In this document: one piece after another, positions 1-49,197 of the stretch
How the letters are laid out: each line of letters starts with the position of its first letter
How positions within the stretch are numbered: the stretch's first letter is position 1
From: Acidimicrobiia bacterium
GTDB taxonomy: Bacteria; Actinomycetota; Acidimicrobiia; Spongiisociales; JAOTWH01
Assembly: GCA_036446035.1 (NCBI GenBank)
Contig: JAZFSG010000095.1
Coordinates: forward strand, 1-49,197
Direction: 5' to 3'
Length of the DNA: 49,197 bases
Notes under the pieces: generated by a model
Told to the model about the DNA's origin: nothing
The model's database searches: none
Seen by the model: the letters and a program-made list of their open reading frames with translations, nothing else
Translations under genes and position numbers: made by a program

Positions 1-375
1 CAGGTATGCGAACTCGGGTTTGGTTGCCACGAACATCGTCACGATGCCCGAGAGGTTGCGATTCATCTGGGCCATCGAGAGTTCGTAATCGAAGTCGCTG
101 ATCGCTCGCAGCCCTTTGACGATGACATCGGCGTCGATCGATGCTGCCTGGTCGACGAGGAGGCCCTCGAACGTGGTCAACTCGACGTTGCCCATCGGGT
201 CGCAAGACGTCGCCAGCATGGCAAGGCGCTCGACGTCACTGAAGAGAGGCTGTTTGGTCGAATTGAGAAGTATCGCCACAACGACGCTATCGAACACGGC
301 CGAGCAGCGAGAGATCACGTCGATGTGCCCGTTGGTCGGTGGGTCGAAACTTCCTGGTACTAGCGCTGTGCTCAT
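1..375 (-). CDS. coaD: Pantetheine-phosphate adenylyltransferase (3'-truncated by window edge)
   Basis: Not in the ORF track. Manual translation from ATG at 375 gives MSTALVPGSFDPPTNGHIDVI...KGLRAISDFDYELSMAQMNR, with the PGSFDP/HxD and KGLR..SDFDYE motifs. Usual recG-rsmD-coaD order. Confidence 0.95.
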   Translation of the reverse strand, partial: MSTALVPGSFDPPTNGHIDVISRCSAVFDSVVVAILLNSTKQPLFSDVERLAMLATSCDPMGNVELTTFEGLLVDQAASIDADVIVKGLRAISDFDYELSMAQMNRNLSGIVTMFVATKPEFAYL

Positions 376-377
376 GG

Positions 378-914
378 TTATCTGCGTTGGTATCGCCACA
401 GGACGGAATCTCCGTACCTGCGGTCGCCGAGCACCGTCATCCGCGACGGCACCCGCACCTCGGGCTCGCCGGCCCTCCGGTGCACAACAACGGTAGCCGC
501 AGAGGCAGTCGCCGACACGAGATCCTCCAGCAGCGCCGCGATGACGTCCGCTTCCATGGCGAATGGAGGATCGACGAAGACCAGGTCGAACGAACCACCG
601 AGACGTCGAACAGCGGAGACGGCATCCCCGGCGATGATCTCGCCGTCAAAACCGGTGGCCTCGAGGTTGGAACGAAGCGACTTCAGCGCCGGCCTTGCCT
701 TCTCTATGAAGGTGGCGCTGGCGGCGCCGCGACTGAGGGCCTCGATGCCGAGTGATCCTGACCCGGCGAACAGATCGAGCACTCGGGCGCCTGTGACCTC
801 GGGGGCGATGGCGCTGAACAGAGCCTCCCTCGCGCGCGATGTCATCGGGCGGGTATCGAGGCCCTTCGGCGCGGTTAGTTTGCGGCCCTTGGCGGTGCCG
901 GCGATCACCCTCAC
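378..914 (-). CDS. rsmD: 16S rRNA m2G966 methyltransferase RsmD
   Basis: RVIAG..KGR, TRP, REALF, LDLFAGSGSLGIEALSRGA and DPPF motifs. Start moved to GTG 914, which overlaps the recG stop (GTGA). Confidence 0.92.
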   Translation of the reverse strand: MRVIAGTAKGRKLTAPKGLDTRPMTSRAREALFSAIAPEVTGARVLDLFAGSGSLGIEALSRGAASATFIEKARPALKSLRSNLEATGFDGEIIAGDAVSAVRRLGGSFDLVFVDPPFAMEADVIAALLEDLVSATASAATVVVHRRAGEPEVRVPSRMTVLGDRRYGDSVLWRYQRR

Positions 915-3082
915 GAGATGAACAGCCATTCGACGTCCTCGCCGAGCAAGGCCCGGATCTCCTCGGCGAGATCCGGGTAGCGCCCAAGCGAGGGGTCGCT
1001 GTCGACAAGGGCGAAGGCTTCCCTCCTGGCATCCACCAGTAGATCGAAGTCCTTGAGAATGTCGGCCAGCTTTAGATCCGCCATACCGGCCTGGCGGGCG
1101 CCGAACACCGTGCCCTGACCTCGAATCGCCAGGTCCTCCTCGGCCAGCCGAAAGCCATCTGTGGTCTCGGTCATTGCGGCGATCCGCCGCTCCCCCTCGG
1201 TGGTTGTGGGCTCGGCTACGAGAATGCAGGTCGCAGCGTGCTCCCCTCGGCCGACCCTGCCCCGCAGCTGGTGGAGCTGGGAGAGGCCAAAGCGATCCGC
1301 ATCCTCTATGAGCATGACAGTCGCGTTCGGAATGTCGATCCCGACCTCGATGACGGTGGTGGCAACGAGAACGTCGACGTCTCCAGCCCGCACCGAGGTC
1401 ATCACCGCCTCCTTGTCCTTGGGGGGCAGCTGCCCGTGGATCAGCCCGAGTCGGAGATCACTGAAGACGGCGCCCAGTCGTTCGTACTCGGCGGTCGCCG
1501 AAGCCGCGTACACCTTGTCGGAATCCTCGACCAGAGGGCACACCACGAAGGCCTGCCTGCCGGCGGCCGCCTCGGAGCGGATGAGGTCGTGGGCCGAACT
1601 CTGAGCGCCGGGAAGAAGGTGGATGGTCTTCGTGGGTGAGCGACCCGGCGGCATCTCGTCGATCACCGAGACGTCGAGGTCGCCGTAGAGAGTCATCGAC
1701 AGGGTGCGAGGGATCGGGGTCGCGGTCATGATCAGCAGATCGGGCTCGACGGCTCCACCCTTGGCACGCAACGACACCCGCTGATGCACCCCGAAGCGAT
1801 GCTGCTCGTCGACGACGGCAACGCCCAGCCGGGCGAACTCGACGCTCTCCTGGATCAACGAGTGGGTTCCGACAACGATGTCGACCGCCCCGTTGGCGAT
1901 GTACTCGATGACATCGTCTCGGGAAGCGTCCTGGAAGTTGACGGTGGCGTTGTTGGCGGTCAGCAGAGCCATCCGCACTCCTCTGGCATCGGTCGGGGAG
2001 AAAAGGTCGTCCATGCCAAGAGCCGCGCCCTCCCCCCGGAATGGTGGAGCCATCCCGGCGCCTGCCAGCAGGTCGGTGATGCTCAGGTAGTGCTGGTCGG
2101 CAAGCACTTCGGTGGGAGCCATGACCGCGGTCTGGTAGCCGCCTTCAACAGCAGCGAGCAGCGAAGCAACGGCAACAACCGTCTTGCCACTTCCGACCTC
2201 TCCTTGTAGCAGCCGGTGCATCGGGTGAGGGCGCGATAGGTCGTGGCGTATCTCACTCATCACCCTCTCCTGGGCGTCGGTGAGCGGATAGGGAAGCCCC
2301 GATATGAACTCATCTGCCAGCTCACCGTCGACCTCATGGGCGATGCCCTTGGCGTCTTCGATCTGGCGGTGCTTACGCATGGCAAGGGCCACCTCGAGCC
2401 GAAACAGCTCGTCGAATACCAGCCGCCTACGGGCCGCCTGGGCTTCTTCCATGTGCTCGGGGAAGTGGACGCCGGCGATGGCAGAGTCACGGTCGACAAG
2501 GTCGAGTCGGTCGAGAATCTCCTGCGGCACGGCCTCGGCTATCGGTCGACTGCGGTTCAGGGCGTTGTGGATGGCCCGCCGCAGGTAGCCGGGCCCGATC
2601 CCTGCGACCGTTGGGTGCACCGGCACCACGCGGCCCGTCACCAACGACTCCCCGGGCTTGTCGAGCACATCGACGTCTGGAGAGTTGATCTGCAGCTTGC
2701 CGCGATAACGCTCGACCTTGCCGGAAAGGGCAACCTCACTGCCTTCGGTGAGTTGGCGGACCCGGAACGCTTGGTTGAACCAGACTGCGAACAGATAGCT
2801 GTCCCCGTCGAAGAGAGTGGCATCGACGATCGTGAGCTTGCCCCGGGCACAGCGCATCTTCACCGAGGTGATGGTGCCAACGGCGGTGACCTCCTCCCCC
2901 GGCGGGAGCTCCGCTATCGGCAGAACGCGCGATCGGTCGATGTAGCGGCGGGGGGCATGCACCAGGAGGTCTGCAACTGTCGAGATCCCTGATTCGGCGA
3001 GCTTGTCTGCGCGCTTCCCACCTAGCCCTTTGACCTCACCAGCGCTGATCCTCGACAGATAGGCGAGGCTACGGCCGCTCAC
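911..3082 (-). CDS. recG: ATP-dependent DNA helicase RecG
   Basis: Wedge/OB domain, RLLQGEVGSGKT, MAPTEVLA.QH, VDEQHRFGV.QR, MTATPIPRTL, QLHQLRGRVGRG, DGF.LAEEDL..RG.G. Confidence 0.97.
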   Translation of the reverse strand: MSGRSLAYLSRISAGEVKGLGGKRADKLAESGISTVADLLVHAPRRYIDRSRVLPIAELPPGEEVTAVGTITSVKMRCARGKLTIVDATLFDGDSYLFAVWFNQAFRVRQLTEGSEVALSGKVERYRGKLQINSPDVDVLDKPGESLVTGRVVPVHPTVAGIGPGYLRRAIHNALNRSRPIAEAVPQEILDRLDLVDRDSAIAGVHFPEHMEEAQAARRRLVFDELFRLEVALAMRKHRQIEDAKGIAHEVDGELADEFISGLPYPLTDAQERVMSEIRHDLSRPHPMHRLLQGEVGSGKTVVAVASLLAAVEGGYQTAVMAPTEVLADQHYLSITDLLAGAGMAPPFRGEGAALGMDDLFSPTDARGVRMALLTANNATVNFQDASRDDVIEYIANGAVDIVVGTHSLIQESVEFARLGVAVVDEQHRFGVHQRVSLRAKGGAVEPDLLIMTATPIPRTLSMTLYGDLDVSVIDEMPPGRSPTKTIHLLPGAQSSAHDLIRSEAAAGRQAFVVCPLVEDSDKVYAASATAEYERLGAVFSDLRLGLIHGQLPPKDKEAVMTSVRAGDVDVLVATTVIEVGIDIPNATVMLIEDADRFGLSQLHQLRGRVGRGEHAATCILVAEPTTTEGERRIAAMTETTDGFRLAEEDLAIRGQGTVFGARQAGMADLKLADILKDFDLLVDARREAFALVDSDPSLGRYPDLAEEIRALLGEDVEWLFIS

Positions 3083-3087
3083 GGCGG

Positions 3088-3297
3088 CTAACGGCCGTCG
3101 GAACCGAAGCGAAGGTGATGGGCGAACTGCTTGCCATCGCGCTCTTCGGTGTCAAAGACGACCCGCTGGCCTTGACGGAGGGTGCGAAAGAGACTCTCGG
3201 AGAGAGATCCTGGACCAAGGAAGATCTCGGAACGGTCGTCGGAGACGATGATGCCGATGCCCGTGCCGGGGTCGTAACTCTTGACGACGCCCTGCAT
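3088..3297 (-). CDS. Cold-shock-domain (OB-fold) small protein, 69 aa
   Basis: MQGVVKSYDPGTGIGIIVSDDRSEIF...FRTLRQGQRVVF resembles the CSD fold. ATG 3297 overlaps the rpmB stop (TGATG). Confidence 0.8.
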   Translation of the reverse strand: MQGVVKSYDPGTGIGIIVSDDRSEIFLGPGSLSESLFRTLRQGQRVVFDTEERDGKQFAHHLRFGSDGR

Positions 3298-3485
3298 CAG
3301 GCCTTCTCGATCTTGCCCGCCTTGATGCAAGACGTGCACACCCGGATGCGACGCGAGTTGCTGCCATGGCGCACTCGGACGCGCTGGATATTCGGCAGCC
3401 AGCGACGGCTGGACCGCTTGTGTGAGAAGCTGACTTGCTTGCCGACCCACGGTTCTTTGCCGCAGACCTCGCATCGATAGGACAT
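3297..3485 (-). CDS. rpmB: 50S ribosomal protein L28 (Zn-ribbon type, two CxxC)
   Basis: CEVCGK.P..G..VSFSHKRS.RRWLPNIQRVR...VCTSCIKAGK; AGGAG RBS upstream. Confidence 0.96.
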   Translation of the reverse strand: MSYRCEVCGKEPWVGKQVSFSHKRSSRRWLPNIQRVRVRHGSNSRRIRVCTSCIKAGKIEKA

Positions 3486-3587
3486 CTATGAACTCCTGGA
3501 GCGCCGCGAGGATAGCGAGCCGGTGCTGAGGCCCTCGCCGAAAGCCGGGGGTAGAGTGCGCTGGAACCGACAATAGGAGGGTAATTC

Positions 3588-3821
3588 GTGGTCGAGGCCT
3601 ACATCTTGATCCAGAGCGAGGTCGGCAAGGCTGCTCAAGTAGCTCAGGCAGTTGCAGGGATTCCGGGCGTCACAGAAGCCAAGGCCGTTACCGGTCCCTA
3701 CGACGCCATCATCCACGCCGAGGCTGACGACGTCGACGGACTCGGCAAACTCGTCGTCGCTCGTATCCAAGCAGTCGAAGGCATCACTCGCACACTCACC
3801 TGTCCAGTCGTCAACGTCTAG
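3588..3821 (+). CDS. Lrp/AsnC ligand-binding-domain protein
   Basis: AYILIQ.EVGKA..V...VTGPYD.I...V.RIQ.VEGITRTLTCPV; GGAGG RBS. Conserved actinobacterial neighbour of rpmB/ddl. Confidence 0.88.
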   Translation: MVEAYILIQSEVGKAAQVAQAVAGIPGVTEAKAVTGPYDAIIHAEADDVDGLGKLVVARIQAVEGITRTLTCPVVNV

Positions 3822-3833
3822 GAGACGTTTCCC

Positions 3834-5411
3834 GTGCGACAGGTCCTTGGCGCGCTCGCAGTCGCCGCGACGGTTCTCGTCGCCGCCCCAGCGTCGGCAT
3901 CAGTCTCTAACGGTCAGATCGCTTTCTCAACCTCGCGCGACGGCAACTTCGAGATCTACGTCATGGACGCGGACGGCGGCAACAAGACCCGCCTGACGTC
4001 GAACAGCGCCACCGACCTCGGTCCAGCATTCTCGCCAGACGGCACGAGGATCGCCTTCTCCTCGCTGCGGAACGGCAACTGGGACATCTATGTGATGGAC
4101 GCAGACGGCTCCGACGAGGCCAGGGTCACCACGGACGCCGCCTTCGACGGTGAACCGTCATGGTCCCCGGACGGCTCGACGATCGTCTTCTCCTCGGAGC
4201 GTGATGGGTCCCGCAACATCTACCGCGTCGATGCCGACGGCAGCGACGCCTTCGCCCTCACCGCCACCGCGTTCACAGACGCCAATCCGCGGTGGTCGCC
4301 GAACGGCACCACCATCGCCTTCGACTCCTCGCGAGATGGAAACCGCGACATCTTCGTCATGAATACAGACGGCACCGGACAAACCCCGATAACGACCGAC
4401 CCAGCCGATGACTCGCTTCCCTCGTGGTCACCTGACGGTTCCCGGATCGCATTCACAACCGATCGCGACGGCAACAACGAGATCTACGTCGTGGAAGCCG
4501 ACGGCGTCAATCGGATCCGCCTGACAACCAACGCCGCCTCCGACACGGGAGCCGGCTGGTCCCCAGACGGCTCCAAGCTCGCCTTCTGGTCGCTCCGAAG
4601 CGGTGACGCCGACATCTTCACGATGGACGCAGACGGCGGAGGTGTTCTCAAGCTGACCTCGTCGAGCGCCTTCGACAGCTCGCCGTCGTGGCAAACGCTG
4701 ATCTCGACGCCCGTCGGCCTCGTCGACAGGACACAGGGCTTCTGGCACCTGCGCACCATCGATGGCAACGTCGCAGGCTTCTTCTACGGCAATCCGTTCG
4801 ACATCCCGCTCATGGGCGATTGGGACTGCGACGGCGTCGACACCCCGGGTCAGTTTCGACCGTCGAACGGCCTCGTCTACGTGCGCAACACCAACACCAG
4901 CGGCATCGCGGACGCCGACTACTTCGTCGGTAATCCCGGAGACATCCCGCTGTCGGGCGACTTCGACGGCGACGGCTGTGACACCGTCGCCGTGTACCGA
5001 CCGGCGAACCGCACCGTCTACCTCTTCAACAGCCTCGGTGCCGGTGGGGCGGGGCTCGGAGCAGCAGACATAGCCTTCGAGTTCGGCAACCCTGGCGACC
5101 TGCCGTTCGCCGGCGACTTCGATGGCGACGGCACCGACACAGTTGGCGTGCACCGCCCTGGTACCAACTTCGTCTACTTGCGTAACACCAACTCTGCCGG
5201 ATTCGCCGACACCAAGTTCTTCTTCGGCAGGATCGGCGACATCGTGTTCGCCAGCGACTTCAACGGGGACTCACGCGATTCGGTCGCGGCGTTCCGTCCG
5301 GACACCAGTCAGTTCGTGATCCAGTTCGTCAACGGAACGCGTCCGCCGGATGAGGTGTTCACGTTCGGAAGCGAAGATTGGTATCCCGTGGCAGGAGCGT
5401 TCGGCTTCTAG
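3834..5411 (+). CDS. Secreted TolB/PD40 beta-propeller protein with C-terminal GD(W/F)DGDG repeat module
   Basis: Signal peptide ending ASA, about six P.WSPDG..IAF.S.RDGN.DIYVM repeats, then four full G.PGD.P..GDFDGDG.DT...RP repeats. Confidence 0.85.
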   Translation: MRQVLGALAVAATVLVAAPASASVSNGQIAFSTSRDGNFEIYVMDADGGNKTRLTSNSATDLGPAFSPDGTRIAFSSLRNGNWDIYVMDADGSDEARVTTDAAFDGEPSWSPDGSTIVFSSERDGSRNIYRVDADGSDAFALTATAFTDANPRWSPNGTTIAFDSSRDGNRDIFVMNTDGTGQTPITTDPADDSLPSWSPDGSRIAFTTDRDGNNEIYVVEADGVNRIRLTTNAASDTGAGWSPDGSKLAFWSLRSGDADIFTMDADGGGVLKLTSSSAFDSSPSWQTLISTPVGLVDRTQGFWHLRTIDGNVAGFFYGNPFDIPLMGDWDCDGVDTPGQFRPSNGLVYVRNTNTSGIADADYFVGNPGDIPLSGDFDGDGCDTVAVYRPANRTVYLFNSLGAGGAGLGAADIAFEFGNPGDLPFAGDFDGDGTDTVGVHRPGTNFVYLRNTNSAGFADTKFFFGRIGDIVFASDFNGDSRDSVAAFRPDTSQFVIQFVNGTRPPDEVFTFGSEDWYPVAGAFGF

Positions 5412-6397
5412 GGGCGGTCGAGCGCCAGCTGCACGAGCTCATCGCAGAGCTCGGCGTAGGTCATCCCGGTGGCCAGCCACATCTTGGGGAAGCCACTGAT
5501 GGGTGTGAACCCCGGCATCGTGTTGACCTCGTTGACCAGAAAGCCCCGCTCGGCGTGGTAGCGGAAGTCCACCCTCGCCAGGCCGACACAGCCGAGGACC
5601 TCGAAGGCTCTGGCCGCCAGGACCCGCACCTCCTCGGTCTGTGAAGGAGTCAGGTCGGCAGGCGCCACGAACTCGGACGTGTCGTCTTTGTACTTTGCGT
5701 CAAAGTCGTACCACTCGCCCGCCAGCTTGATCTCCCCCGGAAGCGAGGTCCGCGGCCCCTCGAGGACCGCAACCTCGATCTCACGACCGGGAATGCTCTC
5801 TTCCAGGAGGACCTTCTCTGACAAGGCGAAAGCAGCATCGAGCGCCGCCGACAGCGCCGTTGGGTCGTCCACCCGGGAAACACCGAGCGACGATCCCATG
5901 GAGGCGGGCTTCACGAAGAGCGGGTAGCCGATCTCATCGGCCACCGCAGCCTCCTCCGGGGAGTGGATCGCCCGGTAACGAGCCGTCGGCAATCCGGCAT
6001 GCTCGAAGAGACGCTTGGCGATGTCCTTGTCCATCGCCAGGGCCGAACCCAGAACACCGCAGCCGACGTAGCGAACACCGGCCATGTCGAACATGCCCTG
6101 AATCGTGCCATCCTCGCCGAACGGGCCATGCAGCACGGGGAAAACGACGTCGAATGGGATTGACCCATCGGGTCCCGATATCGTTCCCTCGGGAATCGAG
6201 AAGGAGACCGTCGGGCCAGCTGCTACGAGAGGGTCGGACCCGCTCGCAGCGAGGTGCCAGCTCCCCGAACGATCGATGCCCACAGGCAGGACCTCGTGGC
6301 CGGCTCCATCAAGCGCCTCGAGAATCGCGACCGCAGAAACGCAGGAAATCTCATGTTCGGCCGATCTTCCGCCGAAAACGAGCAAGACATGAGCCAT
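5408..6397 (-). CDS. ddl: D-alanine--D-alanine ligase
   Basis: FGGRSAEHEIS, FPVLHGPFGEDGTIQG, FVKPASMGSS.GVS, YDFDAKY, NEVNTMPGFTPIS. Confidence 0.96.
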   Translation of the reverse strand: MAHVLLVFGGRSAEHEISCVSAVAILEALDGAGHEVLPVGIDRSGSWHLAASGSDPLVAAGPTVSFSIPEGTISGPDGSIPFDVVFPVLHGPFGEDGTIQGMFDMAGVRYVGCGVLGSALAMDKDIAKRLFEHAGLPTARYRAIHSPEEAAVADEIGYPLFVKPASMGSSLGVSRVDDPTALSAALDAAFALSEKVLLEESIPGREIEVAVLEGPRTSLPGEIKLAGEWYDFDAKYKDDTSEFVAPADLTPSQTEEVRVLAARAFEVLGCVGLARVDFRYHAERGFLVNEVNTMPGFTPISGFPKMWLATGMTYAELCDELVQLALDRP

Positions 6398-6436
6398 CCC
6401 ATCGAGCCTATCGCCACGCCCTCAAAGGCCTCACTG

Positions 6437-8197
6437 GTGCGCTCGCCGTACAGACGCCGCGTTGCTCTGATCATGGCGACGATCACGGCGGCGGGCGGCG
6501 GTGCTCTGCTCTACGCAACCATCGACCGCGACGCCCTGGACGATTCGACTATGTGGATGCCCCTGGTGGCCATCGGTGTCACGACCCTGGTGATGGCATC
6601 CTGGCGCTGGAGAAGGGGCAACAGCCTGCTCGTCGACGTCCCTGCCCTGGCTTGGGCAGCGGTCGTGTTGTGGGGCTTGCTTGCCGGCGCTCGCCTGTTC
6701 GAAGAGGTCCCCCCGACGGCGGCGTTCGCCACCGCAACGCTCATCGGCATCTCGCTCCTGGCCCGGCCACTACCCGTTGGCATCATGGCGATCGCCACCC
6801 TTGGCACCTATTACGTGACCACCCGCCAGGTCGAACCACCGCCAGCCGGGTGGGATCTATGGGTTCCGTATGCCGGCCTGGCATCAGTCGTGTTCATCGC
6901 GGCGGCGGCAGCTGCCGCCTTGAACATCTCATCGCGACGCAGCGATACGCAGCTGATCAACATGGCCACAAAGGAGAGGGAGCTGGAGCGGCGCAGCGCC
7001 GACATCGAGCGCCTCTACGACATAAGCAGCACGCTCGGCGCCGGCCACAGTAGGGCCGAAGTCCTCCCTGAGCTGGTGGCCAAGGTGGCCATCTCCGTCA
7101 ACGCCAAGGTCGGGTTGGTTGCGATGTACAACCCTGCCGAGCAGGCGCTCGAGGTCATCTCGCCCATCTGGGTGGCAGGCCACGCGCTGCGCGCCGAGGG
7201 TTACGTGCTTCCGCTCACCGAGAAGAGCTTCAGTCAGCAGGTCTTCGTGTCAGACACGGCCGAGTTCTCCAACTCGATCGATGGGGACGGACTGCTGCGC
7301 GACCTTGACGCCACCCGGGCTGCGGCAGTGCCCCTGCACCGAGAGTCTCGGACCATCGGAGTGATGATGGTCACGGACAAGGAGAGTGGACCATTCGAGG
7401 AGAGCGATCTCAGCCTCCTGAAGTCACTGGCAGCTCCAGCGGCGCTGATCCTCGAGCACTTCACGCGCTTCGAGGAGGCCAAGGCGACCAGTGAGAAGAT
7501 GACGGAGCTGGCCCAGCTGAAGAGTGACTTCGTCTCCGTGACGAGCCACGAGCTGAGAACTCCCCTTACCTCGATCATCGGGAGTCTGGCGACGCTTGCC
7601 AGGCCCGAGCTGGCGCCAACAGATCCTGGTGCCCTGCAGCTCCTGTCCTCGGCACAGCGACAGGCCGATCGCCTCAAGAGGCTCATCGAGGACCTCCTGA
7701 CTGCTTCACGCCTCGACAACAGGGCTCTGCCGTTGCGGCCCCAGTCGATCGATCTCGCCGAGTTCGTACGCGACGCGGTACGGAGTCTTCCGGCAGCAGA
7801 CGAGTTCGTTTCCCTCGATCTGGCGACCGAGATCCCCACCCTCAACGCCGATCCAGACCACGTCAGGCGCATCGTCGTCAACCTCGTCGAGAATGCGATG
7901 AAGTACGCGCCCGGATCGAAGATCGAAGTCGTCGCCAAGGCATCCGGCAAAGAGGTGTGGGTGTCCGTCGTCGACCATGGTCCCGGCGTCCCCTACGAGC
8001 TTCACGACCACATCTTCGACAGGTTCACCCAGGTCGGCGACCACGCAACTCGGGTGAAGGGCGGCACCGGCCTCGGCCTTTCGATCGTGCGGGGTCTCGC
8101 TGAGGCCATGGGCGGTCGCGTTTGGTACGAACCAACCATCGGCGGCGGGGCGACCTTCTCACTGGCCCTGCCGCTGCAGCAGCGGACCCTCAGCTAG
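6437..8197 (+). CDS. Membrane sensor histidine kinase (multi-TM, GAF, HisKA, HATPase); start uncertain (GTG 6437 or ATG 6389)
   Basis: Several hydrophobic helices and a GAF-like segment; H-box SHELRTPLT, N-box NLVENAMKY, DHGPG, GGTGLGL. Confidence 0.9.
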   Translation: MRSPYRRRVALIMATITAAGGGALLYATIDRDALDDSTMWMPLVAIGVTTLVMASWRWRRGNSLLVDVPALAWAAVVLWGLLAGARLFEEVPPTAAFATATLIGISLLARPLPVGIMAIATLGTYYVTTRQVEPPPAGWDLWVPYAGLASVVFIAAAAAAALNISSRRSDTQLINMATKERELERRSADIERLYDISSTLGAGHSRAEVLPELVAKVAISVNAKVGLVAMYNPAEQALEVISPIWVAGHALRAEGYVLPLTEKSFSQQVFVSDTAEFSNSIDGDGLLRDLDATRAAAVPLHRESRTIGVMMVTDKESGPFEESDLSLLKSLAAPAALILEHFTRFEEAKATSEKMTELAQLKSDFVSVTSHELRTPLTSIIGSLATLARPELAPTDPGALQLLSSAQRQADRLKRLIEDLLTASRLDNRALPLRPQSIDLAEFVRDAVRSLPAADEFVSLDLATEIPTLNADPDHVRRIVVNLVENAMKYAPGSKIEVVAKASGKEVWVSVVDHGPGVPYELHDHIFDRFTQVGDHATRVKGGTGLGLSIVRGLAEAMGGRVWYEPTIGGGATFSLALPLQQRTLS

Positions 8198-8973
8198 TCG
8201 CCGGCAGCAGCGATGGCGTGGAAGCCGCCGTCGACGTGCACTACCTCTCCCGTGGTGGCCATCGCCCAGTCAGATAGCAGCACGCAGATCATCCTCGCCA
8301 CCGGGTCGGGGTTGGCGGTGTCCCACGGCAAGGGCGAGCGCTCATCCCAGACGGCGGAGAACCTCTCGAAGCCGGGAATCGACTTGGCGGCGACTGTACC
8401 AAGGGGACCTGCCGACACCGCGTTGACCCTGATGCCCTTCGGTCCGAGGTCGCGGGCCAGGTAGCGGGTTATCGCGACCAGCGCCGCCTTGGCCACTCCC
8501 ATCCAGTCGTACCCAGGCCATGCCTGGCGATTGTCGAAGTCGAGCGTCACCAGGGAGCCGCCGCCTGCCTTCTCCATGAGAGGAAGCAGGCCGGCCGCCA
8601 ACGCTTTGTAGGAGTAGGCGGATGTCGTGAATGCCGTTGCCGCGCTCTCGGATGGCGTGTTGAGGAAATTGCCGCCGAGAGCGTCGTCCGGCGCGAAGCC
8701 GATGGCGTGCAGCGCTCCGTCCACGGCGCCCCACCGCTGTGTCAAGTCGGCGACAAGTGCATCCATGTGGGCTGGGTCGTTGATGTCGAGTTCGAGGACC
8801 TCTGGCGGCTTCGAGAGTCGCTGCGCCGATCTCTCCGTGATGCTCATCCCTCGACCGAAGCCAGTGAGAACGATGTCGGCGCCCTCCTCCTGGGCCACAC
8901 GGGCGCAGTGGAAGGCGATGGAGTCATCGGTGAGGACACCGGTGATAACCAGACGTTTTCCATCTAACAACAC
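8194..8973 (-). CDS. fabI: Enoyl-ACP reductase FabI (InhA-type)
   Basis: LVITGVLTDDSIAF, LHAIGFAP, YDWMGVAKAAL, VNAVSAGPL, TTGEVVHVDGG. Confidence 0.93.
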   Translation of the reverse strand: MLLDGKRLVITGVLTDDSIAFHCARVAQEEGADIVLTGFGRGMSITERSAQRLSKPPEVLELDINDPAHMDALVADLTQRWGAVDGALHAIGFAPDDALGGNFLNTPSESAATAFTTSAYSYKALAAGLLPLMEKAGGGSLVTLDFDNRQAWPGYDWMGVAKAALVAITRYLARDLGPKGIRVNAVSAGPLGTVAAKSIPGFERFSAVWDERSPLPWDTANPDPVARMICVLLSDWAMATTGEVVHVDGGFHAIAAAGD

Positions 8974-8989
8974 GAGGGCACTCTAGGTA

Positions 8990-9349
8990 TCAGCCAACGT
9001 TGGAGTACGCCCGAAGGCCTAGACCCATTACGAAGAGAAGCAGAAGTCCGTAGGCCAGGGCCGGCTTCTTCGCCAACGTCGGACGGTAGATGTAGGCGAA
9101 GGAGAGCGTGAACAGGATGACCATTCCGTAAAAGACGTGAAACGTGTCGGGCCGCAGATCACGCGCGTACAGGATGAGGCCGAGGCCGACCTGCACCAGC
9201 ATCGCCGAAATCGCGATACCACGACCCCATGAGAAGAGGACGGTCGGCGCCGTCTTGCGAAGATGGAGGGCGAGGCCCCAGAGTCCGACGCCACCGTTGG
9301 TGATAGTTGCGACCCAGAACCAGGCCCTATGAAGCTCGAGAACGCTCAT
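8990..9349 (-). CDS. Small membrane protein (about 4 TM), unknown function
   Basis: Hydrophobic 119-aa ORF filling the gap in a co-directional cluster; FH.FYG motif. Confidence 0.7.
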   Translation of the reverse strand: MSVLELHRAWFWVATITNGGVGLWGLALHLRKTAPTVLFSWGRGIAISAMLVQVGLGLILYARDLRPDTFHVFYGMVILFTLSFAYIYRPTLAKKPALAYGLLLLFVMGLGLRAYSNVG

Positions 9350-9352
9350 CGT

Positions 9353-9823
9353 CTATTCACTGAGATCGGCGATCGTCACCGATAGGTGCTGGAACAGCGC
9401 GGCGCTCGACAGGTGGATGTTGACTCCGTGGGCCCCTCCGCCGATGGCGACCTGCCCGTCTGGCACGGACGAGTCTGCGAACACCGGGAACCTGGACGCG
9501 GCGCCGAGCGGAGTGATGGCGCCACGCTCATAGCCGGTGGCCTCTCTGGCTTCTTCGGCTGATGGCATCGTCACTCTGGAGACGCCAAGTGCCTTGCGCA
9601 GTTTCGGCCAAGACATCTGGCGCGGACCTGGCATGAGGATGAACAGGTAGTCGTCGGTGCCTCGGCGGACGATCAGCGACTTCAGGAGATGCTCTGCGTC
9701 GATTCCCTGAAGCTCGGCGCTCTCCTCAACCGACTTAGCCCGCTCGGTTCGCACTACGTCGAATTCGATGTCGGAGCCCTCGAGCTCAGCGATGGCCGGA
9801 GTCGACTCAGGCTCAGATCTCAT
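9353..9823 (-). CDS. YbaK/EbsC aminoacyl-tRNA editing family protein
   Basis: LLKSLIVR, W.KLRKALG, A.EATGYERGAITPLG, IGGGAHG. Confidence 0.85.
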   Translation of the reverse strand: MRSEPESTPAIAELEGSDIEFDVVRTERAKSVEESAELQGIDAEHLLKSLIVRRGTDDYLFILMPGPRQMSWPKLRKALGVSRVTMPSAEEAREATGYERGAITPLGAASRFPVFADSSVPDGQVAIGGGAHGVNIHLSSAALFQHLSVTIADLSE

Positions 9824-10415
9824 CGAGGAGCTGCTGCTTCTTCTCCTCGAACTCGGCGTCGGTGATGGAGCCGAGACGGTGAAGCGAGGCCAGGCGTTCC
9901 AGCGTCGCGGTCGGGTCCTCCGCTATCTCCTTACCGATGGCCGCGACGCGGTCCTCGCGGACTTGATACAGGAGCGACTGGAACTTTTCCGGCGATCCGA
10001 TATCGGTGAAGTGGCTCTGCCCCATCTCCCCCGCGGACTCGATTACGAGGTCGCCGGACCGCAATACTCGCTCGAGGATGGTCTGGCTGAACCGAACGTC
10101 ATTGATGTTCTCCAGCGGCAGGTCAACCCCTCGCCTGGCGATGATCCCCCGCCTCGTGATCAGGCGCTCGTCGGTCAGCACATACCAAGTGAAGAACCAG
10201 GTGACGAAGCGCCACAATCCCCAATAGAGCCAGGCGGCGAACGCGACGCCAGCGATAACGAGGGGCGCCGTGCCGTCCCAAAGCATGAAGGCGCCGATGC
10301 CGACCGCCAAGAAGAGCAACGACCACAGCGCCGGCACCGCCAGCATTCTCCAGTGAGGCCGAAACTCCGTGAGGATCTCTTCGCCCTCGGTGAGCAGTTC
10401 TTTGGGGAAAGCCAT
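9813..10415 (-). CDS. Membrane protein with bacterial PH domain and C-terminal SHOCT
   Basis: RPHW, two TMs, YVLTDERLITRRGII, GDLVIESAG, and C-terminal LERLASLH..G.ITDAEFEEKKQQLL. Confidence 0.85.
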   Translation of the reverse strand: MAFPKELLTEGEEILTEFRPHWRMLAVPALWSLLFLAVGIGAFMLWDGTAPLVIAGVAFAAWLYWGLWRFVTWFFTWYVLTDERLITRRGIIARRGVDLPLENINDVRFSQTILERVLRSGDLVIESAGEMGQSHFTDIGSPEKFQSLLYQVREDRVAAIGKEIAEDPTATLERLASLHRLGSITDAEFEEKKQQLLDEI

Positions 10416-10448
10416 GGGAAAAAGCCTAACGGCGGGCTGTCGGCTTTG

Positions 10449-10540
10449 GGCCGAGCGCCGCCAGGTCGGAGGGGGCTTGCTGTTTCCTCCCCACCAGAGG
10501 TGGCCGAGCGCCGCCAGGTCGGAGGGGGCTTGCTGTTTCC
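10449..10540. repeat. Perfect 39-nt direct repeat (REP-like), two copies, period 53
   Basis: GGCCGAGCGCCGCCAGGTCGGAGGGGGCTTGCTGTTTCC at 10449-10487 and 10502-10540. Confidence 0.9.
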
Positions 10541-10598
10541 AGCTCTTGCCACCACTCGAGAGGCGCCCGACGCGGCCGTGAGGAAGCTCAAAGCTCCC

Positions 10599-10655
10599 AA
10601 AACGAAAAACCCCGAGGGAGCCTTAGCCGAAGCTTTGGCCCTCTCGGGGCTTTCT
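10599..10655 (-). terminator. Intrinsic terminator closing predicted RNA-A (P7 hairpin of unit 1)
   Basis: Minus strand GAAAGCCCCGAG...CTTCGG...CTCGGGG followed by TTTTTCGTTTT. Confidence 0.7.
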
Positions 10656-11145
10656 CACGAGGCGACCTTGCGACCGCTCCGAGGTCCCTCCGAACCGAAG
10701 TTCTTCGGGCGTGGCCTCTGCAGTTCGATCCAGTGAGTCCGAAGACCCTCTGGGCCGTCCCCCGTGAAGGGGTACCCGTAGAGGCCGCTCTTCCGGCCCT
10801 TTCGAGCCTTCAGAGTGTTGGAACCCCGAGGGAGCCTCAGCCGAAGCCTTAGCCCTCTCGGGACTCCAGTCGAAGCGACCTTGCGACCGCTCCGATTCCT
10901 TCCGGGCCGAAGCCCTTCCGGAGCGGCTCCGTTCGGTTCGATCCAGTGAGTCCGAAGACCCTCTGGGTCGTCCCCCGTGAAGGGGAAACCCGGCGAAGCC
11001 GTCCAAGGACCCTTGCGAATCCCTAGAAGAGATTCCGTTTCGTTGAGGCGGTTAAACCTCCCCGTCTCCCTTGCGAGAGTGGCGGAACCTCACCCGTTGG
11101 ACCCGAAGGTCCTCTGGGTCTCCGCTCAGTTGCCTGAGCTGAGGA
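10599..11145 (-). ncRNA. Putative novel structured ncRNA 'RNA-A' (~545 nt): 5' domain plus two tandem ~210-nt modules (11027-10820 and 10815-10599)
   Basis: Seven cUUCGg and six GNRA-capped hairpins on the minus strand, G-U pairs valid only on that strand, covariation between copies, own promoter and terminator, no credible ORF. Confidence 0.75.
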
Positions 11146-11149
11146 GAGA

Positions 11150-11178
11150 AACTTAAGAGCCGAATGCCCGATGGTCAA
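11150..11178 (-). promoter_or_regulatory. Sigma-70/SigA-type promoter for RNA-A
   Basis: Minus strand TTGACC-N17-TAAGTT (-35 at 11178-11173, -10 at 11155-11150), directly upstream of the first hairpin. Confidence 0.7.
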
Positions 11179-11511
11179 GCTGGAGAGGTAGGAAGTTTTC
11201 GCGTCTCAGTTCCACTTTTCGCGCAGTGCCAAGTGCAGCTTTCGCGCACTTCCGAGGCCTCGGAGGTGCGCAGTCTCAGGCATGGCGGAAGGGCACGAAG
11301 AAGCGGAGCTTCGCTGCGCCGCACGACATCGCGAACGCAGGCATCGCGATACCGGCGTGCGGTTGCGGAGGCAGGAGGGAAGATCACGATCGAGCCCTTT
11401 CATCATCGCCGCGATGAGGAGGCCCGAGTCCGTTGACGGAGGTGGAAGGTCGAGGCCGATCCGATTGACGGAGGTGGAGAGGGTCGATACCGCGATCTTC
11501 TCCAGAATTAC

Positions 11512-11726
11512 GGAAACCCCGAGGGAGTCTCGGCCGAAGCCTTGACCCTCTCGGGGTTCCTCTTGAGGCCACCTTGCGGTTGCTCCAAGTTCCCTCCGAA
11601 CCGAAGTTCTTCGGGCGTGGTCTCGTCGGTTCGATCCAGTGAGTCCGAAGACCCTCTGGGCCGTCCCCCGTGAAGGGGTACCCGGCGAGACCGCCTCCCT
11701 GAATCCTTGCGGACCCTGAGAGGAAG
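11512..11726 (-). ncRNA. Putative novel structured ncRNA 'RNA-B' (~215 nt), single copy of the same module
   Basis: Same P1-P7 architecture; 56-nt core (11629-11684) identical to 10723-10778; three cUUCGg and two GCAA loops. Confidence 0.75.
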
Positions 11727-11730
11727 CTGA

Positions 11731-11759
11731 AACCTATCCCATCTCGCGGCAACCTTCAA
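11731..11759 (-). promoter_or_regulatory. Sigma-70/SigA-type promoter for RNA-B
   Basis: Minus strand TTGAAG-N17-TAGGTT (-35 at 11759-11754, -10 at 11736-11731), directly upstream of P1. Confidence 0.68.
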
Positions 11760-11798
11760 GTGGGAGAGAGTGATTGTTTTCGCGTTCTCGGAGCCCTC

Positions 11799-11833
11799 CG
11801 AATTACACGCGTGTCACTCGCTTGTCGTAGAAT
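11799..11833 (+). promoter_or_regulatory. RecA-NDp/PafBC-like leaderless promoter with near-palindromic 21-mer
   Basis: CGAATTACACGCG-TGTCAC-N10-TAGAAT, then 7 nt to GTG 11841. Confidence 0.6.
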
Positions 11834-11840
11834 CACGGTC

Positions 11841-12704
11841 GTGGATACCACTCTTGAAGAAGGGGTCAGACCCAACGAGATCACGCGGCTCTCCCCCAGC
11901 CGCGCCTCTGACTTCAAGCTCTGCCCGCAGCTGTTCAAGTTCAGGGCCATCGACCGGCTGCCTGAGCCCTCGACTGTGTACCAGGCTCGGGGCACTACAG
12001 CTCACCTCGCGCTGCAGCGTCTCTTCGATCTTCCATCCCCGGAGCGAACTCCCGAAGCACTCTTCAATCTCTTCCGCAAGGCTTGGGTGGAGCTGAAGGA
12101 TGAGGAGTACCCCGGCCTCTTCGAGTCCGTCGAGGAGGAGCGTGCCTGGGGGTTGGAGAGCCTCGAGCTGCTCGCCAACTACTTCCTGGTCGAGGATCCG
12201 CGTAGCTTCGATCCAGTCGATCGCGAGCTCGACATGACAGAAGATCTCGACTCGGTGGCCATGCGCGGCATCTTGGATCGCATCGAGGAGAACGAGAACG
12301 GCGATCTCATCATCGTCGACTACAAGACGGGCAAGGCGCCCCCCGAGCGCTACTCGCTTTCGGCCTTCTTCGCCCTCAAGATCTACGCCCTGCTCATTCG
12401 CAAACGAACGGGCCGCACCCCGGTCGAGCTTCGCCTGCTCTACCTGAACGGTCCCGACCTCTATCGACTCGAGGTCAACGAAGGGCAGCTGGTGGCGATG
12501 GAGAAGCAGGTCAAGGCTCTATGGACTGCCATCCAGCGAGCGATCGCTCAGGATCAGTTCCCGACGCGCGTCAGCCGGTTGTGCGATTGGTGCTCCTTCA
12601 AAGAGATCTGCCCTGCCTGGGAGAAGACCGACGAGGCTGCCCTGGTCGAGTCCGCCGTCAACGCCGGCATCAACGCTGGCATCAGCACCGGCGCCGCCTC
12701 CTAG
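11841..12704 (+). CDS. PD-(D/E)XK RecB/AddB/Cas4-like nuclease with 4-Cys (Fe-S staple) motif
   Basis: LSPSR..DF..CP, GT.AH, RGILDRIE, IVDYKTGK, LKIYA, LCDWCSFKEICPAW. Start GTG 11841 chosen from the leaderless -10. Confidence 0.9.
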   Translation: MDTTLEEGVRPNEITRLSPSRASDFKLCPQLFKFRAIDRLPEPSTVYQARGTTAHLALQRLFDLPSPERTPEALFNLFRKAWVELKDEEYPGLFESVEEERAWGLESLELLANYFLVEDPRSFDPVDRELDMTEDLDSVAMRGILDRIEENENGDLIIVDYKTGKAPPERYSLSAFFALKIYALLIRKRTGRTPVELRLLYLNGPDLYRLEVNEGQLVAMEKQVKALWTAIQRAIAQDQFPTRVSRLCDWCSFKEICPAWEKTDEAALVESAVNAGINAGISTGAAS

Positions 12705-13531
12705 CCAACCGCCACCAGCGCCACCGCCACCAGCGCCATGCCAAGGCCAATCAGCCGCGACCGGCTGAAGTGCTCCTTCCAGATCAACCGCGCCAACACC
12801 ACCGTCGTCACAGGGAACATCGCGGCGACGACCGACACCACCGTCAGCGATCCCTCCTGTGTGGCGAGGATGAAAGAGCCGTTCCCGAGAATGGTTGCGG
12901 CCCCAGCGGCTGCCATCGGCAAGACCGAGCTCCGCAGCGGCACGATCTTCTGTGAAGACGACAGCGCCACCGCGGCTACCACGAGGAAGCCGGCGGCGCG
13001 GGCGGGAGCCAGCGGCCAGATGCCGGAGGTGTCCCCAACCTCGCTCAGAGCGATCAACAGACCACCGAACCCGAGGCCGGCGAGCATTCCCATGGTCACA
13101 CCGCGGCCGATCGAGGCGCCCTTGCCCGGATCGGTGCGACTAACCAGCCAGATGGCAACAACGCCGAGGCCGACACCCAACCACACGATCGCGCTGGGCC
13201 GCTCGCCTGTGACCACGTCAAAGAGCACCGGCCACCCTGCGGCCCCGATCGCGGCGATCGGAGACACGATGCCGACGTCGCTCCGGGAGAGTCCGAGGTA
13301 GAGGGCGAGGATGCCCAGTCCCCCACTGGCGCCCGCAAGGGCTCCCCACCACAGGTCGGCGCCAGTTGGGTCGCCACCGACGATGGGTGCGACAACGAAG
13401 GTCGTCGCTACGCCCACTACGTGTGAGCCGGCGACAACGGCCATCACCCGGCCCTTCCTGGCAGCCACCCCACCGAGGAAGTCGCCGGTTCCCGAGAACA
13501 TCGCGGCGAGGCTGGCCAAAAGGACTGCCAT
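12701..13531 (-). CDS. EamA/DMT family transporter
   Basis: About 10 TM helices; G.GDFLGG and LY.GLS...VGIVSPI in a two-repeat layout. Confidence 0.85.
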   Translation of the reverse strand: MAVLLASLAAMFSGTGDFLGGVAARKGRVMAVVAGSHVVGVATTFVVAPIVGGDPTGADLWWGALAGASGGLGILALYLGLSRSDVGIVSPIAAIGAAGWPVLFDVVTGERPSAIVWLGVGLGVVAIWLVSRTDPGKGASIGRGVTMGMLAGLGFGGLLIALSEVGDTSGIWPLAPARAAGFLVVAAVALSSSQKIVPLRSSVLPMAAAGAATILGNGSFILATQEGSLTVVSVVAAMFPVTTVVLARLIWKEHFSRSRLIGLGMALVAVALVAVG

Positions 13532-13574
13532 TACCGCCCGCAGTCGCTGGTGGGTGCTTGTTCGGCCGCGGTCC

Positions 13575-14855
13575 CTATGGGTAGATGCCCCTGGCCAGCT
13601 TGGCCGCCGTGACTCGCCTGATGCCCTTGATCAGAGCTGCGGTGCGCATGTCGACCTTTTCGCTGACGCTGACGTCGAGTACTTCGCTGAACGCCCGGCT
13701 CATGATCTCGCGGAGGCGACCGACGATCTCACTCTCGGACCAGAAGTAGTTCTGCACGTCCTGCACCCATTCGAAATAGGAGACGGTGACGCCACCGGCG
13801 TTAGCCAGGATGTCGGGCACGACGAACACGTTGTTGGCGACGAGTATCTCGTCGGCCTCACCCGTCGTCGGCCCATTGGCCCCTTCCAGGATGATCCTGG
13901 CTTGGACGTCGCCTGCGTTCTCCTTGGTGAGGACGCCGCCAACCGCCGCGGGGATGAGCACGTCGCAGTCGGCGCCGAACAGCTCCTCGTTGGTTATGAC
14001 ATCGGCGTCTGGGAAGCCTTCGAGGAACTGGTTGTCGTCGACCCACTTGATGACCGCTTCGATGTCGAGCCCGTTCGAGTTGTAGATACCGCTCTTGACA
14101 TCTGAGACCGCGACGACCTTGGCGCCCATCTGTGAAGCGGCCAGCGCCGCAAAGCTGCCAACATTGCCGAAGCCGTTGACGGCAACCTTGGCGCCTTCGA
14201 CCTCGATCCCGACATGGCTGGCAGAACTGGGCAAGAGGCTTACTAGGCCGCGACCCGTCGCCTCGCGGCGGGCAACCGATCCGCCCAGTGCCGGTGGCTT
14301 ACCCGTCACCACCGCTGGCTCGGAGTGGCCGATGTGCGTCGAGTACGTGTCCATGATCCACGCCATGACCTGCTCGTCTGTGCCCATATCGGGCGCCGGG
14401 ATGTCCTTCTCGGGCCCAATGAAGTTGATGATCTCCATCGTGTAGCGGCGCGTCAGGCGCTGTTTCTCGGCGCGCGACAAACTCAAAGGATCGACTCGAA
14501 CTCCCCCTTTGGCACCCCCAAAGGGCAGGCCGACAAGGGCACACTTCCAGGTCATCAGCATCGCCAGGGCGGCGACCTCCCCGAGGTTCACATTGGCCGC
14601 GTAGCGAATGCCGCCCTTGGTGGGACCCATCGTCGTCACGTGCTGAACCCTGTAGCCGAAGGCGGTGTCCACCTCGTGGTAGGTGTCACGGCGGAACGGG
14701 AACGTTACAACCAGCGCCCGTTGTGGGGTTCGCAGACGGGCATGCAGATTCGGATCGAGATCGATGAGCTCTGCAACCCGATCGAACTGGCCTACGGACT
14801 CCCGGAAGAGATGCGATTCCATCTCCATCAGGCTGCCGTCGGAGGCGAGCGTCAT
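13575..14855 (-). CDS. gdhA: Glu/Leu/Phe/Val dehydrogenase (glutamate dehydrogenase)
   Basis: GPTKGGIRY, MTWKCA, PFGGAKGG, DIPAPDMGT, VVTGKP, ATGRG, GFGNVG, EGANGP, PDILANAGGV.VSYFEWVQ; GAAGGGAG RBS before ATG 14855. Confidence 0.93.
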   Translation of the reverse strand: MTLASDGSLMEMESHLFRESVGQFDRVAELIDLDPNLHARLRTPQRALVVTFPFRRDTYHEVDTAFGYRVQHVTTMGPTKGGIRYAANVNLGEVAALAMLMTWKCALVGLPFGGAKGGVRVDPLSLSRAEKQRLTRRYTMEIINFIGPEKDIPAPDMGTDEQVMAWIMDTYSTHIGHSEPAVVTGKPPALGGSVARREATGRGLVSLLPSSASHVGIEVEGAKVAVNGFGNVGSFAALAASQMGAKVVAVSDVKSGIYNSNGLDIEAVIKWVDDNQFLEGFPDADVITNEELFGADCDVLIPAAVGGVLTKENAGDVQARIILEGANGPTTGEADEILVANNVFVVPDILANAGGVTVSYFEWVQDVQNYFWSESEIVGRLREIMSRAFSEVLDVSVSEKVDMRTAALIKGIRRVTAAKLARGIYP

Positions 14856-14921
14856 GAATCTCCCTTCGGTCAATGCAAGATATCCAACGGAACAACAACC
14901 CGAAACGACCCACGGTCTTCG

Positions 14922-14943
14922 TGTCACATCCGCGCTGTAAGTT
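14922..14943 (+). promoter_or_regulatory. RecA-NDp/PafBC-like leaderless promoter of adnAB
   Basis: TGTCAC-N10(ATCCGCGCTG)-TAAGTT, then 7 nt to ATG 14951. Confidence 0.6.
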
Positions 14944-14950
14944 CGGCGGC

Positions 14951-17905
14951 ATGGTGACGCGGATTGGACCCGAAGACTGGCCGGAGGCCGTCGCCAGGAC
15001 AGAGGGACCGCAGATGATCGTCTCGGGTCCTGGCGCAGGAAAGACGGAGTTTCTGGTACGACGCGCCCTCCACCTGATCAACGAACTCGGGGTCAAGCCG
15101 GAGTCGATGCTGCTCCTCAGCTTCTCGCGGCGTAGCGCCTCGGACTTGCGACATCGCATCTCCAGCCGCCTCAATCGCTCGTTCACCGAAGTGCCGTCTT
15201 CGACCTTCCACGCGCTGGCAGCACGCCTCATCGAGGCCAACGGCCCCCAGGTCTTGGGACTGCGCCGCGTCCCGGCGCTGCTTACTGCGCCCGAGCAAGT
15301 CGATCTGGTCCAGAGCCTCCTCGCCACTGAAGATCCCAAGCGTTGGCCGGTGCCACATCGAGCCATGCTGACGAGCCACACGTTCGCTGTAGAGGTCACT
15401 GACTTCATACTGAGGTGCCGCGACCTGTTGGTCGACGCTCCGACTCTGGCGACACGGGTCCAAGAGCGCGACCAATGGCGTGGCCTCGATCTCTTCCTGT
15501 CGCGTTACGACGCGCGGCTAGCGCAAGAGGATCGCATCGACTATGGCACGTTGCAGTCACGGGCAGTCGAGGTGCTTGCGGACGAGGAGGTGGCCGCCCA
15601 GGTGACTGCTGCCCATCCGTACATCCTTGTCGACGAGTTCCAGGACACCACGCGGGTCCAGGCCGAAATGCTGCGCCTGTTGTATGGCGGACATCGCAAC
15701 CTGACAGTCACCGGCGACCCCTACCAGTCGATCTACAGCTTTCGGGGGGCAGACGCCTCCAACCTCACGGACTTCCCGACATCCTTTCCCGATGCCGATG
15801 GCAATCCCGCCGCCCACTTTGCCCTCACGACGAGTTTTCGAGTCCGCCAGGAGATCCTGCGCTCCGCCGAGCGGATCACGGCCGGCGGAGCGCTGCCCGA
15901 GGTTGCCGGTCCCGTTGAGTCCGCTCCCGGCCCATCGAGCGTTGAGGTCTATCGGTTCACACAGCAAAGCGAGGAAGCGGAGTGGATCGCCGCTGAAGCC
16001 GAGCGACTGCATCGGGTAGAAGGCATTCCCTACGGCGAGATCGCGGTCCTCGTTCGCACCAAGCGCCGCATCCTCAGCGAGCTGTCGCGGGCCCTCGACC
16101 GCCGTGGCATCGCCCACGACCGGCCCGACGCGCGATCGATCGATCAGCCGGCTATCCGCATCGTCCTCGACATCGTCATAGCGGCGACCGGCGCCGGTGA
16201 AGAGCGCGCAGCTGCGGTGCAGCGTCTGCTGCTTGGCCCTCTCTACTCGGTGACGCTTGGTCGATGGCGCGAGCTGGAACGCGCCGCCGCACGAGCCCAC
16301 ACGGGTTGGGTATCGGTGTTGAGGTCGGAGATTCCCGAGGCCGGCGACCTCGCAGACCTCATCGAGAACCCGTCTTGGGCCACAGACAAGCCCGCCGCCG
16401 ACGGGTTCTGGTATCTATGGGAGCACCTCGACCGGTTCGACGTCTTTGCCGTCGCCGCCGACGGCAGCGCTCGCCGCGCCTTGTCGTCGCTGTCGCAAGT
16501 CCTCACCCGCCTCCGCGAACGCAACGAGGGGGCCACCCTTGCCGACTACACGACGATCGCCGAAAGCGAGGAGTTCGAGGCGCTTCCCTTGCTCGCCTTC
16601 GACGCTCCGCAAGAGGACAGGCTCGCCCTCACCACAATGCACCAGGCCAAGGGGCTCGAGTTCCAAGCGGTCTTCATCGCCGATGCCACCGAAGGCGTGC
16701 TCCCCGACCTTCGGCCGCGTGACTCGTTCCTGGACACCCGCCTCCTCGACACCCGTCAATCCGTCGACCGCTCCGAATACGCGTTGGCGCGACTGCGTGA
16801 AGAGATGCGGCTGGCGTACACCGCGATGTGTCGCGCCTCGAGCCGCGTCGTGTGGACAACGACGGCTTCCGGCGTGGCCGAGGACCACGGCTCGCCAAGT
16901 CGGTTCCTTGCAGCCGTCGCCGGTGTGCTAACGGTTGACGATGCGCTGGAGTCGCCCGGCGATAGCAGTGTGCCCGTGACGCCGCGGGCCGTCTTAGCTT
17001 CACTTCGAAGAGCCGTCCGCGATGTTGGGTCAGGAGAGGCCGCGCCGCGACTCGCCGCCCTCGGCGCCCTCGCAGCTCGCAGCGACCTTCCAGCATTCGC
17101 CCATGGAACGGTGGAACGAGGTCCGGAAGACGGGCTGGTGGCGCCTGACATGACGCTCTCGCCGTCGCAGGCCGAGGCCTTCGACACCTGTCCCCGACGT
17201 TACGTCCTGGAACGCAGACTCCATGTTGGCGATACCTCGACCGTCTATCTGCACTTCGGAAGCCTCATCCATGAAGTTCTCGAGGGCACCGAAAAAGCCG
17301 CCCTCGACGCCGGGGAACCGCGGGGCACCGAAGAAGCAGCCCTGATCCATCTGGAGGAACAGTTCGATCCTGTCCAATTCGGTGGCGAGCCATGGGCTAC
17401 GGGCTGGCGACGCCGAGCCGAGGAGTGCCTCGCCCGGCTCTACAGGAACTGGCCGGATGGGTCATTGCCCGTTGTCGATGTCGAGCGATCGTTTCGAACG
17501 GACATCGCGGGCCACACCTGGACGGGTCGCGCCGATCGGGTCGAGGGAGCTGAGGGTCGGCTGCGCATCGTCGACTACAAGACCTCGGGCTCTGCCAAGT
17601 CCGTCGCCGAAGGCAAGGAGTCTCTGCAACTCGCCTTCTATGCTCTCGCCGCCAACGCCGACGAAGGCCTCGGCGGGACTGTCTCCGCCGCGGAACTCTG
17701 GTACCCGGCTGCTCGTGGAGCCAAGTCGGTCACGGTCCGCAAGCTCGCCATGGAGGATCTCGACGAGCTAGAGGAACGGCTCGGCGAGGCGGCCACGGGC
17801 ATCTTCGCGGGGTCTTGGGAGCCCACACCGAGCGATGCCTGTGACCGCTGTCGCGTCCGCCAGCTGTGCCCAGCCTGGCCTGAGGGCAACGAGGCCTTCG
17901 CATGA
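14951..17905 (+). CDS. adnA: UvrD-like helicase / RecB-type nuclease fusion, AdnA-like subunit
   Basis: GPGAGKT, VDEFQD, GDPYQSIYSFRGA, HQAKGLEF, LAYTAMCRA; C-terminal CPRR...GRADRV...IVDYKT...QLAFYA...CDRC.....C. Confidence 0.85.
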   Translation: MVTRIGPEDWPEAVARTEGPQMIVSGPGAGKTEFLVRRALHLINELGVKPESMLLLSFSRRSASDLRHRISSRLNRSFTEVPSSTFHALAARLIEANGPQVLGLRRVPALLTAPEQVDLVQSLLATEDPKRWPVPHRAMLTSHTFAVEVTDFILRCRDLLVDAPTLATRVQERDQWRGLDLFLSRYDARLAQEDRIDYGTLQSRAVEVLADEEVAAQVTAAHPYILVDEFQDTTRVQAEMLRLLYGGHRNLTVTGDPYQSIYSFRGADASNLTDFPTSFPDADGNPAAHFALTTSFRVRQEILRSAERITAGGALPEVAGPVESAPGPSSVEVYRFTQQSEEAEWIAAEAERLHRVEGIPYGEIAVLVRTKRRILSELSRALDRRGIAHDRPDARSIDQPAIRIVLDIVIAATGAGEERAAAVQRLLLGPLYSVTLGRWRELERAAARAHTGWVSVLRSEIPEAGDLADLIENPSWATDKPAADGFWYLWEHLDRFDVFAVAADGSARRALSSLSQVLTRLRERNEGATLADYTTIAESEEFEALPLLAFDAPQEDRLALTTMHQAKGLEFQAVFIADATEGVLPDLRPRDSFLDTRLLDTRQSVDRSEYALARLREEMRLAYTAMCRASSRVVWTTTASGVAEDHGSPSRFLAAVAGVLTVDDALESPGDSSVPVTPRAVLASLRRAVRDVGSGEAAPRLAALGALAARSDLPAFAHGTVERGPEDGLVAPDMTLSPSQAEAFDTCPRRYVLERRLHVGDTSTVYLHFGSLIHEVLEGTEKAALDAGEPRGTEEAALIHLEEQFDPVQFGGEPWATGWRRRAEECLARLYRNWPDGSLPVVDVERSFRTDIAGHTWTGRADRVEGAEGRLRIVDYKTSGSAKSVAEGKESLQLAFYALAANADEGLGGTVSAAELWYPAARGAKSVTVRKLAMEDLDELEERLGEAATGIFAGSWEPTPSDACDRCRVRQLCPAWPEGNEAFA

Positions 17906-20900
17906 TTCCGACGCCGGAGCAAAGCGCAGTCATCGCCCATCCGCTCGAACCGTTGCGAGTCGTCGCCGGCGCTGGTGCCGGCAAGACGTCGACGATGGCG
18001 CTGCGCCTTTGCCACCTGGTCAGCAAGGAGCTAAGCGACCCGATCGAACCCGAGCAGGCGCTCGGCATCACGTTCACCAACAAGGCCGCCGAACAGCTCT
18101 CGAACAGCCTGCGAACCCTGTTGCCGGAACTAACCACTGCTGGGCGCAGCGTGGCTGTGGCCACATATCACGGTTTCGCCCGTTCGCTCCTCGTCGAGTT
18201 CGGCGCCCTCGTCGGCATCGAACGCAACGCCGTCCTACTGGGAGCTGGATATCAACGGGAGCTGATGCGCCGCGCTCTCGGGGGCGGGCACTACGACCAG
18301 CTCGATCTTTCTGCCGCAGCGAGGCGAGTCGAGGACATGAGCACCCTCTGGGGCCATCTCGGCGACAACCTGCGAACACCGGAGCAGCTGCTCACCCTCA
18401 GCGGGGATGAGGTGGTCGAAGCCAGGAGCGAGTTGGCGTCGGCGCTTGGCAGATACGCCAAGATCAAGCGAGACGTTGGCATGGTCGACTACAGCGATCT
18501 CATCGCTATGGCCCATGCCCTCATGGACAAGCACGAAGACATCGCAGACACAGTGCGAAGCCGATATCGCGTTGTGTTGCTCGACGAGTTCCAGGACACC
18601 AATGCCGCCCAACGACTGCTACTTCTCTCGATATTCGGGCGAGGGTTTCCCGTGACCGCGGTTGGCGATGCCGACCAGACCATCTACGAGTGGCGGGGCG
18701 CCTCGATCGACAACTTCGAGTCCTTCCCAACTCACTTCGCCAAGGCCGACGGATCCCCAGCGGCGACGCTGACACTCAGTGTCAATCATCGGTCGGACCG
18801 GCTCATCCTCGATGTCGCCAACGTCGTCAAGGGCCAGATCGGCGGCGACGCCGGCGTCGACCGGCTCCAGCCCGGCCCGAACGCCTCCGCCGGCTTTGTC
18901 GGTTGCGCCCGCCTCAACAACCGCAAGACCGAGGCAGAGTTCATCGCAGACGAGATCCAGCAACTCCACGGCGACCTGGCGTGGAGAGACGTGGCCTGCC
19001 TCTTCCGGCGCAACTCGGACATCGGCGCCATTCGTGAAGCGTTGGAGCGCCGCTCCATCCCGGTCGAAGTTGCCAGCCTCGGTGGCCTCCTAGACGTCCC
19101 GATCGTGGCCGACCTCCATGCCTGGCTGCGGGTGCTTGGCGATCCCGACGATGCAGTCGCCGCCCTGCGCATCCTCATCCGGGGGCGCTACCGGCTCGGC
19201 CTCGGCGACATCGGGCCTCTTGCCAGTTGGGTGCGGGCAGGCAAGGGCGAGAAAGATGGAGTGCCGGGACGGGTTCTCCTCGAGGCCATCGACGAGCTGG
19301 ACAAGGTTCCGCATCCCCGGGAGGCGGCTCGCGAGCGCCTCGAGCATTTCCGCTCGCTCTTTCGGGACCTGCTGCAGCAGGCGCAGGGAGTTTCCTTGGT
19401 CGAGTTGTGCCTCCGCATCCTCGATCGCACGGACACCTGGCAAGAGGTGGAGGCTCTCGACGACGCGGCACGACTTTCGGCCCGCCTCAACCTCTATCGC
19501 TTCCTCGACCTTGCAGAGGAGTGGAGTCCGCTCGAGGGCAGGCCTTCCCTGAGGTCGTTCCTGGAATACCTGGAGCTCCTCGCCGAGGAGACATCCACCG
19601 ACCAACTGGACACGGCTCGGCTGTCCGGCGAGGACGCCGTCGCGCTCATGACCGTTCATCGCGCCAAGGGGCTGGAGTGGCCGGCCGTCTTCCTTCCTGC
19701 GGTTGTCGACGCCGTCTTCCCGGCCAGGGGTGGCACCAGCGACGATCCCGTCGATCAGGCGCGCTCACTCCCCTACGAGCTACGCGTCGACCGGGACCAT
19801 CTGCCACAGCTTCCCGACAACAAGAAGGCACGCCTGGACGTGCTGCGACCCATTCGAATGCGCCAGGAGTGGCGGGTCGCCTATGTCGCCGTCACCCGCG
19901 CCAAGAGCCGCCTATATCTCACCGGAGCCCATTGGTATGGAGGCGTCAAGCCGAAGGACCCGAGCGAGTTCTATGACCTGGTGGCAGGCATTTCAGGGGT
20001 GACGGTTCTCGCAGATGAAGAGCGAGGCGAGCGACCACATCTCGATACCAATGACGGCCCTGCCGAGTCCGACCATGTCTTCGGAGAGGGAGGCTGGGAG
20101 GTGGGCCTGCGGCGGGCGCTGGCCGACCCGTCTTGGCCGGCTCAGGAGGCCGAACGTCTTGGGCTAGGTGCCGCCTACGCTGCAGCTATGGATCAAATGG
20201 GCATGGACCTCGGCGAAGCCACCGTCGAGGCCCAAGCCCCCGACGAGCCGTTCCGGACCTCAGTCACAGGTCTCGTTACCTACGCCACCTGTCCCAAGCG
20301 CTTCTTCTGGTCGGAGATCGACCGATTGCCCAGGCGACCATCCAAGGCTGCCAGGCGCGGCGTTGAGGTGCATCGCCAAATCGAGCTGCACAACCGAGGA
20401 GCGATGGCGCTCGAGTGGGAAAGGGACGATCCATACGACGTAGCTCCCGACGAGGGCAGCGAAAGGGTCACGGGGGCGTTCGACGCCTACATGGCCTCCC
20501 GGTTCGCCGCAGAGCGACCGGCGTTCGTCGAGGTGCCGTTCGACCTCGACCTGAAAACAGCCCGCATCCGCGGACGCATCGACGCCATATACGCCGACGG
20601 TGGCGATTGGGAGATCGTCGACTTCAAGTCCGGCCAACCCAGGGAAGACCCGGCGCGCCGGGTGCAGCTGGAGGCCTATGCGGTTGCCGCTACCGACGTG
20701 CCGTTCGGGGCAACTGCCCCCGATTCGCTACGGGTGACGTTCGCCTACCTCGGAGGTGGTCTCACCGAGGTCACCGAGGCGGTCGACGACGCCTGGCTCT
20801 CTGGCGCCCGCGGTCACCTGGGCGAGCTGACCGCGGCCGCTGCCGGCGAGGCCTACGACACGACGCCGTCAGATGCGTGCCGGGGCTGCGACTTCCTCCG

Positions 20901-20952
20901 CTTCTGCGATCCGGGCAAGGCTTTCGTGGAGGAAGCTCCCGCCACGCCCTAG
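17902..20952 (+). CDS. adnB: UvrD-like helicase / RecB-type nuclease fusion, AdnB-like subunit
   Basis: PTPEQ, AGAGAGKT, TFTNKAA, LDEFQDTN, GDADQTIYEWRGA, TVHRAKGLEW, YVAVTRAK; nuclease RGRIDAIY...VDFKSG...QLEAYA. ATGA overlap with adnA. Confidence 0.87.
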   Translation: MIPTPEQSAVIAHPLEPLRVVAGAGAGKTSTMALRLCHLVSKELSDPIEPEQALGITFTNKAAEQLSNSLRTLLPELTTAGRSVAVATYHGFARSLLVEFGALVGIERNAVLLGAGYQRELMRRALGGGHYDQLDLSAAARRVEDMSTLWGHLGDNLRTPEQLLTLSGDEVVEARSELASALGRYAKIKRDVGMVDYSDLIAMAHALMDKHEDIADTVRSRYRVVLLDEFQDTNAAQRLLLLSIFGRGFPVTAVGDADQTIYEWRGASIDNFESFPTHFAKADGSPAATLTLSVNHRSDRLILDVANVVKGQIGGDAGVDRLQPGPNASAGFVGCARLNNRKTEAEFIADEIQQLHGDLAWRDVACLFRRNSDIGAIREALERRSIPVEVASLGGLLDVPIVADLHAWLRVLGDPDDAVAALRILIRGRYRLGLGDIGPLASWVRAGKGEKDGVPGRVLLEAIDELDKVPHPREAARERLEHFRSLFRDLLQQAQGVSLVELCLRILDRTDTWQEVEALDDAARLSARLNLYRFLDLAEEWSPLEGRPSLRSFLEYLELLAEETSTDQLDTARLSGEDAVALMTVHRAKGLEWPAVFLPAVVDAVFPARGGTSDDPVDQARSLPYELRVDRDHLPQLPDNKKARLDVLRPIRMRQEWRVAYVAVTRAKSRLYLTGAHWYGGVKPKDPSEFYDLVAGISGVTVLADEERGERPHLDTNDGPAESDHVFGEGGWEVGLRRALADPSWPAQEAERLGLGAAYAAAMDQMGMDLGEATVEAQAPDEPFRTSVTGLVTYATCPKRFFWSEIDRLPRRPSKAARRGVEVHRQIELHNRGAMALEWERDDPYDVAPDEGSERVTGAFDAYMASRFAAERPAFVEVPFDLDLKTARIRGRIDAIYADGGDWEIVDFKSGQPREDPARRVQLEAYAVAATDVPFGATAPDSLRVTFAYLGGGLTEVTEAVDDAWLSGARGHLGELTAAAAGEAYDTTPSDACRGCDFLRFCDPGKAFVEEAPATP

Positions 20953-20963
20953 ACGCGACAGAA

Positions 20964-20979
20964 CCCCGCCGATGCGGGG
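20964..20979 (-). terminator. Hairpin between convergent adnB and hup, possible terminator
   Basis: CCCCGC-cgat-GCGGGG with only a short T-run (TTCTGT) on the minus strand. Confidence 0.4.
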
Positions 20980-21002
20980 CCCTGCAGCGCACGCGGGTGC
21001 TG

Positions 21003-21296
21003 TTACTGGGCTACGCGATCCTTGAGGCCCTTGGCAGCCTTGAAGGTCGGGTAGGTCTTGCCTTCGATATGGATCTCGGCACCGGTGGCCGGGTTGCGAC
21101 CTTTGCGGGGCCCGCGGTACTTGGTCCCGAAGCTCCCGAAACCGTAGACAGACACATCGCCGCCAGCGTCAAGCTCGACAGCGATGATGCCTTCACCCGG
21201 CGTTGTGGAGAAAATGAGATCAATGATCTCCTCAGCTCGGGACTTGGAAAGCTCGGCCTTCTTGGCCAGCTTCTCAGCCATCTCCGACTTATTCAT
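21003..21296 (-). CDS. hup: HU family DNA-binding protein
   Basis: MNKSEM..KLA, GFGSF, RKGRNPATG.EI.I, PTFKA.K.LKD; AAGGAG RBS. Confidence 0.93.
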   Translation of the reverse strand: MNKSEMAEKLAKKAELSKSRAEEIIDLIFSTTPGEGIIAVELDAGGDVSVYGFGSFGTKYRGPRKGRNPATGAEIHIEGKTYPTFKAAKGLKDRVAQ

Positions 21297-21417
21297 ACCA
21301 ACTCCTTGCTCGTACCCCCGAACGCCAGCGGCTCAGGGCGTGTACACGGCCCCATGGTACCGCAGTCATTGGGCTTCGCGGTTGCAATCCCCTTGTTTTG
21401 CTGGCTTTGACCAGTAT

Positions 21418-21873
21418 TCAACGAATCGAGCCGGCGTCTGACTCAAGAACGATGGTGACGGGGCCGTCGTTGGTGAGACGCACACTCATAGCAGCACCGA
21501 AGACTCCGGTGGCGACGCCGATTCCCTTTTCGGCAACCGCTTCGGCCACTCTCTGCACCAGCGGAGCCGCATGATCCGGCTGCGCTGCTCCCACGAACGA
21601 CGGTCGACGGCCCTTGCGCACGTTCGCCAGCAGCGTGAACTGGCTGACGATGAGCATCTGGCCGTCGATGTCGGCCACCGAGAGGTTCATCTTGTCATCG
21701 GCGCCCGTGAACACTCGAAGGTCCGCGAGCTTGTTGGCGACAGCAACGGCGTCGGCTTCCGAGTCGTCGGGAGCGACGCCGACGAGGACGAGCAAGCCCT
21801 GGCCGATCTCCGCAACGGTGTCTCCGCCAACGACAACCGACGCCTCGGTCACCCGCTGGGCGACGACCTTCAC
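21418..21873 (-). CDS. dtd: D-aminoacyl-tRNA deacylase
   Basis: QRV.EASV, KMNLSV, VSQFTL, KGRRPSF, FGA.M.V.LTNDGPVT. Confidence 0.95.
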   Translation of the reverse strand: MKVVAQRVTEASVVVGGDTVAEIGQGLLVLVGVAPDDSEADAVAVANKLADLRVFTGADDKMNLSVADIDGQMLIVSQFTLLANVRKGRRPSFVGAAQPDHAAPLVQRVAEAVAEKGIGVATGVFGAAMSVRLTNDGPVTIVLESDAGSIR

Positions 21874-21964
21874 TGTGTGAGAGCGCCTGACAAGGCAGTA
21901 ACGATGGGCCGGATCTCCATTGGTCGATGGTATGTCCGGCGGTGTCTGTAGCCTCGTCGCCGAA

Positions 21965-22834
21965 GTGCCTTACCTCACTAATGTCCTGCGCGGTTTCTTG
22001 ATGGGGTCGGCCGACATCGTCCCTGGAGTATCCGGCGGCACCATCGCCTTGCTGCTCGGAATCTATGAGCGACTGGTCCACAACCTACGAACTGGGTCAG
22101 GAGTTCTCGGAGCGGTGCTCCGTGGCCGTTTCCGCGAGGTCAAAGAACGCTGGGAGGAGATCGAGTGGGGCTTCCTGTTGACCCTGCTGGCGGGCATCTT
22201 GATCGCCATCGTGACGCTGGCTCGCCTGCTCGGCAACCTCCTCGATGACCACCCCCAGGCCATGGCAGGTCTGTTCTTCGGACTCATCGTCGCTTCCATC
22301 GCTATCGCCTGGGGCCGCGTCAGGAAGTGGAATGACGCGCTCTGGGTGTCGACGGCCATCGCCTCCGTTGCGGCGTTCCTACTTCTTGGGTTGCGGTCGG
22401 GCGACGCCGGCGATCCGCCGACGCTGGCGTTCCTCGCCGTTGGAGCGGTTGCGATCATGGCCATGATCCTGCCGGGGATCTCCGGCTCGTTCATCCTGCT
22501 GATGCTGGGCATGTACGAGGCGGTGTTGGCGGCCGTGAACGATCGCGAGCTGGGCACCCTCATCGTGTTCGGTGCCGGCGCCGTACTGGGCCTTGCTGCC
22601 TTCTCTACGATGCTCGACCGCCTGCTTCGCCACCACCACGACCTGACGATGGCGGTCCTCATCGGTGTGATGATCGGCTCCCTGCGCGTGCTGTGGCCAT
22701 GGCCGGATGGAACGGACAGCGCGGCTCTGGGACGGCCGCAGGACTGGGTGGTACCGGTGCTGTTGGCTGTTGTTGGGGCGGCGGTGATCGCGGCCATCGG
22801 CCGTTACGCCGCGGTACGGGCTACCTCCGACTGA
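21965..22834 (+). CDS. DUF368 membrane protein (putative undecaprenyl-phosphate translocase family)
   Basis: GFLMGSADIVPGVSGGTIA...GIYERL and AMILPGISGSFILLMLG signature repeats. Confidence 0.88.
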   Translation: MPYLTNVLRGFLMGSADIVPGVSGGTIALLLGIYERLVHNLRTGSGVLGAVLRGRFREVKERWEEIEWGFLLTLLAGILIAIVTLARLLGNLLDDHPQAMAGLFFGLIVASIAIAWGRVRKWNDALWVSTAIASVAAFLLLGLRSGDAGDPPTLAFLAVGAVAIMAMILPGISGSFILLMLGMYEAVLAAVNDRELGTLIVFGAGAVLGLAAFSTMLDRLLRHHHDLTMAVLIGVMIGSLRVLWPWPDGTDSAALGRPQDWVVPVLLAVVGAAVIAAIGRYAAVRATSD

Positions 22835-22925
22835 GGATGGCGTCTGCGACCTCGAACGGAGAGATTCGGTAGGTGCCGCGTCGCACTCGGCGCCGCAGGC
22901 GCCACATCTTGAAGTGCCGCGTCAT
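22821..22925 (-). CDS. Putative 34-aa microprotein resembling the FlgM C-terminal anti-sigma motif
   Basis: Below the ORF-track cutoff. MTRHFKMWRLRRRVRRGTYRISPFEVADAILSRR*; ATG overlaps the antiporter stop (ATGA). Confidence 0.45.
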   Translation of the reverse strand: MTRHFKMWRLRRRVRRGTYRISPFEVADAILSRR

Positions 22926-24124
22926 GGGGAGACTTCCTCCGGCGCCGGGACGAGTGCCCTGAAGGCCACCGGCCCGAAGATGGCGCTGACGGCAACCAGC
23001 AGAATGGCGCCGGCTCGCAGACCCGACGAGATCAAGCCCAGGTCGAGTCCGACATCAGCAAGTGCGATGATGACGCTGAGTTGCCCGGCCAGCAGGAAGC
23101 CGGCGCCGAGGGATTGACGGAGCGAGAAGCCGCGCAACATCAGCACCAGCGACGGGACCACCTTGATGGCAACGGCCACCACGATGAGGGCAAGTGCCTG
23201 GGCCAGAATGTCCGCGTCGCGCAGCTCGTCGAGCGGGAAGGTGAGCCCGACGTTGATGAAGAAGATCGGGATGAAGAAGCCGTAAGAGAAGCCGTTCAAC
23301 TGCTCCTCCAACGACCCGAGGTCTCTGAACACGAAACTGAACAACAGGCCGGCCAGGAAGGCCCCGAGAATCGCCTCGATGCCGAGCAGCGCCGACAGGC
23401 CGACGAACACGAACATCAGAGCCAGGCTGGCTCTGATCCCGAGCTCCTCGGGATCGTCTGAGGCGAAGAGCCTGCTGAATCGCTCTGGGTACCACCAGGC
23501 TGCGCGCCGCAGTAGGACGAGCGAGGCGCCGATGACGAAGAACAGCAGCGGTACAGCCGCCAGATCCCAGGTGAATCCCTTTTCGACGAGAATCACGAAC
23601 ACCACGATGCCGATGACGGCGGCCACCTCGGCGAACATGGCGATGAGCAGCGTTACCTGGCCGATGGGTGTGCTCAGGTTCCTCCCAGCGCGCAGTGTCG
23701 GCAGGACGAGGCCAAGTGCAGCCGCCGAGATGAGCAGTGTCAGGAAGACGCGTTGATCGTTGGAGGTCGTGTCAACGAACCCGCTGCCGATCCAAGCCGC
23801 CGCGACGAAGAGGCCGAAGACCACGAGCCCGGTAACCAGCTGTCGCGGCCCCTGGCGCTCGAGGCGATCGAAGTCGATCTCGATTCCGGCGAGGAACATC
23901 AAGAGGAAGAGGCCAAGTTCCGCCAGGAAGGTGATGAGCTCTTCACCGACGTCGATGATTCCAAAGGTCGGTCCCACCAGGATGCCGAAGAGGATCTCTG
24001 CCACCACGGCAGGCAATCGGATGCGCCTTGCGAGCAGGGGGATAACGAAGGCCCCCGCTGCGATGAGGATGAGCGACAACGGGGTGGCAACGCCATGGGC
24101 ACCTTCGGCTGCGAAGATCATCAC
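22922..24124 (-). CDS. Cation:proton antiporter (CPA2/Kef-type)
   Basis: About 12 TM; P.VVAEILFGILVGP, ELG..LLMFLAGIEID, E.ILGAFLAG, GFFIPIFFI.VG. Confidence 0.88.
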   Translation of the reverse strand: MMIFAAEGAHGVATPLSLILIAAGAFVIPLLARRIRLPAVVAEILFGILVGPTFGIIDVGEELITFLAELGLFLLMFLAGIEIDFDRLERQGPRQLVTGLVVFGLFVAAAWIGSGFVDTTSNDQRVFLTLLISAAALGLVLPTLRAGRNLSTPIGQVTLLIAMFAEVAAVIGIVVFVILVEKGFTWDLAAVPLLFFVIGASLVLLRRAAWWYPERFSRLFASDDPEELGIRASLALMFVFVGLSALLGIEAILGAFLAGLLFSFVFRDLGSLEEQLNGFSYGFFIPIFFINVGLTFPLDELRDADILAQALALIVVAVAIKVVPSLVLMLRGFSLRQSLGAGFLLAGQLSVIIALADVGLDLGLISSGLRAGAILLVAVSAIFGPVAFRALVPAPEEVSP

Positions 24125-25590
24125 CGCGGTGACGGCACCAGCAAGACAGACGCCGAGAGCCTTCGTATGAGATGCCCTGTGATGCCGGGCGTGCGCAACG
24201 AAACGACTGTCTGCGGCATGCCGAGGACGACGAGGCCCGCACCATCGGCCAGCTCGTCGATGACGCGCACCGGATTGCCCTGGCGGATGCGCCGACGCAC
24301 CCGTACCCCCAGTACTGCGGCCTCCTCCCGCATGCGCAGCATCGCCCGCTGCGCCGACTCCCTGGAGTCACCGCCCGCGAGGAACGCTGGCGCCACCACC
24401 GCGACGCCGGTCAACGACTGGTGCGTGTAGGCCGCGAGATCGATGGCGGCGCGGGCGGCGGCCCTGCCCGCCGGAGTGTCTCGAGCTGGGGCGACGATCC
24501 CTCCGTTACCGAATGACCCTCGAGAGAGGAAGACCGGCAAGCCGAATTGGCGAACTCTTTCGATGTGTTGCGCGGCCTGGAGGCGTCCCAGCCAGCCGCC
24601 GAAGCTCTCGGTTTCCATCACGACAACACCGACGCTCTCCGTCTCGACCGCGTGAGCCAACGCCCTTGAGGGAGTGCCCTCCACCAGCCGCTCGACAACC
24701 TGGACCCCTTCTGCGGCCGCAAGAACGTCGTTGCGAATCGACTCAGCGGCAGCCGCCTGCGACTCGTCCCTGGACGATGCCGGATCTCGCATCGCCACCA
24801 TCAGTCCGCTCGCATTGCTGTTGCGGGAAAGAGCCAAGGCTTCCTGGAGCACTCCGGTGACGTCGCGCTTGGCGTCGATGGCCACCAGAACATATTTGCC
24901 GAAATCGACGGGGAACCGTGCCTCGCCCGATGTGAACGTCCGCACTATCAGCGAGAAGTCGGAGGCGCCTCCTACGACCGTGACCAGGTCGCCCTCCGAT
25001 ATGACAGTATTTCCGTGCGGGACGATGAGCCGACCATCTCGAAGTATGGCCGCAACGAGATAGCGGGTTGCGTCGAGGTCGCGCAGAGCCTTACCGCGCA
25101 CGGGCGAATCATCACCGATCTGGAACTCGATCGCCTCGGCTCGACCGTGGGCGAACGAACTCGAAGATATCCGTCGTGGTTCCAGCTCCCCCTCGATGAG
25201 CCTTGCGGCCAGATCGGAAGGAGAGAAGGCGGGCACCCCAATATCTCGATAGCGATCCGTCTTCTCGGGATCCGCGGCGACCGCGGCGACCCGCAGTAGC
25301 CCAGACTCGAGGGCGATACGACAGGCCTCGAGGTTGCGCTCGTCGTCGGCTGTGGCTGCAACCAGGGCGTCGGACGCCTCGAGGCCAGCGCGCTCCAGGA
25401 CGACGCGGCTCGAACCGTCTCCCTCGATGCCTTCGATGTCGCGGATCTTGCCCGCAAGGGCGAGCAGCTCAACATCGGTGTCGACCACGGCGGCCTCCCA
25501 CACCTCACCGAGCCGCCTGAGCAGCTGACGGGTGGTTCCACCTGCACCAACGAAGATGACTTTCAATGGATACTCCGCTCCGAGGGTCAC
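24121..25590 (-). CDS. TrkA-family RCK-N/RCK-C regulator fused to two universal-stress-protein-like domains
   Basis: VIFVGAG, EGDGSS..VL.RAG, ATADDERNL, RCK-C SPVRGK.LRDL...IVPHGNTVI.EGD.V; C-terminal R.GNP..VI...LVVLG...VLLVP. Confidence 0.78.
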   Translation of the reverse strand: MTLGAEYPLKVIFVGAGGTTRQLLRRLGEVWEAAVVDTDVELLALAGKIRDIEGIEGDGSSRVVLERAGLEASDALVAATADDERNLEACRIALESGLLRVAAVAADPEKTDRYRDIGVPAFSPSDLAARLIEGELEPRRISSSSFAHGRAEAIEFQIGDDSPVRGKALRDLDATRYLVAAILRDGRLIVPHGNTVISEGDLVTVVGGASDFSLIVRTFTSGEARFPVDFGKYVLVAIDAKRDVTGVLQEALALSRNSNASGLMVAMRDPASSRDESQAAAAESIRNDVLAAAEGVQVVERLVEGTPSRALAHAVETESVGVVVMETESFGGWLGRLQAAQHIERVRQFGLPVFLSRGSFGNGGIVAPARDTPAGRAAARAAIDLAAYTHQSLTGVAVVAPAFLAGGDSRESAQRAMLRMREEAAVLGVRVRRRIRQGNPVRVIDELADGAGLVVLGMPQTVVSLRTPGITGHLIRRLSASVLLVPSPR

Positions 25591-25617
25591 ATTATGGCCG
25601 GAGGGCCCTAGCCGCAG

Positions 25618-26688
25618 CTACACCGAGAAACGGACCTCGATGACGTCTCCCTCGGCGCTTGGGTATTCCTTGCCTTCCAGGCGCACGATCCCCGCCTTCT
25701 TGGCGGCATCCCACCCACCGGCTTCGATCACATCGTCTATGGCGGCCACGTCCGCTCGAATGAAGCCCCTCTCCAGATCGGAGTGGATCTTCCCTGCGGC
25801 CTGACGCACCGTCGAGCCACTCCGCACCGACCACGCCCGAGTCTCCTTGGGCCCCATCGTGAAGAAGGTCAACACGCCCATGGCCTCATTGGCGGCGGCG
25901 ACGACCTTGGCCAACGCCCCTTTGCCAAGGCCAAGCCCCTCGAATAGCTCGGCCCGGTCCGCCGGGTCAAGATGGGCCGCTTCCTCCTCCAGCCTGGCAG
26001 ATAGAACGGCCACGGTGTCTCCGCGAGGAACGACCGCGGTGACCGCGGCTGCAACGTCTGCTGGCGGTGAATCTTCGGAGACATTGACAACCCACACGGC
26101 TGGCTTGAGGGACAGCGGAGCCATGTCGCGAAAGGCGTCTAGCTCGGCCTCCGTCCACTCCACTCCCCGCAGCGGCGTCCCCTCAGTCAGCATGGCGGCA
26201 GCCTTTGCCACCGCCCCGGCAGCGGCCTTGCGTCCGCTATCTGCCGTCGCCTCTTTGGCGGCTCGCTCGGCCCGACGCTCGAATACCTCGGCGTCCGCCA
26301 GCGCCATCTCGAGCACGAGCTCCTCGGCCTGGGCCACCGGATCGAGACCGGACTCATCTGAAGGCACAGCCGGATCGTCGAAGGACCTCAGCACGACCAG
26401 CAAGGCCTCCATCTCGCGCAACCGACCCAACGCCTCCCCCTGCAGCCCACCGGGGCCACCAGGTGTCAACGGCACGTCGACTAGCTCCAGCGTCGCCGGC
26501 ACCACTTTCTCCGACTTCTCCAGTCGTGCCGCAGCCTCGAGGCGTTCGTCCGGGATCTTGGCCACCCCGACGTTCAGCTCCATCGTCGAGAAGGGGTGGG
26601 GCGCAGTTGGAGCCTCGAGCCCGCAGAGCGCGTTGAAGAGGGTCGTCTTGCCCGTGTTGGCCTTGCCGACGATGCCGAGACGCGCCAT
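25618..26688 (-). CDS. YchF/Obg-like P-loop NTPase with DUF933 (TGS) C-terminus, divergent
   Basis: GIVGKANTGKTTLFNAL, PFST.E.NVG, KP...VVNVSE, TFFT.GPKETRAW, AAGKIHSDLERGFIRA, EGKEY....GDVI. ATG 26688 overlaps the upstream stop. Confidence 0.85.
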   Translation of the reverse strand: MARLGIVGKANTGKTTLFNALCGLEAPTAPHPFSTMELNVGVAKIPDERLEAAARLEKSEKVVPATLELVDVPLTPGGPGGLQGEALGRLREMEALLVVLRSFDDPAVPSDESGLDPVAQAEELVLEMALADAEVFERRAERAAKEATADSGRKAAAGAVAKAAAMLTEGTPLRGVEWTEAELDAFRDMAPLSLKPAVWVVNVSEDSPPADVAAAVTAVVPRGDTVAVLSARLEEEAAHLDPADRAELFEGLGLGKGALAKVVAAANEAMGVLTFFTMGPKETRAWSVRSGSTVRQAAGKIHSDLERGFIRADVAAIDDVIEAGGWDAAKKAGIVRLEGKEYPSAEGDVIEVRFSV

Positions 26689-27776
26689 TAGCCAATTCCC
26701 GCATCCGCCAACTTGTCGATCTCCGTGCGTAAGAAGCCCCAAGCTCGGAGGTCGGGATGGCCGCCGCCGCCGTCGGGCGCCGGTGCCGGCGTCCGCGAGA
26801 ACCGGGGTGCCGGCGCCGGCGTGAGCACACCGTCCACCTCGACGAAGACACCTCTGTCCTGATTGGCAGCGTGAGTCGCGGCCTCGGCGATCTCGAGAAC
26901 GGGAGAGACGCAGGCATCGGTCCCGGCGAATGTCTCCTCCCACTCCGCCCGCGACTTGGACGCGAACGCCGCGGTGAGCGCCGCCCGCAAGGCAGGCCAT
27001 GCCTCCCTGTCGTACTGGCGGTCGAGATCGAACTCGATTCCTGTCAGGGAGACGAGTTCGGCGAAGAACTGCGGCTCGATAGCGCCGACGGTCATCCAGC
27101 CACCGTCTGCCGTGGCGTAGACGTCGTAGAAGGGCGCACCGCCATCGAGGAGGTTGGTGCCCCGAGGCGTGAGCCAGGTGCCTGCTGCTGACATCTCGTG
27201 AACCATCGTCGCCAGGATGGCAGCGCCGTCGACCATTGCCGCATCGACTACTTGCCCTTCATCCGACGATTGCCGCTCGAACAACGCGGCCATGACGCCG
27301 TATGCCAGCAACAGGCCACCTCCAGCGAAGTCGCCGAGCAGGTTGAGCGGTGGCGTCGGCGGTTCTCCCTCGCGGCCAATGGCACCGAGCGTTCCCGACA
27401 TCGCGATGTAGTTGATGTCGTGGCCGGCCATGGTCGAGCCATCCTGCCCCCATCCCGTCATGCGACCGTACACCAGAGCCGGGTTGATGGTTCGACAGGC
27501 GTCGGGACCGATGCCAAGCCGCTCGGCGACGCCGGGCCGGAATCCTTCGATGAGCACATCGGCCCGCTCGGCGAGCCGCAACACGAACTGAACGCCCGCC
27601 GGGTCCTTCATGTCCACAGTGACAACAGGGCGTCCCCTGGTCAGGCTGCGGTCGCTGCCACCCGGCCGCTCCACTCGGAGTACTTCGGCGCCAAGGTCGG
27701 CGAGCATCATGGCGCAGAAGGGTCCCGGGCCAAGTGAAGCTACCTCCACAACGCGCAGCCCCGTCAACGGGCCCAC
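26688..27776 (-). CDS. CaiB/BaiF CoA-transferase family protein (alpha-methylacyl-CoA racemase-like)
   Basis: GPGPFCAMMLADLGA, EGFRPGVAERLGIGP, GRMTGWGQ, GHDINY, NLLGDFAGG, NLLDGGAPFY. Confidence 0.9.
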   Translation of the reverse strand: MGPLTGLRVVEVASLGPGPFCAMMLADLGAEVLRVERPGGSDRSLTRGRPVVTVDMKDPAGVQFVLRLAERADVLIEGFRPGVAERLGIGPDACRTINPALVYGRMTGWGQDGSTMAGHDINYIAMSGTLGAIGREGEPPTPPLNLLGDFAGGGLLLAYGVMAALFERQSSDEGQVVDAAMVDGAAILATMVHEMSAAGTWLTPRGTNLLDGGAPFYDVYATADGGWMTVGAIEPQFFAELVSLTGIEFDLDRQYDREAWPALRAALTAAFASKSRAEWEETFAGTDACVSPVLEIAEAATHAANQDRGVFVEVDGVLTPAPAPRFSRTPAPAPDGGGGHPDLRAWGFLRTEIDKLADAGIG

Positions 27777-30289
27777 TAGTTGCGGATCACAACTGTGTCG
27801 CCCGTCACCGCATGCTTGTCGAGCTCGATGACGTCTTCCACTCGTTGCTTCAGCTCTGGAACGTGGGACACGATGACGACGAGGCGGTCGCCATCGTCGG
27901 CGACGATGCGTTCAACGCCCTCCATGGCGAGGTCGAGATGCTCGGCGTCGAGGCTGCCAAAGCCCTCGTCGAGGAAGAACGCCCCAAGGCGACCGCCCGT
28001 CCGTGACACCATCTCCGCCAGCGCCAGGGCCAGTGCCAACGACGCCAGGAAGGTCTCGCCTCCAGACAACGATCGAGGTTTGCGAATGGCGTCGGCGGCG
28101 GTGAGATCCACGACATCGAACGAGCCGTCCTCGGAGAACCGGTAGCGGCCTCCGGAAAGCATCTCGAACCGCTCGGCAGCCAACTCGGCCAGAGCCACCC
28201 GCTCCTCATCGAGAAGGAAGGCAACGAACTTCGACGGGGCCAGGTCGTCACTCAGTCGGTTGAAGACTGCCAGCCGACTAACGGTCGCTGCATTCTCCTT
28301 CTCCAAAGTGACAACACGAGCCACCCGCTCCTCCAGCATGGCGAGCTTCTCCTTGGCGGCAGCCCAAGCCGCCTGGGCAGCGATGCGCGCCTCGGAGAAG
28401 TCGGCTTCGACGGCGATCGCCAGGTCTTGATGTAGCTGGGCCTTGTCGCGTTGTGTCGCCTCGAGCCTCGTTGCCGCCTCCTTGACCGCATCCTCGGCGG
28501 CGGCGGCCCTCGTCTCCCACAGCTCTCGAAGCGTGTCCAGCGCCTCGCCAAGCGTTTGGCGATCCGCCGCCGACGGGATGGAAGCGCCAAGGGTGCCGCC
28601 AAGAGCAGCCACTTCGGTCGCCAGCTTCTGCATCGCGGTGCGTCGCTCGTCAAAGGCTGCTTTGGCTCCGGCAACCGACTCTTGCGCAACGCTCATCAGC
28701 GGAGCCGTGTCGGCGAGCACCGTCTCGGCATCGGACAGACCCTGTCGCCGCGCCGCCAGTGCCTCCTCCGGCTTGGTCGCTCCGAGAGCTGCGGTGACCG
28801 TCGCCAGGGCCTTGGCATGCTCCTTCTCGAGCTTGGCCATCTCGGCTTTGCGCAATCCGAGGGCGGCGGTGGCCTCTTCGACTCGCACCCCGGTGCCGGC
28901 GGCGGCGGCCGTTGCCTTGGTCAAAGCTTTCTGAGCAGCGGTCCTGGCGGCATCGGCCTCGGTTGCCAATCGTGTCGCCTTCTCGACGGCCTTCTCTGCC
29001 GACCGCAGGGAGGCGGGGCGTTTCGCCGCCGCCAGCGAGGCGACCTCCTGGCCACATACCGGACAAGCGTCTCCCGGACCTATTCCGGAGCGAAGGGCCG
29101 CAGCCATCTCGTCGTGTCGGGCCTCATGCAGCAACGCCTCGGCCGTCTTCAGGTCGACGACCGCTTGCTCGGCGTCTGTCTTCGCAGTCGTCGCGGTCGT
29201 CGTCGCCTTGGCCAGCAGCTTGTCTGCAGTCTCGATCTCGGCCGCAGCTGCATCGACGGCCTTCGAGGCTGTCTCGAAAGTCCGCTTGGCCTCCGCCACG
29301 GCCGTGGCGAGCTGGCGCAGCTTGGCGACATCTGCCTCGATCCGCGCCAGCGTCTCCCGATCGCCCCCCTTCTCAACGGCCTTGGCGAGAATCTTGACAG
29401 CGGCCGCGTTGTCGCGAGTGGCCTTCGCCAACTCCTTCTCGGCGGTGGTTACAGCGTCGGAGTCGGCGAGAGAAGCTGCAAGGAGAGCGGCGGTCTCCGT
29501 CCTCGATGGCAGGCGCGATGCCAGGGCCGCCAGTTCGGCGACCGCGGCCTCCGCGTCGACCTTGGCGTCGGCGTTGGTCTTGGCGTTGAGCGTGATCCTG
29601 GCTTCGATCTGGGCAGCCTTCTCGAACGCCTCGGCCACCTCGGCTCTCGGGCCGAGCTCCTCTTTGGCAACGACCAGCGCCGCCCGGTCGGCTTCTACCT
29701 CGGCGCGGCGGCGGTCGAGCTCTTCGAGGTCACGACTGGCCGCGTCGCGTCTTGCCTTAGCCAGATCCCTTACGGCCTCGACGCGGTCGAGTCCGAACAC
29801 GCCCTTGAGCACCGCGTCGCGCTCGCCGCCGGTGGCATCGAGGAACCTGGCGAACTGGTTCTGCGCCAGCAGTGCGGATCGGCCGAAGGCGTGAAAGTCG
29901 AGGCCGAGAAGCTCTGTGACCCTGGCGTTGACGGCCTTCTCGCCTTCGATCAGCTCGAGCCGATCGCCATCGACGGACGAGTACTTCTCGAGCGAGTGGG
30001 CACTCTGGCCTTTACGGCGCAGCGCCCGCACGGCGCGCCAGGTCTCGTCGGCAACGCCGAACCACATCTCGACATGGGCCGAGTCCTGACGCTGGTTGAT
30101 GAGGCTCTTGGTCTGCTTGCCGACCGTTGGCGTCTGCCCATATAGAGAGAACGCCACAGCGTCGAGAAGGGTCGACTTGCCGCTGCCGATGGGACCGGCA
30201 ACACCGACCAGCGAACGATCGCTGAAGTCGAACGTCGCCTCGTCGGCGAATGAGCGAAAGCCTCGAACAACGAGCCTACGAGGACGCAA
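27776..30289 (-). CDS. sbcC: SbcC/Rad50 SMC-family ATPase
   Basis: Walker A GPIGSGKST, Q-loop LAQNQFA.FL, coiled coil with CPVCG zinc hook, LSGGE signature, FFLDEGFGSLD, VSH. Confidence 0.92.
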   Translation of the reverse strand: MRPRRLVVRGFRSFADEATFDFSDRSLVGVAGPIGSGKSTLLDAVAFSLYGQTPTVGKQTKSLINQRQDSAHVEMWFGVADETWRAVRALRRKGQSAHSLEKYSSVDGDRLELIEGEKAVNARVTELLGLDFHAFGRSALLAQNQFARFLDATGGERDAVLKGVFGLDRVEAVRDLAKARRDAASRDLEELDRRRAEVEADRAALVVAKEELGPRAEVAEAFEKAAQIEARITLNAKTNADAKVDAEAAVAELAALASRLPSRTETAALLAASLADSDAVTTAEKELAKATRDNAAAVKILAKAVEKGGDRETLARIEADVAKLRQLATAVAEAKRTFETASKAVDAAAAEIETADKLLAKATTTATTAKTDAEQAVVDLKTAEALLHEARHDEMAAALRSGIGPGDACPVCGQEVASLAAAKRPASLRSAEKAVEKATRLATEADAARTAAQKALTKATAAAAGTGVRVEEATAALGLRKAEMAKLEKEHAKALATVTAALGATKPEEALAARRQGLSDAETVLADTAPLMSVAQESVAGAKAAFDERRTAMQKLATEVAALGGTLGASIPSAADRQTLGEALDTLRELWETRAAAAEDAVKEAATRLEATQRDKAQLHQDLAIAVEADFSEARIAAQAAWAAAKEKLAMLEERVARVVTLEKENAATVSRLAVFNRLSDDLAPSKFVAFLLDEERVALAELAAERFEMLSGGRYRFSEDGSFDVVDLTAADAIRKPRSLSGGETFLASLALALALAEMVSRTGGRLGAFFLDEGFGSLDAEHLDLAMEGVERIVADDGDRLVVIVSHVPELKQRVEDVIELDKHAVTGDTVVIRN

Positions 30290-31445
30290 CGCCGACCTCC
30301 TCGAGCAGTTCGTTCAGCGCAGCGGCGATCTCAGCGCTCGGTTCCGAACCGTGGTGCTCGACACAGAACTCCCCGTAGAGCTCGGCCAGCGGGCGCCCGT
30401 GGCGGGACCGCCGCTCGACCTCCGGTCGTTCGAAGTCCGCTCGCACCTTGACGAGATAGGGAAAGGCGAGCCGCGCCCGGTCGGCAAGGCCGGGATCTGG
30501 ACCGTCGGTGGTGACGACGAGATCGACGTAGCAGTTGGCCAGATCGGTCCTGGCCGCCAGCTCATCCCAGTCACCAGTCGCTCGGACCAGCGGACGCCCC
30601 GACGCCAGCGGCACGCTGGTGACCGAGGCGGGAAGGCCCGGTTCAACGTCAACGACAACCACTCGCTTGGCCTCGCCGGCTTCGCCGAAGTCGAGAGCCA
30701 GCAGCGAGCCGGCGTACTCGGCGGGGACATTGGCGCCGGGAACGGGCTGTGGCGCATGAATGTGGCCCATCGCCACGTATCCGAGCGATGGCGGGATGGA
30801 GGCCGCGGTTGCGGCGTAGGCCTCGCCCATGTGCAGCTCGCGCTCGCCGCGCGGCACGCCGTGACCGCCGACCCGGGCACCGGTGACCATGAAGTGCGCC
30901 GCCAGGATGGCGATGCCGTCGCCGCCCGCTCTCTCCAGCGCCGCCTCCGAGTAGGCCTCGGTGATCGAGCGCACCCGATCGGCGTACGCGCCGTACCAAC
31001 GACCTGTCTCGGCCATGAAGTCGACTGCCCTTCCCTGGCGCAGAAACGGGAAACACGCGACGACCGCCCTGCCGCTGGCGGTGTCGACCTCGACCAGGCC
31101 GCCGTCTTGGGGAGGCTTTATGTCGCCAACGAGGTGAATGCCGGCTGGGGCCATGTACGGCGCCAGCGTCTCGAACAGGTCGGGTGAGTCGTGGTTCCCG
31201 GCGACGACGACGACGGGGCGGGTGCCCCCTGCGGTGAGTCTGCTGAGACCGTCGAACGCCAGTCGCAGGGCGTCGATCGGAGGCTGCGGGCGGTCGAAGA
31301 GGTCCCCCGAGTGCACCACCAGGTCGACGCCGCCTTCGTCGGCAACACCAACCACCTCGTTGATGGCGGCGGCGTACTCGTCGCTCCGGTCATAGCGACC
31401 GAGGCGCTTGCCGACGTGCCAGTCCGAGGTGTGGAGGATCCTCAC
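30276..31445 (-). CDS. sbcD: SbcD/Mre11 nuclease
   Basis: ILHTSDWHVG, GDLFD, AGNHD, AH, YVAMGHIH.PQ, YAGS...LDFGE. GTG 31445 overlaps the herA stop. Confidence 0.92.
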   Translation of the reverse strand: MRILHTSDWHVGKRLGRYDRSDEYAAAINEVVGVADEGGVDLVVHSGDLFDRPQPPIDALRLAFDGLSRLTAGGTRPVVVVAGNHDSPDLFETLAPYMAPAGIHLVGDIKPPQDGGLVEVDTASGRAVVACFPFLRQGRAVDFMAETGRWYGAYADRVRSITEAYSEAALERAGGDGIAILAAHFMVTGARVGGHGVPRGERELHMGEAYAATAASIPPSLGYVAMGHIHAPQPVPGANVPAEYAGSLLALDFGEAGEAKRVVVVDVEPGLPASVTSVPLASGRPLVRATGDWDELAARTDLANCYVDLVVTTDGPDPGLADRARLAFPYLVKVRADFERPEVERRSRHGRPLAELYGEFCVEHHGSEPSAEIAAALNELLEEVGVASS

Positions 31446-33157
31446 AGCCCCTCGAACGGATCGCCCTCGGCGGCGACCTCCTCCTTGCGGGTAGCCCACG
31501 GCGGGAAGGGGAATTCGAGAACGAGCGGAACCGGGATCGACGGCTGGCTCAGGACCATGGTCCCCGGTTTCAAGAGGCGCGCCCGCGCCCGCGTCGATGG
31601 CAGCATCCACCCGTATTCGGCTCGCTCGGCCTCGGCCGCGTCGAGACGGCCCGACACCCGCAACGCCGCGTTCTCCAAGACCTCCTGGGCGACACGTGAC
31701 GCGGTCTGCTGGGCGCCGACGAGGAGGACTCCAAGCGACCTGCCCCGCTGGGCGATGTCGATGAGCATGTCCTTGATGGGGCTCTGGCCCTCTCGGGGGG
31801 CGTACTTGTTGAGCTCATCGAGCACGATGACCGACAGCGGCAGCCGCTGCCCGGACCGTTCCTTCTCGCCGAAGGTCTCGGCAAGGAGTGCCCCAACGAC
31901 GAAGCGCTGACCGAGGTCGTGCAGCGACTGGATGGCGACGACCGTGACCTGGGAGGCTGAACGATCGATGCGCCTGCTCTCCCCCGCCGCTACCAGACGG
32001 CCCAACCTGCTCTCGGCGGCGTAGAGACGGCGCATGAAGGCCGACACGGTTCCCGGCTGCACCCGGCCCGACCACTTCTGATCTGGCTCACCCTCGTCGG
32101 GGTCGATGAACTCGGCAACGGCCTCGGCGAGCGAGCCAAGGTCGCGAATGACGCGCTCTCCCTTGCCCGGGGTCACCGAGTCGCCCCTGCGGTGTCCTTC
32201 TGCGGGGTCGCGCAACACGACCGCTCCCGGTTCGCCCGCGACGTCTACGGCGAAGCGCTGCAGCTGAGACCGCACTCTCTCTTCGACGAACGGGATTTGA
32301 TTCCGATTGTCGGTGGCATCGGTGAAGAGGAACTGCAGCAAACCCTCATCGATGAACTCGCGCGGGGTCCACCGAAAGGCGTCAACGCCCTCGGTGCGCC
32401 CGCCGGTGTCGGGAACGACGGCGTCTCCCGAGTTGGCCCGAGGCGGCGCCCACAACGACACCGACGGGAACGGTCCCGGCGTAACGCCGAGCGAGAGCCA
32501 GGCTTGCTCTGCTTCGGGCGTGAAGAACTTGTTGGGCTGATCGAGGTAGAGGAGATCTTCTCCCTTGACGTTGAAGACCAACACTCGAAGGTTGTTGGCG
32601 GCTTCCTGAACGATGTCGGGCCTTCCGGTCAGCATCCTCAGAAAGAAGAGGGCGAACGAGGTCTTGGTGGCAACGCCGCTGATGCCCGAGATGGACATGT
32701 GACCGCCGGTGCGCCCATCGAAGAAGTCGAGATCGACGTAAACCGGCTCACCGTCCCTGGCGATGCCGACGGGAAGGGCGCGGCCCATGGTGTCGGCGTA
32801 TAGGGCGCGCAATCGTTCCGTCCCTGTCGCTCGTTCCACGACGCCACCAGGGTCGGGGGCCACCCACAGCTCGGGGTCGACCCGGGTTACGGCCACTTCA
32901 GCCGAACGCACCTTGGCGGCAGGGAGGATGCCCTTCTCGGCGATCAGCCGCGTGTCGCTCTCGAATGTCGCCCCCTCGTAGGTCGCCTCGACCTCGGTCA
33001 CGATCCCGTATGTCTGCACCTCGCCGGCCTTGGGAACAAGGGTGCGCACTACGACGAGGTCGTCGAGCTGGAGGTACTGGTCGTCGTCGATGACCACCCG
33101 ATACTCCTGCGTCGTCGAGTGACGATGGGCTACTACACGGCCCACGGCGTCGCTCAT
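31442..33157 (-). CDS. herA: HerA-family DNA translocase (HAS barrel plus FtsK/HerA ATPase)
   Basis: HAS-barrel-like N-terminus, H.SISGISGVATKTS variant Walker A, FNVKGEDL, LDELNKYAP, RGRSLGV.L.GAQQ. Lies between nurA and sbcD. Confidence 0.87.
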   Translation of the reverse strand: MSDAVGRVVAHRHSTTQEYRVVIDDDQYLQLDDLVVVRTLVPKAGEVQTYGIVTEVEATYEGATFESDTRLIAEKGILPAAKVRSAEVAVTRVDPELWVAPDPGGVVERATGTERLRALYADTMGRALPVGIARDGEPVYVDLDFFDGRTGGHMSISGISGVATKTSFALFFLRMLTGRPDIVQEAANNLRVLVFNVKGEDLLYLDQPNKFFTPEAEQAWLSLGVTPGPFPSVSLWAPPRANSGDAVVPDTGGRTEGVDAFRWTPREFIDEGLLQFLFTDATDNRNQIPFVEERVRSQLQRFAVDVAGEPGAVVLRDPAEGHRRGDSVTPGKGERVIRDLGSLAEAVAEFIDPDEGEPDQKWSGRVQPGTVSAFMRRLYAAESRLGRLVAAGESRRIDRSASQVTVVAIQSLHDLGQRFVVGALLAETFGEKERSGQRLPLSVIVLDELNKYAPREGQSPIKDMLIDIAQRGRSLGVLLVGAQQTASRVAQEVLENAALRVSGRLDAAEAERAEYGWMLPSTRARARLLKPGTMVLSQPSIPVPLVLEFPFPPWATRKEEVAAEGDPFEGL

Positions 33158-34089
33158 ACCGCCACCTGCTGCACGGCCTCGGTCACGAAGCGATGGATCA
33201 AAGGTGCGGCTCCGAGCCGGCGCCGCAATTCTCTCTCGAGGCCGGCGATCGGAACCAGGTTCTGAGGAGCGCGCGGGTCGCGGAAGGCCTCCGACGCCAA
33301 CATAGGAAGCACCGTCGTCGATATGTTGGCGAGCTCGACGGTCATCTCGTCGCCGACGGCGTGCGCCACCTCACACCGCACCACCCCCGACCACGAGTGC
33401 CCGTCGGGGAAGTCACGGAGCCGTAGATACCACGAGTTGCGCTTGTAGTCGGGGATGCGGAAGAAGGGCGTTCGCTGCCCGCCGTCGAGCTCGGTGATGA
33501 TCCCGATGAGTTCGGGAGGGAGATACGAGACCCGGTGGGTCTTGATGTATCCAACCTTGCGCAGCGCCGACAGCGTGTTGATGGGCCCGTCGGCGAAGAC
33601 CAGGTATCCGGCCCGGGCCAAGTCCTCCGCCAGATCGTCCTCAGCGACGCGCATGGCGCCGTGAAAAGTCTGCACCAGCGATTGCACGCTGCGCTCCGGT
33701 GACGACATCGACGTGTACAACAAGCCCGGCCCAACCGGCGGCAGCTCAACGCTCGCTCCCTCGCCGCAAACGGCGACGCGCTCGATGCGGATCTCGTCGA
33801 ACTCTGATCGACGCTCCTCGGGATACCAGCGGACGGCGCCGACGGCGTAGGAGCCGGCGACGCCGGGGATCGGGAGTGCGGAACCTCCCTCGTCGACGGC
33901 AAGACGAGCGTCTGGTCGCCTCACACCGTCTACGAACGCGACAACGGACGGGAGGCTGGCCGGCACGGCCATCGGCTCCCACTGGCCTTCGCTCCCTGGA
34001 ACGACAGCTGGAGCTTCATCTGGATCGGTTTCGAAGTCGAGCGGACCGCCGTATTCCGCAGACCAGGGCTCGACCACAAGGCGTGGCAT
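33154..34089 (-). CDS. nurA: NurA-family nuclease
   Basis: AFVDGVRR, ADGP, VGYIKTH, G.RTP.F, SWYLRL, DPRAPQNL.PI..LE..LRR; ATGA-coupled to herA. Confidence 0.8.
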   Translation of the reverse strand: MPRLVVEPWSAEYGGPLDFETDPDEAPAVVPGSEGQWEPMAVPASLPSVVAFVDGVRRPDARLAVDEGGSALPIPGVAGSYAVGAVRWYPEERRSEFDEIRIERVAVCGEGASVELPPVGPGLLYTSMSSPERSVQSLVQTFHGAMRVAEDDLAEDLARAGYLVFADGPINTLSALRKVGYIKTHRVSYLPPELIGIITELDGGQRTPFFRIPDYKRNSWYLRLRDFPDGHSWSGVVRCEVAHAVGDEMTVELANISTTVLPMLASEAFRDPRAPQNLVPIAGLERELRRRLGAAPLIHRFVTEAVQQVAV

Positions 34090-34096
34090 GCGGACG

Positions 34097-34129
34097 ATGG
34101 TAGCGGATGAGTGACACGCGTGTAATTCG
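34097..34129 (-). promoter_or_regulatory. Leaderless promoter of the nurA operon with the shared 21-mer
   Basis: Minus strand CGAATTACACGCGTGTCACTC-atccgc-TACCAT, then 7 nt to ATG 34089. Confidence 0.55.
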
Positions 34130-34140
34130 CCCGCTACCAC

Positions 34141-35364
34141 CTAACGCCGCGGTACCACCCGATAGAGCTGGCCCTCGCCGGTCACGATGTAAGGCTCGCC
34201 GCTGCCGTCGGTGCCCACACTCGTGATCTGCCCGAGCGCGCCAAGATCTTCGGACCAGTCCATACGGTCGACGATCACTCCCCCTTCAACCTTGATCGAC
34301 CGCAGCCAGCCGGCGCACCAGTCCGCGTATAGGTAATGCCCGTAGAGCTCCGGAATCTCCTGCCCCAGATACACCGGACCGCCGATGATGGAACACGCAG
34401 GTCCATGGGGGTATGCGAGGTCGGGGCCGGTCAGCCCGTCCATCGAACATGGGACGGACGCCGGCCTGGGGTCGAGCAGTATGTGGACGTAGCACTCGGT
34501 ACCTTCGGTAATGGGCCAGCCGAAGTTGCGTCCAGGCTCCGATAGCTCAACGAGATTGATCTCTTCCCACTTCTCCTGGCCGACATCGGCGATGTAGACG
34601 AGCCTGTCTATCGGGTTGATGAAGAACCGAAACGGGTTACGCAGGCCATAGGCCCACACCTCGGGCGCTCCCCCACCGTCGACGAACGGGTTCCCCGGCG
34701 GGATGGCATAGGGCTCACCATCGTTGACGTCTATCCGCAACAATGTGCCAAGAAGAGTGTTGGAGTCCTGGCCGTTCTCGTACTTGTCGCTGATGCCCCC
34801 TCCGTCACCGAGAGAGAGCCACAGGTAGCCGTCCGGTCCGAAGTGGAGGGTGCCGCCGTTGTGCCATTCCTGGGGTTGATCGACGGCGAGGATGATCTTG
34901 GGCGGCGTCGGGTCGGGAGCGGTGCGAAAGCGGGTCTCGGCGAACTCGACGACGCGGGAGTCCTCCGCGACGTTCGTGTAATAGACGAAGAAGCGACCGT
35001 TGTCGGCGAAGTTGGGGTGGAAGGCAAGGCCGACCATCCCAAGCTCGGGCCCGTCCGAGCTGACCAAGCCACTGAGGTCGAGGTAGGTGCTCCAGTCGCC
35101 ATCGATGCGGACTTTGACAACGCCTCGCTTCTCGATGACGAACAACCGATCGTCGCCGAGCGGGGCGCCAACCCAGGTGAGCTCTTCGAACTGGCCGCTC
35201 AGTTCAGCCGAGAGGCCGAGCAGGGGCGACGCCGCTGGTGGGGGCTCGTCGGGGAGCGGTATCGCAAGGGTCGTGCTGGGCGCCAGCCCGACGGATGTCG
35301 GACTGTCGTCACTGCCGCATGCAGCGACGGCAACCACAAGCACCAACAGCAACGACCATCTCAC
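34141..35364 (-). CDS. PQQ-dependent sugar dehydrogenase (GSDH/YliI family) lipoprotein
   Basis: Lipobox VAAC, GLAFHP.F..NGRFFVYYT, HNGG...FGPDGYL..SLGDGG, WAYGLRNPFRF, DVGQ..WEEIN. Confidence 0.88.
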   Translation of the reverse strand: MRWSLLLVLVVAVAACGSDDSPTSVGLAPSTTLAIPLPDEPPPAASPLLGLSAELSGQFEELTWVGAPLGDDRLFVIEKRGVVKVRIDGDWSTYLDLSGLVSSDGPELGMVGLAFHPNFADNGRFFVYYTNVAEDSRVVEFAETRFRTAPDPTPPKIILAVDQPQEWHNGGTLHFGPDGYLWLSLGDGGGISDKYENGQDSNTLLGTLLRIDVNDGEPYAIPPGNPFVDGGGAPEVWAYGLRNPFRFFINPIDRLVYIADVGQEKWEEINLVELSEPGRNFGWPITEGTECYVHILLDPRPASVPCSMDGLTGPDLAYPHGPACSIIGGPVYLGQEIPELYGHYLYADWCAGWLRSIKVEGGVIVDRMDWSEDLGALGQITSVGTDGSGEPYIVTGEGQLYRVVPRR

Positions 35365-36623
35365 CGCACAGGCACGAACTTGTAGAGATAGCCCTCGGCG
35401 TTCATGGCGTAGATCTCGCCAGCGCCGTCGGTCCCCAGGCTCAGCACCTGGCCCAGCGTGCCGACATCAGGTGTCCAGTCCGTCTGGTCGGCGGCGGTGT
35501 CGCCATCGAGCCGGAAGCTCCGCAAGAAGCCTCCGCACCAATCGCTATAGAAGAAGTGCCCCGCCAACTCGGGGATGGCCTCGCCCCGATAAACAGGCCC
35601 GCCGATGATGGAACAGCCCTCGGCATGATTGAACTCGATGATCGGGCCGGTGAAGTCGCCCTGTTGGCACTCGTCGCCCCCGAGGCAAGCGGTTCCTTCG
35701 AAGATCGGCCAGCCGAAGTTGGTGCCGGCAGCACTCAGGGGAATCACGTCGACCTCTTCCCGGTCGTTCTGACCGACGTCGCCGATGTAGAGCACGTCGC
35801 CATCGATGGAGAACCGCCATGGGTTGCGCAGGCCGTAGGCCCACACCTCGGCAGCGCCGCCGCCGCCGACGAAGGGGTTGTCAGGAGGAACTGCGTAAGG
35901 ATCTGCGGCATCGATGTCGAGCCGGAGGATGGTGCCGAGCAGGGTGTCCGTGCGCTGGCCGTTTCCGAACTGATCGTTGGCACCGCCACCGTCGCCGAGA
36001 CCAACGTAGAGATAGCCATCGGGGCCGAAGGCCAGCATCCCCGCGTTGTGGTTGCTGGCAGGCTGGTTCTCGCCGAGGACGAACTTGGCCGACTCGGGAT
36101 CGGCGCGGTTGGGGTCATCGCTGACCGAGTATTCGACAAGACGAGAGTGTCCCTCGTTGTCCGTGTAGTAGACAAAGAACCGGCCGTTGGCGGCGTAGGA
36201 GGGGTGAAAGGCCAGCCCGAGCAGCCCCTGTTCCAGGTTGCGGGACCCGACAAGGCTGTCGATATCGAGAAACGGTTGGGTCACCAACTCCTCATCAACC
36301 ACAAGACGGATCAGGCCATCCTGTTCCACAACGAACAGTCTGTCGTCCCCACGCGGAGCGACGGCGAACACCGGCTTGTCGAGTTCCCTTGTCACCACGT
36401 CCGCTCCCAGGCTCCGCAGAGGCGGCAGCGTTGTCGAAGGCGCCGTCGTCGGCAGCGACGTCGTAGCTGGCGGATCCGTCGTCGTCGTCCCGGGACCAAC
36501 CGGTGCCGCAGGTCGCGAGGTGGCAACGGCGGTCGTGCCGAGCTGAGGCTCGCCCGGAGCAGCCGCTTCGCTACAGGAAGCCGCGACGAGCGCGAAAACG
36601 ATCAGTGTGGCCAGTCCCCTCAC
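35361..36623 (-). CDS. PQQ-dependent sugar dehydrogenase (GSDH/YliI family) lipoprotein, tandem paralogue
   Basis: Lipobox AASC, Thr/Pro-rich linker, EQGLLGLAFHP, NHNAG..AFGPDGYL, WAYGLRNPWRFS. Confidence 0.88.
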   Translation of the reverse strand: MRGLATLIVFALVAASCSEAAAPGEPQLGTTAVATSRPAAPVGPGTTTTDPPATTSLPTTAPSTTLPPLRSLGADVVTRELDKPVFAVAPRGDDRLFVVEQDGLIRLVVDEELVTQPFLDIDSLVGSRNLEQGLLGLAFHPSYAANGRFFVYYTDNEGHSRLVEYSVSDDPNRADPESAKFVLGENQPASNHNAGMLAFGPDGYLYVGLGDGGGANDQFGNGQRTDTLLGTILRLDIDAADPYAVPPDNPFVGGGGAAEVWAYGLRNPWRFSIDGDVLYIGDVGQNDREEVDVIPLSAAGTNFGWPIFEGTACLGGDECQQGDFTGPIIEFNHAEGCSIIGGPVYRGEAIPELAGHFFYSDWCGGFLRSFRLDGDTAADQTDWTPDVGTLGQVLSLGTDGAGEIYAMNAEGYLYKFVPVR

Positions 36624-36703
36624 GGCGCGCAGGCTATCTACGGAAGGCAACCAGACAACGCCCGCCACTTCGATCTCTGCCGCTCAGCACTACCGTCCCG
36701 CCG

Positions 36704-37588
36704 ATGCTCCCCCGCGCTGCCGTCGCCTTCCTACTTGTCCTGGCCGCCTGTACCTCGGCACCGGAGCCGGCTACATCCGTTCCTGGATCTGTTGCGGACG
36801 CTGTTGTTGACAGTGTCGACGACTCCTTCGTTCCCCCAGAGCTTCCCAGCGCCGGAACGCCAATCGCGGCCACCGTCACCCGGGTTCACGACGGCGACTC
36901 CATGGACGTCACGATCGATGGCCAACCGGACGAGGTTCGACTGCTGGGTATCAATGCCCCCGAGGGTGACGAGTGCCTCGGGGATGCCGCTCGCGCCGCG
37001 ATGATCGAGGCCGTTGCCGGTAAAGAGGTAATGCTGTTCGGCGCCGAGCGCGATCAGTTCGGGCGTTTGTTGGCCTTGATGGAGGTCGGCGGCAGTCCGG
37101 TTGGGTGGCTAGCCGTGCGCCGAGGTCTGGCATTCGCCCTCACTGTCGACCACCCACGCCTCGGTGCATACGGCCAGGCCGAAGACGATGCCTTCGTCGA
37201 CGGGCTTGGCATCTGGGCCCTCGACGCCTGCGGACCGCAGAGGCCCGAGATCGTCGGTATCACCAAGGTCGAGTGGGATCCCCCGGGACGCGATTCCGAC
37301 AACCTCAACGGCGAGTTCGTTCGCCTGGAGACAGAGGGCGAGCCCTTCGACCTCGGGGGCTGGGTGCTCCGCGACGAATCGACGAGGTGGCGCTTCGAGT
37401 TCCCAAGGGGCTTCATGCTCGGCGGCGATGTCACCGTCTACACCGGCTGCGGCGAAGGTGACACCGACGAGCTCTATTGGTGCGCAACGGACCCGCTGTG
37501 GAACAACTTCGGCGACACCGCCATGCTGCTGGACGATTCGGGCAACGTCGTCGCCAGAGTCAGCTACGGGCCGAAAGCGGAGCGCTAG
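36704..37588 (+). CDS. Lipoprotein with thermonuclease (SNase) and lamin-tail domains
   Basis: LAAC lipobox, VHDGDS, VRLLGINAPE, DQFGRLLA; C-terminal NGEFV.L...DLGGW.LRDE...WNN.GD.A.L.D..G.VV. Confidence 0.85.
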   Translation: MLPRAAVAFLLVLAACTSAPEPATSVPGSVADAVVDSVDDSFVPPELPSAGTPIAATVTRVHDGDSMDVTIDGQPDEVRLLGINAPEGDECLGDAARAAMIEAVAGKEVMLFGAERDQFGRLLALMEVGGSPVGWLAVRRGLAFALTVDHPRLGAYGQAEDDAFVDGLGIWALDACGPQRPEIVGITKVEWDPPGRDSDNLNGEFVRLETEGEPFDLGGWVLRDESTRWRFEFPRGFMLGGDVTVYTGCGEGDTDELYWCATDPLWNNFGDTAMLLDDSGNVVARVSYGPKAER

Positions 37589-37648
37589 ATAGTCAGCCAG
37601 GGATCGGAAGTTCCTACACTCGCACCTCGTTGCCAAAGGAGTCAACCC

Positions 37649-38236
37649 GTGGATCTCAAAGACCAACTCGATGCGGCCATCGAGCCGTGGAACCTGCTCG
37701 ACCATCCCTTCTATCAGGCCTGGAACGCGGGAACCCTTCCGATGGAGGCGCTGAAGACCTATGCCGCGGAGTACGGGACCTTCATCGCAGGCATCGACGC
37801 TGGTTGGGAACAGGTCGGCAACTCCGAGCACGCCGCCGAAGAGCGCGAGCACGCCGACCTATGGCGCCAGTTCGCGGCAACTCTCGGCACAGACATCTCG
37901 AATCCGAAGATCCCGCAGGTGCAGACGCTCCTGAACACGGCGCAGCAGCTCTTCTCGGAACCGGCGACTGCCTGGGGGGCGCTCTATGCCTTCGAAGCCC
38001 AGCAGCCACAGACGGCCGCGACGAAACTCGTCGGCCTCGACACCCACTATCAGGTGGCGGAGCCGGCACGGACCTACTTCCAGGTACACGCCGGCGACCT
38101 CTACGAGGCCGACATGATCGTCGACGAACTTCAGAGCGTCGACGATGTGACCGGACAGACCGCGGTGGCGGCATGCGCCAAAATGTCCGAAGCGTTGTGG
38201 GATTCTCTCACCGGTATCCACGACCAACACAAATAG
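37649..38236 (+). CDS. CADD/PqqC/TenA-like heme-oxygenase-fold redox protein
   Basis: LLDHPFYQAW.AG.L....LK.YA.EY, EE..H..LW..FA, GALYAFE.Q, YF.VH; AAGGAG RBS. Confidence 0.78.
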   Translation: MDLKDQLDAAIEPWNLLDHPFYQAWNAGTLPMEALKTYAAEYGTFIAGIDAGWEQVGNSEHAAEEREHADLWRQFAATLGTDISNPKIPQVQTLLNTAQQLFSEPATAWGALYAFEAQQPQTAATKLVGLDTHYQVAEPARTYFQVHAGDLYEADMIVDELQSVDDVTGQTAVAACAKMSEALWDSLTGIHDQHK

Positions 38237-38311
38237 CCATCTGCGGCGGCAGGGTCAGCTGCGGAGTCCGAAACCGATCAGTCCGAACGCGATGATCCAC
38301 CGTGTGCACCC

Positions 38312-39859
38312 CTAGATCTTCTCGGCCACCGTCTTCGTCTCCATGAAGAGACGCATGTAGTCAGGACCACCCGCTTTGGCGTTGGAGCCAGACATGTTGA
38401 AGCCTCCAAATGGCTGCACGCCAACAAGGGCGCCTGTGATCTTGCGGTTGAGGTAGAGGTTGCCGGCGTGTAGCCGCCGCGCCGCGTCGTCGAGCCGAGT
38501 GCGGTCGGTCGAGAACAACCCGCCGGTGAGTCCGAACTCGGTGCCGTTGAATATGTCGACCGCTTCCTCGTAGTCCTTGGCGCGGATCACCGAAAGCACC
38601 GGGCCGAAGATCTCGTGTTGGGCGAGGCGGGCGGTAGGAGCGACATCGGCGAAAATCGTTGGCTGGATGTAGTAGCCACCGTCTTCCTCGATGGCACTAC
38701 CTCCGGCGACCAGCTTGGCCTCGGACTTGCCCAACTCGATCTCGGACATGATCGACCGGTGCTGACCGGCTGTGATCACGGCGCCCACCGGTGTGTTGTC
38801 CTCTGCGGGGCCGACGTCGAGCTCGTTGGTGAGAGCCACGACCCTCTTCAGCAACTCGTCGTGGACCGCGTCCACTGCGATGAGCCGGGAGCATGCCGAG
38901 CACTTCTGGCCCTGGAATCCGAACGCTGCCCTCACGACGGCAGCAGCAGCCTCGTCGAGGTCGGCCGTCTCGTCGACGATCATGGCGTCCTTGCCGCCCA
39001 TCTCCATGTAGGCCCGCTTCAACCACTTCTGGCCGGGCTGCACCACAGCGGCGCGCTCCGCGATACGCAGGCCGATCTCCTTGGAGCCGGTGAAGTTGAT
39101 GAAGCGCGTGCGCGGGTGGTCAACCAGGACATCCCCTACCTCGTCCCCCGACCCGGGAACGAAGTTGACGACGCCGTCGGGCATGCCGGCCTCGGCCAAC
39201 AGCTCCATGAACTTGTAGGCGATGATCGGAGTCGCCGATGCCGGCTTCAGCACCATGGTGTTGCCGGCCGCAACCGGGCCCATCACCATTCCGACCGGGA
39301 TCGCCAACGGGAAGTTCCACGGGGGAATCGCCACCCCCGCCCCCATCGCCTGCAGCTTCGTGGTGTTGGTCTCCCCCGGGACGTCGTAGGTCTTGACCGG
39401 TTCATCGAGGATCAGCGCTTGGCGGGCGTAGTAGTCGACGAAGTCGATGGCCTCGGCGACGTCGGCTTCGGCCTCCCCCCAGTTCTTCGAGGCCTCTAGC
39501 GTCTCCCACGCCGCCAACTCGTACTTGCGTTCGCGCATCAGGTTGGCCACCGCCATCAACATGTCCGACCGCTCCTTGGCGGAGAGGGAAGACCAGTGGG
39601 GATAGGCAGCCCAGGCGGCGTCGACGGCCTGCTTGGCATGCTCCGGCGTCGCCTTGGCCGCGGTGCCGATGACCTCATCCGGCTTGGCGGGATTGACGCT
39701 CTCGATGCGACTATCGGTGTCAACTTCCTCGCCGCCGATAACGAGCGACGCATGGATGCCCAGCTGCGACCGCACCCCGGCGATGGCTAGCTCGTAGGCG
39801 GCCTTGGCGGCGGGATCGGAGAAGTCGGAGTAAGGCTCGGGGCGGTAGTCGTCTGTCAT
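38312..39859 (-). CDS. pruA: 1-pyrroline-5-carboxylate (glutamate gamma-semialdehyde) dehydrogenase
   Basis: EA.ADVAEAIDF..YYA, IPPWNFPLAI, FTGS.EIG, EMGGKD, AFGFQGQKCSACSR, EIFGPV, GNLYLNR.ITGA.VG.QPFGG; GGAGG RBS. Confidence 0.93.
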   Translation of the reverse strand: MTDDYRPEPYSDFSDPAAKAAYELAIAGVRSQLGIHASLVIGGEEVDTDSRIESVNPAKPDEVIGTAAKATPEHAKQAVDAAWAAYPHWSSLSAKERSDMLMAVANLMRERKYELAAWETLEASKNWGEAEADVAEAIDFVDYYARQALILDEPVKTYDVPGETNTTKLQAMGAGVAIPPWNFPLAIPVGMVMGPVAAGNTMVLKPASATPIIAYKFMELLAEAGMPDGVVNFVPGSGDEVGDVLVDHPRTRFINFTGSKEIGLRIAERAAVVQPGQKWLKRAYMEMGGKDAMIVDETADLDEAAAAVVRAAFGFQGQKCSACSRLIAVDAVHDELLKRVVALTNELDVGPAEDNTPVGAVITAGQHRSIMSEIELGKSEAKLVAGGSAIEEDGGYYIQPTIFADVAPTARLAQHEIFGPVLSVIRAKDYEEAVDIFNGTEFGLTGGLFSTDRTRLDDAARRLHAGNLYLNRKITGALVGVQPFGGFNMSGSNAKAGGPDYMRLFMETKTVAEKI

Positions 39860-39939
39860 GATTCCTCCTGTAGGCGCCAAGTGTCACAACAGGATGCCCC
39901 GAACTAGGGTTCCAGCCAATAGGAGGCAGGTCAAATCCG

Positions 39940-40638
39940 ATGTCGCTGTGGGCTGAAGACCAGCATCGAGCGCTGCTGAAAGCGGCCAAGGCTGCCGCGG
40001 ATGCCCCCTACCGCAAGGGTGCTCCGGCCATCCTGAAGACGCCGCGCCGGGTTCTCGGCACCCGCGTTCCCAGGCTGGCGGCCATCGCCAAGCGTTGGGC
40101 GAAGGAGAACGCCGATGCCCCCTCGCTCGACCGACGCAAGCTCATCCTTTCGCTGTGGGCCGGCCCCACCCGCGAGGAGCAGCTGCTGGCCTTGCGGGTG
40201 TTGGCAACCCTCGGGGAGCTAACCGAGTGGCGCGACTTCGCACTGCTACGCGCGGGGCTCGACTCCTGGGAGCCAACCGACCACATGGCCCACCTCGTCG
40301 CCGACTTCATCGAGCGCGACCCCGAGCACAGGAGCCACCACGTCGCCGACCTTGCGGCCTCAGACCACCTGTGGACCATTCGCCTCGGGGTGGTGACGCT
40401 TTCCCAGCTCAATCGCCGCGGTCTGGGCAAGGACCTCACCACCGAGGTCATCGACCAAGTTCGCCACCATCGCGATCCCATGATCACCAAAGCGGTGTCG
40501 TGGGCGCTGCGCGAGTTCGCTGCCAGATGGCCAGGGCCGACTCGTAGCTATCTCAAGGCACGCGGCGACCAGCTCCCCGCCATCGCGGTCAGGGAGACCC
40601 GCAACAAACTGACTACCGGGAAGAAGTCCGGCCAGTAG
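39940..40638 (+). CDS. DNA alkylation repair protein (AlkD-like HEAT-repeat glycosylase family)
   Basis: LG.RVP.L, LW....REE, DSW...D, LWTIR, MI.KAVSWALRE. Confidence 0.78.
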   Translation: MSLWAEDQHRALLKAAKAAADAPYRKGAPAILKTPRRVLGTRVPRLAAIAKRWAKENADAPSLDRRKLILSLWAGPTREEQLLALRVLATLGELTEWRDFALLRAGLDSWEPTDHMAHLVADFIERDPEHRSHHVADLAASDHLWTIRLGVVTLSQLNRRGLGKDLTTEVIDQVRHHRDPMITKAVSWALREFAARWPGPTRSYLKARGDQLPAIAVRETRNKLTTGKKSGQ

Positions 40639-41888
40639 TGGATCACCACCGCATGACACCGGCGGCCGAGTGGCAGCCGAGGACCCGCAGCGTCGCCGCC
40701 TGGGCGATCTACGACTTAGCCAATACCATCTTCGCCCTCGGGGTCGGCAGCCTCTACTTCGCCGAGTGGCTCACAGACAACGACACGCCGGACCTGGCGC
40801 TAGCAGTCGCCATCAACGCAGCCATGATCGTGGTCATCGTCCTCGGGCCGTGGATCGGTGCCCGCAGCGACCACCGAGGTAGGCGGCGCCCCTACCTGCT
40901 GCCGGCGACGTTGCTCGCAGTGGTTCCGACCTTCTTCCTGGCGACCCCCGGCGTGACCGGATCGCTGGTGCTGTTCTCGATCGCACTCATCGGCTTCAAC
41001 CTGGGTTCAGTGGTATACGACTCCATGCTCCCCGATGTCTCGACGCCACAGAACAGGGGATTTGTCTCCGGCATGGGCGTCGCGGTCGGGTACATCGGTT
41101 CGTTCATCGCGGTCGCCGTCGGCCTGTTGTTTCTCGACAGCCTCGGCCACTCCGGGGTGTTCAAGATCATCGCCGTCCTGTTCGTGCTGTTCGCCCTCCC
41201 TACCTTCTTCCTTGTCGAAGAGCGGCCCAAGGCGCGCCAGGACGGTCCGGCGCCGAGCCTCGCCAGCAGCGTGCGACGCTTGGTCAACGCCTGGCGACGC
41301 ACCCGCCACTACGAGGGAGTGACCCGTTTCCTGATAGGGCGTTTCTTCTACACGGACGCCGTCAACACCCTCATTGGGGGTTTCCTGACGATCTTCGTCA
41401 TCGAGGAACTTGGTTTCACTGACACCGAGGTGCAGATGCTGCTCGGAATGGCCATCGTTGGGGCGATGGCCGGTGCGTGGTTCGGTGGTCGGCTCGTCGA
41501 CCTCTCGGGTCCCCGTCGGCTACTGCACATCGCGATCCACACCTGGATCGTTGCCATCGGCCTTGGCATCGTGGCGGCGGAAGCCGACTTGGTATGGCTG
41601 GCATGGATTCTCGGAGCAATCGGTGGCCTGGCGCTGGGCGCCACCTGGACTGCGGATCGGGTGTACATGGCACGCATCTCTCCCCCTGAGCAGCTCGGTG
41701 AGTTCTACGGCCTCTATGCCACCGTCGGCCGCTTCGCCACCATCCTCGGGCCGCTGGTATGGGGCCTGCTCGTCACCGTCCTGGGACTCTCCCGATCGTG
41801 GGCGATGGGGGCGCTGATCGTGTTCCTGGTCATCGGGCGCGTCATCCTCGAAGGAGTCAACGACGAGGTGCGCGCCTGGGGGGCGTAG
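40638..41888 (+). CDS. MFS transporter (UMF1/Atg22-like)
   Basis: AWAIYDLANT.F, YDSMLP, G.VSG.G..VGY.G, FFY.DAVNT, GEFYGLY...GR...ILGP; about 12 TM. Confidence 0.87.
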   Translation: MDHHRMTPAAEWQPRTRSVAAWAIYDLANTIFALGVGSLYFAEWLTDNDTPDLALAVAINAAMIVVIVLGPWIGARSDHRGRRRPYLLPATLLAVVPTFFLATPGVTGSLVLFSIALIGFNLGSVVYDSMLPDVSTPQNRGFVSGMGVAVGYIGSFIAVAVGLLFLDSLGHSGVFKIIAVLFVLFALPTFFLVEERPKARQDGPAPSLASSVRRLVNAWRRTRHYEGVTRFLIGRFFYTDAVNTLIGGFLTIFVIEELGFTDTEVQMLLGMAIVGAMAGAWFGGRLVDLSGPRRLLHIAIHTWIVAIGLGIVAAEADLVWLAWILGAIGGLALGATWTADRVYMARISPPEQLGEFYGLYATVGRFATILGPLVWGLLVTVLGLSRSWAMGALIVFLVIGRVILEGVNDEVRAWGA

Positions 41889-41926
41889 CGGACCTACCGT
41901 CATCGAACGCCCACCCGAGGAGACCC

Positions 41927-42328
41927 ATGCGCCGCATCGCCCTGTTGTTCGTCATCGCCCTCGTCGCAGCGGCGTGCGGCGACTCCGCCGGCGGTGCCGA
42001 CTCCGACCGGTTCTGTGCACTCGTTGCCCAGCTCGAGGACTCCCCGAACCCTGCGGGCATGACACCGACCGAGGCGCTCGAGGTCATCAAGGAGACCCAA
42101 CGGAACCTCGATGAACTGGTCAGGGTGGCCCCCACCGACATCAAGGGGGACGTCGATACTCTCGCCGAGATCTCACAAAAGATCAACGAGCTCCTGATCG
42201 ACGCCGGCGGTGACGATTCCCAGGTTGACGAGGCGGCCATGGAGCTGATCTTCAACGAGGTCTTCACCGAGGAGTTCGGTGGCGCCGGCGACCGGGTCGA
42301 CGACTGGACCGATTCCAACTGCTCCTAG
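41927..42328 (+). CDS. Hypothetical lipoprotein
   Basis: MRRIALLFVIALVAAAC lipobox; GAGGAG RBS; Cys pair FC...NC. Confidence 0.75.
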   Translation: MRRIALLFVIALVAAACGDSAGGADSDRFCALVAQLEDSPNPAGMTPTEALEVIKETQRNLDELVRVAPTDIKGDVDTLAEISQKINELLIDAGGDDSQVDEAAMELIFNEVFTEEFGGAGDRVDDWTDSNCS

Positions 42329-42331
42329 GTA

Positions 42332-42967
42332 TCAGCTGCCGCGGCCAGGCCGCAACAACTCCAACACCTCCGCGTCGGTGGTCTGCGTGAAATCGCGGTA
42401 CCACTGGCCGACGGCCATGAAGGTCATCGGCTGGAGCGGGCACTCGACTTCGTCTGCCAGGGATTCGAGCTCACGAATGGTCGACGGTGGACCGCACGGC
42501 ACTGCGCACACCAAGGTCGACGGCTGCTGCCGCCGCACTTCCGTCAACACAGCCTTCATGGTGGCGCCGGTGGCGACACCGTCGTCGACAACGATGACCG
42601 TCTCGCCTGCGATGTGCGGGGGTGGTGTGTCGCCCCTGTAGGCCGCAAGACGCCTTAGGGCCTCAGCAGTCTCTCTCTGCACGGCCGCGGCAACGGTGGC
42701 GTCGTCGACGCCGAGCGCGTTGATGATCGAGTCATCCAACAGCGGTACGCCATCAACGCCGACAGCACCCATGGCGAGCTCGGGGTTGGACGGTGAGCCG
42801 ACCTTGCGGGCGATCGCTATGTCGAGGCGACCGCTGAGCGCCTCAGCGACGACGGCCGCTACCACAACCCCACCGCGGGGTATCCCCAGGACCAGAGCCC
42901 CTCGGTGGTGCGCCAGCGCTGCTGCAAGCACCACTCCGGCGTCGCGACGATCGGTGAAGCCATTCAC
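42332..42967 (-). CDS. Phosphoribosyltransferase family protein
   Basis: F.DRRDAG..LA, LGIPRGGV, RKVG.P.NPELA.GA, PRPP-binding VIVVDDGVATGAT, AVGQWY.DF.QTTD.EV. Confidence 0.88.
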   Translation of the reverse strand: MNGFTDRRDAGVVLAAALAHHRGALVLGIPRGGVVVAAVVAEALSGRLDIAIARKVGSPSNPELAMGAVGVDGVPLLDDSIINALGVDDATVAAAVQRETAEALRRLAAYRGDTPPPHIAGETVIVVDDGVATGATMKAVLTEVRRQQPSTLVCAVPCGPPSTIRELESLADEVECPLQPMTFMAVGQWYRDFTQTTDAEVLELLRPGRGS

Positions 42968-43004
42968 CCAGAAAGCGTACAGACGGCAGCGGTAGCCTCT
43001 GAGG

Positions 43005-43898
43005 GTGAGACGCCTCCTATTGATTGCCAACCCAAGCGCTTCCGGGTTCACCGGTGCCGCCCTGCGCGACGTCACCGCCATGCTGTCCGCCGAGTTCGCG
43101 GTCGAGCAGGATTGGCCGGAAGGCCCTGAGGCCTCGCGGCACTCCGCCTCCAAGGCTGCAGTCGCCTCCTACGACGTCGTGGCAGCCATGGGCGGCGATG
43201 GCGTCGTTCACCACGTTGCCAACGGCCTGGTCGGAACCGAAACAGCCCTTGCGGTCATCCCGGCTGGAACCACCAACGTCCTCGCTCGACTGCTCCGCGT
43301 TCCGACGAAGGCGAAGAAGGCGGCCCGTGCCATTCCCTCCTGGTCAGCTCGCCCGCTGAAGACGCTCCGCGTTATCGCCGATGACCGAGAGCCCTTCTAC
43401 GCCACGTTCGCATTGGGCATCGGCTACGACGCTGCCGTCATCGCCAGAGCGAACCAACGTCCATACGGGAAGGTGACCTGGGGACCGCTCCACTACGCCA
43501 GAAGCGCCCTGCGTGAACTCGGGGATCACGGCACGCCAACGATTCGCCTCGAGGCCCATGGCCTGCGAACCGACGGAGCAGCCGCCTCGATCCAGGTCCA
43601 GGACAACTACACGTTCCTCGGACCGCTGGCCTTCGGGTTCGGTGGAGACTCGCCACACGGCTTCAACGCCCTCGCCCTCAGGGGCGTCCGCGCCCGGACC
43701 GCGGCCACCGTCGCCAAGATGGCTGTGCATCGCCTCGATGTCAGTGGAGGAGACGCCACCGTGTGGACGGATGTGTCGGCACTGGCCGCCTTCGCCGAGC
43801 CGGCTGCCTCAATGCAGGCCGACGGCGAGTCCTACGGCAAGATCGATCGCCTCACGATCGAAGTCAACGAAAGGCAACTCCTGGTGCTGGCGCCGTAG
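43005..43898 (+). CDS. Diacylglycerol/lipid kinase family protein
   Basis: IANPSAS, GGDGVVHHVANGL, IPAGTTNVLAR, GIGYDA, QADGE. Confidence 0.88.
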   Translation: MRRLLLIANPSASGFTGAALRDVTAMLSAEFAVEQDWPEGPEASRHSASKAAVASYDVVAAMGGDGVVHHVANGLVGTETALAVIPAGTTNVLARLLRVPTKAKKAARAIPSWSARPLKTLRVIADDREPFYATFALGIGYDAAVIARANQRPYGKVTWGPLHYARSALRELGDHGTPTIRLEAHGLRTDGAAASIQVQDNYTFLGPLAFGFGGDSPHGFNALALRGVRARTAATVAKMAVHRLDVSGGDATVWTDVSALAAFAEPAASMQADGESYGKIDRLTIEVNERQLLVLAP

Positions 43899-43959
43899 CC
43901 AAGAACAAAGGTCTGCCTCCCCTGGGAGAGGAAATCGGTAGCGCGGTAGGGTTTCGAGC

Positions 43960-45741
43960 ATGAGCGACACGATCATTTCACGCTTCCAGGCCAAGGCCGA
44001 TGTCCACGCAGACTCCCCCTTGTGGCACGATTTCAAGGACGGTGCATGGCAGACGCTGTCGTGGACGCAGGCCAGAGTCATCGTCGAGGAGGTCGCCTCA
44101 GGACTGATGGCGCTTGGCGTCGAGAAGGGCGATCGAGTTGGCTTCCTCGGAGTCAACTCGTCCGACTGGGTAGCCACCGATTACGGCATTCAGCACAGCG
44201 GAGCCATCGGGGTACCCCTCTACAACACACTGGCGCCGGACCAGCTGTCTTACGTACTGAGCCATGCCGAAGCCAGCGTTCTCATCGTCGACAGTCAGGA
44301 GCAACTCGACAAGGCCTTGGCATCTGACATCGGCGGCATCACCAAGATCGTCGCTCATCACCTCGGTGACGCCGACCGTGGCCGAGTGATAGGCACCGGC
44401 GCCCTTCGCCAGATGGGCCGAGAGTGGGCGGCCAAGAACACCGGTGCCCTCACCAAGCGCATGAACTCGGTTCAGCCAGACGACCTGTTCTCCATCATCT
44501 ACACCTCTGGCACCACAGGTCCCCCCAAGGGCGCGATGCTGACGAACACCAACATCCTTTGGACGACGAAGTCGGCGTTCTCACGACTTGGCCTCAACGA
44601 CACCGAGACCATGGTCTCGTACCTGCCGCTGAGTCATGTGTTCGAGCGCCTCACAACCACCATCACCCCGCTGACCGGAGACGGCAACGTCGAGTTCTAC
44701 TTCGTGCCCGAGATCACGATGCTCCCCGATGCACTGAAGCATGCCCGGCCCACCCTGTTCATCGCGGTGCCGAGAGTCTGGGAGAAGTTCGAGGCCCGGA
44801 TCCGCGCCGAGGTCGGAGAAACTCCTGCGATCCGTCAGAAGCTGTTCAAGTTCGCGATGGACGGAGCCATTGCCAGCATTGCCGCTCGCGATGGTGAGGG
44901 GAAGGCAGGCATGGGAGCCAAGGTGGGTGCGATGCTCGCCTCGAAGGTGGCCGGCAAGAAGGTGCTTGGCGAGCTGGGGCTGGACCGCTGTCGCATCGCC
45001 ATCTCTGGCGCCGCTCCCCTGGCTCCAGACGTACAGCGCTTCTTCCAGGGACTCGGGCTGCCGCTCCATCAGGGCTGGGGCATGACCGAGAGCACTGCTG
45101 CGGGGACCGTGCAGGGCCCAGGTCAGCTCCACGTAGGGAGCGTCGGGCCGCCGCTCGAGGGCACCGAGGTCAAGTTGGCCGAAGACGGAGAGATCCTCTT
45201 CCGAGGACCGAACGTCTTCCGGGGTTACTACAACGAGCCAGAGCAGACAGCCGACACGCTCCAGGATGGGTGGCTCCACACCGGAGATATCGGTGTCTTC
45301 CTTGCCGACGGCAGCCTCAAGATCGTCGATCGCAAGAAGGACATCATCATCACCGCCGGAGGCAAGAACGTCGCCCCACAGGAGATCGAGTCCCGGATCA
45401 AGGCAGACGGCCTTGTCGCAGAAGCCATCATCATCGGCGACCACAAGCCCTACCTCGTCGCCCTCATCTCGCTCGACCTTGACGAAGCCAAGACCTGGCT
45501 GCACCAGGAGGGCGAGGAGGCAGGCTCCGATGAGTCCGTGTACCGCGACCCCAAGGTCCTCCGCCACATCGAGAACGTCATCGACGGCGTGAACGCCCAG
45601 TTCTCCAAGGCGGAAGGTGTCCGCAAGTGGAGCGTCGTCACGGGAGGCTTCCCTGAGGACGCGCTGACCCCGACTCTCAAGCTGAAACGGCGTGTGATCA
45701 ACGAGAAGTTCGCTACCGAGATCGACGGCCTCTACCGGTAG
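43960..45741 (+). CDS. Long-chain fatty acyl-CoA synthetase (AMP-forming)
   Basis: IIYTSGTTGPPKG, YLPLSHVFER, AVPRVWEK, GWGMTE, GWLHTGDIG, DRKKDIIITAGGKNVAP, LTPTLKLKR. Confidence 0.93.
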   Translation: MSDTIISRFQAKADVHADSPLWHDFKDGAWQTLSWTQARVIVEEVASGLMALGVEKGDRVGFLGVNSSDWVATDYGIQHSGAIGVPLYNTLAPDQLSYVLSHAEASVLIVDSQEQLDKALASDIGGITKIVAHHLGDADRGRVIGTGALRQMGREWAAKNTGALTKRMNSVQPDDLFSIIYTSGTTGPPKGAMLTNTNILWTTKSAFSRLGLNDTETMVSYLPLSHVFERLTTTITPLTGDGNVEFYFVPEITMLPDALKHARPTLFIAVPRVWEKFEARIRAEVGETPAIRQKLFKFAMDGAIASIAARDGEGKAGMGAKVGAMLASKVAGKKVLGELGLDRCRIAISGAAPLAPDVQRFFQGLGLPLHQGWGMTESTAAGTVQGPGQLHVGSVGPPLEGTEVKLAEDGEILFRGPNVFRGYYNEPEQTADTLQDGWLHTGDIGVFLADGSLKIVDRKKDIIITAGGKNVAPQEIESRIKADGLVAEAIIIGDHKPYLVALISLDLDEAKTWLHQEGEEAGSDESVYRDPKVLRHIENVIDGVNAQFSKAEGVRKWSVVTGGFPEDALTPTLKLKRRVINEKFATEIDGLYR

Positions 45742-45759
45742 CGGGCCAGCCTCGGCCGA

Positions 45760-46836
45760 TTACACGTCGGGTTCGGGGACTTCCTCTGCGGTTCGTTGGG
45801 CGTGGAGAACCGAACTGGGTTCACTCGAACCGTCGTCGGTGCGCATCCATACCGTTCGTTGCGGGAAGGGGATCTCGATGCCGGCCTCGTCGAAGGCAGA
45901 CTTGAGGCGACCCCGGATCTCCCTGGCGGCTGCGAACTGTTCCCCAGGCTCGGTCTTGATGACCAGCCTGACGGCGACGGCCGAAGCGCCGAACTGCTGC
46001 ACTCCCCAGATCTCGGGCTCCTCGATGATGGTGGCATTGACCAACGCCTCGGACCACACCTCGTCGGCTACCCCCTTCATGACATCCGCCGCCTTCCCAA
46101 GATCGGTGTCGTAAGCGACCTCGATGTCCATGACGGCACGCGACCACAGCTGGCTCTTGTTACCGATGCGCTTGATCTCCCCGTTGGGGACGAACCACAC
46201 GGTTCCCTCGACGTCGCGCAGTCGAGTGGTACGGAGCGATACTTCCTCGACGACGCCTGTGGCGTCACCGACGTCGATGATGTCGCCGACGCCGTACTGG
46301 TCCTCGACGAGCATGAAGATGCCTGCGAGGAAGTCACGGACAACGGCCTGGGCACCGAAGCCGATGGCGATGCCGACGATGCCGGCACCGGCGATGAACG
46401 GACCAAGGTTGATGTCGAATTCACCAAGGACGATGAGGAAGGCGATGGTGTAGATGATCGCCGAGGCCAGGCTTCGCAGCACCGTTCCCAGGGTCTCGGT
46501 CCGCTGCTGTTTCCGATTGTTCTGCGTTGCCAGCGACTCGAGCTTGGCGGTTACCCGATCGCCGAGGGTCCGCAGGTGGCCCGACCTGACAAGATGAGCT
46601 CGCTCCGTCTCCTCGGCCTCAAGGCGTCGGGCGGCACCGCTCGTGAAGCGGTCGATAGCGCGGCGGACCAGGCGGTTGACGAGCCAGGCGATGGCGAGGA
46701 TGACGAGCACCCGAATCGGCTTCTCGACGATCCACTCGGCCGCCCTCGCCCAGAACTCTGACTCGGTCGCGTCGTAGACCGATTCGCACACGAAGCCCGG
46801 ATGATCACCGCAAGCGTCGACGAGCTGGAACAGCAT
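45760..46836 (-). CDS. Small-conductance mechanosensitive channel (MscS/YbiO family)
   Basis: AGAGIVGIAIGFGAQ.VVRDFLAG.F.LVEDQYGVGD, G.VEEV.LRTTRLRD..G.VWFVPNG, GIEIPFPQ. Confidence 0.9.
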   Translation of the reverse strand: MLFQLVDACGDHPGFVCESVYDATESEFWARAAEWIVEKPIRVLVILAIAWLVNRLVRRAIDRFTSGAARRLEAEETERAHLVRSGHLRTLGDRVTAKLESLATQNNRKQQRTETLGTVLRSLASAIIYTIAFLIVLGEFDINLGPFIAGAGIVGIAIGFGAQAVVRDFLAGIFMLVEDQYGVGDIIDVGDATGVVEEVSLRTTRLRDVEGTVWFVPNGEIKRIGNKSQLWSRAVMDIEVAYDTDLGKAADVMKGVADEVWSEALVNATIIEEPEIWGVQQFGASAVAVRLVIKTEPGEQFAAAREIRGRLKSAFDEAGIEIPFPQRTVWMRTDDGSSEPSSVLHAQRTAEEVPEPDV

Positions 46837-46882
46837 CCGCGCAGCGTAGGGACGGTTTGGCCTCCGGCCGCACCTTTCCGAG

Positions 46883-48106
46883 CTACTCCATCAGCCTCGC
46901 CTGTGCTTGAGATGCCTGCACGGAAACGGCGGCGAGCGTTGCGCCCAGATAGGAACGATCCCACAGCAGGGTCCGCAACGGTTGGCCAAGCGGTGCATCA
47001 AGGTCGGGGAGCGTCGTGCTCTCGGCCTCGGGTTCAGGTTCGGTCTTCGAGCGCCGGCGCGCCTTCTTCTGTTTCGGGGTAGCCGGCGCCGTCGCTCCAG
47101 CGGCCTCGCCGAGCTCCTTCTCAATGAGGTGAGGCGGCACAGCCGCAACGAGGCGGCGCCCGAACGAGGAGCCGACCACCGAGATAAGGGAGGCAACGAA
47201 GTCGTCCATCACTGTCGTTGCGCCCTCGAGGTCGCCGGCGGCCAGTGCTGCCCCGATGCCCGCCATCGCGGCGCTCCACCGCTCGTCGAAGCCCACGGCA
47301 CCGCCTTGCTGAAGCCGGGCCCTTCTCAGAGTCATAGAAACGGCCTGCGACACGTCGGCGATGGTCTTGGAGGCAAGAACGCGCTTGGCCTCCATCTTCT
47401 CTTCGAGGTGTCGCGCGAGCTCCTCAGTGCCGATGGGGTTCTGATGAGGCGGCGCCGCCGCCAAGGAGAACACCTTCGGTTCGGTGATGCCGTGCACCTC
47501 GAGCTGACCGATGAAATCAGCCTTCACCTCCTCGGCCGCAGAGGTCGAGAGGATGTCGGTCTTGTTGAGCACGAACAGCGCTTGATCCTGATAGGCGGCG
47601 AGTCCACCTACGTAGTCGCGGAGGAAGGTGGCATCGCGGTACTTGTCCGGGTCAACGACCCAGATGATGGCGTCAACTTCGGGGAGCAGGTCCCACACCA
47701 AAGCGCGGTGAGCGGAGGCGATGCTGTCCTGATCCGGCAAGTCGATGATCGCCACATCGCTGAAGCGCTCCTGGCCGAACCGCTCACTGATGCCCATGTC
47801 TTCCAAGAACGTCGTCAGCTCGAAGCTCGGGTCATTGGGCACCAGCGCCAACGCGTTATTCGTGTGCGGGCGAACCGCGCTAACCGACGCCACCTCGTCA
47901 CCGGCCAAAGCATTGAGAAGGCTCGACTTCCCGGCACCGGTGCCGCCTGCCAGAGCGACGACGAGGGTGTTGCCAGGGAAACCGCGGCGCTCCTCGACGC
48001 GGTCCGCGATGTCCTCGATATCAACGAGCTCGTCGGGGTCGAGAACGTCGGCGGCGCGGAGTCGAATCAGGTCGAGCGCCGTCGCCAGCTCGGCGATGAC
48101 CTTCAT
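46883..48106 (-). CDS. Dynamin-like/Era-like GTPase, second of a pair
   Basis: VALAGGTGAGKSSLLNAL, RPHT, DLPD.DS, WVVDPDKY.D, NKTD. Confidence 0.8.
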   Translation of the reverse strand: MKVIAELATALDLIRLRAADVLDPDELVDIEDIADRVEERRGFPGNTLVVALAGGTGAGKSSLLNALAGDEVASVSAVRPHTNNALALVPNDPSFELTTFLEDMGISERFGQERFSDVAIIDLPDQDSIASAHRALVWDLLPEVDAIIWVVDPDKYRDATFLRDYVGGLAAYQDQALFVLNKTDILSTSAAEEVKADFIGQLEVHGITEPKVFSLAAAPPHQNPIGTEELARHLEEKMEAKRVLASKTIADVSQAVSMTLRRARLQQGGAVGFDERWSAAMAGIGAALAAGDLEGATTVMDDFVASLISVVGSSFGRRLVAAVPPHLIEKELGEAAGATAPATPKQKKARRRSKTEPEPEAESTTLPDLDAPLGQPLRTLLWDRSYLGATLAAVSVQASQAQARLME

Positions 48107-49197
48107 CGGGAGCCCTCCTCGAAGAGGCTCGCTTTGTCTTCGAGCAATCCAGCCAGCACCTCCAGGCGCTCGATCGGACCAACGGCCGTCCGGAAGCGGG
48201 AGGCGTCCTCCTGGAACGCCTCGCCGAGCGCGTCGAGCAGAGAGCTCCGAGCCGCCCGCACTACACCGGTGGCGCCCTGGGCTCCGTAGCGCTTCACCAG
48301 CTCTCCCGGCATGGGGGCATTGGGGCCCTCAAGCGCCCTACTCCGAAGGAGCCTGCCTACCCGCTTGCGAACTGGCTTGAGCATCCAGCGTCGCTTCGAC
48401 CTGTCGGCGGCCAGCCGTTGTAGCTCCTCGATCCAGGCCTTGACGGCGGCGGCGGCATCTTGCTTGGCGTCCGGGGAGCTGCGCCAAAGAGCGTCCCCAG
48501 GGCCCGAAATCAGGCGCCGACCGATGGGGTGAGCCGACCAGGCCGCCGCCGAGTCCTGAGAGCCGATACGGATGTGGCGGGCGAGCATCCCTGCCATCCG
48601 GTCTGCATCCCAGTCGTCTGCGAGCTCGGCGTAGCTGCCGTGCTCGACGTCGGAGCCGATGGCGGCGATTCGAGCGTTGTACGAGCGCTCGGCGACCGCC
48701 AATAGCTCACGACCTTGGGCGGCCTCCTCGCGTGCCAGCGCGGCAACGTGCTCGCCGCGCTGGCCGAGGTCGGCGAACAACGACCTCGCTGCAGTTGCCG
48801 TCAGTTGCTCGCGAAAGGCCGGGTCCCCGAGCTCGGACAGCTCCTTGCGCAGGCCGACGACGGAGCCAGGCGGCAGCCCGTCGGTGCTCACGTCGATGCG
48901 ATGCTCGAAGACAACGAAGAGCAACGAAGGGTCGGGGCCTGGCAACAAGCCGGCGGCCGCCAGCTTGTTGGCGAAGTCCTCGACGACGGCGTGACTCGAC
49001 GCTGAGTCTCGAGGAACCTTGTTAATGACGAAGAGCAACGGTATCCCCCTGCTCCGCACCACCTCGAGAAGATCCCAGGTACCGAGGTCGGCGTAGCGGG
49101 TGGCGCTCGTGACAAAGATCGATAGGTCGGCCAGGGCCAGCAGCTCGGTGCCCTCGGTGGCGCTGAGCGGCGGGGAATCGATCAGAGTCAGGTGATC
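48103..49197 (-). CDS. Dynamin-like GTPase, first of a pair (5'-truncated by window edge)
   Basis: Frame is open to the window end: LIDSPP...LADLSIFVTSATRYAD..TW, FVINKVP. ATGA overlap with the next GTPase. Confidence 0.75.
   Translation of the reverse strand, partial: DHLTLIDSPPLSATEGTELLALADLSIFVTSATRYADLGTWDLLEVVRSRGIPLLFVINKVPRDSASSHAVVEDFANKLAAAGLLPGPDPSLLFVVFEHRIDVSTDGLPPGSVVGLRKELSELGDPAFREQLTATAARSLFADLGQRGEHVAALAREEAAQGRELLAVAERSYNARIAAIGSDVEHGSYAELADDWDADRMAGMLARHIRIGSQDSAAAWSAHPIGRRLISGPGDALWRSSPDAKQDAAAAVKAWIEELQRLAADRSKRRWMLKPVRKRVGRLLRSRALEGPNAPMPGELVKRYGAQGATGVVRAARSSLLDALGEAFQEDASRFRTAVGPIERLEVLAGLLEDKASLFEEGSR

What the first reader, a model, noticed from the sequence alone, without database searches (positions are those of the whole stretch)
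10599..11759. Candidate novel ncRNA system: three copies of a ~210-nt seven-helix RNA module in two transcription units
Seen: on the minus strand, units at 11726-11512, 11027-10820 and 10815-10599 share one architecture. P1 (GNRA loop) is followed by a single C, then P2 enclosing P3 (CCCC-UUCAC-GGGG) and P4 (UUCG), then P5 (UUCG), P6 (GCAA) and P7 (UUCG, terminator-like). The region has 10 cUUCGg and 8 GNRA loops, all reading on the minus strand, and many G-U pairs that only work on that strand. Two TTGAnn-N17-TAnnnT promoters sit right at the 5' ends. It is the only long non-coding stretch in the window. I see no rRNA, tRNA, RNase P, tmRNA, SRP or riboswitch hallmarks. Inference: abundant, stable, modular ncRNAs of about 545 and 215 nt. 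Function is unknown; options include protein or RNAP sequestration (Ms1/6S-like role) or self-assembly through GNRA contacts, as in OLE/ROOL/GOLLD-type large RNAs.
Basis: partly seen in the sequence, partly recalled or inferred. Interest (0 to 1): 0.92.

Follow-up and report, generated by a model that had tools for sequence, protein, structure and literature searches.

The report
New tandem structured RNA family, Acidimicrobiia
Three tandem copies of a roughly 210-base, seven-helix RNA gene belong to a previously undescribed family of abundant, highly structured small RNAs found in nearly every genome of one uncultured order of Acidimicrobiia; what they do is still unknown.

Summary
Three minus-strand units (11726-11512, 11027-10820, 10815-10599) share one seven-helix fold. 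There are 10 cUUCGg loops on that strand and none closed by a stem on the other.

Rfam 15 gives no hit. The own genome holds only these three copies, so it is not a REP or MITE.

It is a family. The full-unit model hits 100 of 151 genomes of the same order, with 1-6 units each. The invariant 3' hairpin P7 hits 35 of 36 other same-order genomes, but only weakly in 6 of 114 from other orders of the class.

Covariation is strong: 93% of cells are paired and 59 of 75 pairs show compensatory change. An alignment not fitted to the model agrees.

Units have their own conserved promoters: CGCGAAA, N13, CGCGAAA, N15-16, TTGAC, N17-19, TAnnTT.

Metatranscriptome contigs from four studies cover only the predicted RNAs, at depths up to about 5000.

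Function is unknown. My best guess is a stable trans-acting RNA that binds a protein through the invariant P7/P4 helix. 6S and Ms1 membership is not met.

The parts
11779..11784 (-). Proximal CGCGAA(AAC) upstream box of the U1 promoter. It starts 25 nt upstream of the -35 hexamer.
   Evidence: The same offset is seen at the U2 promoter and in relatives.
11731..11759 (-). U1 promoter: -35 TTGAAG (11759-11754), 17-nt spacer, -10 TAGGTT (11736-11731).
   Evidence: for coordinates. The architecture is conserved in relatives. The strict sigma-70 scan did not flag it.
11512..11726 (-). Unit U1, a seven-helix RNA (P1-P7). The P7 core is 11555-11517.
   Evidence: Model R1 scores 238.9 bits. Only its P7, plus one 31-nt piece, is covered by RNA contigs.
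11198..11246 (-). Three direct CGCGAA(A) boxes (11246-11241, 11223-11218, 11203-11198), 20-23 nt apart, upstream of the U2/U3 promoter.
11150..11178 (-). U2/U3 promoter: -35 TTGACC (11178-11173), 17-nt spacer, -10 TAAGTT (11155-11150).
11028..11143 (-). 5' leader of the U2-U3 transcript. It has three hairpins (GCAA, UUCG, GCAA loops), including a P4-like hairpin at 11118-11093. It looks like a degenerate partial unit without P7.
   Evidence: Sequence; motif. RNA contigs reach 11112.
10820..11027 (-). Unit U2. Its P7 core (10862-10824) is internal, with no U-tract after it.
   Evidence: Contigs bridge the U2/U3 junction in 4 of 4 RNA runs.
10599..10815 (-). Unit U3. The P7 core is 10648-10610, followed by a TTTTTCGTTTTG tail that looks like an intrinsic terminator.
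   Evidence: The terminator scan flags it. RNA contigs stop at 10611.
11760..12704 (+). Divergent neighbour: a PD-(D/E)XK nuclease with a Cas4-like C-terminus. The true start is probably further in, because orthologue alignments begin near residue 41.
   Evidence: Pfam PDDEXK_1, E 6e-36. The Cas4 match is below its cut-off. Synteny holds across the order.
9813..10415 (-). Downstream neighbour on the same strand: a membrane protein with bPH_2 and SHOCT domains.
   Evidence: Pfam. Found downstream of the array in many relatives but missing in some.

Best explanation
These are genes for stable, abundant, trans-acting structured small RNAs. They belong to an undescribed family restricted to one uncultured order of Acidimicrobiia.

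Shown:
- Each unit, or short string of units, has its own promoter: a sigma-A-like TTGAC-N17-19-TAnnTT core preceded by two phased CGCGAAA boxes.
- Each RNA starts with a GNRA-capped hairpin and ends in the hairpin P7.
- The base of P7 keeps its sequence (CCCCGAG-A-GGG paired with CUC-C/A-CUCGGGG, with an invariant G-U), while its tip covaries.
- The body between them is a variable set of tetraloop-capped helices, conserved in structure but not in sequence.
- A short copy of the P7 motif recurs as P4.

Inferred (about 50%): the RNA works by binding a protein at the P7/P4 helix, one or two sites per unit and up to six units per genome. It would titrate or scaffold that protein, with dosage set by the dedicated promoters. 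The protein is unknown.
For: - Structure: 93.2% of cells are paired and 59 of 75 pairs show compensatory change. None of 500 shuffles reached this, and slid controls gave 35-56%. An alignment not fitted to the model agrees.
- Strand: 10 versus 0 stem-closed UUCG loops. Model scores are 239 bits sense against about 25-30 antisense.
- Distribution: full-unit model R1 hits 100 of 151 order genomes. Hairpin model R2 hits 35 of 36 other same-order genomes, only weakly in 6 of 114 from other orders of the class, and weakly in 4 of 140 genomes from other classes of the phylum.
- Single locus: 3 copies in the own genome. No hit in phages, plasmids or IMG/VR.
- Own promoters: the architecture aligns across about 20 genomes. 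CGCGAA is 3.55 per kb on the sense strand in arrays, against 0.58 background.
- Expression: contigs from 4 metatranscriptome studies cover 10611-11112 and U1's P7. They cover none of 10420-10607, 11125-11500 or 11736-11800. Depth reaches about 5000 in X17, where 12 of 17 pieces are at least 99% identical.
- Protein binding rather than base pairing: conserved sequence is confined to helices P4 and P7, junctions and loops are not conserved, and the loops are tetraloops.
- P7 keeps its sequence even where it is internal and does not terminate, as in U2.
- Secondary loci in 7 genomes share no common neighbour, which fits action in trans.
Against: - No partner protein is identified, and no binding was tested.
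- Contigs cannot give the strand, the ends or true expression levels. U1's body is almost uncovered.
- The alignment was fitted to the model, which flatters the pair counts.
- The base of P7 would pair equally well on the opposite strand (one G-U and one A-C either way), so that part alone does not fix the strand.
- The RNA sits next to the same nuclease gene across the order, and in one genome of another order. This could mean a cis or gene-specific role.
- The P7/P4 motif was not found elsewhere in five complete genomes beyond control level, so there is no sign that it mimics an rRNA site.
Confidence: 0.5

Rival explanations
1. Base-pairing regulatory sRNAs. The variable 5' body would carry target-recognition segments, and the constant P7 would serve as terminator and as a handle for an unknown chaperone. 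This resembles the constant 3' module of Hfq- or ProQ-dependent sRNAs.
For: - The layout is a constant 3' hairpin plus a variable 5' body, as sibling genes with their own promoters.
- Secondary loci have unrelated neighbours.
Against: - Almost no conserved single-stranded sequence exists. Loops are UUCG or GNRA tetraloops, and the bodies are conserved as helices through compensatory change, not as sequence.
- No targets were sought.
Confidence: 0.15
2. A functional analogue of 6S or Ms1: an abundant RNA that binds RNA polymerase in slow-growing cells, in an order where no 6S RNA is detectable.
For: - The Rfam 6S model (RF00013) matched 0 of 41 genomes of the order.
- Depth is very high in sediment metatranscriptomes.
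- The family is near-universal in the order.
Against: - There is no closing rod and no central bubble. The fold is a row of separate hairpin domains. Passages of PMC9130861 give the rod and bubble as the defining structure.
- The Ms1 neighbourhood (HAD-IB hydrolase, oxidoreductase) is absent.
- The 6S test is weak. It rang in only 5 of 14 control genomes.
- Unit length varies from 107 to about 320 nt.
Confidence: 0.1
3. A self-assembling or compactly folded architectural RNA. GNRA loops (P1, P6) would dock into the G-C-rich P4/P7 helices within or between units, as in the large orphan RNAs ROOL, GOLLD and OLE.
For: - GNRA loops recur at fixed positions, and two copies of one helix motif occur per unit.
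- Tandem units are co-transcribed.
Against: - Nothing here tests tertiary contacts.
- Many family members have only 3-4 hairpins and about 125 nt, which is small for such assemblies.
- No Rfam similarity to those RNAs.
Confidence: 0.08
4. A cis-acting leader or attenuator of the downstream bPH_2/YbaK/FabI genes, or a regulator of the adjacent nuclease gene.
For: - The array is on the same strand as, and upstream of, the PH-domain gene in many genomes, and always beside the nuclease gene.
- In G045, from another order, the RNA ends about 30 nt before the nuclease gene's ATG on the same strand.
Against: - Units have their own promoters and terminator-like ends.
- RNA contigs stop at 10611, with none over 10420-10607.
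- The PH-domain gene is missing beside the array in some relatives (L014, L015).
- Secondary loci lack both genes.
- No conserved junction nucleotides suggest a ligand pocket.
Confidence: 0.05
5. A DNA-level element: a REP or MITE-like repeat, a protein-binding palindrome, or an integration site, rather than an RNA gene.
For: - The base of P7 is a near-perfect palindrome that folds equally well on both strands.
- Two secondary copies lie next to phage-type integrase genes.
Against: - There is one locus per genome as a rule and 3 copies in the own genome.
- Tetraloops are strand-specific and G-U pairs are conserved.
- RNA contigs are confined to the units.
- No phage, plasmid or IMG/VR hits.
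Confidence: 0.02

Closest known systems
Ms1 RNA and 6S RNA (RNA-polymerase-binding RNAs)
   Same: An abundant, stable, structured RNA of a few hundred nucleotides in Actinomycetota. It is probably protein-binding, and no 6S was detected in the order.
   Different: - No rod with a central bubble, and no pairing between the 5' and 3' ends.
- The Ms1 gene neighbourhood is absent.
- No Rfam hit.
- Occurs as tandem multi-copy genes of variable architecture.
Multi-copy protein-sponge sRNAs (CsrB/RsmX/Y/Z type). This comparison is recalled, not tested.
   Same: Sibling genes, sometimes in tandem; a dedicated upstream activating sequence; a repeated short motif per RNA; variable copy number.
   Different: The repeated motif here is a helix with a mismatch and a G-U pair, not GGA in loops. 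I did not test whether CsrA is present in these genomes.
Orphan structured RNAs: raiA motif, ROOL, GOLLD, OLE
   Same: Conserved, highly structured, function unknown, lineage-restricted. The raiA motif occurs in Acidimicrobiia according to a passage of PMC10861870.
   Different: No covariance-model match to any of them. The units are much smaller than ROOL, GOLLD or OLE, and few unpaired nucleotides are conserved.
Type III toxin-antitoxin RNA arrays (ToxI-like). This comparison is recalled.
   Same: Tandem RNA repeats followed by a terminator and a protein gene.
   Different: Units are about 125-260 nt, not about 36 nt, and each has its own promoter. The downstream gene is a bPH_2/SHOCT membrane protein, not a known endoribonuclease toxin, and it is sometimes absent.

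Membership tests
Any Rfam 15 family (including 6S, raiA, OLE, ROOL, GOLLD, riboswitches, tmRNA, SRP, RNase P) | Covariance-model match at the gathering score | tested here: not met
   There were 0 matches in the whole window. With E up to 10 over 10300-12000, only 5 chance-level matches appeared, at E 3 or above.
6S RNA | A long irregular hairpin with a central open-promoter-like bubble | tested here: not met
   The consensus folds are a row of separate hairpin domains with no closing stem. The defining feature is taken from passages of PMC9130861.
6S RNA | Binds the sigma-A holoenzyme and templates product RNA | not testable with these tools
   This needs co-immunoprecipitation or in vitro transcription.
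Ms1 RNA | Conserved neighbours: HAD-IB hydrolase and oxidoreductase genes | tested here: not met
   The neighbours here are a PD-(D/E)XK nuclease and a bPH_2/SHOCT protein. The Ms1 synteny is taken from passages of PMC9130861. Its supplementary tables were not seen.
Ms1 RNA | An RNA of about 300 nt with a central bubble plus short 5' and 3' hairpins; binds the RNA polymerase core | tested here: not met
   The structure is not met. Core binding cannot be tested here.
REP or MITE dispersed repeat | Many dispersed copies, with terminal inverted repeats or target-site duplications | tested here: not met
   There are 3 copies at one locus in the 1.98-Mb assembly. Relatives carry 1-6 copies, mostly at one syntenic locus. 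The assembly is only 86% complete.
Type III toxin-antitoxin RNA array | Short (about 34-46 nt) tandem repeats followed by an endoribonuclease toxin gene | tested here: not met
   Units are 107-320 nt and have their own promoters. The downstream protein carries bPH_2 and SHOCT domains. The repeat length of the known family is recalled.
Cis-regulatory leader or riboswitch | Conserved ligand-pocket nucleotides and regulated read-through into the downstream gene | tested here: inconclusive
   Junctions are not conserved, and no RNA contig crosses 10607-10420. Contigs cannot exclude rare read-through.

The most novel reading that the evidence does not exclude
The RNA is a functional partner (regulator, scaffold or specificity factor) of the adjacent Cas4-like PD-(D/E)XK nuclease, which sits beside the AdnAB double-strand-break repair genes. 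The RNA and nuclease genes stay adjacent across all twelve families sampled in the order. In one genome of another order they are adjacent in the opposite relative orientation, which suggests selection for linkage rather than inherited gene order.
Probability: 0.07. Interest if true: 0.85.

Novelty: new variant of a known kind. Interest (0 to 1): 0.6.

Why it matters
Acidimicrobiia are widespread in sediments and waters, but the order studied here has no cultured model that I could identify. Nothing in the papers I searched describes its regulatory RNAs.

This RNA family:
- is near-universal in one order;
- is among the deeper-covered contigs in four independent sediment metatranscriptomes;
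- is driven by a dedicated, conserved promoter design;
- carries an invariant helix motif that looks like a protein-binding site.

It is therefore probably a core regulator of these organisms. It gives a ready covariance model for annotating such genomes and metatranscriptomes, a defined bait (P7) for finding the partner protein, and a defined DNA element (the CGCGAAA boxes) for finding the transcription factor.

If the partner proved to be RNA polymerase or the neighbouring repair nuclease, the finding would reach beyond this lineage.

Tried and rejected
Leads that went nowhere:
- Ms1 or 6S identity was rejected on fold and gene neighbourhood.
- raiA was rejected because there is no Rfam hit, although raiA occurs in this class.
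- I looked for mimicry of an rRNA or other cellular helix with the pattern CGAGNGGG...CTCNCTCG in five complete relatives. It found only the RNA loci plus non-hairpin matches at control level.
- I looked for a common protein neighbour at secondary loci. Seven loci were examined and 10 neighbouring proteins scanned. They were a luciferase-like monooxygenase, a TetR regulator, an amidohydrolase, an integrase and a histidine kinase, with nothing shared beyond one genus.
- The histidine kinase in the window (6254-8197) and the kinase beside one secondary copy share only the catalytic core (29% identity over 222 residues).
- The dual CGCGAAA box as a marker exclusive to these RNAs holds only partly. 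In three complete genomes of family f4 it is nearly confined to the RNA locus. In the own genome it also precedes nrdJ. In G036 (family f10) it occurs at 8 sites, most of them not followed by a recognisable unit.
- A coding reading is unlikely. U3 has at least one stop in each of the three sense frames. U1 has none, so stop counts alone are weak in this G+C-rich DNA.
- Phage, plasmid and IMG/VR searches gave no match.
- The genome contigs pattern scan returned only 7 stretches, far fewer than genome search found. I used it only to name the class.
- Parts of the stretch without RNA-contig cover (10420-10607, 11125-11500, 11736-11800, and most of U1's body) are reported as seen. A hole in contigs proves nothing by itself.
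- Paper searches found nothing on this RNA: 'Acidimicrobi' with 'structured noncoding RNA' (1 paper, on raiA); 'Acidimicrobi' with 'RNA motif' and 'tandem' (0 papers); the motif string (43 papers in all, and the 10 listed were unrelated).
- I did not request any supplementary files. The Ms1 paper's supplementary tables could list taxa that I did not see.
Full report
**1. What is in the sequence**

Three units lie on the minus strand at 11726-11512 (U1), 11027-10820 (U2) and 10815-10599 (U3).
- They align with 82% mean column identity. By BLAST against U3, U1 is 88% and U2 83% identical.
- RNAalifold on the three gives 75 pairs, 10 of them already with compensatory change.
- The U1 minimum-free-energy fold agrees (-111.3 kcal/mol, z -3.68, 0 of 200 shuffles as stable). 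The opposite strand also folds well (z -3.27), so energy alone does not fix the strand.
- The loops do fix it. CTTCGG occurs 10 times on the minus strand and 2 on the plus strand. Stem-closed UUCG loops number 10 versus 0. Elsewhere in the window the hexamer runs at 0.5-0.8 per kb, against 8.6 per kb here. About 8 real GNRA loops read on the minus strand.
- U3 has a stop in every sense frame.

**2. Not a known family, not a dispersed repeat**

- Rfam 15 has no match in the window at gathering scores. Only chance-level matches appear at E up to 10.
- The own assembly (1.98 Mb, 143 contigs, 86% complete) holds only these three copies.
- There are no matches in phage, plasmid or IMG/VR collections.

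**3. It is a family**

The organism is an Acidimicrobiia MAG. Four of the 7 pattern hits in named genomes are 'Acidimicrobiia bacterium'.
- BLAST of U3 finds matches in 24 of 41 related genomes (G000 included), mostly to the 3' hairpin and often two or three per locus.
- A covariance model of the three units (R1) finds 1-3 units per locus in the relatives' loci, 107-266 nt long. In a further set of loci two matches reach 318 nt.
- Across the order, R1 hits 100 of 151 genomes at E of 1e-6 or below, with up to 6 units per genome. By family the counts are f1 7/7 and f9 18/18, but f10 0/18, f3 0/2 and f12 5/18.
- A model of the 3' hairpin alone (R2, from 38 hairpins) hits 35 of 36 other same-order genomes in a class-wide sample. 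It hits only 6 of 114 genomes of other orders, and those weakly.
- In a phylum-wide sample the only strong hits are the own genome and the four other same-order genomes. Four of 140 genomes from other classes of the phylum give weak hits of 30-39 bits.
- In family f10, three of five genomes carry a shortened P7 (P4-like) about 600 nt from the same neighbouring gene. The other two gave only weak hits elsewhere.

**4. What is conserved**

- In distant relatives the body changes: hairpins are gained or lost, but all are capped by UUCG or GNRA loops.
- Each unit ends in P7, a hairpin of about 20 bp. Its base is nearly invariant in sequence (CCCCGAG-A-GGG paired with CUC-C/A-CUCGGGG, flanked by covarying GGAAC/GUUCC-type pairs). 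Its tip covaries.
- On 30 distinct full-length homologues, 93.2% of cells pair and 59 of 75 pairs show change on both sides. None of 500 shuffles reached the observed values, and slid registers gave 35-56% pairing. Every helix is supported, and one G-U in P7 is present in 30 of 30 sequences. That alignment was fitted to the model.
- A MAFFT alignment of 13 homologues with a free RNAalifold prediction recovers the same helices, with 35 of 62 pairs compensatory.
- Conserved primary sequence is confined to P7 and to the apex of P4, which is a short copy of the same motif. Junctions and other loops are not conserved.
- The motif was not found elsewhere in five complete genomes beyond control level.

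**5. Transcription units**

- Upstream of U1 lies TTGAAG-N17-TAGGTT. Upstream of the U2 leader lies TTGACC-N17-TAAGTT. The generic sigma-70 scan flagged neither.
- Comparison across about 20 genomes shows a fixed design in front of nearly every unit: CGCGAAA, about 13 nt, CGCGAAA(AC), 15-16 nt, TTGAC(G), 17-19 nt, TAnnTT, then a few bases to the P1 hairpin.
- CGCGAA runs at 3.55 per kb on the sense strand in arrays, against 0.58 antisense and 0.57 background. That is roughly two boxes per unit.
- In the window, U1 has one box and the U2 promoter has three. U3 follows U2 after 4 nt with no promoter.
- The same design precedes nrdJ in the own genome. In three complete f4 genomes it is almost confined to the RNA locus. 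In one f10 genome it occurs at 8 sites.
- I read the boxes as a site for a transcription factor or an upstream promoter element. This is inference.

**6. Expression**

- Six metatranscriptome runs hold 11-16% of the words of 10420-11800.
- I laid four of them, from four studies. Contigs cover 10611-11112 (U3, U2 and most of the leader) and U1's P7. At U1's P7, many contigs run on into unlike sequence, as relatives' RNAs would.
- No contig lies on 10420-10607, 11125-11500 or 11736-11800 in any run. These stretches serve as silent controls inside the same laid sequence.
- In X17, 12 of 17 pieces are at least 99% identical, and summed word depth reaches about 5000.
- Contigs bridge the U2/U3 junction in all four runs. 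U1's body has only one 31-nt piece.
- Contigs show presence, not strand, ends or level.

**7. Context**

- The array sits between a divergent PD-(D/E)XK nuclease gene (PDDEXK_1; Cas4-like tail below its cut-off) and, on the same strand, a bPH_2/SHOCT membrane protein, YbaK and FabI. AdnA and AdnB lie nearby.
- This neighbourhood is kept across the order. The whole region is syntenic, though, so linkage within the order is weak evidence of function.
- In G045, from another order, an RNA of about 290 nt with the same style and a P7-like end lies directly upstream of the nuclease gene on the same strand. It ends about 30 nt before the ATG. Four other out-of-order genomes show no such linkage.
- Seven secondary loci share no neighbour.

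**8. How it most likely works**

Shown: separate, conserved promoters; a stable hairpin at each end; structure under selection; presence in RNA libraries, restricted to the units; one locus per genome as a rule.

Inferred: because only helices P7 and P4 keep their sequence, and because P7 keeps it even when it is internal (U2), the motif is most likely a recognition site for a protein. The RNA would titrate or scaffold that protein, with dosage set by unit number and by the boxed promoters. I give this about 0.5.

Rivals are listed with their odds in the Rival explanations section:
- base-pairing sRNAs;
- a 6S/Ms1-like polymerase binder;
- a self-assembling RNA;
- a cis-acting leader;
- a DNA-level element.

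**9. Comparison and novelty**

- 6S and Ms1 membership fails on fold and on gene neighbourhood. A 6S-like role is not excluded: the Rfam 6S model found nothing in 41 genomes of the order, though that test rang in only 5 of 14 control genomes.
- No paper in the searched library describes this RNA.
- I rate it a new RNA family of a familiar general kind: lineage-restricted, structured, probably protein-binding small RNAs in sibling copies.

**10. Limits**

- Genomes G022 and G011 are unpublished. One G022 hairpin is among the 38 used to build R2, and both genomes appear in some tallies and listings. No conclusion rests on either.
- I did not request any supplementary files.

Noticed in passing
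window 10449-10487 and 10502-10540: Two exact 39-nt direct repeats, 53 nt apart, lie between the U3 terminator and the start of the bPH_2 gene (10415). Their purpose is unknown; they may belong to that gene's promoter or leader.
   Followed up: no
window 11433-11445 and 11465-11477 (minus strand): A 13-nt direct repeat (CCACCTCCGTCAA) occurs twice in the roughly 330-nt spacer between U1 and the U2 promoter boxes.
   Followed up: no
G000 contig C39:356-404, upstream of nrdJ: The same promoter design (two CGCGAAA boxes, then TTGACC) precedes the class II ribonucleotide reductase gene, upstream of an AT-rich stretch that looks like NrdR boxes (recalled motif). This suggests nrdJ and the RNAs share a regulator in this genome.
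   Followed up: partly
G036 (family f10), 8 sites, loci L101, L111, L116, L121, L127, L129: Near-identical paired boxes (CGCGAAAAGTTTTCTTAGGTCGCGAA type) occur at eight places, all on one strand. Only one is at the RNA locus. This could be a wider regulon or a small dispersed element.
   Followed up: partly
L094 (G227:C1) and L093 (G228:C6): Secondary copies of the RNA have a tyrosine-recombinase (phage integrase) gene a short way downstream of the RNA's 3' end, as is seen at tRNA and tmRNA integration sites. The L093 gene was not itself scanned: it is only 28% identical to the Pfam-confirmed L094 integrase.
   Followed up: partly
L079 (G045:C77), locus 2289-2640, minus strand: In a genome of another order, a multi-hairpin RNA of about 290 nt with a P7-like end lies directly upstream of, and on the same strand as, the orthologous PD-(D/E)XK nuclease gene. 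It lacks the CGCGAAA boxes.
   Followed up: partly
window about 11805-11814: A perfect 10-nt palindrome (ACACGCGTGT) lies in the short divergent region just upstream of a TAGAAT -10-like box for the nuclease gene. It may be an operator.
   Followed up: no
window 3917-4637: Five copies of a 132-nt period repeat lie inside the 525-residue ORF at 3834-5411. They look like protein-level beta-propeller-type repeats.
   Followed up: no

Follow-up and report, generated by a model that had tools for sequence, protein, structure and literature searches.

What are the three similar stretches that lie close together on one strand of this Acidimicrobiia genome, and what might they do? The window, by which we mean the whole 49,197-nt stretch of DNA that was analysed (Acidimicrobiia bacterium, GCA_036446035.1 JAZFSG010000095.1:1-49197), had been read in a first-pass annotation as carrying three minus-strand RNA copies between 10610 and 11692 with compensatory base changes in their helices, and selection was proposed to act on RNA structure, not on DNA sequence or a peptide. 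The three copies are real, with slightly wider extents, and we consider it highly probable that they are independently transcribed, trans-acting RNA genes on the minus strand, selected for their structure and belonging to an uncatalogued family. Their positions are:

11508–11723, minus strand: copy A, probably a separate transcription unit of ~215 nt; match to covariance model R1 of 225.3 bits
10818–11028, minus strand: copy B, extent from MAFFT alignments (BLAST 10822–11016; R2 hairpin match 10810–10868)
10601–10816, minus strand: copy C, the last module; match to covariance model R1 of 219.2 bits

The element is found at these three places only in the 1.98-Mb, 143-contig assembly, and the aligned copies have a mean column identity of 83%. 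Covariance model R1 was built from five sequences and picks up full-length relatives in other genomes. Unlike A and C, copy B is not listed by cmsearch with R1, probably because it abuts C; the analysis of copy B thus covers the MAFFT alignments only. Seven helices, P1–P7, are common to all three copies in both the minimum free energy (MFE) and the consensus folds. The 5' half consists of a GNRA-capped P1 and a three-way junction in which P3 and P4 sit inside P2, and the 3' half of P5 with a purine-rich GAA/GGA internal loop, a GNRA-capped P6 and the long 3' hairpin P7. The loops of the RNA are UUCG and GNRA tetraloops. The MFE is -96.3 kcal/mol for copy A (z -2.84 against shuffles), -102.9 kcal/mol for copy B (z -2.75) and -96.0 kcal/mol for copy C (z -2.49). 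The helices are placed as follows:

Copy A, minus strand: P1 11721–11694; P2 11692–11619; P3 11678–11665; P4 11663–11632; P5 11615–11592; P6 11588–11563; P7 11560–11513
Copy B, minus strand: P1 11028–11002; P2 11000–10925; P3 10985–10972; P4 10970–10939; P5 10921–10898; P6 10895–10870; P7 10867–10820
Copy C, minus strand: P1 10812–10788; P2 10786–10713; P3 10772–10759; P4 10757–10726; P5 10709–10686; P6 10682–10657; P7 10654–10606

The helix variants first pointed out are all present in the sequence. The outer stem of P2 reads GGUCUCG/CGAGACC in copy A (11.6 kb), GGCUUCG/CGGAGCC in copy B (10.9 kb) and GGCCUCU/AGAGGCC in copy C (10.7 kb), and the tip of P5 is GAAC-UUCG-GUUC in A and C and GGGC-UUCG-GCCC in B. 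P7 has GGGUC/GACUC in A, GGGCC/GGCUC in C and GGGCU/GGCUC in B, with the tips GGC-UUCG-GCC, AGC-UUCG-GCU and GGC-UUCG-GCU, respectively, and P1 is a GNRA-capped hairpin whose sequence differs in each copy (loops GCAA, GCAA and GAAA). RNAalifold gives 74 pairs for the three copies, with 205 of the 222 cells paired. Of these pairs 42 are invariant, 10 have changed on both sides with every copy still paired, 8 have changed on one side with pairing kept, and 14 have at least one copy unpaired; 8 of the 14 fall in P1, a helix in which the MAFFT alignment places copy A out of register or opens gaps in copy B or C. Paired and unpaired columns are about equally variable (51 of 148 versus 20 of 67), which indicates that the stems do not simply evolve more slowly but that their changes are coordinated.

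Three to five related sequences are a small sample by themselves, although their signal exceeds chance. With two copies from genome G004 added to the three copies, 94.8% of cells are paired compared with 90.0% after shuffling, and 19 pairs show double changes compared with 9.5, neither value being reached in any of 500 shuffles. Sliding the partners by one column lowers pairing to 54–58%, a control that favours the structure because the structure was derived from these five sequences. Among 18 homologues from other genomes aligned to the covariance model, double changes occur in 55 of the 74 pairs versus 29.1 after shuffling, and 92.8% of cells are paired versus 77.0% in shuffles and 54–58% at a one-column slide; this alignment was fitted to the model and hence leans towards the structure. 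The sequences outside the derivation of the structure (these 18 homologues and the 148 hairpins described below) support the proposal that selection acts on RNA structure. Purifying selection maintains the pairing of helices P1–P7.

The other half of that proposal, that neither the DNA sequence nor a peptide is the selected object, is supported as well. In the three copies, read on the minus strand, 31 cells are G·U and 4 are A·C, which is what a minus-strand RNA, not a DNA hairpin, would give, and this excess, together with an invariant G·U pair in the 3' hairpin, identifies the minus-strand RNA as the selected molecule. A DNA-level repeat of the REP or MITE kind, or a repeated coding segment, would fit the tandem arrangement and the long ORFs that overlap the copies, but we give it almost no weight. 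A mobile repeat is unlikely because the element occupies a single locus in the genome with fixed synteny across the order, and a peptide is unlikely because indels of 1 and 2 nt separate the copies and the five overlapping ORFs that were scanned have no Pfam match. The G·U-rich pairing is moreover found on one strand only, and contigs from RNA libraries lie over the copies.

The features that bear on transcription are:

11776–11784, minus strand: CGCGAAAAC box, upstream of promoter A
11731–11759, minus strand: promoter A, predicted; TTGAAG 11759–11754, 17-nt spacer, TAGGTT 11736–11731
11197–11246, minus strand: three CGCGAAA boxes (starts 11246, 11223 and 11203), upstream of the leader-B-C promoter
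11150–11178, minus strand: leader-B-C promoter, predicted; TTGACC 11178–11173, 17-nt spacer, TAAGTT 11155–11150
11029–11146, minus strand: structured 5' leader of copy B, 118 nt, with GNRA- and UUCG-capped hairpins

The start predicted for promoter A, near 11724, coincides with the covariance-model start of copy A, and the leader-B-C promoter matches the pattern GCGAAA..TTGAC..TANNNT. Because a generic E. coli-style promoter scan gave no sigma-70 site at threshold in 10300–12000, both promoters are to be taken as predictions based on the TANNNT-type layout, which is actinobacterial, and on the conservation of the promoter layout upstream of homologues in other genomes. The leader of copy B folds at -57.8 kcal/mol (z -4.62), and none of 200 shuffles folds as stably. 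Copy C has a terminator-like site, a GC-rich hairpin with a U-run, at 10624–10606, followed by TCGTTTTGGG; a full U-run after the hairpin is present in copy C only, the stem being followed by 3 U in A and 2 U in B. Since promoters precede A and the leader, C comes directly after B and only C has the full U-run, there are probably two transcription units: copy A alone, from ~11724 to ~11510, and the leader with B and C as one ~540-nt transcript, from ~11143 to ~10600.

Four RNA libraries, each from a different study, gave contigs over 10611–11112 and 11512–11563, one of them lying over 11000–11112 across the leader/B region, and in run X17 12 of the 17 placed contigs match at 99% or more. The junction of B and C is spanned by three contigs (X15, X16 and X18), which extend more than 31 nt to either side of it, although such contigs carry no strand, end or level and a contig over two modules is not proof of one transcript. 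RNA-library contigs were not seen on 10300–10569, 11164–11487 or 11758–11900, an absence that cannot be read as silence. The sequencing-run search gave no run with at least half of the words, the RNA runs standing at 0.11–0.16.

The RNA belongs to no catalogued family and is a new, structured, non-coding RNA. Rfam 15 gives no match at the gathering score in the whole window, and at E values up to 10 only five chance-level matches appear in 10300–12000, with 13–18 bits against gathering scores of 40–145. Our literature search found no report of such an RNA or of the CGCGAAA motif, and no description of a regulatory RNA for this order of Acidimicrobiia; the supplements of PMC10861870 and PMC9130861 lay outside the search and could bear on novelty. 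The raiA motif resembles it as a ~200-nt intricate orphan non-coding RNA of Actinomycetota, including Acidimicrobiia, with strong covariation, and it is described with helices P1–P6, two pseudoknots and 51 conserved nucleotides (PMC10861870). The family described here differs in being order-specific and modular, and RF03072 has no match in the window at E up to 10; it was also absent from 21 relatives, in a search whose control matched nowhere.

The most conserved part of the RNA is the 3' hairpin P7, of which 148 distinct copies were aligned with MAFFT. Over these copies we count 147 double-change cells versus 46.8 after shuffling, and covariation is clear at the positions that our search pattern left free. 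Pair 26:47 is CG in 49 copies, UG in 49, UA in 42 and otherwise in 8; pair 32:41 is GC in 122, AU in 17 and GU in 8, with none unpaired; pair 33:40 is CG in 120, UG in 14, UA in 7 and AU in 5; and pair 14:59 is AU in 82, GU in 42 and GC in 17. Next to these covarying pairs stand conserved features: G24·U49 is invariant (148 of 148), the A·C mismatch at 22:51 is kept in 112 copies and the loop is UUCG in 119. The invariance of the outer stem is partly by construction, because our own search pattern fixed it. Searched alone in the genome, either arm of the hairpin gave a handful of scattered matches without a pattern. The CCCGAGAGG arm had suggested a PyrR binding site, a candidate that we rejected as RF00515 matched only weakly, below the cut-off and at other loci (3 of 5 genomes), with none at the RNA loci.

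Upstream of the hairpin the picture is different: the 155 nt on its 5' side comprise 213 distinct sequences, which fall into 68 BLAST clusters, the body type of the window being the fifth-largest with 10 members. With one conserved 3' module on many structured 5' bodies, the family is modular.

By BLAST the 3' part of the element is found in 32 of 41 relatives, a tally that includes the genome under study (G000) and two unpublished genomes (G022, with a match, and G011, without); no claim made here rests solely on those two. Within the same order the hairpin model matches 35 of 36 sampled genomes, usually twice per genome, and it has only weak matches (34–39 bits) in 4 of 114 genomes from other orders of the class. 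A phylum-wide sample gave 4 of 4 for the same order, 0 of 6 for other orders of the class and 1 of 140, weakly, for the others. As far as these sequence searches reach, the RNA family is confined to one order of Acidimicrobiia and barely found elsewhere. The genomes of this order come mostly from uncultured organisms of sediment, soil and water.

The place of the RNA genes is conserved too, between two protein-coding genes:

9813–10415, minus strand: bPH_2 + SHOCT membrane-protein gene, downstream (Pfam PF03703, 2.5e-18; PF09851)
11760–12704, plus strand: PD-(D/E)XK (Cas4/RecB-like) nuclease gene, divergent (Pfam PF12705, 6e-36)

At all 51 loci for which both flanks are available, every hairpin lies between the starts of the PD-(D/E)XK nuclease and bPH_2 genes. 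All matches of the nuclease to Cas4 in NCBIfam and PADLOC are below the cut-off, and the overlap of its listed ORF with promoter A makes a true start downstream of 11760 probable. The neighbouring proteins are membrane proteins, the nuclease and a dehydrogenase, without recognised RNA-binding function, with the exception of a YbaK-type protein of the tRNA-editing, Cys-tRNA(Pro) deacylase-like kind. A co-directional hairpin upstream of the bPH_2 gene is found at 74 of 77 bPH_2 loci, at a median distance of 105 nt, and a terminator-like hairpin ends copy C, which together are what one would expect if the RNA were a cis-acting leader, a riboswitch or attenuator array that controls the bPH_2 operon through this hairpin. 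We regard such a leader as very improbable. A leaderless-type promoter (TAGGCT 10428–10423, 7 nt before the ATG) belongs to the bPH_2 gene itself, and 55 of 70 orthologues, the window included, have a TANNNT hexamer as their own -10 element 6–10 nt ahead of the start codon, which places the RNA outside the 5' UTR. Copies further upstream have promoters of their own, and what comes after them is another RNA gene, not an ORF. Conservation peaks in the hairpin, not in an aptamer-like core.

The promoters carry phased CGCGAAA boxes, which link the RNA genes to other genes. In the window the four CGCGAAA boxes are all on the RNA strand, with none on the other strand, and those of the leader-B-C promoter form one of only three tandem-box places in the whole assembly, the third of which precedes nrdJ. 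Of 202 RNA genes, 153 carry one or more forward boxes in the 400 nt that precede the hairpin; in total the upstream regions of the 202 genes hold 269 forward boxes, 23 reverse boxes and 10 control words, and the background is 0.034 boxes per 900 nt per strand. All 15 tandem-box places in five near-complete relatives are upstream of RNA genes (8), dnaA (4), nrdJ (1), dnaB (1) or a 5'-nucleotidase gene (1), compared with 1 control match. When the genes are taken as the starting point, 22 of 23 genomes have a forward box ahead of dnaA, in most cases arranged as CGCGAGAAA-N12-CGCGAAA, and 19 of 23 have one ahead of nrdJ. Two other box-bearing loci (C39 and C103) have no match in Rfam. One DNA-binding factor may be common to the box-bearing promoters, and sharing of the box speaks at most for co-regulation, not for function.

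Adjoining paralogous sRNA genes with common promoter boxes recall OmrA/OmrB, PrrF1/PrrF2 and Qrr1-4, sets of tandem paralogous sRNAs in which one transcription factor controls the members. The RNAs of these proteobacterial sets are short, mostly unstructured and dependent on Hfq, and they act by base pairing, whereas the RNAs described here are long and nearly all helical, and what they have in common is a 3' hairpin, not a seed.

As to mechanism, our best guess, which we put forward with low confidence, is that the RNAs would act in trans as protein-binding RNAs with the 3' hairpin as the handle. We favour it because the hairpin sequence is fixed at positions where pairing alone would permit change, because the G·U pair, the A·C mismatch and the purine loop are conserved and because a conserved single-stranded seed is almost absent. 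In this model a dedicated protein would grip the invariant hairpin at the fixed G·U, the conserved A·C and the purine internal loop. Specificity or stability of the individual paralogue would come from the variable structured body, and the RNAs would be expressed in step with the replication and dNTP programme. The conservation of the hairpin could instead mark a special terminator or processing signal.

Base-pairing sRNAs like 6C offer a different, rather unlikely explanation, in which exposed loops or junctions would bind mRNAs, those of replication or nucleotide genes perhaps among them, and the hairpin would be no more than a terminator and stabiliser. Independent genes with their own promoters would suit such sRNAs, and differences between the bodies of the paralogues could direct them to different targets. 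6C is reported as a conserved actinobacterial sRNA of stable hairpins that acts without a chaperone and has dnaB among its targets, hence a similar link to DNA replication (PMC6486639). RF01066 has no match in the window or in 21 relatives, so that such a role could be vacant here, but this absence is weakly shown, as the control matched only below the cut-off. Against base pairing, conserved single-stranded sequence is almost absent, conservation is highest in a closed helix, and the loops are UUCG and GNRA tetraloops in an RNA of ~215 nt, compared with the C-rich loops of the ~75-nt 6C.

We hold it improbable that the RNAs are analogues of 6S or Ms1 that would bind RNA polymerase in a lineage without detectable 6S or Ms1. 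The likeness lies in size, structure and genomic habit: Ms1 and 6S are structured sRNAs of ~200–300 nt in high-GC Gram-positives, each encoded by an independent gene at a conserved place (PMC9130861, PMC4191392), and the copies here are highly structured at ~200 nt and give RNA-library contigs of large word depth, although depth is a poor measure of expression. Acidimicrobiia are not mentioned in the main text of the Ms1 survey (PMC9130861), and the 6S model RF00013 has no match in the window or in 21 relatives (including the unpublished G011), a silence that means little as the control matched in only 5 of 14 genomes. The fold, however, is not a rod around a central bubble: its two ends do not pair with each other, a 6S-type closing stem is absent and P1–P7 are a string of separate helices. 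There are also several paralogues with unrelated bodies, and the flanking PD-(D/E)XK nuclease and bPH_2 genes are unlike the synteny given for Ms1, in which the gene lies between an oxidoreductase and a HAD-IB hydrolase or 'inhibition of morphological differentiation' gene (PMC9130861).

The protein-handle reading can be extended to an RNA arm of a replication/dNTP regulon, an idea that we regard as speculative and on balance unlikely. The RNAs would be under the same box factor as dnaA, dnaB and nrdJ, and the hairpin would recruit a protein of DNA metabolism, for which the adjoining PD-(D/E)XK nuclease or an AdnAB-like helicase-nuclease pair 3 kb away would be candidates. If true, this would make the RNAs regulators of chromosome replication or repair. 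With an invariant 3' module, dozens of different structured bodies and boxes common to dnaA, dnaB and nrdJ, a family that is backed by covariation and covered by RNA-library contigs would be a promising place to look for a new ribonucleoprotein or regulator, and the CGCGAAA motif gives a first handle on the control of replication genes in this lineage.

A smaller observation concerns the sequence after the hairpin. The conserved tail there is TTTCTCGCG, the reverse complement of the CGCGAGAAA box variant, and CGCG occurs within 16 nt after the hairpin in 136 of 202 cases; because this CGCG-containing tail resembles a reversed promoter box, its conservation may act at the DNA level.

Upstream of dnaA, nrdJ, dnaB and one 5'-nucleotidase gene, CGCGAAA / CGCGAGAAA boxes recur across the order, either phased at approximately 20 nt or arranged as inverted pairs 25 nt apart. 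The box-bearing loci from the genomes compared are:

dnaA: L174-L200
nrdJ: L159, L204-L228
further loci: L165, L171

Together, the genes carrying these boxes suggest a candidate regulon for replication and dNTP supply, with a putative common regulator. Upstream of nrdJ in one relative (G019, locus L172), the stretch between the CGCGAAA boxes and the gene holds palindromic boxes, which we take to be similar to NrdR boxes, as well as TGTGGACA words that are presumably DnaA-box-like.

Three further features lie near the RNA locus, at its downstream gene and on another contig (C103) of the genome that holds the window:

window 14873-20952: two neighbouring genes, each of ~1010 aa with UvrD-helicase and PD-(D/E)XK nuclease domains
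window 10423-10428: promoter hexamer of the bPH_2/SHOCT membrane-protein gene, TANNNT type
C103 ~2346-2530 (L160 847-1030): promoter-like TTGACT-17-TATCTT, then a ~125-nt leader

In many relatives the helicase-nuclease pair, which resembles the AdnAB pair, keeps its synteny with the RNA locus. The gene for the bPH_2/SHOCT protein is apparently leaderless, and a TANNNT hexamer lies 6-10 nt upstream of the start codon in 55 of 70 orthologues. Between the bPH_2 start in the window and RNA copy C is a 39-nt exact direct repeat (10449-10487 and 10502-10540, period 53 nt), and the surrounding 185 nt have no unusual structure (z -0.49).

The spacer separating RNA copy A from the next predicted promoter (11164-11487) has ORFs without a Pfam match and contains a 23-nt repeat (11424-11446 and 11456-11478). 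On C103, the region of the promoter-like element and leader has no Rfam match; the leader precedes a PEP-mutase / isocitrate-lyase family gene.
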